Positions 1-63,954 of a stretch of DNA of 63,954 bases are shown here, piece after piece; positions within the stretch are counted from its first letter, which is position 1, and every line of letters begins with the position of its first letter. The notes under the pieces are model-generated. The model saw only the letters and a program-made list of their open reading frames with translations. It did not search any database and was not told the origin of the DNA. Position numbers and translations under genes: made by a program. The DNA comes from Salpingoeca rosetta (Eukaryota; Protista; Choanoflagellata): positions 616,750-680,703 of the forward strand of contig JAWQFM010000011.1 in the NCBI GenBank assembly GCA_033442325.1. Direction: 5' to 3'.

Positions 1-3000
1 CGCACACACACACACACACGCACAGTCACACAATACCTGCTGGGTGACGAGGGCAATGTGTTTCCTGAGGTGGCCCGGGTCAATCTTCTCCGCGTCCACG
101 CCGTCCACCAGGATCTTGCCGCCAACGGGCGAGTAGAACCGCTCAATCAGCGAAATCATCGTACTCTTGCCACACCCGCTCTGGCCGACCAGGGCAATCG
201 TCTTGCCGGGCTCCACCGAGAGGTTCAGCTTGGACAGCACCTGCGCATCGGGGCGCGTCGGGTACACAAAGTCGACGTCCTTGAACTCAACGCGACCCGT
301 AATCTCGGGCCGCACGTACTTCTTCTCCGCCTCGGCCTCTTGCTCCTCCTTGTGCGTCTCGATCATCGTGTACAGGCGACCAGCCGCTTGCTTTGCCTGA
401 GTGCGTGCGTTGCGTGCGTTGCGTGTGTTGGCAAGAAAGGGAGGATAAGGAGGGTCAGAATCGTGAAGTGGGCATGGTTGTGTTTGGTGAGGGCGTGGTA
501 GTGGACCTGTGCACGCGCGCTGACACGAGTGTGCAAGCACGCAGTCCATGCCATGCACGCCACTGTTGCGTCAAAGCCCTCACCTTGACGACATCAGGAG
601 CAAGCGTGGTGGCTTGACCGGCAAAAATGCCCATGAAGATGATGGACACTACAGCAAGTCAGAAGTGGAAGCAATCACCGACACACATGAACATGGTGAG
701 TGACGTGTGCGTTTGCAATTCAAGAACGCAACGCACGAGCGAATGAAGGGCGAACAGAAGTGGCAGATGGAGAGACCAAATCACCAGGCAGAGAAGCAAC
801 CGCGCACACAGGCACACGTGCAATTGTACGAACTTTGAGCGGTGAACATTTCTCTGAAACCGCAGAAGCCGTCGTCAACGACCTCGCTGCCGTACCAGAA
901 GGCGAGCGCCCACACGGCAAACATGCTGGTTGTTTGGTGAAGAGAGGAAAGCACAGGTCATTCGATGAGTGAGGGCGACAAAATTCACCGTCAACTCACA
1001 ACACACACCAATGACGGCAATGAATGTGCGCTACCACTGCGACGTCACACCAGAATTGAGCAAAGCCGAATGCAAGGCCCTGAATCTGGGCTGTCTTCTT
1101 CATCACAGCACTAGGGAGCACGAGCGTGTCAAAGTAGTCCTGCACAAATGTGTCCAGTCGACCTGGCGGGGATGCGCAGCGACAAGATGAGCGAAATGTG
1201 AGTGTGAAGGCACCACGTGCATGACGTGAATGGAACTTTGCATGCCAGACACGACATTGTTGAGATGTCATGGTGCATGTGCACACCAGCCCACGGCCCA
1301 CAAACGCACAAATACACAAACACACAACGCACCAAGGGAGGCGACGGTGCGAACTTCCTCGACAGCGAGACTGGCAAACTTCCCAGAGCGCTCAAAGGCC
1401 TTGCCCGTTGAGAAGCCACTGATCATCTTGTACTTCATCACGCCTGCACATGTGTGTGGGGGGGGGGGGAGGTAGAAAATGTACAAGCGTTAACAATGGC
1501 AGGGCATGCAAGCAGCAAGCGAGACAGGTGACGATGACGATCATGGGGAAACGAGGGTCTGACTTGCACGCACTTGCAAATGCGGTGACGGGAAATGTGG
1601 CGAGGACGACGAGTGCGACGCGCCAGCAGTAGATACAGGCAGCCGTCATGCACCCAATCACTGGTGATGAGACAAAGGAGTGATGAAACATGATGAGTCG
1701 GCAAGGGAGAACACGCGTACATACGCACGCACATGCACGCACACGCGTACACACGCACGCAGACAGACTCACTCAACACACACAAACACACACACACACA
1801 GACACACACATATACACACATGCACACAGGCACACACACATACAAACACGCGCGCGCACACACAATGCGCGCACAAACATCCACACACAGTCACACATAC
1901 ACACAGGCACACGCAAACACGCACGAGTGCGCACCTGTGAATGCAATGCGGACGGCAACGCCGAGCTGGTCGCCGAGAGCGCCGCGAACAGCAGAGGCGT
2001 CGGACGACAGGCGCGTGGTGAGAATGCCGCGGGAGTGGCGCGGGTCATCGTACCACCCGGCAGACTTGCTCACCATCACTCGGAACACCATGTCGCGCAA
2101 CCGCATCGTCAGCCGCTCACCGGCAATCGCCAGAAAGTGGAACTTGCCCACTTGCACGAAGAACATCAGCACAGCCATGCCAACAAAGGCGCCCGCAAAC
2201 GCATTCACGCGCTTCTGACTGTTGTCGTCGTTGAGCACGCCAACCAGCTCTGCCAGCAGCACGGCGTTGGCTGCGGACAACAGGCCCTCCAGCGCTGCGC
2301 ACGTGCTCCCGGACAGCAGTTGTGGCAGCTCCTTCCGGTTCAGCTCAAAGGCCCAGCCCACCATGCTGCGGTCAACCTTTGGCGCCTCCTCGCTGTCGTT
2401 GTCACCGGACTCGTCCATGTCCGCCGTCAGCTTCACCTCCACCGCCTTGGTGTTCTGTGCTGAGGAGAGCGACGATGACGCATTTGCCAGCGCCGCTGGT
2501 TTGCTGCTGTCGCTCATGTCGAGCTCTTCTGTCAGCAGCTTGCTGGCCGCCTTGCCCGCGTCGAGGGACATGCGACCACGCAGGTTTGCGTTCTTGTTGG
2601 CGCTGCTGCCGTTGTCGTCGCCGCTGTGGCCGTGCTGTGCCTGCACCATGCGGTAGAAGGCGCCCTGCTGGTCAAGCAGCTCCTGCGGCGAGCCAGCCTC
2701 CACCACACGCCCGTGGTCAATCACTACAATCTTGTCTGCAGAGAACACCGTGGACAGGCGGTGCGCAATCATGATGGTGGTGCGGCCGGTCGATGCCCGG
2801 TCAAGCGCCTCCTTCACAATCGCCTCGCTCTCGTTGTCCAGCGCGCTGGAGTGGGGGAGGTGGGAGAGGAAAGAGAGGGTGCGGGCGCGAATGAACAAGG
2901 TGAGTGGTTGTGGAAGGGGAAAGCACAAGCGCGTGTGGGCCCAATAAATACCCGTACAACAACAACAACAGCAACAGCAACACACACACTCATAAACACA

Positions 3001-3840
3001 CACACGCGCGCACGCCACACACACCACACACACGCACACACACACGCACACACACACACACCTGGTTGCTTCGTCGAGGAGGAGGATGTTTGGGGCTTTG
3101 ATGAGAGCGCGAGCAATGGCAATGCGTTGCCGCTATCAGGCGCACCAGCAAATCAATAATGCACGCGTGTGTGCGTGTGTACAGCAGTGTGAGGGGAGGC
3201 GGAGAAGGAAACAAACGGCGCGTACACACCACAATGTCCGGACCCACCACCACCACTGCCACTACCACGATGATGGGTCCTGACCTGTCCGCCGGAGAGC
3301 TGTGTGCCGGAGTCGCCGACCATGGTGTTGTATCCGTCAGGCAGCGCCATGATGAAGTCGTGCGCATTCGCCATCCTGGAGACACGTCGCCGCGCGACAT
3401 GGCATGATGTGAGGGCGGCAGTGACAAGATTGGAGGAGGGGGCTGAATGGGAGCATACCGTACGCATGCGTCACTAACAGTGATACACCACCTTCAACAC
3501 ACACACACACACACACANNNNNNNNNNNNNNNNNNNNNNNNNNNNNNNNNNNNNNNNNNNNNNNNNNNNNNNNNNNNNNNNNNNNNNNNNNNNNNNNNNN
3601 NNNNNNNNNNNNNNNNNCTAATAGTTCTGTCCTGACAAAAAAAAAAAAAAAAAAGTTGTGCTGGTTTTCGCCGCCTGTTGTGCTACATTTCTACCAGGTT
3701 AAGGTGTGTTGCTTATTCGGCACTGGAAAAGCCTTGGAAGATTATAAGTAGATAGTGACTCTCGATATTGACGCACATTGTCCTATACATTACATAAAAG
3801 CATCAAGAAGAGAGGCATAATTAACACTGATGTATCAACT

Positions 3841-3939
<99 letters not shown>

Positions 3940-4791
3940 ACACACACACACACACACGCACACACGCACACAAACCGTCACACATCCACTCGCGCGTTCC
4001 CCCTCCCCAACACAAGCAACAAAACAAACACACCCGCCCTGCCCTGCCCACCTCACCTTGCGGCGCTGTGGACCTCGTGCTCTGTTGCATCGTCCTTGCC
4101 AAGCGCAATGTTGTCTGCGATGGTGGTGGGGAACAGCACCGGGGTCTGGCTCACCAGGCCAATCTGTGACCGCAGCCACTGGATGTTGAGCTTGCGGATG
4201 TCTGTTCCGTCGAGCTCAATGCTGCCTGCCGTCGGGTCGTAGAAGCGCTCCAGCATGGCGACGGTCGTGGACTTTCCGCAGCCGGACGCGCCGACCAGCG
4301 CCACCGTCTCCTGCGGCTTCACCTCGATGTTGAGCTTGTGCAGGATCTGCTCGTCAGGGCGGGTCGGGTAGGTGAAGTCGACGTCCTTGAAGCGGATGTG
4401 GCCCGTGAGTTTGGAGGGCACAGTGCCTTCCTCGGACAGCGAGTCAATCTCGGACGGGCGGTCGATGATGTCGAAGATGGCGCGCGCAGCACCGCGGCCA
4501 GCAGCCATCACCTTGATGTTGGGCGTTGCCTGGCCAATCGAGGTGGCTGCGATGATGACTGAGAAGAACACCGTCAACACCTGCCCAGCCGTCAAGTCGC
4601 CCTCCCCAACAAGGTATGACCCAAACCAGAACGTCACGGCGTAGGTCAAGTAGATCATCATAAACGTGAAGCCCATGCCTGCCGTGGTTTTGTTGATGAC
4701 GAGGAAGGATGTTGTCGGGAGTGAGTGGTGATTGTGATGGTGGTCGTGTGAGGACAGGAGAGGAAGAAACGATTCAGAGGCTCACTGCATG

Positions 4792-4834
<43 letters not shown>

Positions 4835-5539
4835 CTCTCTCTCTCTCTCATGCACTCCCACAAACACCCCCCCCCCAAATACGCACCACAGCCCTGGATG
4901 AGACCACCGCGCTCGCCGGCCTTGCGTGCGCCCTCGAGCTCCTTGTGGTAGCGCTCCACCTCGCGGTCCTGCGTGTCAAAGGCAATGACGGTGCGGATCA
5001 TGCGAATCACTTCATCTGCAACGCTGCCCGCCGCTGCGTAGAAGCCCTGCCCGCCCGAGGACGCCTGTGCAATGTACTTGCCCATGATTGCCGAGCCTGT
5101 GGGTTGTGATGGTGGTGGTGATGGTGGTGGTGGTGGTGGTGGTGGCAGCGTGAATGGCATGAATAGCGCGGACGAGACGAAAAAAGAACAGAGCAATGCA
5201 ATGGGGATGCGATGGAAATGCTGTGATGAAGGGATCACACACACATGCACAGACAACAGCAGATACATACGCACATACAAACACACGCACCAATGGCGAT
5301 GAGAGGGACCATGCCCGTGGTGACCAGCGTCAGTTTCCAGCCATACACAAAGCCTACAACGTATCCAGCTGCAGACGACAGAGTGGGAGGGGGAGGAGAG
5401 GAAGGAGAGGGAGGAGAGGGAGGAGAGGGAGGAGAGGGGGAGGTGTCATAAGGTGAGGTGAGCTGAATGCATACTGGCAAAGTGCATCCTGCATGATGCA
5501 ACCATGCATGCACGAGCAAGCGCGACACACGCACGCACG

Positions 5540-5623
<84 letters not shown>

Positions 5624-5980
5624 GCAAGCACGCAAGCACAGCGCGTTGCTTACCGAGGAACATGCCGAGGAACTGGAGGAAGCTGGCGACCTTGTCACCT
5701 AGCGCCTCTTGGATCTGGGGAACGTCGCTGGAGATGCGGGAGGAGAGGGCGCCGGTCTTCTGCTGGTCATACCAGGCCATCTCCTGGCGCACCAGGGCCT
5801 TGAAGTACAGCTTGCGGATGCGCAGGCTCTGGCGCTCAGCGGCCAGCGTGAACGCCGCCACTTGCACGTACGCCGTCACTGCGCCAGCACACGCCAGGTA
5901 CAAAATGATCTTCGCTGTGTCGCCCACGCTGTCCAGCAGCTTGCTCTGATCTGCGGTTGCGCTGAAGCTGTCAATGACCT
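1..5980 (-). repeat. Left arm of inverted duplication (ABCB copy A)
   Basis: About 1935-5872 is the near-exact reverse complement of about 44945-48485 including introns, and 37-397 matches about 50070-50430. The ORF track shows identical peptides for both arms. Confidence 0.95.
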
Positions 5981-6750
5981 GGTTGGCGTGTGTATGCGGT
6001 TGGTAGTTCTGCAATGAGCATGCGCTACACATATGCGCGCACATTGATGCTGGCACGTTCATCCACACACCCGACATTCGCGCAAGCGTGACTTACATCG
6101 CCCATGAACACCACGAATGTCGGGGACAGGGCGCCGTGGATCAGTGCGCAAATGGATCCCGTGATAACAAGAAACCAGTCCTGGAGTGAGTAAGAGACAC
6201 CGATGAACACGGAGAGCGTGTTGAGTGAGTAAATGGGCGTGGTGAACGTGTTGGGTGAGCGGGTGAGTGTGGTGAGTGGGTGAGTGAGCGGGTGTGTTGA
6301 GTGAGAGACAAGACGACGAAAAGAACATCAGGTGGCGGATGCACGTGCTTAACTCACAAAGCCATCGGCGTAGCGATACAGGCTCAGGTATGGCACAGGA
6401 GGCAGGTCTTCGGCCTCCTTGGCTTGGTTCTTGTCAATTTCGCCGCCTTGGCTGTTCTCGCCATTCTTGGCAGCCTTCCTGGCATCTCTGCGCCCTGCAA
6501 ATCCACCATCACCCATTCGGCTGTGTGAGATCCCAAGCACCGGCAAGCAAGCACTGCACGCACGTCTACGTGTGCACATGCGCGCATGCGTGGCGCACAT
6601 CAATGCACACGCACACACGCACACACGCACACATGCACACGCACACATGCACACACGCACACACGCACACAGACATACAGACAAACACACACACACACAC
6701 ACACATAAACCAAACACACACACACATCCATGCGACTCACGGCGACCCAT
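37..6750 (-). CDS. ABCB/MDR (P-glycoprotein-like) full transporter, copy A; multi-exon, 3' end beyond the left edge
   Basis: ATG at 6750 (ATGGGTCGCC|GTGAGT). Spliced exons give TMD1, NBD1 (Walker A GASGCGKS, signature LSGGQ, Walker [14 protein letters not shown]-loop IAHRLST), TMD2, and the start of NBD2 (GQSGCGKS, exon 37-397). Confidence 0.96.
3518..3617. other. Assembly gap
   Basis: N run. Confidence 1.
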
Positions 6751-6791
6751 GGTGATGTGCTCGCGTGCAACTGTTTGGTCTTGGCTTTTGG

Positions 6792-6896
<105 letters not shown>

Positions 6897-7293
6897 GGCT
6901 CCGAAGAAGAAGCAGGTGCACACGTGTGCATGAGCGATGGCAGGAGGTAAATGAACAGACGGCACACGCTCAGCAGCCAAACATCAACACCACACCTGTG
7001 TCCGGCATCATCTGACGCGTGCCGATTGTTTACGCAAAACATTGTTCATTTTTCTGCATCGCTGGCTGCTCGCATCATCTTTGGGCATCATCACCATGCT
7101 GGCGTGGTGGCCGTTAGCGTTGCGTCGTGCGGCAGTGGTAGTGGGGCTGTGCAAAGCCGCAAGGCTGCAAGCGGGCGAGCCAACCATGCGTATGTCTCTG
7201 GTGCCTGGGAGAAAAAAAAACAAGCAGCAGCTCACCCCGTGCGTCTGTGGCTCTGCGCTTTGGTTGTCTGCGTCTCTTCTTGCTTGTTGCCAA

Positions 7294-8860
7294 GTCCGCT
7301 TCCGCCGGTGGAAAGTTGATTGAAAACATCAACAAACTCTCGGAGGCGAAGGACAGTTGCGGGTTTGGTTGTGTCACAGCAGAACTGCTGCTGCCATTGT
7401 TCCCTTGCTTGCTTGCTCGTCCTACCTTCACTCTTGCACTTCTTCTTGCTTCTTGTGTGACTCCGCTTCAGCCAGTAGCAGCTCAAGATGACAGACTTTG
7501 CGACGCGCATGACACAGGCAGCGCTTGATCTCAACACCCAGAAGCTGTTGCTGTCGGTGGCCGACAATTCCTGCGGCACTCTCGTCGCGTGCGTTGGCCC
7601 GTGCAAACAACCTGTAGTGCTGCAGAAGGAGATATGCTAGTGTTCGTGCGTCGTGTCACGAGTGCCGGATCTGCTCTGTCCGCTTGTGCTGCAGTGTGAA
7701 CTGCTCTTCTCTTTTCTTCCGCCTTGTGGAGGGCGTTGTACCTCGTTCTCGTTGGAACCTTTATACAATTTCTTACTTGGCAGCCACCACCTTCCACTTC
7801 CACATTGCACTTCACTTCAAGGTTGAGCGGGAAAAAGCTCGGCGATGCGGGTATGGCATATGTGGCAGAGGCCCTTCAGAAGAACAAGGTCATCGACTGG
7901 CTGGAGTAAGCTATCCCGCATCTCTTCCTGCTCTTGCCAACAGTTCAAACCACAACAAGCGAACGAACCGTTGTTCTGCTTCCCCCAGCAGCCATACAAT
8001 GTCATTGCACCACAGCATCGCTGCAGCGCTACCTCCATTACGCACTTAACTGCTGCATTGTACGCTTGCGGTGGTCATCCCGTCGCTGCTTCTTCCCGAT
8101 CACAAGCGTTTGCTCACGCGTGACATGCGTTCTTTGTTCGTTCCTCTCTGTTCGTTCCTCTATGTGTTACTGTTGCGTCGTTCAGCTTGACAAACAACGC
8201 CATCACGTCCGACGGCGTTAAGGCGCTCGCTGACACGCTGACGGCCCACGAGACACTTTGCACGTTGACGTTCGTCTCCACATCCATCCTCCTGCTGTGC
8301 AATATCTGCGTGCTTCCATTTGTTTCCCAAGACCTATGGTGTTCCCCCTTGATGTTGCATATCGCCCTAGCACCACGAATCAGAGGCATTTCAAGCGCAG
8401 TGCTCACACTCTGTGATGCGACCATGTCTTTTTCTCCTTTTGCATGACATCTTCGTCTTCGTCTCAGCCTCACTGACAATGACATTGACGACGAAGGCGC
8501 AAGGACTCTGGCAACGGTGGTGGGAAGCAACCCCAACATCAACACTCTCTCGTAAGTGCAAATGGCCTCAAAGTAAGGTAGCACTGAAATTATTGCTCTT
8601 GCATCCTAGCAACCTGCAGACTGGTATTGCCCACTCCTTCCTTGTTTCGGGCCACACCTCATTCCTTCTCTCCTCTCTTTATGCCATCCACACCACTTTT
8701 TTTTTTTTTTGCCACCACGCTTCCAATACCTCTGCGTCTCCATCACTTCCACAGGCTGCATGAGAATGAAAAAATCACGCCTGTTGGCATCAAGGCGATC
8801 CAGGATGCTGTGGCGGACAGACCAGACTTTACTCTTGCCATAGAGACTGGCTCACCATGA
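7294..8860 (+). CDS. Small stand-alone RI/NLRC3-like leucine-rich-repeat protein (4 LRR exons); start codon unresolved
   Basis: Phase-2 exons 7822-7905 (LSGKKLGDAGMAYVAEALQKNKVIDWL), 8186-8269 (LTNNAITSDGVKALADTLTAHETLCTL) and 8468-8551 (LTDNDIDDEGARTLATVVGSNPNINTL) are each 84 nt with AG/GT borders. Terminal exon 8755-8860 reads LHENEKITPVGIKAIQDAVADRPDFTLAIETGSP*. A probable upstream exon at about 7294-7361 reads SASAGGKLIENINKLSEAKDSCG. Confidence 0.88.
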
Positions 8861-9054
8861 TGCGTGGATGTGTACACGCGTGTGTGTGAGTGCGTGCGTG
8901 CGTGCGTGCGTGTGTGTATGTGTGTGTGTGTATGTGTGTGTGTGTATGTGTGTGTGTGTGTGTGTGTCACCGGTTTGCTCTCTTGTTTCCGCTCCTTTCC
9001 CAACAAGCAAACAAAAACCCCGTCAACAATGAAACCGCAAGTCAAAGGGGTTGT

Positions 9055-9219
9055 TTATTCTGAGCTGACAAGCTTCGCAAACGATGCACGCAAGTCTTCC
9101 TCAGGCAAGTTGCGACCTGCACAGGGCACACGAGCAGCGGCAAACGAAACAACGGGAGTGGGGTGAGTACAAGACAAAAGGAGGGTCGGTAGGGAACGCA
9201 CGAAGAACAGCAACCAAAA

Positions 9220-9265
<46 letters not shown>

Positions 9266-10425
9266 ACACACCGATGAAGACGAGGCGGTTGACACGTTCG
9301 GCATCACCCCACTCGGTCGTCTCAGTCTGTCAATATAAAGTGAGGTGAGGTTGACGCAGTGGCAGCACACCAACAAGCGGGTGGCGACGTCGAAGGAGCA
9401 CACGCGCACCCTCTGAGAAGCAAGTCAAGGACAATCACACGCACATGCACACAGACACAGACACAGACACAGACACACACACAGACACAGACACAAACAC
9501 ATAAATGCACATACGCACCCACACCCACACCACACTCGCACCCACACACCCACAAACATGCATACAACACCTTATCGTAGAGCTCGCGCACGGCCTGAAG
9601 AATGTGTCTGTTGTCTGATCCACGAATGGAGAGGACACCCTTCATGCGCAGCACCTCGGCACCCTGATGGGCAGCATCCACGTGGCCATGACGCAATCAA
9701 TGGAAACAGCACGTCATACAAGGTGGTCCGCATGCAGTTGACAACCACACAGACACACGTACACAGCTACACAGATACGCACACACACACAGACACACAA
9801 ACACACAGACGCACACAGACGCACACAGACACACGGCGCTCACATCACCGCCTCCCTGTCTCCGCAGCACCCTCGTGCACGTACGCATGGCTTGTCGTCG
9901 AGTTGCTGTTCCCACAGCAGGTCCTGTATCCAGCGCTCCGCCTCCTCTTCGTCCACACAGCCGGGCAGCGCGATGGTCACCGTTCGTACCTGCAGTAGAA
10001 AGGGAAGGAGCAAAGGAAGCAAAGAGGGGGCGGGGGGCGGCACCGGTAGCGTCGAACGATGAGCCGTGAAGCAGAAACACACATACACACACACAGACAC
10101 AGACACATGCAGACACACAGACACACACAGACACGCAGACACACACAGACACAGAAGCACAGACACAGGCACACGGAGTCACTACGCACGGATGAGTCCA
10201 GGTGCGGGGTGCTGGTGACAGCCTGCGCCTTGAGGTCCTCCAAGCGCTCGTCAGCGTCATACGCGTCGATGCCAAGCACAAACGAAAGGTCCACCCTGCA
10301 ACGTCGTGACGCGCGCGGCGATGGAGGGAAGAGGGACGTGGGTGGTTGAGGTGGTACAGTCGCTTGAGGCATGGAAGGAGAACGAGCAACCTGCTCACTC
10401 TCTCCTTGCCTGCACACATACTTGC

Positions 10426-10517
<92 letters not shown>

Positions 10518-12516
10518 ACCCCACCCTTAACATTTACTCACTTGCTGTAGTTTGTTTCGACGATGAGTGCGGTTGAGTTGATGGCCTGGATGCTCGCCTT
10601 GAGCTCTGCCAGCTCCTGAGACTTGGCAAGGTCGACCTTGTTCAGCACAATCCGGTCCGCCAACGCCACTTGCCTGCAAGCAAAAGCACGCCGAGCGCAT
10701 GACAGCTCACAGCTTGAGTGTACCGTGGGAAGTACTGCTGCCAGCACCTCCGCAGCAGCCACTCACACAACTCACAGCATCCTCAGCCCCGTGCACATTT
10801 CTCCGCACATCCGCAGCAGCCACTCACACAACTCACAGCATCCTCAGCCCCGTGCACATTTCTCCGCACACATCCGCAGCAGCCACTCACACAACTCACA
10901 GCATCCACACCATCCAAGCCATCCACAGCGTCCCCCCCCGCACAGCACACCCACCACACCCACACGTACCTGACAGCCTCGTTGAGGGACCCATCACTGC
11001 GCTCTTCGCCCAGCTGCTTCAAGCCGTACTTGCTGTCAATCACCGTCACAATCCCTGAACATGTTGACGTGGAATGAAGTGGCAGAGTTGGGGGCAAGAT
11101 GAGAAGTGGAAGTTAGAGGCATGGTCAACACAGGTTCAATTTCAACACACGCACACACACGCACACACAAAAAAATGAAAACAAAAAAGAAAAAAGAACA
11201 AAGAAAAATAAAGGAAGTGCAGTGACGCACCGTCGAGTTTGACGTCGCTACAGAGGGCGTCGTCCAGCCAGAACATGGACGCAATTGGACCTGCATGTAC
11301 ACAAGCATATGGTCAGGCAGCGCCCGTGAGGTGAATTGAAGACACGGACACACACAGGCACACAGACACACACACACACACAGACACACACACACACACA
11401 CACACACGCGCGCGCGCGCACACACAGACAGACACTCAGACAGACACACACAAAACCTCACACGCGCAGACCCACAGACTCACACACACGCCATGTTACC
11501 TGGGTCAGCGAGGCCAGTTGTTTCCAAGACAACATAGTCGAAGAGGCCCTTCTTCTTCATCATGTTCTCGATGGCCTTGACGCCCACGTCCCTGCACAAT
11601 ACGCACCGGCGAGATGGTGAACAGCGATGAGCGGTGCCGGAGGAAGAGGGGGGGGGGGTTGCGTTTTGACGAAAGGCACGCCCGCTGGAGCTTGCGTTTT
11701 GACGAATAGCATGACCACTCGACCGCAGCGCGGGCCATTGGAGTGTCATTGCACAGCAAGAGCACAGTGACTCACTTCACGCTGCAGCACAGGCACCCGT
11801 TGCGCAGCTCCAGCCACTCCTCGTACATGGCACCGTCCTGGCCAATGGACATGCTCTTCTCCACGGCACTCCCTAGTCAAGGCGGGGCAGGTCAGCGAGC
11901 GAGTGCTGCATGAGTGAGCCGGCGAGCACAGACGCGAGCCTGCCAGCACATACATTTTTCTCCCCACGCCTTGCATCAACAAAAGCATACTCCAGCGTTT
12001 TCGGGCGCCTCAACACGCATGCGTCGCGCGTGCACACCTTCGCCAAATTCGTTCAGAATGACGGCAATCTTGAGGCCATGGTTCTCTGTGAGGATGTAGT
12101 TGAGGAGGGTGGTCTTGCCGGCACCTGCAACGGACACCACACCGCAACCGACAGCGTGTGAATCACCCAGCGGCAGCCACAGCAGGGTGCGTGTGTGTTG
12201 AAGTGTGTTGAATGTGTGCGAGTGAAAGCTGAGACAAGCACGAGGAGATTCGTGCATGTGTGTATGTGTGTGTGTGTGAGGTCGAGTCGTTTTTGCAAGA
12301 TCTGTATACCAAGATAGCCTGTAAGGATGGTCACGGGAACTGCCTTGGCCTTTTTCTCCTCAATCTCTTGCTGTGCAGTCTGTCAAGGAGAACATGTGGG
12401 CATGTGTGTGTGTGTAGGGTGTTTGTGTGTGCGTGTGTGTAGGGGTGTATGGTTGGGGGTGTTTGTGGGGGTGGGGTGGGGTGGGGTGGTGGTGAATGAG
12501 AGTCGATGACGGAGAC

Positions 12517-12547
<31 letters not shown>

Positions 12548-12778
12548 GACACACAGACAGACACACACAGACACACACACAGACAGACACGCTCCTGCTG
12601 TACCCACGCGCTCCAGCTGACGTTCTATTCCAGATTATATCACCACGAAAGAACGTCGGTAAGTGTAACACCTCACTGCACAAAATTTAAAAATCTTCAG
12701 ATTATACCGCGCAGAAAACCACTAAAACACCGGTAAATTACTTTGTCCGCCTCGCACACACAACAACACAACAACACA

Positions 12779-12831
<53 letters not shown>

Positions 12832-12898
12832 CCTCGTCAACGACAGGCGCAGCGTCGTCGGCCTCCACCAGCTGTGGGACATCGTCGTCCTCCATCAT
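9055..12898 (-). CDS. ZNG1: COG0523/CobW-family Zn-regulated GTPase metallochaperone (CBWD/ZNG1)
   Basis: Spliced motifs [10 protein letters not shown]|[35 protein letters not shown] (CxCC), [19 protein letters not shown], and CobW_C RMKGVL...RLVFIG|RNL; stop at 9055. Confidence 0.96.
10750..10905. repeat. About 61-bp intronic minisatellite, about 2.5 copies (CCGCAGCAGCCACTCACACAACTCACAGCATCC...)
   Basis: Direct tandem copies inside a ZNG1 intron. Confidence 0.9.
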
Positions 12899-13028
12899 CA
12901 CACTCGCACGTAGAACAGCACAGCAGAACCACAGCACTTTCTTCAAGTGATGGCGCAACAATCAGCGGTCGCAAGTCCTGAAAAATGGTAGACAATATCC
13001 ATGAAATTTCGGACAGCAACAGACGCTG
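12899..13028. promoter_or_regulatory. Putative bidirectional promoter ZNG1/anmK (130 bp between start codons)
   Basis: Divergent ATGs at 12898(-) and 13029(+); no specific motif identified. Confidence 0.6.
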
Positions 13029-13765
13029 ATGAGCCGATTCAAAGAAGGAGGCAGCAACCATGGTGCTGTCAGCGATGGTGGTGCAGGAACCCTGTGTATT
13101 GGGTTGATGAGTGGGACGAGCTGCGATGCGATTGATGCTGCTCTCGTGGAGATTCGAGGCGCTGGGTTTGAGACCAGCGTGAGGTTGCTGAAATACATTG
13201 AGGTCGAGCTGGAGGCTGACGTGCGCCAGCGGCTGCTGCGGCTGGGAGCTGGTGATGCCACCACGGCCAGTGAGCTGACGCTGGCCTCCAACGCCCTCGG
13301 TGAAGCGTTTGCCGCTGCTGCCCACGAGGTTGTGCGCCAAGCGGGGAAGCACATGAACGACGTGGCATTCATTGGATCGCACGGCCAGACCGTGTTCCAT
13401 GACCCAGATCACAACGCAACCCTGCAGATTGGATCACCGTTCGTCATCGCTCAACGCACGGGGTGCTGGACCGTGGCAGACTTTCGGCCCGCAGACATGG
13501 CACTCGGTTCGTTGAAGCTTTGTCCTTACTTCTTCTCTTTGTTGTGTCATATCCACAACGAACAAGAAGAGGGAGTTGGAGGAAGTGTAGCTGATTGCTT
13601 GAACCCCCCCCCCGCGCATTGCAAATCTACCACTGCCATGGCCTGCATGGCTTAGCTTGTTTGTATCGGTAACCGATACATCTTCCATGCACACACTCTG
13701 CCTGACGTCACGAACACACACACGCACACACGCACCCACACGTACACACACGCACACACACATAT

Positions 13766-13796
<31 letters not shown>

Positions 13797-15038
13797 CAGG
13801 TCTCATGCGTTAATGCTCACACGTTGACACTCGCGCATTGACATCTGGTTGTTGCTACCACGTCCATGTTTGTGTCCACGGGTTTGTTTCTGTGCTTCCC
13901 CATCTGCCACAGGTGGACAGGGTGCACCGCTTGTGCCGTACGTGGACCTCATCCTGCACCGTTCGGCAGTGGAGAGCCGGTTGCTGCTCAACATCGGTGG
14001 CATTGCCAACATCACCGTGCTCCCAGCCAACGCCACTGCAGCGGACGTCGTTGCGTTTGATACGGGCCCAGGCAACATGCTCATGGATATGGCGGCGGCC
14101 AGGTTCACTCACAATGAACAGCGGTGCGACAGGAATGGAGCAATAGCTGCTCGCGGGGTCGTGCACACCGCTCTGCTTGCGTGGCTGCTTGACCATCCGT
14201 TCCTGCACAAGGCGCCCCCAAAGTCGACAGGCCGCGATGAGTTTGGAGCCGCCTTTTTCGCGCGGCTCCTGGAGATGTTTCCAGACATCCCTGCTGACGA
14301 TGTGCTTGCCACGCTCAATGCGTTTACGGCGCGCACAGTGTGCGATGCAGCCCTCCCCTTCATCAAACAGCACAGCATAGCAGAGGTGTGGGTGTCTGGC
14401 GGCGGCGCACACAACCCCGTGCTCATCTCCAACTTGCAGCGCGAGCTCCCAGATGCATGCCGGGTTGTGCAGCGATCAGGTGCGTGCGTGTGTGTGTCTG
14501 TACGTGTGGACGTGTGTGTGTGTGTGTGTGTACGTGTGGACGTGTATGTGTGTGTGTGTCTGTACGTGTGAACATGTGTGTGTGTGTGTGTCTGTACGTG
14601 TGGACGTGTGTGTGTGTCTGTGCGTGTGTGTGTATTGTTTTGTTCATACACGCACACACAACACACACATGCAAGTACAACGTGATGTCGTGACTAACTG
14701 TGCTGTGCGCGGTTGTTTTATTCCACGAGATCTGCCACCCTTCACATCCAATACAAACCCGTCACCCTCCTCTCACTGCCTCACGCTTGCACGCCGCCAT
14801 CCCCACGACAACTCGACCACCACCACGACCACCACAATCACCACCACCAGAGGATGCCTTTGACACGGATGCGCGGGAGGCGGTTGCGTTTGCGGTGCTT
14901 GCAAACGAGACCATGCACGGCAACACGGCGAACGTGCCCGCTGTGACAGGGGCGACAGCACCGGCCGTGCTGGGTGCAGTGTTTCCCGGCACGCGACGCG
15001 TGGACATGGCGACGGCTCTCCAGTCCAGCACGACATGA
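13029..15038 (+). CDS. anmK: Anhydro-N-acetylmuramic acid kinase (AnmK/levoglucosan kinase family); exons 13029-13506, 13913-14479, 14851-15038
   Basis: Family motifs [37 protein letters not shown]|[61 protein letters not shown]. Intron phases are compatible. Confidence 0.95.
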
Positions 15039-15355
15039 TCGACACTGATGGGCCGATTGCTTCAGGGGTTGGTTGGGTTGTTGGTTGGCTGGTCGGTTGA
15101 GGTGGGCGGAAGCTGGTCGTGCTGGTGGTGGTGGTGCACGCTTGATTGAAGATTGGCAAGTTTGGTGCGCACAGCAAGATGGTTGTCGATAGTGGTGGTG
15201 CGTGGTGCCCTGGCTCTGGGTTGTGGCTTTTATTTGTGTTTCTGTGGGTGTGGCTCACCGAAGGAAGAAAAGGCGGCACCACCCACCACGCACACAACTG
15301 GCAACCGTCATAACAGCCAATGAAAGGGTGACATGGGCAGGAGGAGAAAGAGAGT

Positions 15356-19285
<3,930 letters not shown>

Positions 19286-19380
19286 CGTCTCGTCGTCCTT
19301 CCTTTGTCTTCGCTGATGATTGTGGATAATTGGCTGAAGTATTCGTTAGATTTTCAGCAACCATCACCCACCAACCAACA
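19286..19380. promoter_or_regulatory. Putative bidirectional promoter ERGIC2/SKI3 (95 bp between start codons)
   Basis: Divergent ATGs at 19285(-) and 19381(+). Confidence 0.65.
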
Positions 19381-20964
19381 ATGAGCAAGAAGTTGCTGAA
19401 GGCGGCCAAGGCGGCGATTCAGGCGCAGGAGTACGACAGGGCACTGGACGCAGCCAACGTGTGTTCTGCTGCCGTGTCGTGCATGGCGGAGTGGAATGGG
19501 TCGGAATGGAATTGGGGGTGTAGAGGTGTCGCGTGGCGATACCCTGCCCGTTGCACTGGGAAAAACAGTCTTCATGTCACGTGTGTGATGTGATGTGTGA
19601 ACAGTGTGAACAGGGTGTGTGTGTGTACTCACTGAACTGTGTATTATTTACTCGACTGTGTATGGTTGTCTGATGTGAACGGCAGCAAATCCTGGACGAT
19701 GAGCCGGACCATTTTCACGCACTGCTCTTCGCTGCTATTGCACACGCCAAGCTTGGCGACTTCACCAGCGCCCAACAGCGATACAAGGATGCACTGGCGG
19801 CAGATTCTACCCAGGCCGTCGTCCACCAGGTGAGTGTGATGTGGATGTGTGGATGTGTGGATGTGTGGATGTGTGGATGTGTGGATGTGTGGATGTGTGG
19901 ATGTGTGGATGTGTGGATGTGTGGATGTGTGGATGTGTGCATGACCCTCTTTTGATGTGTGGATGTGGATGTGTGTGTGCGGGGGGAGGAGAAACTGCCA
20001 AGGTTTCAAGAACCAACAGCGGGCTAGAAGTCTGGCAAGCGATATCACCTTCCTTGTTGTCGTTCTTGCTAACCAGTGCCTCGGTCGGGGGGGGGGGGTT
20101 GCAGGGCCTGGCTGAGTTGTATGAGGCGCGGCTGCGCGACGATGAAGATGCCGAAGACGAGATGCTGTCGCTGCTCAAGGACACCTACAACACGCTGCTG
20201 ACCATGCAGGGAAACAACGCCACCGTCAAGGGCGAGCTTGTTCTGAGCCGCCTCTCCCGCGTGGAGGACAAGCTGGAGCACTTCCAGGAGGCCGCGAATT
20301 TGGTGCGAAGGGCCGCCGATATTGCTAGCGAGCCTGCAGAGAAGCTGGACCTGTGGACACGTGCGTTGGAGCTGACGATGAAGCGAGAGGCTGGGCTTGA
20401 CCGTGCCAAGAAGCTCAGCTATCCAGACCCCGTCGCCAGGGTGTGTGTGTGAATGAGTGAGTGAGTGAGTGTGTGTGTGTGAATGTGTGTGTGTGTGTGT
20501 GAATGTGTGAATGCGTGCATGTGTGAGTGAATGTTTGCGTGTGTGTGCGTGCGGGGGTGTAGTGAGTGAATGTGTGAATGAGTGCATGTGAGTGCAAATG
20601 TGCGTAAGTTTGCATGCGTGCGGACAGATGCGTGATGTATCTATGTAGTCTTCATCACCGTTCATTCATGTCATGACATGCGTTGCTGCGCTTGCATGCA
20701 CGTAGCGGCGGGCCATCATGGACGACATTGAGAACGATCCGCAGTCCGCCACGGCGCCTGTCATCTCTGCCATGCTGCCACTTGTCGAGCAGGGCCACCC
20801 CGAAAAGGTGCGTGTTGTGAGAGAAGGCACCATGTATGAGTGCATGCATGTGTTCCTGTGAATGTGTTGTGATGGTTGTGTGTTCGTTTTGTGCAGGCAA
20901 AAGGACTGCCTCGCTACACCTTTGGTCGCATTGGCTGAGTGGCCATGACGGCTTCTGTTCATGG

Positions 20965-21000
<36 letters not shown>

Positions 21001-21357
21001 ACACACACAAAACAATACACACCAGGCGACGGTGCGGCTGTTGGTGAGGCGGATCCAGGCGCTGTGGAGCGTTGGCCGTATGGGTGAGTGGCATCGCTGC
21101 TGCCACGTGTCCAAAGATGACGGAATTGGGATGGTGTTTGGGGGAGGGGGGACGATGGTGGTGTGACATGAAGGTGATTTGGCAACAAGTGTGATGGTGG
21201 CGCGATGCAATCAGGGGTGGGCATTTTTTTTTTTTTTTTTGGGATCGCGTGCTGCGTCGTTGCCTGAAAACTCGTTCTCTCCGCTATCCCTGTTACCGAC
21301 TTCATTGCACGACAGCCAGCCAGCCAGACACACACGCACAGACACACACACACACAG

Positions 21358-21389
<32 letters not shown>

Positions 21390-22374
21390 AGATACACGCT
21401 CGGTTTTGCTTACACAATCGCGCGCACACACACACATGCGCATTAACATGGTCAATCACATGTGCGTGTCCTGAATTCCACCAGATACGGCCGCGGCGGT
21501 GCGCGCGTTTCGACTCGGTGTCAGCGCCATCCAACCTGCCAGCACTGACGATGATGTTAGAGACGATGGAGGTGTTGATGATACTGCGACGAAGAAAGGT
21601 GTGTGGTGGGGGTTGTTTGTGTTGTCGTGTTGTTGTAGATTGCTCGTGGAATCGCATTCCGTGTCGTGTTGTGGCTGTGCTGTGTATGTGTTGCGCGTGC
21701 GTGTGGCAAATGGTTGTAGAAGCGTTGGGTTTCGATGCACGACGTGTTGGTTGCGCATTGCTCGCGTCTTACTCATCCGTCAGTGCACACACTCCACGTC
21801 TCATCGCCAGCTGCTGTGGAGACGGCACTGGCGCTGTACTCCAACCTGGCTTGCGATGATGAGGGTGCACAACTCATTCAAGACTGCAAGGTCAGGCCAC
21901 GCTGCCTGTATTCGTCGCCCATGCACACATACACACACACACACACTGCTTGCACATGCAATATAGATACCGCACCCCCAACTACTTGTTCACAGCTCGT
22001 TGTGTACGTGCGCGTGTGTGCGCGTGTACGTGTGCGTGGTGATGCAACAGGAGGTGGGTGTGATTGCTTCCCTCGCCGACTCCATCGAGGACTCGGACGT
22101 GGCCGTCGCTCTCAAAGGTGCGCGATGACCCGCAGCTGCACACAGACAGACACAGACAGACACAGACAGACACAGACAGACAGACACACACACACACATA
22201 CACACACACAGACACAGACAGACAGACACACACACACACATACACACACACAGACACACACACAGACACACAGACACACAGACACAGACACAGACACAGA
22301 CACAGACACACAGACACACAGACACAGACACAGACACAGACACAGACACAGACACAGACACAGACACAGACACA

Positions 22375-22411
<37 letters not shown>

Positions 22412-22718
22412 TGCTCACGGATGCTTTTAACCCCCGTCCCCACCACCACCACCGCCACTCTGTGCGCTCGTGCAGTGGAGCGAGCGCTCAACACTTCATC
22501 GCCGACGAGCGTCAATTGGGACGAACTGCAGGCGGAGGTCGAGAAAACCGTGGACACACACGCAGACACGCGGGACCTCATTCTCCTCCGAAAGCACCTC
22601 GCCCTGGTGAGTTGCACAGTTGATCACGCTGGCGAGCTAGCATTGGGCTGAGTCATGACTTACTGTGCACACACGTGCGTTGTCTCCTTTTTGTCGCACG
22701 CTCTGTTGGCCCTCACCC

Positions 22719-22757
<39 letters not shown>

Positions 22758-25700
22758 CAGCTGCTGTACAGCCGGGATGACTTTGCGGGCTGCGATCGCA
22801 CGTGCCAAGCGGCTCTCGAACGCATCAACGCGCTCAACGCAGAGGCGGCAGGACGAAAGCTCCGGCGCATGTGGGAATGGTTTACGGTGATGCACGCCGT
22901 GACGATGACCCACCTCGACACGCTGCACTTGAAGCAGCACCAAACCACGCTCGCTACACACGCGGAAAACGCCTTTGCACAAGCCGGTACGTGTATGCGA
23001 TTGAGAGAGTGTGTGTGTTGTTGGATGTGATCGTGTGTCGTCATGCGTACGGCTCACTCAATCCAATTCTATCGTTCGCTTTCACTGATACACGTGTCAT
23101 CAACAACATGAAGAATGAGCATCCAACCCCCTTTTTTTTTTTTTGAGCTCACGTGTGTCGTATGTATGCATGTACGCATGTGCTGTCTCACACTCACACT
23201 CACACACTCACACTCACACTCACACTCACACTCACACTCCCTGTCCTCTCCTCCTCCCTCACTCCCTCTCCACCTGTACATGTGTACATCAGGCCTGGCG
23301 CGGATCGCTGCCCGGTGGAACAAGCGCGATCTTGCCATGATGCACGCGGAGACTTCGGTTTCGCTCGACAACATGTGCGGTACTGCCCATGCGGCCCTTG
23401 CGGTGGCGCGGGGTATGGCGGGCGATGTGGATGGCGCAGTGGCGGCGGCCAAAGCAGCCGTGGACGTCCAGCCGACGTGCGCTGACCACCACTACCAACA
23501 CGGCAGATTCCTCACGCTGCAGCACCAGCAGCGCTTACGACAACAACAGCAGCAACAGCAGCAGGACGGGAGAGACAGTGCCGGCGGCAGCAGCGTGGCC
23601 GGCACCACCACCACCACCACCACCACCACCACATCCGAGGTGGAGATTGACGCTGCCCTTCCCATCCCACGGACAGCATTGCGTCCATGGCTCCTGTGTC
23701 TTCGCGTCAGCCGCGGCCACAGCAACGCCCTGTACTACATTGGCTGCTACTACGCCGCCACCAACATGGACAAGGCTGTGCGCTGCTATGCAAAGGCACT
23801 TGAGGCTGAACCCCTGCATCCGAAGGCCGCCCATGCCCTTTGGCTCGCACACATGCGCGCGGGGCGAACGGAGAACGCGGATGCACTGGTGACGACACTG
23901 GCGGCGCACGCGGGCTCTGATCGGCTGTCGTGGGTGTGGATGCGCAAGGCGTTGCTTGAGCTCGGCAGCGGGGACGTGGGCACAGCCGTTGTCTCGCTGC
24001 AGACGGCCCTGCGTGCAGACACGGGCAGCGCGCTGCTGTGGCAGCTGCTTGGAGAGGCGTACCACCGGCGCGGTAGCTTCCTCGCCGCGCACAAGGCGTT
24101 TGACCAGTGCCTCGAGCGAGACCCAGCGTGCCTGCATGCAATGTACATGAAAGGACTGGCGCTGCTGCGGCTTGGGGACGAGGAAGAGGCCATGCACACG
24201 TTCCAGTCTGTTCTCGACATTGACAACACGCACGCGCCCGCCATTGAAGGGCTTGCCTCGGCGCTGTACTCCAATGCGCGCACGTTCTATCGGAACAGAC
24301 GTCCCGAACTCTGCCTTGACGCAATCAACCACGCCCTCGCCGTCCTCCAGCCAGCCCTGCACTCCTCCAACCCATACGTGTGCCTGTGGAAGCTGTGCGG
24401 TGACGCGTATGAGCTGGCCACGCAGCTGCCGCCCACGACCATGGCCCGCGTGCAACCCATCATGTTCGCCTCCACAGCGGCTGCATCGAATGCTGCTGGC
24501 GAAGATGCTGGAGCTCAAGACACCTGCTTTGCGGTGCTCAACGCATGTGCTGCTGCTGCGTTCGCGCGTGTTGTGCGGTCGCATGCGACGGCCGGCGCCT
24601 ATTGCGACCTCGCCGTTAACCGCTGGCGGCTGTACAGCAGCAAGCACGCGAAACGCGCCGGACCACGGGAAGACACCCTCTTGCATCAGGTTCAGCGCTT
24701 GTGCATGCAGGCACTGACCTTGGATCGCGACTACACCGACGCGTGGAACATGCTCGGCATCGCCGCATTTGCACTCCAGGTATTGGTTGCGGCATGCGTG
24801 CTGCGATTGTCGTGGTAGCTGTTGTGCTCGCGGCTGGATGGCCGTGTGGCTGTGTGGCCGTGTGGCCGTGTGGCTGTCATGCTCTTTGTCGTTTGCTATC
24901 GTCGTCTCACACGCAATGGCCGCTCCCTTGCCCATTCTCTGCTCTACAACGCCAGGACGTGCGCCTTGCGTACAACAGCTTTGCGAACGCGGCCACGTCC
25001 TCCCCCAGCAGCGCATCCACGTGGGTGCACATTGGGGCGCTGTTTAAATCGCGCGGCAGAACACGCGAGGCGCACCGTGCGTTCACACAGGCGCAGATGC
25101 TGGACCCAGGCAAGTCGCGGGCGTGGATTGGGCAGGCGCTGGTGGCCGCGGAGGTGCAGCACGAAGAGACGCTTGATCTCTTCCGCCACGCGCTTGAGCT
25201 ATATCCACACGGCAGTGCCGCCCGCGCGTTTGCATTCTACACGCTGGAGTCACTTCGCCCCAAGCGGCACTCCGCCACACCCAATAGCGGTGATGGTGAT
25301 GGTGATGGTGGTGGCGATGATGGCGCCAGCGGTGCTGGTGATGGTGGTGATGCAGGGAGTGGTGCCGGCAGCAGCGGTCGTCGCGGACATGTGCCGACAC
25401 CAACGGGCGACGTGCCGCGTGGATGCGAGGAGCAGTACCTGCTGCAGGCGAGCACAGCGCTGATAGCGCTCACATCAACAGCAGGCGGCAGCGCAGACGT
25501 GTGTGTGCACAACATGTGCGGCGTCCTGTACGAGCGCCTGCGTCTGTACAAACGCGCGGAACAGCTCTACCGACAAGCGCTTGACCTCGCCCAGCAGCAA
25601 CAGGCGCACGCTGCTTCCGACAGTGCTGATGACAGCGACAACAACGGCAACAGCAACAATGTCAACAACGGCGTGCATCTTGCTGTCATCAAGCACAACC

Positions 25701-28183
25701 TTGCGCGGTGCCTGGCGCTGCAGGGCAGTGCGGAGTGTCTGCCGCTGTTTGCACAAGAAGTGGAAGCTGGCACAGCAGACACGTCCACGCTCTGTCTTTA
25801 CGCAAAGGCGCTCCTGGAACAGGGCGACATCGCTGCAGCATTTCAGGTGATTTATCCGATGGTGTGTGCTGTGGTGTGGACTTGTGTGTGCGTGTTTGTG
25901 TTTGTGCTTGTGTGCAGTATATGTCCGTGTGTATTCTGGTGTTGGTTGTTTGCGTGTGCTCTTGTGTAGGTCGCATAGCCGTTGTTTGCAAAGCGATCAG
26001 CCCCCAGTGGTCCTTGCTCCCTCATGCTTGTTCCCCTTTCCTCCGCTTCTGTTCACCACGACGACCACGACGACCACCATCACAACTTCTTGTCAGGTGT
26101 ACAAGCATGCACATGATGCATCACCGGGCAGCGAGGACCGGGCGGAGATTGCTGCGAGTATGGCTGTTGTTGCTTTTGCCAACGACGAGGTGGACCTTGC
26201 CAAGCAGCTGTTGGCTGAGGCGACACGTGATCCGGCGGCCTGCCCGCCAGCCGTCTTCATCACCGCCGCTCTCGGTCTCTTTGCCGGCGATCTGCAGCTC
26301 GCAGAGCACGCGCTTGGTGAGACAGATGTTGAATGGCGGTTTGTTGTGTCCGTTGTGTTGCGTTGCTGTGTTGGATTGTGCCACGTGAACGCATGTGTAA
26401 TGTGCTGGTGTCGAGTGACGTGTGGAGTCTTGTCTCACGTTTTCACACACACATACAAACACGCAAACGCACACACACACACACACATACATACATACAA
26501 ACATGCAAACGCACACACACACATACATACATACAAACATGCAAACGCACACAAACATACATACATACACGCAAACGCACACAAACGCACGCACACACAC
26601 ATGCACACATACACACATCCGGTGCAGCGTATGGGCCGCAGCTGTGGACGGATGGCACAAATTCCAGCAAGCCGTTTGTGTCGGAGTACTTGCGTTTGTC
26701 GGCGTTTGCATATGCAATGGCGGGGGCGCCTAAAGTTGCTCAGTCCTTCCTCATGCAGGTGCGATTATCGACGCAGATGGCTGTTGCTAGCGCATGCTGT
26801 GTTTGTGTGCGCACGAGTGTGCGTGTGTGTATGACTGAGTGTGCGTGTGTGTATGACTGAGTGTGCGTGTGTGTATGACTGAGTGCGTGTATATGAGTGA
26901 TGTGTGCATGCACGAGCAACACCAATGGTCATTACTTGCCACCACTAGCCGCTGCCGCCGCCATCTCATTTAACTGTCGCCACCACACCACCATCATGTG
27001 TGGCTACCCAGCTGATCCATGTCTTCCCCGAGGACGCAAGCACGTGGACTCTGCTTGCACAGGTGTTGTGCGGCGGCAATCCAGCGCCAGCAGCGTACGT
27101 CGTGTGTCATCGCTGTTGCGCTTTGTTTGCTGTCTCAACTTTTCCGTTGCTTATGTTCCACCACACTATTGCACATCATATCTGCACACAACCCCAGCCC
27201 TCAATGAAGCCAGCATGCACACGCAGCATGGGCAGGGGGAGGGGATTCACGTCATTGCCCACTTCCACCTCTGCTTCCAGTGTCTCCTCACATCATTGTT
27301 CCGTTTTCTCGCTCTCTTCCAACCACCGCCATCATCACCGTCATCACCTTGATCACCATCACTACAACCACCACCACCACCGTTGCCACGATCACGACAA
27401 CCACCATCATCACCATCACCACCACCAGCACATCAGCAGCGGTCGTTGCGCTCAAGGCCTCTGCTGCTGCGTCTGCAACCCACTCTGCACGCGAGATGGA
27501 GGCTGCTGCCCTCCTCGCCCGCGGCGCACACGACGCACGCGCCCGGCTCGAATACCCTGCCCCCACTCCCCGCAGCACGGCGCCACAGAGCAGCGAGGGC
27601 GGTGAGGATACACGTCAAGCATCGGCAGCGCGGGAACCTGACACAACATCACCACCATCATCATCATCGTTACCTAATGCAGCAGATGACAATGCAGGGG
27701 CACCGTCGTCAGCAGTGCCACCACCATCATCATCAGTTCCATCGTCGTCGTCGTCGTCGTCGTCATCATCATCATCATCATCACCTCCGCTGCCGGCCCG
27801 GTCTGTGCTGGACCACGCCGTCTCGAGCGCCATGCGAGGTGTGCACGCAGCGCCAACGGCACCAGATGCGTGGTGCATGGCTGCGCTGGCCCACCTCGCT
27901 CGCGGCGTTGCTCGCGCGTGCGTGGACGACGTGCGGCGTGCGCGTGTGTGCTGTGAGCGCGGCATGGCGCTTGCAGAGGACGCGCTGCAGGCTCTTCCCA
28001 CACTCGCACTCACCACGCCAAAGTAAGCACCGTGCGTATTGTGACTCTGTGTGTGTGTGTGTGCATGACTGTTTGTGTGCTTCCATCTGTGCGTGTGTGC
28101 ATGACTGTTTGTGTGCTTCCATCTGTGCGTGTGCGCGCGTTTGATTCTTGTTGTCAGACTCAACACCACCCCCTCTCTCCCAT

Positions 28184-28227
<44 letters not shown>

Positions 28228-29403
28228 TTGCGCGTTGTGCAGGCGGTATCAGCTGCAAATGGTGTTGCGGTGGTGTCACCTCACGTGGTGCGAGTGCGGC
28301 CTTGCGCTGTATACGCACACAGCACAGAATGCCGTCGAGACGGAGGTGTGGCCTCGAATGCTGATGCTCTGACTGCTGCTGCGTGTGTGCGTGTGTGTGT
28401 GTGTGCGTGTGTGTGTGCGTGCATATTGCAGGAGCATGTGGAAGAGAGTTTTGTGGCCGTGGCCGTTTCTTCGTTTCAGTCTTTGTTCTGTTGATGCGCC
28501 ATGTTCACGTCTTCGAAACGCGGGCGGACACACAACTCACCTTGGTCGCAGGTCACTTTGTGCGAGCGCATGTTGCAAGAGGAAGGACAAGATTACCTGT
28601 ACGTGGCACACACACACACCTACTCACACGCACATACACCAACTTACACACACCCACCAACTCATACACCCACACGATACAACGCAACACACGCACACAC
28701 ACACACCAACTCATACACGCACACACACACACACACACACGCACACACACACACACACACACGCGCGCGCACGAATGATAGGCGCTCGCATGTGGTGTTG
28801 TGTCTGGCAAAGTTGACGTCTGCACTTGGGAATGTTGAAAGCGCAACAACTCTGCTTCTCTCCAACGAGCACGCCACCGCCAGCGACATTACGGTTGGTT
28901 TTCAAAGACACAGCAAACAAACAAATACGCACACGTGTGCGCGTGTGCACGTTTAACAGCTACACCAACTCTGTTTCGCATCTACTAGACTTCCATGCTT
29001 ACAGGCTTACACCCTTGATTGCTTGCCGCCTTTGACTTGGCTTCTTCATTTCGCTCACTGGCATCTCGTTTCTGCTGTTTTCTACCAACAGGTGTTTGCT
29101 GCGCACTTGCATGCCCTTGGGAACACGCGCGCGGCGCTCACCCTCGTTGAAGGCACGTTGTCACGCTTTCCAGCACCGGAAGCACCGTCCGGTGGTGACG
29201 CAGACACGGGTGCACAGGCACGTGCGAGGGCAACGATGCTGACGTGGGCAGCGCATCTCTCCCTTGCATGTGAAGATGCAACGAAGGCACTGCAATTTGC
29301 AACGGAAGCGGTGGCTTTGGGTCGCTGTGATGAGCGCAACATCTCGAGTGCCGCTGCCAGCGTGATTGTCAAACGAGCAAAGGCAGCAGGCGCACGCGGC
29401 TGA
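19381..29403 (+). CDS. TTC37: Superkiller complex TPR protein (SKI3/TTC37-like), many exons
   Basis: N-terminus [23 protein letters not shown]...QGLAELYE and later TPR blocks ([79 protein letters not shown]) are typical of Ski3/TTC37. Confidence 0.9.
19838..19940. repeat. (GATGTGTG)n octamer repeat in a SKI3 intron
   Basis: Read directly from the sequence. Confidence 0.95.
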
Positions 29404-29424
29404 TGCTACCTTGCGCAACGTTGT

Positions 29425-29517
<93 letters not shown>

Positions 29518-29907
29518 GTTGCTTTGTTGGTTGGTTCGTATTGGTTGGTTGTGGAAAAAGTCATCATGTGTGGGCGTTTGCATTACAACAGCGAGCGCGT
29601 GCGTTGGTTCTGTAGTGGCACGTTGCCCATGACATCTTCAGTGTTTATCAGGGGTGCGAATCGACAGGAAATCACATCAGCGCAGTACAACCCCATGTAC
29701 TTCTACATACAACAGCATGCCCCACGCCAACGGTCACAAGAGCAAAACGAGCGAGAGCACGGTGTCCTTCAACCACAGACAGACAGACGAACAGAGAAGT
29801 GCAAGACACAAAGTGCAGTATCACACACACACACACACACACGCTCTATCTCTCTCTCTCTCTATCTCTCTCCAATCCATGCCATTCATTACGTGCGATG
29901 TGACAAA

Positions 29908-31027
29908 TTACGCGGACGACTCGCTGCTTGCAAGCAAGACGACGACGGCGGTGGTGTCATCAATCTTGTCCGGATCCATGCAGTACTCCTGCGCGTCCTT
30001 GCACAGCGTCTCTGCGGCGTCTGCGGCATCGCCCGCGCTGTTGGTGACGCGGTCAAGCATGTCAAAGGGCTGCAGCTCGTCTGTCACGCCGTCCGAGCAG
30101 ACCACGACACCATATGTGGTGGCCGGGTCAAGGTCCTCGACGTGCACGTCTGGCGTGGCGATGATGCCCGCAACGCGCAGCAGCTTGTGGCCGAGGGAGC
30201 GCGTGAGTTGCAGCTCATATTGGCACAGGACGGGGTCGGTTGGTGCAATGTATCCGTCCGGCGTGAAGATGGCGGCGCCGGGGAAGTCACGGTCGACGCG
30301 GTCAATCTCCAACTGCGATGACGCCGTGTGCTTGGAGGCGTGGGACACGGCCAGGTAGCCGTCCCTGCTGCTGGGGTCAGCGTCGCAGTTCTGCCGCATG
30401 ACAATGGCGTCTGCGTCGCCGGCGTTGCCGATAGTGAGGCGGTCGCGGTGGATCACGGCAACAACAGCGGTGCAGCCAAAGTCGATGGGCCGTGGCGGCA
30501 TGTAGTCGTGCTCGGGACACACGTACATGGCGCCGAGGTCGGGGGATGCGTCCTGCTTCAGCTCGAAGGAGAGGGGCGTGCTGCCGCTCACGTACACATA
30601 CGTGCTGGGCGGATTGTCGTGTGCGTCCAGGACAGCCAGGTTGAGCTGCTCAAAGAGGTCGACCATAAACGTGGCTGGGTCCGACTGCAACAGCGCGACG
30701 TTCAGGGAACCGCTTGCACACATGTCATCCAGCTCCTTCCTTGCGGTCTCTGCGGCCACCTCGCCAAGCAGGCCGTGGCCATCGAAGACGGCAGTCACGG
30801 TTATGGGCTCGCCGTTCAGCATGCCTTTGAAGGAGAATGGCACGTCCTGGTTCACGTCGCCGTCTGCGATTGGGCACACATGTCGTGATGCGCGTAAGGC
30901 TGAGTATGAATGGTGAAGGCCGTGATCGGTTGCGATTCACACAACGCATGCAGAAAAGCAAAGCTTCACTCACAATCACACACACACACACACAGCCACA
31001 TTTGCATAATTGCACACTCACACGATC

Positions 31028-31101
<74 letters not shown>

Positions 31102-32187
31102 GCACGCACGTCGGGTTCCGTGGGTGGAATATGAGCCAATGGCTTTGACAGCAACAAGCGGTTGTGAAGGTGCGGGTGCTTCTGAAGATGAGGCCGCCTT
31201 GGGCGCACCGTCCACTTCTTCCTCTGTTGGCGTGCTGTCGAGTGTGGCACCTTGCACTTCGCGCGCGGCTGCGGTAACGGCGTCATCACCGCCATCGTTG
31301 TGCTCTTCATGCGCCTCTTCCTCTGCTGAAGTTGGTGCGTCTTCTTTCATTTGCTGTGGCGGTGCTTCCTGTTGTGGAGTGGCATTCGGCTCTGGCTGCT
31401 CAGCTGGCTTTGTTTCCGTCGGCTCCGGCTGATCTAGCGCTTCGCTTCTGGCCTCCGACGCAGGTGCAGGCGTTTCTGGTGTTGACAGCTGCGGGTGGTG
31501 TGGCTCTGCCGCCTCCTTGTCCACCTCGTTGAGCTCACTCTTAATCTCTGCTTGTGCTGATTTTGCCGCTGGCTTCGGCGCCGGCGCTGGGGCTGCGGGC
31601 TTTGGCTGCGTTGTTGTTGGAGCTAGCTTGGGCTTGACAGCGGGGCGGTGGCTGGGCGTCGTTCGTCCGCCACGGCGCACAGTCAGCGTGAACGGCTCAT
31701 GGAGGGCAGAGATTTGTTTGACAACGGCCGCCAGCGGTACGCTGGAGGACACGTCGCTATCGTTGATCCTGATGACGCGATCATCAGCACAGAGGCCGCT
31801 CGCAGCTGCCACGCCATCTGCACGTCAACCCCAAATTCACGCACACGCACACACGCACACGCACGCGTATGGAAAAGTGGTGAGAAGTAAAGAGGGACAA
31901 GGGAGCCGCGTCAAGCGAGAGGATGTACCCGTGTTGAGCAAAAACAAGCAACCGTGCACTGCGATCAATCTAGAGTGGACAGTGGTCATGTGCTGTGTTG
32001 TTGCGATGCCTCGCTTGCACATGCACGGCGGATCAAGCAGCGATGCGTGATGATGATCTGCACCGATCTTACCTTGGCTGAGGCTGGAGATGATGTATGG
32101 AGCCCCTGCACCAGTGAGCTTCATCCCAAGCTTCTTCCCTGCTGCGGGAGTGACGGTGCACTCCACAGTCTCGACTCCATCCGCCAT
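29908..32187 (-). CDS. PDZ domain + acidic/Pro-rich linker + PP2C/PPM phosphatase (3 exons)
   Basis: PDZ: KKLGMKL..PYIISSLSQ|DGVAAASGLCADDRVIRIND. PP2C: STHGTR|P..NQD, VFDGHG, GCTAVVAVI, GNAGD, TRSLGH, CSDGVTD, DDTTAVVV. The exons join in frame. Confidence 0.9.
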
Positions 32188-32298
32188 GGTTCCAAAGGTG
32201 TGGGTGGGGGTTGCGATGTGTGTTGGCTGGCTGGGTGGTGTTTGTGTGTTTGCGACACCAGCTTGCTTGGTTCTTGTTTTGGCAAAATTGCACACAAT

Positions 32299-32357
32299 GG
32301 TTGTTGTTGTTGTTGGTGTTGTTGTTGTTGGTGTTGTTGTTGTTGTTGTTGTCGTCG

Positions 32358-32401
<44 letters not shown>

Positions 32402-32402
32402 G
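32299..32402. repeat. (GTT)n/(CAA)n microsatellite upstream of PDZ-PP2C start
   Basis: Read directly from the sequence. Confidence 0.95.
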
Positions 32403-32950
32403 CCAGCGCATCATGTCATGTCACAACACGTCGCACGTCTCCTCTCTCTCCATTTCACATCTCACATGGTGTCATCTCTTCATTGTGTACGTGTTGCTTC
32501 CTCCTTTGCGTGAAAATGAGAAGGGTGAGAGACAGACAGAGAAGACACACGGCAGCCAAGCAAGTGTGCGGTTCCACAATAGGGGGCTGAAACACTGTGA
32601 TTACACGGTGGATAAACTGGTGGTATGAAGAAGAAGAAGAAGAAGAAGAGCAAGCTGCTGCTGATGATGATGATGAGGTGACAGGATAAAGAGGACAAAT
32701 CCAAAACCAAAAGGAAAGCAAGAAAGCAAGCAAGCAAGCAAGCAAGCAAGCAGGACCTGTGCAGCGATCTAATCGAGCGTGACTCCCGTCCCCCTCAACC
32801 CACACACAGTCACAAATACACCCGCCCACTCACACAGTCACAACCACACAACCACACAACCACACACATAAACACAGTCACAAACACACACACACACACA
32901 CACAGAGTCACAAATACACACACACATTCCCCACCCCTCTCTCCTTCCCT

Positions 32951-34233
32951 CTACACTTCGCTGTGATGAATCTCGGAGATAAAGTCGGAGTGGCTATCGT
33001 CGTCCTCGGAGGGCGGCGCGGGCGCGGGCTCAAACATAAACGCATCGTCGTCGTGCTTGCTGGAATCACTCGACACCATCGACGTGGCTGTAGCGGCGCT
33101 GCTGGTGCTCGCCATGGCAGGTCGACTGCCGTTCGCTCCGCCCGGTGTGCTCGCTGCTGGCTCGTGCGGCGTTGTCATATCCACAATCTTCTCCAGGACC
33201 GCGTGTGAGCTGCTGCCGTTCGCGTGCGCACCCTTCTCAGTGGCGTTCGATGCCGTTGATGTTGACGTTGCTGGTGCGGTGGCTGCTGACGGTGCCTTGG
33301 CCGTCGCTGCCATTGCGTCTGCATCAATCTCGACATCGTCGACAACGGAGGAGGACGAGAGGCCCGTATCCAGCACCAGCCGCGGTCGCGGCGTCGTCAT
33401 CACTTCTTGCTTCTGCAAATCAACCCTACATGTGCGTATGTTTGCGTGCGTGCGTGCGTGTGCGTGTGTGTATGTGTGTGCGTGTGTGATGAGAAGACAC
33501 TCACGTCAAGAACAAGCGCTTTGAAATGGACTTGTGAGCACGCAAACCACGGCACCCCAAAGCATGGTGTCCACATGCGCGCAATGTATTTAACGCAGGG
33601 AGCAGCGAGTGCGTACCCAAACGCGGCTGGCTGCTGGCTGTGCTTGCGCGAGCCTGCCGCGGACGACGACCGTGACGACGGAACGGCCGGCGCACCCGCC
33701 TCAAGGTCGTGCAGCGTGCTCTGTTGTGTTGCGCGGGGAGAGGTGGTGGTGGTGGTGGTATTGAGTAGGTGCGGTGGGGGTGGTGGTGGTGGTGGTGGTA
33801 TTGAGTAGGTGCGGTGGGGGTGGTGGTGGTGGTGGTGGTATTGAGTAGGTGCGGTGGGGGTGGATTGAACAAGTTGAAGAAAGCAAAAGATAACGGGGAG
33901 GGATCTATTGCAGCAAGGAGAGGCAAGAAAGAACCGCAGTGCTCACGGCCTTCATGGAACAACAATACATGCGTATGCACTGGCAGCAGGGACGCACACA
34001 TGAAGGCGCATCCGTACACAACCAACACATTGTAGCAGGGAGTATCACGCATCCCACCAGTCCGTTTGTGACGCGCTGGAGGCGGCGCTCAAGAATCAAT
34101 CGCGAGCCCTGGAACATCAGCCTAAGAATGACACACGAGGGACAATCGGGTGATGGTGGTGTACATGGCGTGTGAGGAACGAGGGAGCGTTTTCACACAC
34201 ACTTGCACGTCAGCAAACACTTTCGACTGCAAG

Positions 34234-34288
<55 letters not shown>

Positions 34289-34609
34289 GCACGCACACGC
34301 GTACACAAGTGCTTTTGTGCGGACCTCTCTGCCTGCCATGCTTGCTGGAGATCAAGGATGGCCTGTTTGAGATCATTGCTGGTCTTGCAGTGGGAAAGCA
34401 CATCCGCTTCGGACAAGTGGACGCCATCGCCCACACACTGCCGCAGCCACAACTTGCTGTCCTCTGGTTTGCTCAAGCGTGGGCGCGAGGGTATGACGCG
34501 CGTGTGATGTCGAGTGGGAGCGCGTGCGTGTGTGGGTGCGTGAGAAAGATGACAGCGGAAGATTTCAATGAAAAAAGCACATTCACATTCACAAGTATAG
34601 TCACACACA

Positions 34610-34665
<56 letters not shown>

Positions 34666-35577
34666 GCCGACACACACGGCAGTACGTTACCCCGCCCACG
34701 GTGACTCACCCCTGTCCATGAGGTCATCTTCGCTGGAGGAGGCGGAGGGCGCCTGCTGCCACGACGACACCACGTCCAACACGGCCTTCTCCTTCTGCCG
34801 CTGCCGCAGCGCTTCCACCAGATCCGCCTCGCGCATGCGCAGACGCTGCAGCCGCTGTTGCTGCTCACGTAGGGCCGCCTGTTGGTCATGGTGGTGGTGG
34901 TGGTGGTTAGGCAGAGCGTGACGGGGTGAAGGGGGGGGGGGCGTGTGATGACGTGGAGGGCTGTGAGTGAAGTTGTTGTGACGGTCACGGTGGTTAAGAG
35001 CGTCGTGGCGGTGGTGATGATGATGGTGGTGGTGGTGGTGTGACAGGAAGCAAGGGACGTGCAAATCAATGGCAGTGGCGCTGACCTGCGCCTGGACTTT
35101 CTTCTTGTGCAGAACAAGTCGTTTGTAGTCGGAGGAGAACCGAACGACGAGGGTGATGGTGCCTTCGTTGGCGTTGATGTGCTTCAGCACGTCGGCCACC
35201 CCACATTCGGTGCATTTCGCCCCATCAACCTCCAGCACCTCGTCCCCTGGCACAGCAAAGGCACATGTAAGGGCGTGCGAGTGTGTATGCAGGTCAACAT
35301 CACGACCAAGCGTGCAATGAACAAACCTCCAAGCAAACAGGCGAGCAAGTAAGCAAACATGGAGAAGAGCCAATGACGTGCAGGAGCTTGTAATATATGT
35401 GTGTGTTTGTGTTTGTGTGTGTGTGCATGCGTACCAACTCGGACGCCTGCTTTGTCGGCGACGCTGTTGTCCTCGACCGCTGACACGAACGTGGCCGTTT
35501 TCGGCACCGCGGGCTGGTGGAGTGGAGCAGAGGTGGTGGTGGTGGTGGTGGTAGAATGGCAGCATGCACGTGAGAAC

Positions 35578-35646
<69 letters not shown>

Positions 35647-36919
35647 GTGTGTGTGTGTGCTGACCTGTGGGATGCGGCCGCGTGTGTTGCGCTGCGGGAC
35701 GAGGAGCGTTGTCAGGTCCGCCCCAAGTGGCATGCCGGGCTCCGTGCGCACGAGGAAGAGCGTGCGTGTCGGCATTGCTGACGCGTGTACCTCACGGCGG
35801 CGGCGGGTCGTCTGCCGCCTGTGTTGTGTTTTTTTTTTTTTTTTTTTTTGGGGGGGGGGCAGTGAAGTGGAGGGGTGGGAAGAGATGTGAGAAGTGGTGG
35901 TGGTGAATACTACTAATGGTGGTGGTGGTCATGTTAGTGCTGGCAACAGAGATGCTTCTGGCTGGCAGGAATGTCATGTAATTGGTGGGGAGGGGAGAGA
36001 AATGGCACGTGGGTGACAGTGGGAGAAGTGGTTTGGTGCTTACCGGTGCCAGCGAACAGAGAGCGAGTGGTGGTTGCGCATATTCCCCACTGCCGCTCTA
36101 TAGCAGCGCGATTTGTAGGGAGACGGGGAGGGGGAGGCGACAAGCGGGAAGTGGGTGAGTCACACGTGTTTAGTAATACCGCTTTGCAAGTGCGGACATG
36201 CACACATACAGACACGCAGATACACGCACACACACGCACACGCACACACACACACAGGTACACACAGACACACAAGATACAAGACAGACACACACGCAGA
36301 CACAGACACAATCAGGACGCACGGCTTGATGGAGCTGTCGAGGGACATGGCGCGATCAGACCGCTGCTGCTCCGAGCCGGCAACGCCGTCAGATGTCAGC
36401 ATGTCCAACACGGTGGACGGTGCATCGTTGTCGCCGCCACCGCCGCTCTTGTCGTTGTTTGATGGCTCAGTTGCAGTTGCTGCGGCCTGGTCTGCTTGGT
36501 CTGCCTGGCTGTCCTCTGGCAACTGCGGCAGCGCTGCGCCATTGGTGCTGTTCTCGGCGGCCTCGTCCATGGCGTCCAACTCGGCATCCGGTGCCCACGC
36601 CTCCGCGTCCTCCTTGTGTTCCGTTGCCGCAAGATCTGCAAACGCCATGCGACACACGAGCACATTCTCGCGATCCTCCAGCTCCTGCTTCTTGGCGCGA
36701 AACCGCGACAGCTCGCTCTATGCAACGAACGGCGAGGGGAGGTCAACTACGTGAGGTCCATTCGAAAGGTGTGATTGTACAACGGGGAGAGGCGCTGAGG
36801 CGCCCCGCGTGAACGCAATCTCATGCCCATATATCAGGCAAGGTGAAACGACCAAACATACCCGCAGATACTGCAGGCGATCGAAGCTGGCCCGGGCTTG
36901 AGGATGGCTCTGTCACCAT

Positions 36920-36983
<64 letters not shown>

Positions 36984-37529
36984 GCACAGTGAGCGCTGAC
37001 AAAGTGCATGACCAAACAACCCTGCAAAGTAGCGCATAGAAGACATACCGCGAGGCGTTCATTCAAACACCACAGCACTTACCGGCAGCGACTTGTCATC
37101 ACTCCATGCTTCTGTTCAACCCAACACACACCAGCATGCAGTGATGGCAAGGTCTGGTCAGCATCCACGCACATATGTACGCACGCACACACAAACACAC
37201 ACACACTCTGTGTGTGTCTCTCGTACACGTACACACACGTACATGCACGCACACAAACACACACATGCGCGCACACGAACACACACACACACACATGCGC
37301 GCACACGAACACACACACACACACACGCACACACACACACGAACACACACACACGAACACACACACACGAACACATGCAGGAACACCACCCCACAAAACA
37401 CGACTCACCGCGTTTCACTTTGACAGGTACACTGAGGGTGCCCACCCTCTTGACTTCTGGCTGCTGCGTCTTGACATCCTTTGCTCGCGTGAACGTGCGA
37501 CGCAACTTCTGCAGCGGCCGGTCCCCCAT
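32951..37529 (-). CDS. PDZ + coiled-coil scaffold, tamalin(GRASP)/CYTIP-like; ends in class I PDZ-binding motif HSEV
   Basis: PDZ: [19 protein letters not shown]|GDEVLEVDG...[18 protein letters not shown]. It is followed directly by a coiled coil ([13 protein letters not shown]|[21 protein letters not shown]). ATG at 37529, stop at 32951; some internal exons are approximate. Confidence 0.75.
33742..33863. repeat. About 40-bp G-rich minisatellite x3 (GGT..GGTATTGAGTAGGTGCGGTGGGGGT), intronic
   Basis: Three direct tandem copies. Confidence 0.9.
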
Positions 37530-37970
37530 GGCGGTGTCAGATTGACGTGAAGAGAGCGCAGACGGCAAACAAGTGAACGAGACAGCAAGCGAGCGAGCGA
37601 GAGCGCGCGGGTGGTGCACACACAGGCAGGTGGGTGGTGGTGGGAAGAAAGGACAAGCGAACGACGCGACGACAGCAAGGCACAACACCGTCGAATAGTG
37701 GCTGTAGATATACCACAATTTTCTTCACTGCCTGTTTTGCGAAGCGCGAACCGCAGCCGTGCACCAACCAACCAACCGAGGACAGCAGAGACGCACTCTG
37801 TCCACCAACGAACGAACAAACGAGCTACACCAAGCCACCACCCAGTCAGGCCTTTCCCTGCTACTCTTGTTCTTGTTCTTGTTCTTGTTCTGGGTTCTGG
37901 GTTCTGGGTTGTCTTTCTGGTTCTTGTTCTGTTGTTCTTGGGCGAGCGCACGTCTCTGTGTTGCATCAAC

Positions 37971-38796
37971 ATGCCATACCAAAAGCGTGGCGGTGGCCGT
38001 GGAGGCGGGGATGGAAGGCAGCAACAGCAGAAGCAGGATTCACAGCACCTCGGAGATGGCTTCGACCAGGGACCCGGCCCGCATGGCGGGCACGGCGGCG
38101 GTGGCCGATCTGGTGGCCACTTGAGCGAGCAAGCGCTAATCACGCTCATTCAAGACATCCAAGACTTGCGCAAGCGCGAAGACGCCATGGCCACCTTGAG
38201 GTATGTGGTATCAGGCGAGGTGGCGCGCGAAGGGACGGCTCATGCTGTACTTGTGGCTGTCCACGTATGATATGTGCTTGTTTGTTCTCTTGCTTGTGTG
38301 TGTGTGTGTGGTTGTTTGTCTCTTGCTTGTGTGTGCGCTTGTTTGTGCGTGCGTGTGTGACGTTTTTCGTCTTTGTATGAAGGTGTGTAGACGTGCATTT
38401 CTTCCAATACGGCCACTGCGCTTTTCCGGGTTCGCATCTGCTTGGTAACGTCTCGGCTCACACACCTATGAACATGTGGGTGACGCGCGTGTGTGGTTTG
38501 TGTGCTCTCGTTCAGCAAACACCGCGACTCTGTGAAGAAGCTTGCGGTGCTGCTGTGGCACTCGTTTGGCATTATTCCCATCCTGGTGGACGAAGTCATC
38601 TCTGTGTACGAGCACCTGTGCCCCGAAGAAGGGTTGCAGGTGCGTGAATGAATGCCTTGCATTGATGGCACTTATCACAGTGACAGCAGCAAGCACCACA
38701 CAAGTGTGCTTGCACTTGCGTGCGTGTTTTCTGAACGCATACGGCTCCCGTCCCATCCCGCCCTCGCTTCATCTTGCTGCCCCTCTTGTCACTGTC

Positions 38797-38884
<88 letters not shown>

Positions 38885-39938
38885 GCACGCACACCACGTG
38901 CGTGCCCTGTCAGATCTGATTACGCACGCACACCACGTGCTTGCGGTGTCCAACCCGCGTGTGCAATGCGCTCGCACTCCTGCAGTGCACCGCCTCCAGT
39001 CCCCGAGACCCGCACTCCTGCAGTGCACCGCCTCCAGTCCCGAGACCCGCGGCCTTTTCCTTGCCGGTGAGCGTGCCATGCGCATGCCATGCCTCGTGTC
39101 TCCTTTTGAGCGCGGCGTCGTCGCAACTGCTTGCACTTGGTTGCGTGCGTGTGTGTTCTTCAGCTATGCTTTCAGGCATTATTGGCTCTTGCCACCAACA
39201 TTCCGCGCGAACGCACGCACGGTCACCCGCACGCACGCTGACACACTCCCACGCTTCCAAACATGTGCTCCCCCCCCCACTGCACAGCGCAACTGNNNNN
39301 NNNNNNNNNNNNNNNNNNNNNNNNNNNNNNNNNNNNNNNNNNNNNNNNNNNNNNNNNNNNNNNNNNNNNNNNNNNNNNNNNNNNNNNNNNNNNNNNNNNN
39401 NNNNNNNNNNNNNNNNNNNNNNNNNNNNNNNNNNNNNNNNNNNNNNNNNNNNNNNNNNNNNNNNNNNNNNNNNNNNNNNNNNNNNNNNNNNNNNNNNNNN
39501 NNNNNNNNNNNNNNNNNNNNNNNNNNNNNNNNNNNNNNNNNNNNNNNNNNNNNNNNNNNNNNNNNNNNNNNNNNNNNNNNNNNNNNNNNNNNNNNNNNNN
39601 NNNNNNNNNNNNNNNNNNNNNNNNNNNNNNNNNNNNNNNNNNNNNNNNNNNNNNNNNNNNNNNNNNCTCACGCGTGGACAACGAACCGTCCTCGCGCTTA
39701 CCATGATTAATACCACACAACAACACACCACCACCACACCACCTTCTTCATCACGATTGCGCCATGCAGAGCCCGATGGTGCACGCGTTGGCACAGAGCC
39801 CCTCTGGTCGCCTCCTCAAGCACGTTGTCCGCTGCTACCACCGCCTCTCAGACAACCCAAGGTGTGACAAATGGATTTTTTTTTCGCGCACGTGTGTGTG
39901 TGTGTGTGTATATATGTGTGCTTATATGTGTGACACAG

Positions 39939-39986
<48 letters not shown>

Positions 39987-40538
39987 TGTGTGTGTGTGTG
40001 TGTGTGGGTGTGTGTGTGGGTGTGTGTGGGTGTGGGTTTGTGTGCGATTAGTGATATGCTCTACACAGGCACAGCCAAAATCAGACACCAACACCGCCTG
40101 CGAAGTACATCTCTCCTCACCCATACTTCAACATCCACCGCCGCCACCGTCAACCACAGGGCGCGGGATGCGCTGCGCTCGTGTCTGCCCGACAAGCTCA
40201 GGGACGGGACCATCGAGAACACACTCAGGGTGAGCTCCCCTGCGTGACGTGTGCGTGTATGTCTGCGGGTGACTGTTCTGTGTCACTTCTTTGCTCGTGT
40301 GCGCGCGTACACTGCACAATAGCCAGCCAAGTACGAACGCCCTCTTCTTCCCCAAGGCGCCCTCACCCACCCCCACCCCCACTTTGATGTTTTCCAAATG
40401 CCGTTGCTTGTCCCTCGCGATCAGTCCCAGAAGGATGAGCAGACGCTGGCTTTTCTGCAGAAGTTGCTTGTGAACCTTGGGCTTGCCAGCCCCTCAACGG
40501 TGCCCGCCCTCCCAACGCAGCAGCAACAGGCCCAGTAG
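37971..40538 (+). CDS. CNOT9: CCR4-NOT subunit 9 (Rcd1/CAF40); middle exons lost in the gap
   Basis: REDAMATLS|[27 protein letters not shown]; [21 protein letters not shown]|[17 protein letters not shown]; stop TAG 40536-40538. Confidence 0.95.
39296..39666. other. Assembly gap inside CNOT9
   Basis: N run. Confidence 1.
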
Positions 40539-41647
40539 AGTCGGGCATGAGTATGATCGAAGACAGTGAACTCGGTACACCTAGCAGCCCGTCAGCAGCA
40601 TCCCTTCTTCCCCTTCCCTGTTCCTTCCTCCCCCCCTTCCCCTCTCTCTTCCTTCCTTCCTCCCTTCCTTGTTTCAACCACTTGTACTATGGGTTTGAGG
40701 CTTCCTTCTCCACCAGTAGTGCCTCTTCCACCCCTTGCACAACCAAACACACCCAATCCAGCGCCATTGACAGGAATAATGATCTCTCTCTTTTTGCTAT
40801 GGTTTGAACGCAGCTTGTATGAAAAACGGTCTCTCTTCTCTTCCGTGTTTCCTGTCGTTGCTGATGCAACTTGTGTGTGTGTTTCATCTCTGTCCGTGTC
40901 CTTCTATCGGACTGCAGCTGCCACGTACACTTCTTCACCACTCTTTTCCTTCTCTTCCCCTCTCGGTTTTGCCTCCCCCCCTCTCTCTTTCCTCTTTCCC
41001 TCTTCGTCTATTGTTGCTTCGCTTTGTAATGGGATTACACTAATTTGTCGCAGCGGTATGCTGCATCCATGCCGGTGCCCGCGCTGCTTGCATGCAACCC
41101 TGCTGCCTCCAGGCAGCGCTGTTACCACCACATTGCCCGCTCGCTTGCATGGGCGTGTGTGTGTGTCTGCTGCGTATTTGTGCCTGTGTATGTATGTGTC
41201 TACAAATGTCTGCACCTGTTTCTGTGTGTATGTCTTGTTCTCTTTGCCCTGTTGTTGTCCCCTTTGCTGTGGCCCTGGCTCGTTCCCCGCCACAAGGGCC
41301 ACCTCCCTCCCGCTGCCTTCCAGCGTGCTAACGATGGCTGCATGCACTCACACGCCGTGCGCGCGCGTGTGTGTGCGTGTGTGTGTGCCTTCGTGGTTTG
41401 AGGGGGACTTTGTTATTGGTCGTTGCCAATAAAGCAAACATAACGTCGTGTGATGGGACACACGTCGCGGTTGCGTCGGGCACATCCGTGCTTATGTGTG
41501 TGTGTGTGTGTGTGTGTGTGGGGGTGTGTGTGTGTGTGTGTGTGTGTGTCAAGTAGGGGGGGGGGAGGCATGGATAACGTGCGACGTACGCAATGCTTGT
41601 TAAGTGGGTGAGTGTGAGTGAGTGTGAGTGAGTGAGTGTGTCCGCAT

Positions 41648-43741
41648 TCAGGAGATGAGGACGGCAGCAGAGGCATAACTGACGCTGCTGTCACGGGTGG
41701 ACTTGCACGGGTTGGACTGGGCATAGTGCAGGAACTTGACCTCCTTCTGGCGATCCTTGAGCACTTGCAGCGCCTGACGAAGAAGATCAGGCAAGGTGGC
41801 AGCGACGTGGTGTGAGCTGCACTCACACACACACACACACGCATCGATGCAAAGCAACAGGATCAAGCAACAGGCAAAGATGCACCGGGAGGACACAAGA
41901 GGGGCGGGGTGGGCAACAGAGCAGTCGTGCTTTGTCATACGCACATCACACCGCACGCAGCACAGCACAACATACGTTGAGGAGGATGGAGATTGGGTTA
42001 CGGCCACAAATGGTGTTCTCGCACTCCTGGAGGTATGCGCGGAACCCCTTGGCGTCCTGCTTCTCGATAATGTCCATCCCCTGAGCATGGGCAGTGGCGA
42101 CGTGGAAAAGGACCAGCAACAGTGCGCATGAGACTCATCGCACATGCTTTGCACGCATGTGCGCATACTTTGACACACACACACACTCTCTCTCTCTCTC
42201 ATTGGTACGCACAGACACACAGACACACACAGACACACACAGACACACACAGACACACACGCACGCACAAACTCGCCTGCTTGTCGAGGTGCTCGATGCC
42301 CTTGTAAATGGCGTCGTGCCCCGGCGGTACATATGTGTAGCCGAAGCGGCGGCCCCAGTGACAAAAGTCGGAGCTGATGACAAAGAGGTTGCTTGGATCC
42401 TCCAGATACGGTGCAAAGATCTTGCCGTACTCTTGCTCGAGCTTGCTGTCCAGGGCGCCAACAAGCACGGGCACAACCGTAAAGTCCTTGCCCTCCATCA
42501 CCTGCGCATGAGAGAGAGAGAGAGTGTGTGTGTGTGTGTGTGCATACGTGTGTGTGTGTTCGGTTGCACTGTGTTGCGAGATGGTGTGTCACGCAGCTTT
42601 GAGGCACTCATGTGCACGCACACAGAAACACACGCATCCATGCCCTCATGCACGACCACAACCACAGCACCTTGGCAACGTATGGCAGGTGCATCTCAAT
42701 GCTGTGCTCATCCTCATCAGTTTGAATGTCCATCTGCAAGGGGACAAGACAAGGAAGGAGCATCAGCAACTGCAAGCACACTGGAAGAGAGCACACGCAC
42801 CATCAAGAACACACACGCACACGCGCAAACACCCACACCTACACATGGCGATACAGCCTGCAGCAGCTACACGCGTACGTGTTCAAACTGGCCGGTTGCC
42901 TCGAGGTCTTTGTTTGTGTCCCTGTCAATCTTGAGGTTGCCGATGGGCGTGTCGTATGTTGTGGTCGACGTCAGTGCACAGCCTTGGATGTACACATGAT
43001 GCGACGGCCCGAGCACGAACACCCGGCGCACATTGTCTGGGACAATCTGCGTGCATGTCATGTGTGCATGCATCAGTGAGCGCACGTGATTGGTTCAGCG
43101 CGCAAGTGAGCGTCAGAAGAGGAGGCGGGATTATCCGCGAATGTGTCACAACGAGAACAGGGACAAAACTCGACTGTTTCCAAACCCTTGAGGTACGCGC
43201 CATGAACACTGCAGACAAGCAAAGCCGCTTTCAGGCACAAAGTGACTTATTCACCCAAGCACACACACACACACACTCTCTCTCTCACCCATGCACTCAC
43301 GCAAGCCCAAGCACACACACACACACACACACCTGTTTGTAGGCGTAGGCTGCTGTTGGGCCGGAATAGGAGTAGCCGGCGTGAGGGGCGATGATGGCAC
43401 GAGCGCCAGGCATGATGGCTTCTCCAACTTTTCCAAGCCAAGCGTCCAGTTGTCCAGACAGCTCTTTGCCTATCCTCCACCAACCGATCACCACATGAGT
43501 ACAAGCGCAGCAATCACCCCCGTGAACGCACGGCTCATGTCCCAAATACAAACAAACGCAACAGTCGCAACAAACGAAGTGGCCACCAAACACAAACACA
43601 GCAATTGCCAACAAACCTCCACACAACGACACCGTGCCACACATGCATTCAAAGGTACCACAGGTGAGAGGCCATGCATGTGCACATACCATCGTCTGTG
43701 TACCAGCTCCCAGCGTGCGTGGCACGGCGGTGCGCGCTCAT
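41648..43741 (-). CDS. MEMO1: MEMO1 (mediator of ErbB2-driven cell motility) homologue
   Basis: [73 protein letters not shown]. Confidence 0.97.
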
Positions 43742-44164
43742 CTTCGTGTGGTTGATGGTCTGGATTGGTCGGTTGGTTGGTGCGATTGCTTCTGGCGGCT
43801 GCTGCTGGTGATTGTTGGGTGTGTCAGCAAGTTCTTGATGTAGATAATTGAACAAAGACTTCATTGGAAATTCAAGCCAAACAAGAGGAAGGAGGACACC
43901 CGAATCGTCATCATGCCATGCAAGAGTGACGCCACAGCGTGTGTAACAGAACCACGAACCACAACAACCATCTCAAGAACGCCCGTTCACTCCACTGGCC
44001 ACTGGTGGCTGTGAGCTTCCACAACACGTAACCTATGCACACACACACACACACACCCGCCCCCGAAAACGTGTGCCACGCATGAAGGTGTACATTCATT
44101 TTCCCCACGTGCTGATGTGATACGGCCTTTCAAAGGAAGAAGGGAGCAACCCTTGCCAGCCAGC

Positions 44165-45213
44165 ATGAGTGACAAAGGTGAGTCAGGCAGTGCCACTGGC
44201 CTCAAGGTCGTGTTTTCGTGCATGTGCGTGCGTTTTGGTGCGTCTGTCTGAGCGGTGGAAATGCGATCGAGTTAAGTAAGAGAGGAGAGGCGGTGGGTTC
44301 GACTGCTTTTCATGATGCCCAAACCACTGTGCGTCTGCGCAGACGCACGTGACGCTGAAGTCTCGCAGGTCCACGAGGACGACAGCAACAACGATGACTC
44401 CCAACAAGCACCGACTATGAAGCCCGTGGGCTACTTTGAGCTGTACCGTTTCGCTGACGCACTCGTGAGTCCACAACCCAAACCCTGTATGTGTGTATGT
44501 GTGTGTGTGTGTGTGGTTGGTGGAAGGCCCGTGACGTGATGCTCAATCAACTGGCTCGCTGGCTCACTTCCACTGGCATTGCTCGCTTACCACTCGTTAG
44601 GACTGGGTTTTCATCGTCGTTGGATCCATTTGCGCACTCGTCCATGGCAGCCTCACCCCAGCATTTGTCGTGTTTTTTGGAGACGTACGTGCAGGGGTCG
44701 TGAGAGAGGACCAGTGCAAGCCCAGTTTCCTGAAACCACACACACGCACAAGGTTGTGCGCAAAACGCGCATGATCGAAACGCGCACTAACAAAGCATCA
44801 CACACGGTCATCAAAACAAACATACTGCACATGCGCAGGTCATTGACAGCTTCAGCGCCACCGCAGACCAGAGTAAGCTACTGGACAGCGTGGCAGACGC
44901 CAGTGTGATCATCATGTACTTGTCCTGCGGAGCTGCTGTGACCTCGTACGTGCAAGTGGCGGCGTTCACGCTGGCCGCTGAGCGCCAGAGCCTGCGCATC
45001 CGCAAGCTGTACTTCAAGGCCCTCGTGCGCCAGGAGATGGCCTGGTACGACCAGCAGAAGACCGGCGCCCTCTCCTCCCGCATCTCCAGCGACGTTCCCC
45101 AGATCCAAGAGGCGCTCGGCGACAAGGTCGCCAGCTTCCTCCAGTTCCTCGGCATGTTCCTCGGTAAGCAACGCGCTGTGCTTGCGTGCTTGCGGTGTGT
45201 GTGTGTGTGTGTC

Positions 45214-45283
<70 letters not shown>

Positions 45284-46885
45284 CGTGTGTGTGTGTGTGT
45301 GCTTGCGGTGTGTCTGCGTGTTTGTACGTGTGTGTGTCTCGCGCTTGATCGTGCATTCAGCTCACCTCACCTTATGACACCTCCCCCCTCTCCTCCCTCT
45401 CCTCCCTCTCCTTCCTCTCCTCCCCCTCCCTCTCTTTCGTCTGCAGCTGGATACGTTGTAGGCTTTGTGTATGGCTGGAAACTGACGCTGGTCACCACGG
45501 GCATGGTCCCTCTCATCGCCATTGGTGCGTGCGTGTGTATGTGCGTATGTATCTGCTGTTGTATGTACATGTGTGTGTGTGTGTGTGCGTGATCCCTTCA
45601 TCACAGCATTCCATCGCATCGCCATTGCATTGCTCTGTTCTGTTTTCGTCTCCTCCGCGCTATTCATGCCACTCACGCTGCCACCACCACCATCACCACC
45701 ACCATCACAACCCACAGGCTCGGCAATCATGGGCAAGTACATTGCACAGGCGTCCTCGGGCGGGCAGGGCTTCTACGCAGCGGCGGGCAGCGTTGCAGAC
45801 GAAGTGATTCGCATGATCCGCACCGTCATTGCCTTTGACACGCAGGACCGCGAGGTGGAGCGCTACCACAAGGAGCTCGAGGGCGCATGCAAGGCCGGCG
45901 AGCGCGGTGGTCTCATCCAGGGCTGTGGTGCGTTGCCTGAGATTGGGGGGGGGGGTTTGTGGGAGTGCATGAGAGAAAGAGAGTGTGTGTGTGCGTGTGT
46001 GTGTGTGCCATGCAGTGAGCATCTGTATCGTTTCTTCCTCTCCTGTCCTCACACGACCACCATCACAATCACCACTCACTCCCGACAACATCCTTCCTCG
46101 TCATCAACAAAACCACGGCAGGGGTGGGCTTCACGCTGATGCTCACCTTCCTCACCTACGCGGTGGCGTTCTGGTTTGGGTCCTACCTTGTTGGGGAGGA
46201 GGAGCTGACAACTGGGCAGGTGTTGACGGTGTTCTTCTCAGTCATCATCGCAGCCACATCGATTGGCCAGGCAACGCCCAACATCAAGGTGATGGCTGCT
46301 GGCCGCGGTGCTGCGCGCGCCATCTTCGACATCATTGACCGCCCGTCCGAGATTGACTCGCTGTCCGAGGAAGGCACTGTGCCCTCCAAACTCACGGGCC
46401 ACATCCGCTTCAAGGACGTCGACTTCACCTACCCGACCCGCCCTGACGAGCAGATCCTGCACAAGCTCAACATCGAGGTGAAGCCGCAGGAGACGGTGGC
46501 GCTGGTCGGCGCGTCCGGCTGCGGAAAGTCCACGACCGTCGCCATGCTGGAGCGCTTCTACGACCCGACGGCAGGCAGCATTGAGCTCGACGGAACAGAC
46601 ATCCGCAAGCTCAACATCCAGTGGCTGCGGTCACAGATTGGCCTGGTGAGCCAGACCCCGGTGCTGTTCCCCACCACCATCGCAGACAACATTGCGCTTG
46701 GCAAGGACGATGCAACAGAGCACGAGGTCCACAGCGCCGCAAGGTGAGGTGGGCAGGGCAGGGCGGGTGTGTTTGTTTTGTTGCTTGTGTTGGGGAGGGG
46801 GAGGGAGGGAGGACGCGCGAGTGGATGTGTGACGGTTTGTGTGTGTGTGTGTGTGCGTGTGTGTGTGTGTGTGTGCGTGTGCGTG

Positions 46886-46920
<35 letters not shown>

Positions 46921-49900
46921 GTTGAAGGTGGTGTATCACTGTTTGTGATGCATGCGTACGGTATGCTCCCATTGAGCCCCCTCCTCCAATCTTGTCACTG
47001 CCGCCCTCACATCATGCCATGTCGCGCGGCGTCGTGTCTCCAGGATGGCGAATGCGCACGACTTCATCATGGCGCTGCCAGACGGATACAACACCATGGT
47101 CGGCGACTCCGGCACACAGCTCTCCGGCGGACAGGTCAGGACCCATCATCGTGGTAGCGGCAGTGGTGGTGGTGGGTCCGGACATTGTGGTGGGTACGCG
47201 CCGTTTGTTTCCTTCTCCGCCTCCCCTCACGCTGCTGTACACACGCACACACGCGTGCATTATTGATTTGCTGGTGCGCCTGATAGCGGCAACGCATTGC
47301 CATTGCTCGCGCTCTCATCAAAGCCCCAAACATCCTCCTCCTCGACGAAGCAACCAGGTGTGTGTGTGTGTGCGTGTGTGTGTGCGTGTGTGTGGTGTGT
47401 GTGGCGTGCGCGCGTGTGTGTGTTTATGAGTGTGTGTGTTGCTGTTGCTGTTGTTGTTGTTGTACGGGTATTTATTGGGCCCACACGCGCTTGTGCTTTC
47501 CCCTTCCACAACCACTCACCTTGTTCATTCGCGCCCGCACCCTCTCTTTCCTCTCCCACCTCCCCCACTCCAGCGCGCTGGACAACGAGAGCGAGGCGAT
47601 TGTGAAGGAGGCGCTTGACCGGGCATCGACCGGCCGCACCACCATCATGATTGCGCACCGCCTGTCCACGGTGTTCTCTGCAGACAAGATTGTAGTGATT
47701 GACCACGGGCGTGTGGTGGAGGCTGGCTCGCCGCAGGAGCTGCTTGACCAGCAGGGCGCCTTCTACCGCATGGTGCAGGCACAGCACGGCCACAGCGGCG
47801 ACGACAACGGCAGCAGCGCCAACAAGAACGCAAACCTGCGTGGTCGCATGTCCCTCGACGCGGGCAAGGCGGCCAGCAAGCTGCTGACAGAAGAGCTCGA
47901 CATGAGCGACAGCAGCAAACCAGCGGCGCTGGCAAATGCGTCATCGTCGCTCTCCTCAGCACAGAACACCAAGGCGGTGGAGGTGAAGCTGACGGCGGAC
48001 ATGGACGAGTCCGGTGACAACGACAGCGAGGAGGCGCCAAAGGTTGACCGCAGCATGGTGGGCTGGGCCTTTGAGCTGAACCGGAAGGAGCTGCCACAAC
48101 TGCTGTCCGGGAGCACGTGCGCAGCGCTGGAGGGCCTGTTGTCCGCAGCCAACGCCGTGCTGCTGGCAGAGCTGGTTGGCGTGCTCAACGACGACAACAG
48201 TCAGAAGCGCGTGAATGCGTTTGCGGGCGCCTTTGTTGGCATGGCTGTGCTGATGTTCTTCGTGCAAGTGGGCAAGTTCCACTTTCTGGCGATTGCCGGT
48301 GAGCGGCTGACGATGCGGTTGCGCGACATGGTGTTCCGAGTGATGGTGAGCAAGTCTGCCGGGTGGTACGATGACCCGCGCCACTCCCGCGGCATTCTCA
48401 CCACGCGCCTGTCGTCCGACGCCTCTGCTGTTCGCGGCGCTCTCGGCGACCAGCTCGGCGTTGCCGTCCGCATTGCATTCACAGGTGCGCACTCGCGTGT
48501 GTTTGCGTGTGTCTGTATGTGTGTTTTTGTGCGCGCATTGTGTGTGCGCGCGCGTGTTTGTATGTGTGTGTGTGTGTGTCTGTGTGTGTTGAATGTGTGT
48601 GTGTGTGTGTGTTTGCGTGTGTTTGCGTGTGTTTGCGTGTGTCTCTGTGTGTCTGTGTGTGTGTGTCTGTGTGTGCATGTTTGTGCGCGTGCTCCCCATT
48701 GCCGACTCATCATGTTTTATCACTCCTTCGTCTCTTCACCAGTGATTGGGTGCATGACGGCTGCCTGTATCTACTGCTGGCGCGTCGCACTCGTCGTCCT
48801 TGCCACATTTCCCATCATCATTCTCAGCGGTTGGTACATATGCTTGCTGTACGGTGCTGTGGCAGCACATGACACACTTAGCGACAACCACTCACGTGTT
48901 CAAACATGCACGACAATGACAGCATCCATTGAATATAAGTTGATCAGCGGCTTCTCAACGGGCAAGGCCTTTGAGCGCTCTGGGAAGTTTGCCAGTCTCG
49001 CTGTCGAGGAAGTTCGCACCGTCGCCTCCCTTGGTGGGTAGATGTCACAAAGATCGCGCTGGTGTGTCTTGCTGTCTGTTTTTGCGCAGTGCGTGCATTC
49101 TCCAAACATACCGGTTCACTGGTTGCGCGCTTCTCACCCATGTTTCACCCAACTGCCATCCAGGTCGACTGGACACATTTGTTCAAGACTATGCTCACAC
49201 GCTTGAGGCTCCTGCCGCCATCATGCGAAGGAAGGCACACATTCAGGGCCTTGTTTTTGGCTTCTTTGAATTTAGGTATGCCGCAGCGGTGCTTGCATGT
49301 GTGTCTGTGTGCGTGTGCGCGCGCTTGTGAGTGTGTTTGTCTACATGTGTGGATTTGTGTGTGTGTGTGTGTGTGCGTGCGTGCGTGAATGCATGGTTTT
49401 GTGTTTGTGCGTGTGTATGGGTGTGTATGAATGTGTGCATGCGCGTGCGCGTGTCCACTTGCTGGTGCTTGTTTGCTATTTCCCTTTGAATAGTCTACCA
49501 CTAGCCATTGCATCCAGCTTATCGGTCATTGCAATGTGCTTGCCTTGTTCAGTGTATTTTCCGTGTGGGCGCTCGGCTTCTGGTACGGTAGTCGGATTGT
49601 TGACAATGGCCACTGCACCTTCAATCACATGTTTGCAGCACAAGGTACAGCCAACATGAGACTGGAGGTGTCCCTGCTTTCTTTTCGCCACATGCTTCTT
49701 TTCAGCTTCATGAGACGTTGCACGCTGACCGGGCTCTTGTCACGCCACTCGAATCCCAGTGTCCATTATCTTCATGGGAGTATTGACCGGACAAGCAAGC
49801 GCTCTCGCACCGAGTGCTGCCAAGGTGCACAACACATGTTCGCGTGTTTGCTCACATCAGCCTCGCATTGCCATCGTGCGCAGTCGTGTTTTCGACGTTC

Positions 49901-50450
49901 CAGCAATCATGCATCCACACTTTGTGCACTATCATCCACGCACTCACGCAGACACACGCACACGAACACGTTCACATGCTCTTCCCACTGTCGGGCGCTT
50001 GCTCACGTGGGCACGTGTCTGTGACATCGCTTCCCTCCCAATATCCTTGCGAACACACGCACGCACTCAGGCAAAGCAAGCGGCTGGTCGCCTGTACACG
50101 ATGATCGAGACACACAAGGAGGAACAAGAGGCCGAGGCGGAGAAGAAGTACGTGCGGCCCGAGATTACGGGTCGCGTTGAGTTCAAGGACGTCGACTTTG
50201 TGTACCCGACGCGCCCCGATGCGCAGGTGCTGTCCAAGCTGAACCTGTCGGTGGAGGCCGGCAAGACGATTGCCCTGGTCGGCCAGAGCGGGTGTGGCAA
50301 GAGTACGATGATTTCGCTGATTGAGCGGTTCTACTCGCCCGTTGGCGGCAAGATCCTTGTGGACGGCGTGGACGCGGAGAAGATTGACCCGGGCCACCTC
50401 AGGAAACACATTGCCCTCGTCACCCAGCAGGTATTGTGTGACTGTGCGGT

Positions 50451-50513
<63 letters not shown>

Positions 50514-51245
50514 GTGTGTGTGTGCGTGTGTGTGTGTATCTATTTGCGTTGTGCGGGGACAGGTCGTGTCAGAAATTGAACTGCAGCAACCTGACAAGAC
50601 ACATTGACTCGTTGTGTTGTGACGTCTTGCAGCCTGAGCTGTTTGCGTCTTCCATCAAGGAGAACATTGCATACGGCATCCCCGAAGACGTGCCCATGGA
50701 GTGAGTCGCTGCAACTGCTGATGGTGAAGACGAATGTACATGCATGATGAGAGAAGAAGCACAACACTGGGTGGGGAGCGGCTGCTTGCATGACACGTTT
50801 TATTTGGGCGCAGAAACTGATGTGCGTGTGTTGCACGGCCTTCCTGTGTCATTCGTCAGGCGCATTGAGGATGCGGCGCGAAAGGCCAATGCCTATGATT
50901 TCATCCAGGAGTTTCAGGACAAGTTTGACACGCTCGTTGGCGAGAAGGGCGCGCAGCTCTCCGGTGGACAGGTTGGTTCTGTGGACTGTAGGGGCATTGC
51001 AGCAGTGTGCGATGCTCGGCCTTGGTCCTGCTTGTGGGCGGTGTTGGCTTGCATGTGATCACCAGATCCCAACCACCCCCCCCCCCACCTCATCTCACGC
51101 CACTGCCAACAACAACACAGCGCCAGCGCATTGCTGTTGCGCGTGCACTGGTGAGGGCAGACGACATCAAGATTTTGCTGCTGGACGAAGCTTCCGCTGC
51201 CCTGGACACCAAGAGCGAAATGCTCGTGCACGAGGCCTTGGACAG
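44165..51245 (+). CDS. ABCB/MDR full transporter, copy B; final NBD2 exon (H-loop) not found
   Basis: ATGAGTGACAAAG|GTGAGT at 44165. Same exon structure as copy A. NBD2 motifs [13 protein letters not shown] and [12 protein letters not shown], then VHEALDR|GT at 51245 with no recognisable downstream exon. Confidence 0.95.
44839..50470 (+). repeat. Right arm of inverted duplication (ABCB copy B)
   Basis: Matches the left arm, with shared intron sequences such as GTAAGCAACGCGCTGTGCTTGCGTGC and GTGAGGTGGGCAGGGCAGGGCGGG. Confidence 0.95.
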
Positions 51246-51415
51246 GTGTGTTTTGTTTAGTGTTTGTTGGGTGTGTGTTGAGGGTGTGTGTGTGTGTGTG
51301 TGTGTGTTTGGAGAAGTGGCAATCACGATGTACCACGCATCGTACGTGCATGAAGGGACCCCATTGATATGTGGCTCATAATGTGATGATGCTTGAATCT
51401 CCCCCCGCCCGCCAC

Positions 51416-51446
<31 letters not shown>

Positions 51447-52135
51447 ACACACACACACATGTGCAGGACGATTGTGATATGAGCAGGCAGAATGTGAAAG
51501 GCTTGGTTGCTTCTGTTGTGTTGTGTACGTGTACTTGGTGGTGTGTTTGTGTGTGCACTTGTAAGGAACGATGGGTGCGTTGAGGGCGCAGCTGTCAATG
51601 CTGTAACTGTGGTCGCACTTGAATTGAAGGACTTGGCGTTGATCTAGGCGCATTCGCATGCAACTCGTGCTGATTGGGTTTGCGTTGGCCACTTTGTGAA
51701 ACTTGCAAGCAACAAAGGTGTGCTGTTCGTTTTGAGGCTGATGTTCGCTTCTGCTTCGTAAATTTGCTTGCTGATATGCAACAGAACACTCTGCTGGTAC
51801 TTGGGGACTTGTCGAACGGAAACACATTGTAATGTGGTGGCCAGTAACGGAAAATCAGAGAAAGGGTGTGCGCCTCAGCGGGTGACGCGACGATGGTGGT
51901 GTGATTGGTGTGATGGTTGTGTTGTTCGCAACAAATCAGCAGCGTTAGGCAGAAGAAGAACATCGGGACATGCAGAAGTCAAAGAGTGAGCGAACAGAAC
52001 AAACAGAGGACGGTTGACATGCGTCACAAGTGGAGAAACAGAAACATCATGGACTGATGTGAAGAAGAAGAAGAAGGCGGGCGGAGAGGAACCAATCTTT
52101 CATGAGACTTGGCTGGAAGGGAAGCTGGCAACCCT

Positions 52136-53182
52136 TTAGCACGTCACGTCAATGTCGTGAACGACCGACGCTGCACCGGAGCACGCGATAAACTGGTAGG
52201 AGCCATCATGCCCTGGAGAACCGTTTTGTCCATCTGCACCAGACAGCCCAGTGGCCCCTTGAGAGCCAGGTTTGCCATCTCCACAACTGTGATCTTGGTT
52301 GCAGTGGCAGTGACAGCCGAGAAGGTCCAAGCAGCATGTGTGGATGAAGGCCAAGCCTCCTTTGCCTCCTTGTCCTCCAGCTCCGCCTGGGCCGCCTTTT
52401 CCGCCTTGTCCGCCATGACCACCAGAGACGCTGACAACGGTGCTGTTGGCGCTGATTGCCGTGATGCGAACTTGGCCTCCGTTGCCGCCTGCTCCGCCAT
52501 TCGTTCCAGGTGTACCAGTACCGCCCTGCTTTCCGTCCTCTCCAGGAAAGCCGGGGTGGCAAGTATGATCACAGCCGTATCCTCGACCAGCATCAGCAGG
52601 ATTGACTGGGGGCATTGCGCACGCGCCTTGCTTCCCGTTTGCGCCAGGAGCCCCAGGCTTCCCTTGATGTCCTGGCGTGCCACTGCCACCTGGTCCGCCC
52701 TGAGCGCTGATGGAGAGCGTACCTGACGTTTTCCGGGCGGAGATGACGATGTTGCCGGCATTGCCCCCTGGCTTATTGGTGCTACCGGCCTCTCCATTCA
52801 CGTTGAACTGCACTGCGCCTTGCACCTGGAGCACGTCATTGCACAGCAAAACAATGTTGCGGCCAGGTGATGTGTAGTTGCCACTGTTGATGATGCAGGT
52901 GTCAGCAACCACGATGAGGTCCTTGCCTGCTACGAGAGCTCCGGTCGTGACGGCCACCCTGGTTCCGTTGTAGATGACTGCGGTAGCGTTGGAGGACACC
53001 GTGGTAATGTTGGCGACGGGAAAGTGCCCGCAAGAGTCGTGCACTCGACGAGAAGTAACGACCGCACCGGTGGAGCGCCCGTGCTGCGCCACTGCCAGTG
53101 CTGCAAGCAGAAGCAGCCCCAGGTGAGCCTGCTGAAGAAGCCGAGAGAGTCCCAGGAGCATCTTGGGAGGCATCTTGAACAT
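52136..53182 (-). CDS. Intronless, probably secreted glycine-rich (GxxGxxG) protein with Cys-rich loops
   Basis: Uninterrupted ORF with a hydrophobic N-terminal segment (LGLLLLAALAVA), several N-x-S/T sequons, G-X-Y and GG-X runs interleaved with short beta-like segments, and Cys clusters. The start Met could be 53182, 53173 or 53161. Confidence 0.8.
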   Translation of the reverse strand: MFKMPPKMLLGLSRLLQQAHLGLLLLAALAVAQHGRSTGAVVTSRRVHDSCGHFPVANITTVSSNATAVIYNGTRVAVTTGALVAGKDLIVVADTCIINSGNYTSPGRNIVLLCNDVLQVQGAVQFNVNGEAGSTNKPGGNAGNIVISARKTSGTLSISAQGGPGGSGTPGHQGKPGAPGANGKQGACAMPPVNPADAGRGYGCDHTCHPGFPGEDGKQGGTGTPGTNGGAGGNGGQVRITAISANSTVVSVSGGHGGQGGKGGPGGAGGQGGKGGLAFIHTCCLDLLGCHCHCNQDHSCGDGKPGSQGATGLSGADGQNGSPGHDGSYQFIACSGAASVVHDIDVTC

Positions 53183-53998
53183 CGTCGCACTTTCTTGGAA
53201 AGGGAGGAAGGTGCAAGTCGGTGAGTGCAAAGAAGAAGACCAGGTCTGTAGGCGAAGCTTGTACTTGTAATGCGCTGGCGTTGCTGATAGCGTGGAAAAT
53301 GAGGCAGCTCGTTGACTTGAGCCACCCGCCAATCTGGATCTGCTCATCAATGAGAGTCAAGCAAGAGAGTCAAGCAAGAGAGTCGATTTGTCACGGGTAT
53401 CACCAAGTCTGTCCTTGCTTCCTTGTGCAACGGAAAGAACATCTGCGTTGCATGGTGCACACGCGTGTTCATGCGCATGTTTCTTCATGCCATCCTGCTC
53501 GGGAGAGGGTCGCCCAAAAGAGGTGAGGGGCACGTGACAAATGAACCACGGAGCTACGGAGGAATGACACCGCAGAAACAACAGTAAAGCAGTGGGCGCG
53601 CTAAATTGCTAGCTTGCTTGTCAACGATTGTAGTGATGTGACATGACATGATCAACTAGATCAATCATGCTAGCACAACCAATATTGGAGCTGCTGCCAC
53701 GACCAATCTTCAAATTATATCTTTGGTGCGAGCTAGGGCGGGGAGGAAAGGGAAGAACAGAAGAATGGAGGTCGAGTGACTGTGATACACTGTGCGAAGA
53801 GCATGCGGTGTTCAACCCGACTTTTGGTGAGTCACGAATTGGGCAAGGGAGGCTCAAGCCCAAAATCCATCGCTGGACTATGGACAGAAGCAAGAGGAAG
53901 CGCAACAAAGCACGACATCAGCATTTTTCTCTGCGCGATATTGCTCATGCTTTTTTTTTTTTTTTTTGTTTTTGACAGGGACACGGAAAGGCGTGTTG

Positions 53999-56900
53999 CT
54001 ATTGATCCGACTTGGCACTCGTGGATGATGCTGAGCCAGGCCCGTCACCATGATGGGGCGTGCGTGGTGTTGTTTCGGCATCAAACACGAGAATGGCGCG
54101 CACCAGAACGCACGCGGGGTCGTCAATTGCAATCTCAGCCACGGGAATGTGGCCGGGCTCATCCCACTGCTTGAAGGTGCCAAACGGCTTGCCATCGTCG
54201 ATGTCGCCTGAGGTGAAGTCGACGACCGCGACGTGGGCGTCATGACCAGCGCGCAGCGGAAGCCCAGAGAGGTTGACGCCCAACACGGGGTAGGGGTTGG
54301 CGTACTGGATGTCGCAAACCAGCACGACACGGTACTCCTTTCCTGAGCGGAGGTTCATGCACTTGAGGTCGTGGTGCTTGCTACTGCTGTATGTGCAAGG
54401 TCTTGTGTATGCAAGCGCGTAGTCAAGGTCTGGCGTGAAGTAGAAACCGGCGCCGTACCAGTCTGCAGGCACAAACCGTTGCTTGGTAATGAATGTGGCC
54501 AGAGCGGTGTCTGTGAGGCGGGCGAAATCGCCACCCAGAATATCAATCGCAGCTCCAAAGTTCTTGACGCCGTGAAACACGCGCTGCAGACGAATTTGAG
54601 GGTCTCTTGTCATCAACGACGTGTCAAGCAGGTCATAGTGGGATTGTCGAGTGACACGGGCGACCACATAGTCCTCTTCTCTGGTGAATTCTGGCCCGTG
54701 CCTGCCGTATTTGGGTGAAAACGTATGGGTGATATCTGCCAGGTGGTTGCGGTAGCGGGCTTTACTGCCATCAATGGCGCCGTTGAAAGCGGCCAACTTC
54801 TGATCGCACCACGTGATGGCAGCAGCATGGACGTTATACCCAAACGGGATGAGGGGATCTGTCTCTGCAGCAGTGCGTCCGCCAGCCTGGCACAAGAGCT
54901 GTGTTGGTGTGTGTGTGTGTGTGTTAGAGGGGTGTGTTGCAGTAAATTATGTTTCAGGTAGGCATGGCTCTATAAACGACAGAAGTGCAAGTGGAGAACG
55001 TGTGTCATGCACACAAGGGAAGCAAGGCACAGTGACGCAACTCGATGCATACGCACACTCGCTTGGGCGCTCACCGTTTTGATGAGTTTGGTGTGGCTCG
55101 CTAGGTTGAGCGGAGCGATTTGCACAGATGCACGCAAGGATAAGGTGGTTGCCACACGCTCCAAGGCATTCCGCAACTCTGGCTTGAACTTCCAGGCAGC
55201 GTCTGGTGGGCCTTGCAGCATCAGTTGCTGTTCTCGAAGCAACTGGTGCTGCCTCCGTTCCAATTCCAATCGTTGCTGTCGCTTCTTCTTGACCGCAGCA
55301 TGTTGTTGCTTTGCATCCTCGTGCTGAACCCTCAAGGTCGCGTGAAGCTGCGCAAAGTTAATCCGGCTACCGCTGACAGCAAAGCAGAGACCGACCAGGG
55401 CCTCAAGAAGCTCTGGCATCGCCTGCCCGGTGACCGTGTGGTCCAGCGGCAAGTGGCGACCAGCGCGATAGCTGTCGGTCACATTGATGAAGGAAGCACC
55501 ACCGTTCGCTGCGTATTCTCCGTGGTGCCAAGGGATGACGCCAAACCACACCTCCCACATCACACAGCCAAACGAGAAGACGTCCGTGTCAGCGCGCACC
55601 TTCGTTTCGAGAAGCTGCTCCGGGGATGCCCAATAAAGTGTTCCCCGAACAACAGAAACAGATGAACGATCGGCAGGCCTGATCGTGCTCAACCCAAAGT
55701 CTGTGACCTTGACCGTGCACGCTGCATCCAGCAATATGTTGGCCGACTTGAGGTCTCTGTGTACGATCTTGTGCGCGTGCAAAAACTCCATCGCGCCCGC
55801 TGTCTCGGTCAAGATGCGCATTTTGTCCACTTCCTGCAGTTGCTTCTTGTCGATGTGCAAGAAGTCGTACAAGGAGCCGTTGTCTGCCCAGCTCAGGACG
55901 ACCGACATTGTCCTGCTCTTGTCATCGTAACACAGGCCGAGAAACGTCACGATGTTCGGGTGCCGCATGGAAGCGAAGATAAGCAGCTCTCGTCGCACCC
56001 ACTTCTCTTTGTCTTCGGCGGCACCAAGATCGTCATCCAGCAATTCCTTGAGCCTCGGCTTGCGCGATAGATCCACCTCCTTCAGCGCCACTTTGTGCCC
56101 GGCGAGTCGAGCCTCAAAGAGCCGTCCGTAACCCCCAGAAACGGGCCTGTCTGCATTGTTTGTCGCCCGCTTCTTGTCCACAAAAAGGGAGGCGTCCATG
56201 TCCAAATTCAGCATAGTCTCTGAACACATTGTTGTTGTTGCGACCCAAAAACATCCGTGAGACACGAATAAAGGCAAGCTGTGAGTAAATTGCGTTGGGA
56301 GGGGGGAACGCGTGTCTGCATGAGTGTGCATATGTGCATGTGTGCGTGTGCGTGTGCGTGTGCGTGTGCGTGTGCATGAATGCGCATGAATGTGCATGTG
56401 CGCACGTGCGTGTGCATGTGTGCACGTGCGTGTGTGTGTACGTGGTGTCGTCGGGCGTTACCCCTCGTTGTTGGCGAACCAACTGAAAGACTGAGCATCG
56501 TGCAGCACTTACCGATGCGTTGTTCAAGCGCACGCTGGGCGTCTGAGACATGCCTGTCGGGGTCAGATTCCGATTGCTGTCCTGATGCGGCAAATGGCAA
56601 GCAACCGCGTGATCGATGTGCACATTCACGTGAATGGACGCATCGTGGACTCTGCTGCCTCCCAGAACCAGCAGCAGCGAGCATGACACCGCCATGGGAA
56701 ATACCTCTGAGCGCCTCTTCATCAGACCGGTCCCCGGCAACTGTTGCAGCTGGACACACGCCCTGGTCTGATGAAAGCAAAGGCACGGTGTGCAGTGTGG
56801 TTGATCCATGCAAGGATGAGTACTACGAGGAGAACTGTGATGTAAAATTTGTTTTCACACTTAACGGTGGTTGCGGGCGCAAAACCGTGCAGCAGAGAGA

Positions 56901-59138
56901 GCCCTCGTGTCGTACTCAGGGCTTTGATGGCTTCTTGCAAGTCCTGCTTGTCTTTCTGTAACCTCTGAATCATCGCCTCTGACGTCGTCGACATGATGGA
57001 CGAATTAAGCAAAATCAAGTGGTGAGAAACAGGGCCGAGGAGGGCTGCTCATAGGCACCAACACAATGCCTCAAACAGCGCAAGTGCACGGCGAGCAGGC
57101 AAGCACGCTTACCCTGTTTCTTGTTGATATCCTCCAGCTCTTGCTTGTCTTGCATCAGATTGTCCGTCGATACGCCTGAGTCACGAGCAATTCCATCACG
57201 CAGGCAAGTTACAAGATAGATAAAATAAGCTGGCGTCACCACCGTCACCCTGACATATCCACAAAAGCTGCGTGGGCGCCCACAACTGGTGCAGCACATG
57301 TTCAAGTATTAATCGACCATCTTGCGCCTGCTGGGGCTCGGAGTTGGGTTTGGGCAAGGAAGCGGCGAGGTGCGGCGAAGGAGTGTCAGGTGCCAGCCTC
57401 GGCTGAGCCACCAAATCAATCGTGGCGCCCTTGCTGACTTGGTCCCTAAAAGCAGCAACCAAACACGCAGTGTCAGTGGGAAGGGGAAGAGAGGGAGGTG
57501 GGAGAAGAGGGAGGTGGGAGAAGTAGCAAGGTTGTAGCTGTGTGTTTCTAGTGGAAGGCAAAGACATGCGCGAGTGCACTGTTGTGAGCCGGTAAATGAG
57601 AGCGCACGTCACCAACGATCTTTGTTCGCGCTTTCAGCTTGCATGCAGGCAACGTACATGTCGAGGCTGACTTCCGAGCCGGAAGCCTCCACTTGACGCA
57701 ACGCTTCGCGTCCACGGTGGGTGATCTTTCGGTTGTGGTGCAGCCTGTGGTGGGCACGAAGAACACAGACGTTAGGATCGCATTTGCGTATGGGATGGGA
57801 GGTGCTGCGAGCATATATGCGCGTGTTTGTGTGTTTGACTCTGTTTGTATCCATTTCACACGCAGAGAGAGAGAGAGAGAGACAGTGAGAGAGACAGTGA
57901 GAGAGAGTGAGAGAGACAGTGAGAGAGAGACAGTGAGAAAGAGAGAGAGACAGTGAGAGAGAGAGAGAGATTTACACACACACACACACACAGATACAAG
58001 CATGCACACGCAAGAATACACACAGTGCCAGACGCACGAGATTATGGAGAGGCGAGGATTCTTCCGCAGTACATCTGCCAGGCAGAGAGCGCCGTCATCG
58101 TCGACATCATTGCTGGCCAGTCTGGAACAGAATGAAAGCGCAAGCAAGCGCGTCGGCAGGCACACGGGCAGCATGGTGAGCTTGCGGTACCCAGCACATG
58201 AAACAGAACGCACCACCACCACCACCACCACAAGAGTACGAGCAGTGTTGACTCAACAAGAAGATACCCCCTGAACGCCTGCTTGCTTGAGCTGTACAAC
58301 GTGCACTGCCGCACACCACTCACGAGAGGGTGGTGAGGCGGGGGTGGATTAACAGCACTCGTGCAAGGGCCTTGACGCCGGCTGTCGTGATGTTGTTGTT
58401 GGCCAAGCTGAGGGAGGTTACAGGGTTGTGCGTGCAGCAATAACAGAAGCAAACATATAGAGAGCCAGGATGAGTTGGTGAGTTGGCGAAGGATGGCGCG
58501 TGTTCGGAAAGTGGGAAGAGGCACAGGGAAGGCGCATAAGGCACGACAGCAGCGAAATGCCCGCAAAATGACGTTGGGACGCTGAGACGTTGAGACATCG
58601 AGACCTTGCATCGGCAAGCGGCACACACACACACACACACACGCACGCACGCACGCACACACACACACACGCACACGCACACACACACACACACACAACA
58701 CGCACACACGAATAAAACGCACTCCAGCCAAGTGATGCGATCGTTGTGTCGGAGGGCTTCTGCGATGACGTTGACACCTGCGTCATCAATGTTCATTCCA
58801 CTCAGGCTGCAAACCATGTCACGGTGGGGAGAGCATACCAAAAACCAATCGGCAAGGTGCAAGGACGAGGTGAGGAGGTCACCGGAGCACCGGGTGGCTG
58901 TGACGTACTGCAGAAGCAAAACAACGACACAAACAGAACAAAGGCGCAGACGGCTTGCTTGCCGGCTTGCCCCTACAAACCAGACCCAGCACTCCCTGTT
59001 TCCTTCCTTCCTTTGCTTCCCAACACGCACGCACATCACGTGGGTGTTGCTGCCGTTCGTGGCCATGTCTCGAACGGTCTTCTTTGCAGCATCCTTGAGG
59101 TTGCTGGCCTCCAGCTGCTTCGCCAGCGTCTGATCCAT
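53999..59138 (-). CDS. LRR - coiled-coil linker - TKL protein kinase - PARP-like ADP-ribosyltransferase fusion (about 11 exons)
   Basis: ATG 59138; LRR exons 58723-58806, 58324-58407, 58038-58121, 57658-57744; short linker exons between about 56510 and 57445; kinase exon 55075-56219 (GGYG, VALK, HRDLKSANILL, DFG, GTLYWASPE, DVFSFG); ART exon 53999-54886 (RVFHG, YGAGFYFT..YALAY, VAEIAI). All junctions are GT..AG and phase-compatible. Confidence 0.85.
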
Positions 59139-59374
59139 AGTGAGCTGGTGAGATGGTGGCGTGTCGATGCCTTTGTCTGTGTTGAGGTTGCTCGTTTGTC
59201 TTTGTGTGGGTTGTGTGCTTGTTGTGTGCTTCTTGGCCAAGTGCGCTTGTCGCCCCATCTCTCCCATCGCTGGACACATCGAAAACCAATCAGTTGCCTT
59301 GCTGGCTGGGAAGTGAGCCAAAGGTTCCTCTTCTTCGAGACCTCGAATGCATGGCGACAGCACGACAGACAGAG

Positions 59375-59451
59375 TCACACAAGCAGCGCATCGCCTTCAT
59401 TCGCCTTGAGCTCTCGCAGCCCTGCACACAACCGCGCACTCGCCTCCTTGC

Positions 59452-59487
<36 letters not shown>

Positions 59488-60762
59488 TGTGAGGTACACT
59501 TTTACCTTGGCCATACAAGTTGCACACAAGCACATACGCGCACACGCACGCACACACATGCATACACACACGCACACGCACACACGCGCGCGCGCACACA
59601 CACACACACACCTTTGCTGGGGAGAGGTTGGCGAAAGCCACACGCACAAAGCCAGGCAGACCACAGGATGACCCGGGAATGACGGCGACATGGTGCTGGT
59701 GCGCAAGCCACTCGGCCACACGCTCATCCTCCTCGTGCGGCACCTGCATATGAAGGTAATAGAAGGGCACACGCATGTTTGTGAGCTCAGCGCTTACAGC
59801 AAAGCAAAAAGGCAACCTCAATCCACACACTTGCCAATACGCAACATACGTGCACACACGCACACACACACGCGCACACCTTGACCATGGCGTAGATGGC
59901 GCCGTCGTGGCGTCCAACGAGTGCGTTGGGATCATACGAGCGAATCGCGTCAAACAAAATCTCTGCGTGCATGCACGGGACGACAACACGACATGAGTGA
60001 CATCAGGTCACGCCCTGCGAGCAGACGCAGGAAACACAAGGAGCGCACTCCCACCAACTCACACACACACACACACACCCACTCACACACACACACCCAC
60101 TCACACATCCACTCACACTCACACACACCCACTCTCACACACACCCACTCACACACTCACTCACACACAAACAAACAAACAAACAAACACACACACACAC
60201 ACACAAACAAACACACACACACTCTGACCTCGGTTTGTGTCGAGTTTGCGGATGCGCTCAGCACACCACTCGTGCCCTGCAGCCACAGCACCCAACGCGA
60301 CAACTTGGCTGACGCAATGGTGGTGCACACACAAAAGCAAGCAACAGGCACACGAGCACATCAAATGCTGGGTGACCATGCGTACGATTGCATGTGCTGC
60401 GAGTCTTGCCACCCCTCGAGCGCACTTGAGGTGCAGGCCACCCACCTCAATCGAGCCGGGCAGATGACAACTGTGTCCTGTACTTTCATCAACTGTGGCG
60501 TCAGGGCCTGCAGAATCGCACACACACACACGCGCGCGCGCATATTCACAAGGCATGAGTGGACATCCTGAGCACGCATGTCTTCAAGCACACGTTTCCT
60601 GGCACTGTACACACATCATTCTGCCATGCAATGTAGCCCACGCGCCAGCCCATGAGCCCATATGCTTTGGAGAAGGAGTACACGTTCAGCACGTGGTCGC
60701 CACCAATGGATCTGCATGGGATGCGGCAACAATGGTGAGGGGCCAGACGATGAAAGGAATGG

Positions 60763-60841
<79 letters not shown>

Positions 60842-61260
60842 GGCACCTGCGTGGATGGAAGGACAGCAAGAGGAAAGTACACTCACACACGCACACACAC
60901 ACGTAAACATGTGCATATTCACACAGGCACACACACGTAACCATGTGCATATTCACACACGCACAACCCCCCTTCTCACACTGACTCACTCATGGTGTGC
61001 GCCGTCAAACACAAAGTATTCGTATGTGTTGTCGACAATGAACCAGACACCATGCTGTGTGCAGAGCTTGCTCATTGCTTTCAGTTCCTCCTTGCTGGCC
61101 ACCGTTCCCGTCGGGTTGCATGGGTTCACAAGCACCAGCATCTGCGCATGCAGACGAGTGTGCGTGTGTGCGCGCGTGCGTGTGTGTTTCAACACGTTGG
61201 CACGGGGGTGGGGCAATGCGACCACACAAACGAAACACTCAGGCTATCGAAGAACGACAG

Positions 61261-61336
<76 letters not shown>

Positions 61337-61781
61337 TGCATGCAGGACTGCACCTTCTTTCCTGCAAGGTTGGCCTCGAGCCAGTCAAGATCTGAACCAT
61401 GCATGCAGATGCATTGAGCATGCGTTGTTGCATCCGAACACGCACACACACGATGAACACGACCAAGAGCATAACCGAACACACACACACACGCACACAC
61501 AAGCACACACACACACACACACGCACACACAAGCACACACACACACACACACACACGAGCACTTTGGACCTGGCGCAAAGGTTGTGTGGTCGCGTGGGCA
61601 GTACGAAATGTTGCAGCCTGTCATCTGCAGTGCCATGTGATGATTGAAATAGTATGGGCGGAAGAGAACGACTTCGTCGCCAGCGTCGCAGAGTGCAAGC
61701 ACAATGTTGGCAAAGGCCTGGTTTGCGCCCGCAGTCACCATCACCTCGCACCCATCCAAGCCGTTCTCCTTCACGAGCTTG
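59375..61781 (-). CDS. PLP-dependent class I/II aminotransferase, ISS1/VAS1-like; 5' end in or beyond the gap
   Basis: VMVTAGANQAFANIVLALCDAGD, PYYFNHHMALQMTG, VNPCNPTG, IVDNTYEYF, SFSKAYGLMGWRVGY (PLP lysine), KVQDTVVIC, GAIY, WLAHQHHVAVIPG, VRVAF. Confidence 0.93.
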
Positions 61782-61974
61782 CTGTGTGGGAGAATATGTG
61801 TGTGTGTGTGCGTGCGTGTGTGTGTGTGTGTAAAGTGAACACGGATGCATGGGGACGCCTTGCGGATATGCATAATGCACATGAAACCATACACACACAC
61901 ACACACACACACAACAACACACACACACACACACACACACGACACACACGACACACACACACACACACACACGA

Positions 61975-62262
61975 NNNNNNNNNNNNNNNNNNNNNNNNNN
62001 NNNNNNNNNNNNNNNNNNNNNNNNNNNNNNNNNNNNNNNNNNNNNNNNNNNNNNNNNNNNNNNNNNNNNNNNNNNNNNNNNNNNNNNNNNNNNNNNNNNN
62101 NNNNNNNNNNNNNNNNNNNNNNNNNNNNNNNNNNNNNNNNNNNNNNNNNNNNNNNNNNNNNNNNNNNNNNNNNNNNNNNNNNNNNNNNNNNNNNNNNNNN
62201 NNNNNNNNNNNNNNNNNNNNNNNNNNNNNNNNNNNNNNNNNNNNNNNNNNNNNNNNNNNNNN
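61975..62262. other. Assembly gap, must hide the 5' exons of the aminotransferase and GlnRS genes
   Basis: N run between two 5'-truncated divergent genes. Confidence 0.95.
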
Positions 62263-62313
<51 letters not shown>

Positions 62314-62562
62314 CGTGTGTGTGTGTGTGTGTGTGGTCTGTGTGTGTGTGTGTGTGGTCTGTGTATCTGCGCCTGTGTCTGTGTCTGTGTCTGTGTGTGT
62401 GCACGTTCTTGTGTGTGATTCTCTGTCTCTGTGCTTGCGTGCGAGGCTGCGTGTCTGAACTAGTCACCTGTTCGTCGTGCCCATTCCAGTCTCCCTCTTG
62501 CTCCCTTGTCCGTGCCTCTCATCCCCCCCCCCACACACACGCACATGCACACATACACACAG

Positions 62563-63058
62563 GCTCGCAAGCACACGCAGGAGCCCTTCAACGCAGAGAT
62601 TGGCAAGGTCATCTTTGACTTTGCATCCAAGGTCAAGCTGACAACCAGCGAAGCACTGCGCAGGTCAGCTTCCTGCAGTGCACTGTTCTACTGAGCCGGC
62701 CTTGTCACACGTACAGTTGCCGCGTTGTAACAAACAACACTCACGCACCACACAATGTCTACTGTCCAGTTTGCTGGTTGCATACGTGTTCAGGACCGAT
62801 GCAGAGAAGCTGGCCACGCCAGAACAGCTCTCTGGTATGCATCACACACACACACACACAAAAAGAAGCATGCTTTCTTTCTCCTGGTTTGCCTCCTGCC
62901 ATCGTCATGACACGCACAAATGCAAACATGCACACATGCACACACACACACACGCACGCACGCATACACGTTCATGCACTTACACTTCCCAACTTCTACA
63001 TTCAATTGCACACACTACAGCGGCCATCAAGTTTGTCAACTCCAAGCCGGCCGATGCG
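62563..63058 (+). CDS. QARS1: Fragment of glutaminyl-tRNA synthetase N-terminal domain (exons 62563-62663, 62770-62834, 63021-63058)
   Basis: Spliced ARKHTQEPFNAEIGKVIFDFASKVK...SLLVAYVFRTDAEKLATPEQLS|AAIKFVNSKPADA resembles the eukaryotic GlnRS N-domain as I recall it (G.LLY.LAS...FLVSYI..KI.T..QLSAAL.YV.S.P). Confidence 0.7.
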
Positions 63059-63145
63059 GTACTTGGAGCCTGCGTGTGCGTTTTGACCATCTTGCGTTCT
63101 CGTGTGCAATGGCACCATGACTCGCCTGCCCCACTTCGCTCACGC

Positions 63146-63195
<50 letters not shown>

Positions 63196-63332
63196 ACACA
63201 GGCAGGCAGGCAGTTGATTTCACGCAAGGAACATGAACGCTCGCTTCAATGGCAGTATGGCAGCGAGTGTACACCACGATACGAACACACACACACACAC
63301 ACACACACGCACAAGCGCATGCGCGTGGACGT

Positions 63333-63820
63333 ACGGGACGTGATGGCCTTGTCTGTGGTTGTAGTTGAGGTTCTGTCGTACTGGCCCGTCTTCTTGGTGA
63401 TCTGATACAGCGAAAGGCGGTGCGATGTTGCGACGACAAACGTGTCCCACCTGCGATTGCGCGAGGAAGGAGAGCAACAGGCCAAGCATGGGCGAAAGCA
63501 GGCGTTCACTGTGACAAGGCATACCAACAAAGCAGTGGGTACACACACGCATGAACGCATCCACAAGCATAAATACACACGCACACACACACAGCAGACA
63601 CACGCATACACATACAGCACACACAGCACACACACAACACACCATTCGATGGCCTTGTCGGCAAAGTTGCCCGGGTTGAAGAGGAGCTCAACAATGGTGT
63701 CGTCTGCATCCTCCTGAATCACTTGCTTGGGCGTGGCCTCTGCTGGCGTGTTCCACAGCGCGGCCGTGTCAAAGATGTACACGCTGCCGCCAACCGCGCA
63801 CGCGAGCACGCGCCCGTCAC
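63333..63820 (-). CDS. Internal exons of a beta-propeller protein, possibly Nup214/Nup159 N-terminal domain
   Basis: DGRVLACAVGGSVYIFDTAALW...EDADDTIVELLFNPGNFAD and WDTFVVATSHRLSLYQI..KAITS|GTACGT. The pattern fits propeller blades; the family call is tentative. Confidence 0.45.
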
Positions 63821-63908
63821 TTCATGCAATACCAAAGCGCCGCAGTGGTAAGGAGGCACACAGGGTGAGATGAGCACAGGTTGAAAAACATGCGCAGACG
63901 CACAGGTG

Positions 63909-63954
<46 letters not shown>

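What the first reader, a model, noticed from the sequence alone, without database searches (positions are those of the whole stretch)
7294..8860. LRR-only paralogue matching the receptor's sensor module repeat for repeat (possible decoy or regulator)
Seen: the four LRR exons here align in order with those at 57658-58806. Repeat 1: LSG…DAG…AEAL..N..I.WL. Repeat 2: L.NN.IT..GVKALA..L..H..L.TL. Repeat 3: L..ND.DD.GA..LA.V…NP. Repeat 4: LH.N.KIT..G..A. Intron positions and phase are the same, but intron sequences look unrelated, implying an old duplication. This copy stops right after repeat 4 and has no kinase or ART. Inference: a conserved 4-LRR cassette used both alone and fused to effectors, as in sensor/decoy or dominant-negative pairs such as CARD-only and PYD-only proteins.
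Basis: partly seen in the sequence, partly recalled or inferred. Interest (0 to 1): 0.75.

Follow-up and report, generated by a model that had tools for sequence, protein, structure and literature searches.

The report
Head-only copy of LRR-kinase sensor genes
A small, transcribed gene of the choanoflagellate Salpingoeca rosetta (PTSG_04432) encodes only the four-repeat leucine-rich "head" that three nearby genes carry in front of a protein kinase, so it looks like a truncated duplicate kept by selection and could regulate those kinases, which nobody has tested.

Summary
Window 7488-7588 and 7822-8860 (+) is a five-exon gene, already annotated as hypothetical protein PTSG_04432 of Salpingoeca rosetta (152 aa). 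It consists of a start/cap exon, three 84-nt phase-2 exons and a terminal exon, with one NLR/ribonuclease-inhibitor-type LRR per repeat exon. It matches the head of the LRR-kinase gene at 59138-57658 (-) exon for exon and repeat for repeat (42% identity, unrelated introns).

The "pair" reading needs correcting. Two more LRR-kinase genes on the same contig carry the same head, one about 15 kb upstream of this gene and one about 207 kb downstream. A quartet likelihood test groups the window's kinase gene with the upstream one and rejects it as sister of the short gene (AU p = 0.027). A related cap exon and first repeat also head a Roc-COR gene on another contig.

The short gene lacks the GT donor that its three relatives have after repeat 4. 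It reads five more codons to a stop, and a convergent gene follows within 200 bp. It therefore looks like a truncated duplicate. The intact frame, canonical splice sites, shortest branch and RNA-seq reads in all eight published libraries argue that it is functional. A decoy or regulator role is plausible but untested.

The scan had also read this stretch in another window, and had found the LRR-kinase family on other pieces of the genome.

The parts
7488..7588 (+). Exon 1 of PTSG_04432: start codon and N-terminal cap (33 codons + 2 nt), donor GTGCGT
   Evidence: Matches the annotated protein P0001. It aligns with exon 1 of the three LRR-kinase genes, with M1 invariant. A stop lies 3 codons upstream of the ATG.
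7822..7905 (+). LRR exon 1 (84 nt, phase 2)
   Evidence: 14/27 identical to repeat 1 of the long gene. The R1 profile scores 59.6 bits here.
8186..8269 (+). LRR exon 2 (84 nt, phase 2)
   Evidence: LRR_6 E 0.035 for the exon alone. 16/27 identical to repeat 2 of the long gene.
8468..8551 (+). LRR exon 3 (84 nt, phase 2)
   Evidence: LRR_6 E 0.0012 for the exon alone. 12/27 identical to repeat 3 of the long gene.
8755..8860 (+). LRR exon 4, last beta-strand and five-codon tail; stop TGA at 8858-8860. The boundary shared with the fused genes falls at 8841|8842, where this gene has AGAGAC in place of a GT donor.
   Evidence: The structure model has a strand at residues 144-148.
57658..59138 (-). 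Head of the LRR-kinase gene (inferred to be PTSG_04444): exon 1 59138-59035, LRR exons 58806-58723, 58407-58324, 58121-58038 and 57744-57658
54973..56457 (-). Reading frame of the long gene that holds the protein kinase domain
   Evidence: Pkinase E 2.4e-42. About 19 related kinase loci in the genome.

Best explanation
PTSG_04432 is a free-standing copy of the N-terminal head (cap exon plus four NLR/RI-type leucine-rich repeats) of a small clade of LRR-kinase genes. These belong to kinase group 'TKL B' of the S. rosetta genome paper and lie on the same chromosome piece.

Shown:
- The gene is collinear with the first five exons of three such genes, with identical intron positions and phases.
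- At the place where they splice on to the linker, kinase and downstream part, it has no donor. It runs five codons into a stop.
- It has kept an open frame and four canonical introns although its introns are scrambled beyond recognition.
- It has RNA-seq reads in every library of the genome paper.

Inferred:
- It arose by a partial (5') duplication or 3' truncation of an LRR-kinase gene and has been kept by purifying selection.
- Its product is a five-stranded curved LRR sheet whose concave face carries the same invariant residues as the fused heads (W60, D62, T88, S118).
- It therefore most likely binds the same partner or ligand as those heads. Because it lacks the kinase, it would compete for or buffer that partner, acting as a trans regulator of the LRR-kinases. 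This last step is an analogy, not a result.
For: - Gene model and identity: (152 aa; LRR_6 E 1.5e-11, 43.9 bits against a cut-off of 23.4).
- Collinearity. Exon lengths are 101/84/84/84/87 here, against 104/84/84/84/87, 101/84/84/84/93 and 110/84/84/84/87. All are phase 2.
- Lost donor. The three fused genes have GTACGT, GTAAGG and GTACGT at the boundary; this gene has AGAGAC.
- No kinase nearby. A convergent gene lies 195 bp downstream.
- Selection: pS 0.61-0.66 against pN 0.40-0.42, giving dN/dS about 0.4-0.5. This gene has the shortest branch of the quartet, 0.42 against 0.67-0.99.
- Concave face: 5 of 20 positions are invariant, against 12 of 78 elsewhere.
- Fold: a regular LRR solenoid, closest to the NOD2, NLRP1, ribonuclease inhibitor and tropomodulin LRR domains.
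- Transcription: read counts 77, 28, 30, 63, 31, 31, 34, 14 in Additional file 9 of PMC4054682. The three kinase genes appear in the same 'attached cell' lists.
Against: - No binding, localisation or genetic data exist.
- The gene's cluster in the protein collection has one member on one contig. No assembled transcript confirms the splice pattern or the 3' end.
- Read counts are low.
- dS is close to saturation, so dN/dS is only qualitative and is averaged over both lineages.
- The quartet tree is unrooted, so the direction (truncation or later fusion) rests on parsimony.
- No orthologue in another species was found that could show long-term retention. Both searches are weak for this purpose.
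- Conservation of the concave face could reflect an intramolecular contact in the kinases that has no meaning in the free protein.
Confidence: 0.5

Rival explanations
1. It is an independent small LRR scaffold. The gene began as a truncated duplicate but now has a partner and a role unrelated to the LRR-kinases, like the many small RI-type LRR proteins of cilia and the cytoskeleton (LRRC34, DRC5, the tropomodulin LRR domain).
For: - The best solved-structure matches include axonemal LRR proteins and the tropomodulin/leiomodin LRR.
- The precomputed Pfam hit is LRR_TMOD-LMOD.
- Identity to the fused heads is only 36-42%.
- Its expression is broader than that of the two kinase genes that are nearly silent in colonies.
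Against: - The invariant concave-face residues are shared with the fused heads.
- It has the shortest branch, so it has changed least from the common ancestor.
- No orthologue among small proteins elsewhere was found.
Confidence: 0.25
2. It is a non-functional relic: a gene fragment left by a partial duplication, still annotated and weakly transcribed from the inherited promoter, with no selected function.
For: - Read counts are low (14-77 per library).
- There is no transcript-derived member in its protein cluster and no known orthologue.
- The ORF ends in what would be former intron sequence.
Against: - Introns and synonymous sites are close to saturation, yet 152 codons remain open.
- All four introns keep GT...AG, the LRR core positions are 55-70% identical to the relatives, and the branch is the shortest of the four.
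- A random 152-codon stretch stays open with probability about (61/64)^152, roughly 0.0007 (my arithmetic).
Confidence: 0.15
3. The head-only gene is the ancestral form. The LRR-kinase and LRR-Roc-COR genes arose later by fusing copies of it to effector genes.
For: - The unrooted tree allows the root on the branch of the short gene.
- The short gene has the shortest branch.
- The same kind of head occurs on two different effector types.
Against: - Heads with a homologous first exon are attached to kinases on other contigs (L007, L008) and to ROCO arrays on many contigs.
- The ancestor of the four-repeat clade is therefore most simply a fused gene.
- The stop of the short gene lies just past a splice boundary that all fused relatives share.
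Confidence: 0.1

Closest known systems
CARD-only and PYD-only proteins of primates (COPs such as CARD16-18, and POPs)
   Same: Small genes that consist of just the interaction domain of a multidomain signalling protein. They arose by partial duplication and lie close to the parent genes. (Established knowledge, not tested here.)
   Different: COPs and POPs are very recent, highly similar copies of death-fold domains with shown inhibitory binding. This gene is an old copy (36-42% identity) of an LRR head, has three candidate parent genes, and has no functional data.
Plant LRR receptor-like proteins versus LRR receptor kinases, and truncated forms such as Xa21D
   Same: The same LRR module exists with and without a kinase in one gene family. 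The kinase-less forms act with or against the kinases. (Established knowledge.)
   Different: The plant modules are extracellular plant-specific LRRs with signal peptide and membrane anchor. This one is a short RI/NLR-type LRR with no secretion signal annotated or seen, and is presumably cytosolic.
LRR domains of NOD2/NLRC and NLRP proteins and of ribonuclease inhibitor
   Same: 28-residue alpha/beta repeats. Pfam LRR_6 passes its cut-off. The best fold matches are NOD2 (36% identity over 115 columns), NLRP1 and ribonuclease inhibitor. One repeat per exon, as in NLRC-type genes.
   Different: There is no NACHT domain, so the UniRef name 'NOD3 protein' overstates the case. It has only four repeats plus caps.
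S. rosetta 'TKL B' LRR-kinase(-PARP-like) family and the one-LRR-per-exon ROCO families reported earlier in this scan
   Same: Homologous first exon and 84-nt phase-2 LRR exons.
   Different: It has no effector part at all. Its repeat number is fixed at four and its concave face is conserved, not hypervariable.

Membership tests
RI/NLR-type leucine-rich repeat proteins (Pfam LRR_6, PF13516) | Profile match above the curated cut-off | tested here: met
   E 1.5e-11, 43.9 bits against a cut-off of 23.4.
RI/NLR-type leucine-rich repeat proteins (Pfam LRR_6, PF13516) | 28-residue strand-helix repeats forming a curved solenoid | tested here: met
   The model has five strands alternating with four helices, with pLDDT 72-90 over residues 41-150 by 10-residue blocks. 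Foldseek places it with the NOD2, NLRP1 and RI LRR domains at E 3e-6 to 6e-4.
NLR proteins (the UniRef name is 'NOD3 protein') | Central NACHT/NB-ARC nucleotide-binding domain | tested here: not met
   The 152-aa protein gives only LRR hits in Pfam.
Tropomodulin/leiomodin (precomputed hit PF27087, LRR_TMOD-LMOD) | LRR cap domain similar to the Tmod C-terminal half | tested here: inconclusive
   The precomputed hit is listed. The model is not in the Pfam copy I could scan. Fold matches to Tmod/Lmod have only 18-19% identity.
Tropomodulin/leiomodin (precomputed hit PF27087, LRR_TMOD-LMOD) | N-terminal tropomyosin- and actin-binding region | tested here: not met
   Only 34 residues precede the repeats. 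They align with the cap exon of the LRR-kinase genes.
S. rosetta TKL-B LRR-kinase(-PARP-like) genes | Head made of a homologous start exon plus 84-nt phase-2 LRR exons | tested here: met
S. rosetta TKL-B LRR-kinase(-PARP-like) genes | Protein kinase domain downstream of the head | tested here: not met
   There is a stop at 8858-8860. The genome-wide kinase search finds no kinase match near C11:625 kb. A convergent cobW gene follows.
Domain-only decoy or regulator paralogues (COP/POP-like) | Consists only of the interaction domain of linked multidomain parent genes | tested here: met
   The candidate parents lie about 15 kb upstream, 50 kb downstream and 207 kb downstream on the same contig.
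Domain-only decoy or regulator paralogues (COP/POP-like) | Binds the parent protein or its ligand and alters signalling | not testable with these tools
   This needs pull-down, co-expression in cells, or genetics.

The most novel reading that the evidence does not exclude
A close unicellular relative of animals regulates an expanded family of cytosolic LRR-kinase(-PARP-like) sensors with a dedicated head-only protein that competes for their ligand or partner. This would be a premetazoan, independently evolved counterpart of the CARD-only/PYD-only and receptor-like-protein decoys of animal and plant immunity.
Probability: 0.25. Interest if true: 0.6.

Novelty: new member of a known kind. Interest (0 to 1): 0.38.

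Why it matters
If the head-only protein does modulate the LRR-kinases, it offers a simple handle on a large, uncharacterised sensor-like family in the closest living relatives of animals. S. rosetta can now be edited, and a 152-residue protein is easy to express. It could therefore be used as bait for the unknown ligand or partner of the heads. It would also show that domain-only regulators of multidomain sensors evolve repeatedly by partial duplication. If it has no such role, it is one more lineage-specific small LRR gene.

Tried and rejected
- Single-exon searches of the genome and a whole-protein search. Exon-sized matches score too low to rank relatives, and long multi-repeat NLRC-like genes outrank the true paralogues. 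I therefore fetched loci and compared them locally.
- Word search for small homologues of P0001, 84-266 aa. It found only itself.
- Exhaustive representative search. There were 29,785 hits, and the top 150 are giant multi-repeat LRR proteins whose scores add up over many repeats. It is useless for orthology. It shows only that no close small relative scores above about 152 bits, the lowest score listed.
- Kinase search with the whole 495-aa frame failed twice on the server. It was repeated with the kinase core.
- I looked for the same four-repeat head in front of the other 16 TKL-B kinase loci. They have either longer arrays of a different repeat type (L007-L009, L020) or nothing recognisable within 6-7 kb. 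The four-repeat head is therefore confined to contig C11.
- ART/PARP part of the long gene: no Pfam hit at E 0.01 or better and no PDB sequence hit for the 315-aa frame. I did not fold it.
- Full-text search for PTSG_04432 and for papers on S. rosetta LRR/TKL kinases. Nothing describes this gene.
- Rejected: that the extra open stretch at 58907-58839 (-) is an exon of the long gene. The homologous exon 1 of all four genes splices directly to repeat 1 in phase 2.
- Joined step left out: the spliced heads of the three kinase genes have no reference. For the short gene I used the annotated protein that a tool returned.

Full report
**Where we are.** The window is G000:C11:616750-680703 of a 55.4-Mb, 68-contig assembly. 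The record that carries the gene is GL832964.1 of GCA_000188695.1, Salpingoeca rosetta. The sequence is eukaryotic: about 55% G+C, many microsatellites and short GT...AG introns.

**The observation.** I read both stretches and fixed the exon borders with scripts.
- On the + strand the short gene has a start exon at 7488-7588. LRR exons follow at 7822-7905, 8186-8269 and 8468-8551 (84 nt each), and a last exon at 8755-8860 ends in TGA.
- On the - strand the long gene has exon 1 at 59138-59035 and LRR exons at 58806-58723, 58407-58324, 58121-58038 and 57744-57658.
- Every intron is GT...AG and splits a codon after its second base.
- Each repeat of the short gene matches the repeat of the same rank in the long gene best: 14, 16, 12 and 10 identities of 27, against 2-10 off the diagonal.
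- The introns share nothing beyond short, mostly low-complexity matches of 25 nt or less. A DNA search of the whole genome with 7294-8860 returns only the query.

**The gene is annotated.** I searched the open frame around LRR exon 2 by reference. This returned P0001, "hypothetical protein PTSG_04432 [Salpingoeca rosetta]", 152 aa. Its sequence equals my exon model. It passes Pfam LRR_6 (E 1.5e-11, 43.9 bits, cut-off 23.4) and has a precomputed hit to LRR_TMOD-LMOD. UniRef calls it "NOD3 protein", but it has no NACHT domain.

A single-sequence AlphaFold model (mean pLDDT 71; 72-90 by 10-residue blocks over residues 41-150) is a regular solenoid of five strands and four helices. Its best structural neighbours are the LRR domains of NOD2 (36% identity over 115 columns), NLRP1, DRC5, ribonuclease inhibitor and tropomodulin/leiomodin.

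**It is not a pair.** Exon-wise searches of the genome pointed to further copies on the same contig. After fetching them, I found the same five-exon head in two more genes. One lies at C11:609.2-610.6 kb (L002), about 15 kb upstream of the short gene. The other lies at C11:831.9-833.1 kb (L003).
- Exon lengths are 101/84/84/84/87 for the short gene (to the shared boundary). The window's long gene has 104/84/84/84/87, the upstream gene 101/84/84/84/93 and the downstream gene 110/84/84/84/87. All are phase 2.
- Each of the three long genes has a kinase 1-4 kb further on. The window frame 54973-56457 (-) gives Pkinase E 2.4e-42. The others are at C11:612718 and C11:836049, and the upstream gene is called as a 1050-aa kinase.
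- The kinase core finds about 19 loci in the genome. That matches the 19 "TKL B" kinases listed in Additional file 5 of the genome paper (PMC4054682). The only three of them numbered 044xx are PTSG_04430, 04444 and 04482. By gene order these are the three C11 genes. This mapping is inferred for 04444 and 04482.
- The other TKL-B loci do not have this head within the 6-7 kb I fetched. Some have longer arrays of another repeat type behind a weakly similar first exon.

**Who is closest to whom.** Over about 146 aligned residues the short gene is 42.5% identical to the window's long gene, 40.4% to the downstream gene and 36.3% to the upstream one. The two nearest long genes are 41.1% identical to each other. 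With four taxa there are three unrooted trees.
- LG+G4 likelihood prefers (short gene, downstream gene | window gene, upstream gene), with RELL support 0.97.
- Both alternatives, including short gene plus window gene, are rejected (AU p = 0.027).
- The split of window gene plus upstream gene has 97% bootstrap support.
- The short gene has the shortest branch (0.42 substitutions per site against 0.67-0.99).

Those steps are left out.

**How the short gene ends.** In the three long genes the fifth exon ends with a phase-2 donor (GTACGT, GTAAGG, GTACGT). At the aligned position, 8841|8842, the short gene has AGAGAC. It continues for five codons (ETGSP) to TGA. The last shared residues (FTLAI, against VSLDM and FTLGV) form the fifth strand of the model, so the whole folded head is retained.

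About 195 bp past the stop lies the 3' end of a convergent cobW-like gene. No kinase-like sequence exists nearby. This is the pattern expected of a partial duplication or 3' truncation of an LRR-kinase gene.

The opposite direction, with a head-only ancestor, is less parsimonious. Heads with a homologous first exon are fused to kinases on other contigs and to Roc-COR genes. I could not root the tree, however.

**The head is a shared module.** A profile of repeat 1 scores 56-61 bits on the four C11 genes. The next hit, at 34.5 bits, is at C14:1,576,142. That locus (L023) has a homologous cap exon, repeat 1 and at least four more LRR exons, followed by Roc (E 2.9e-6) and COR-A (E 3.8e-16). A profile of exon 1 also hits, weakly, the starts of many one-LRR-per-exon arrays (compare).

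**Is it alive?**
- Synonymous differences to the three relatives are near saturation (pS 0.61-0.66), while pN is 0.40-0.42. This gives dN/dS of roughly 0.4-0.5, a qualitative figure only.
- Introns are unrecognisable between copies, yet all 152 codons are open and all eight splice signals are canonical.
- The LRR core positions are 55-70% identical to the relatives.
- The predicted concave face is not hypervariable. Five of its 20 positions are invariant in all four genes (G37, W60, D62, T88, S118), against 12 of 78 outside core and face.
- Additional file 9 of PMC4054682 lists PTSG_04432 among genes higher in attached and swimming cells. Its read counts are 77, 28, 30, 63, 31, 31, 34, 14 in the eight libraries.
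- The three kinase genes appear in the "attached" lists with counts of the same order, although their coding sequences are about seven times longer.

Against this, the protein's cluster in the large collection has a single member on a single contig. I therefore have no assembled transcript that proves the splice pattern or the 3' end.

**Mechanism.** Shown: a transcribed, intact, head-only paralogue of three linked LRR-kinase genes. Inferred: it folds as the same curved sheet and keeps the same face. It can therefore bind what the heads bind, whether a ligand, a partner protein or a part of the kinases themselves. Without a kinase it would compete or buffer. I put about 0.5 on the whole statement, made up of roughly 0.8 on the origin and 0.35-0.4 on the regulatory role. 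The rivals are an independent LRR scaffold (0.25), a relic (0.15) and an ancestral head-only gene (0.1).

**Comparison and novelty.** The logic resembles CARD-only/PYD-only proteins and plant receptor-like proteins (from established knowledge). Membership in NLRs or tropomodulins fails on their defining domains. I found no paper that mentions the gene or the head-only form. It is a new member of a known kind: a domain-only paralogue of a multidomain signalling family. The scan also read this same stretch in another window, and it had reported the LRR-kinase-PARP-like family on other pieces of this genome. I confirmed the kinase but not the PARP-like part, which gave no hit.

Noticed in passing
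L023:4314-9998 (G000:C14:1575.8-1581.5 kb): An LRR-Roc-COR (ROCO) gene whose cap exon and first repeat are the closest relatives of the C11 heads outside that contig (34.5 bits). It shows that the same N-terminal module is combined with two different effector types.
   Followed up: partly
window 54973-59138 (-), compared with L002 and L003: The LRR head and the kinase of the long gene may give different nearest relatives. The head groups with the upstream gene (bootstrap 97). The kinase core is 63% identical to the downstream gene's kinase and 59% to the upstream one's, with kinases from contig C26 in between. This could mean exon shuffling or gene conversion within the family.
   Followed up: no
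L008:1278-4782 (G000:C26:549.8-553.3 kb): A TKL-B kinase gene with at least ten near-identical one-repeat exons (LSNNSIEKEGCVALA...) spaced about 270-290 bp apart. It looks like recent tandem exon duplication, in contrast with the fixed four repeats of the C11 genes.
   Followed up: no
window 6800-6897 and 8862-8968: A long (TTG)n tract lies about 590 bp upstream of the start codon. A (GT)n/(GC GT)n tract begins within a few bases of the stop codon. Such microsatellites fill most introns and spacers of this window.
   Followed up: no
window 13029-15038 (+): An intron-containing gene with a Pfam AnmK hit (anhydro-N-acetylmuramic acid kinase, a bacterial-type peptidoglycan recycling enzyme) lies two genes downstream (gene table). 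Another note of the scan already covers it.
   Followed up: no
window 61976-62262: An assembly gap (a run of N) flanked by CA/GT repeats.
   Followed up: no
P0001 annotation: UniRef names the 152-aa protein 'NOD3 protein', although it has no NACHT domain. The name comes only from LRR similarity.
   Followed up: yes
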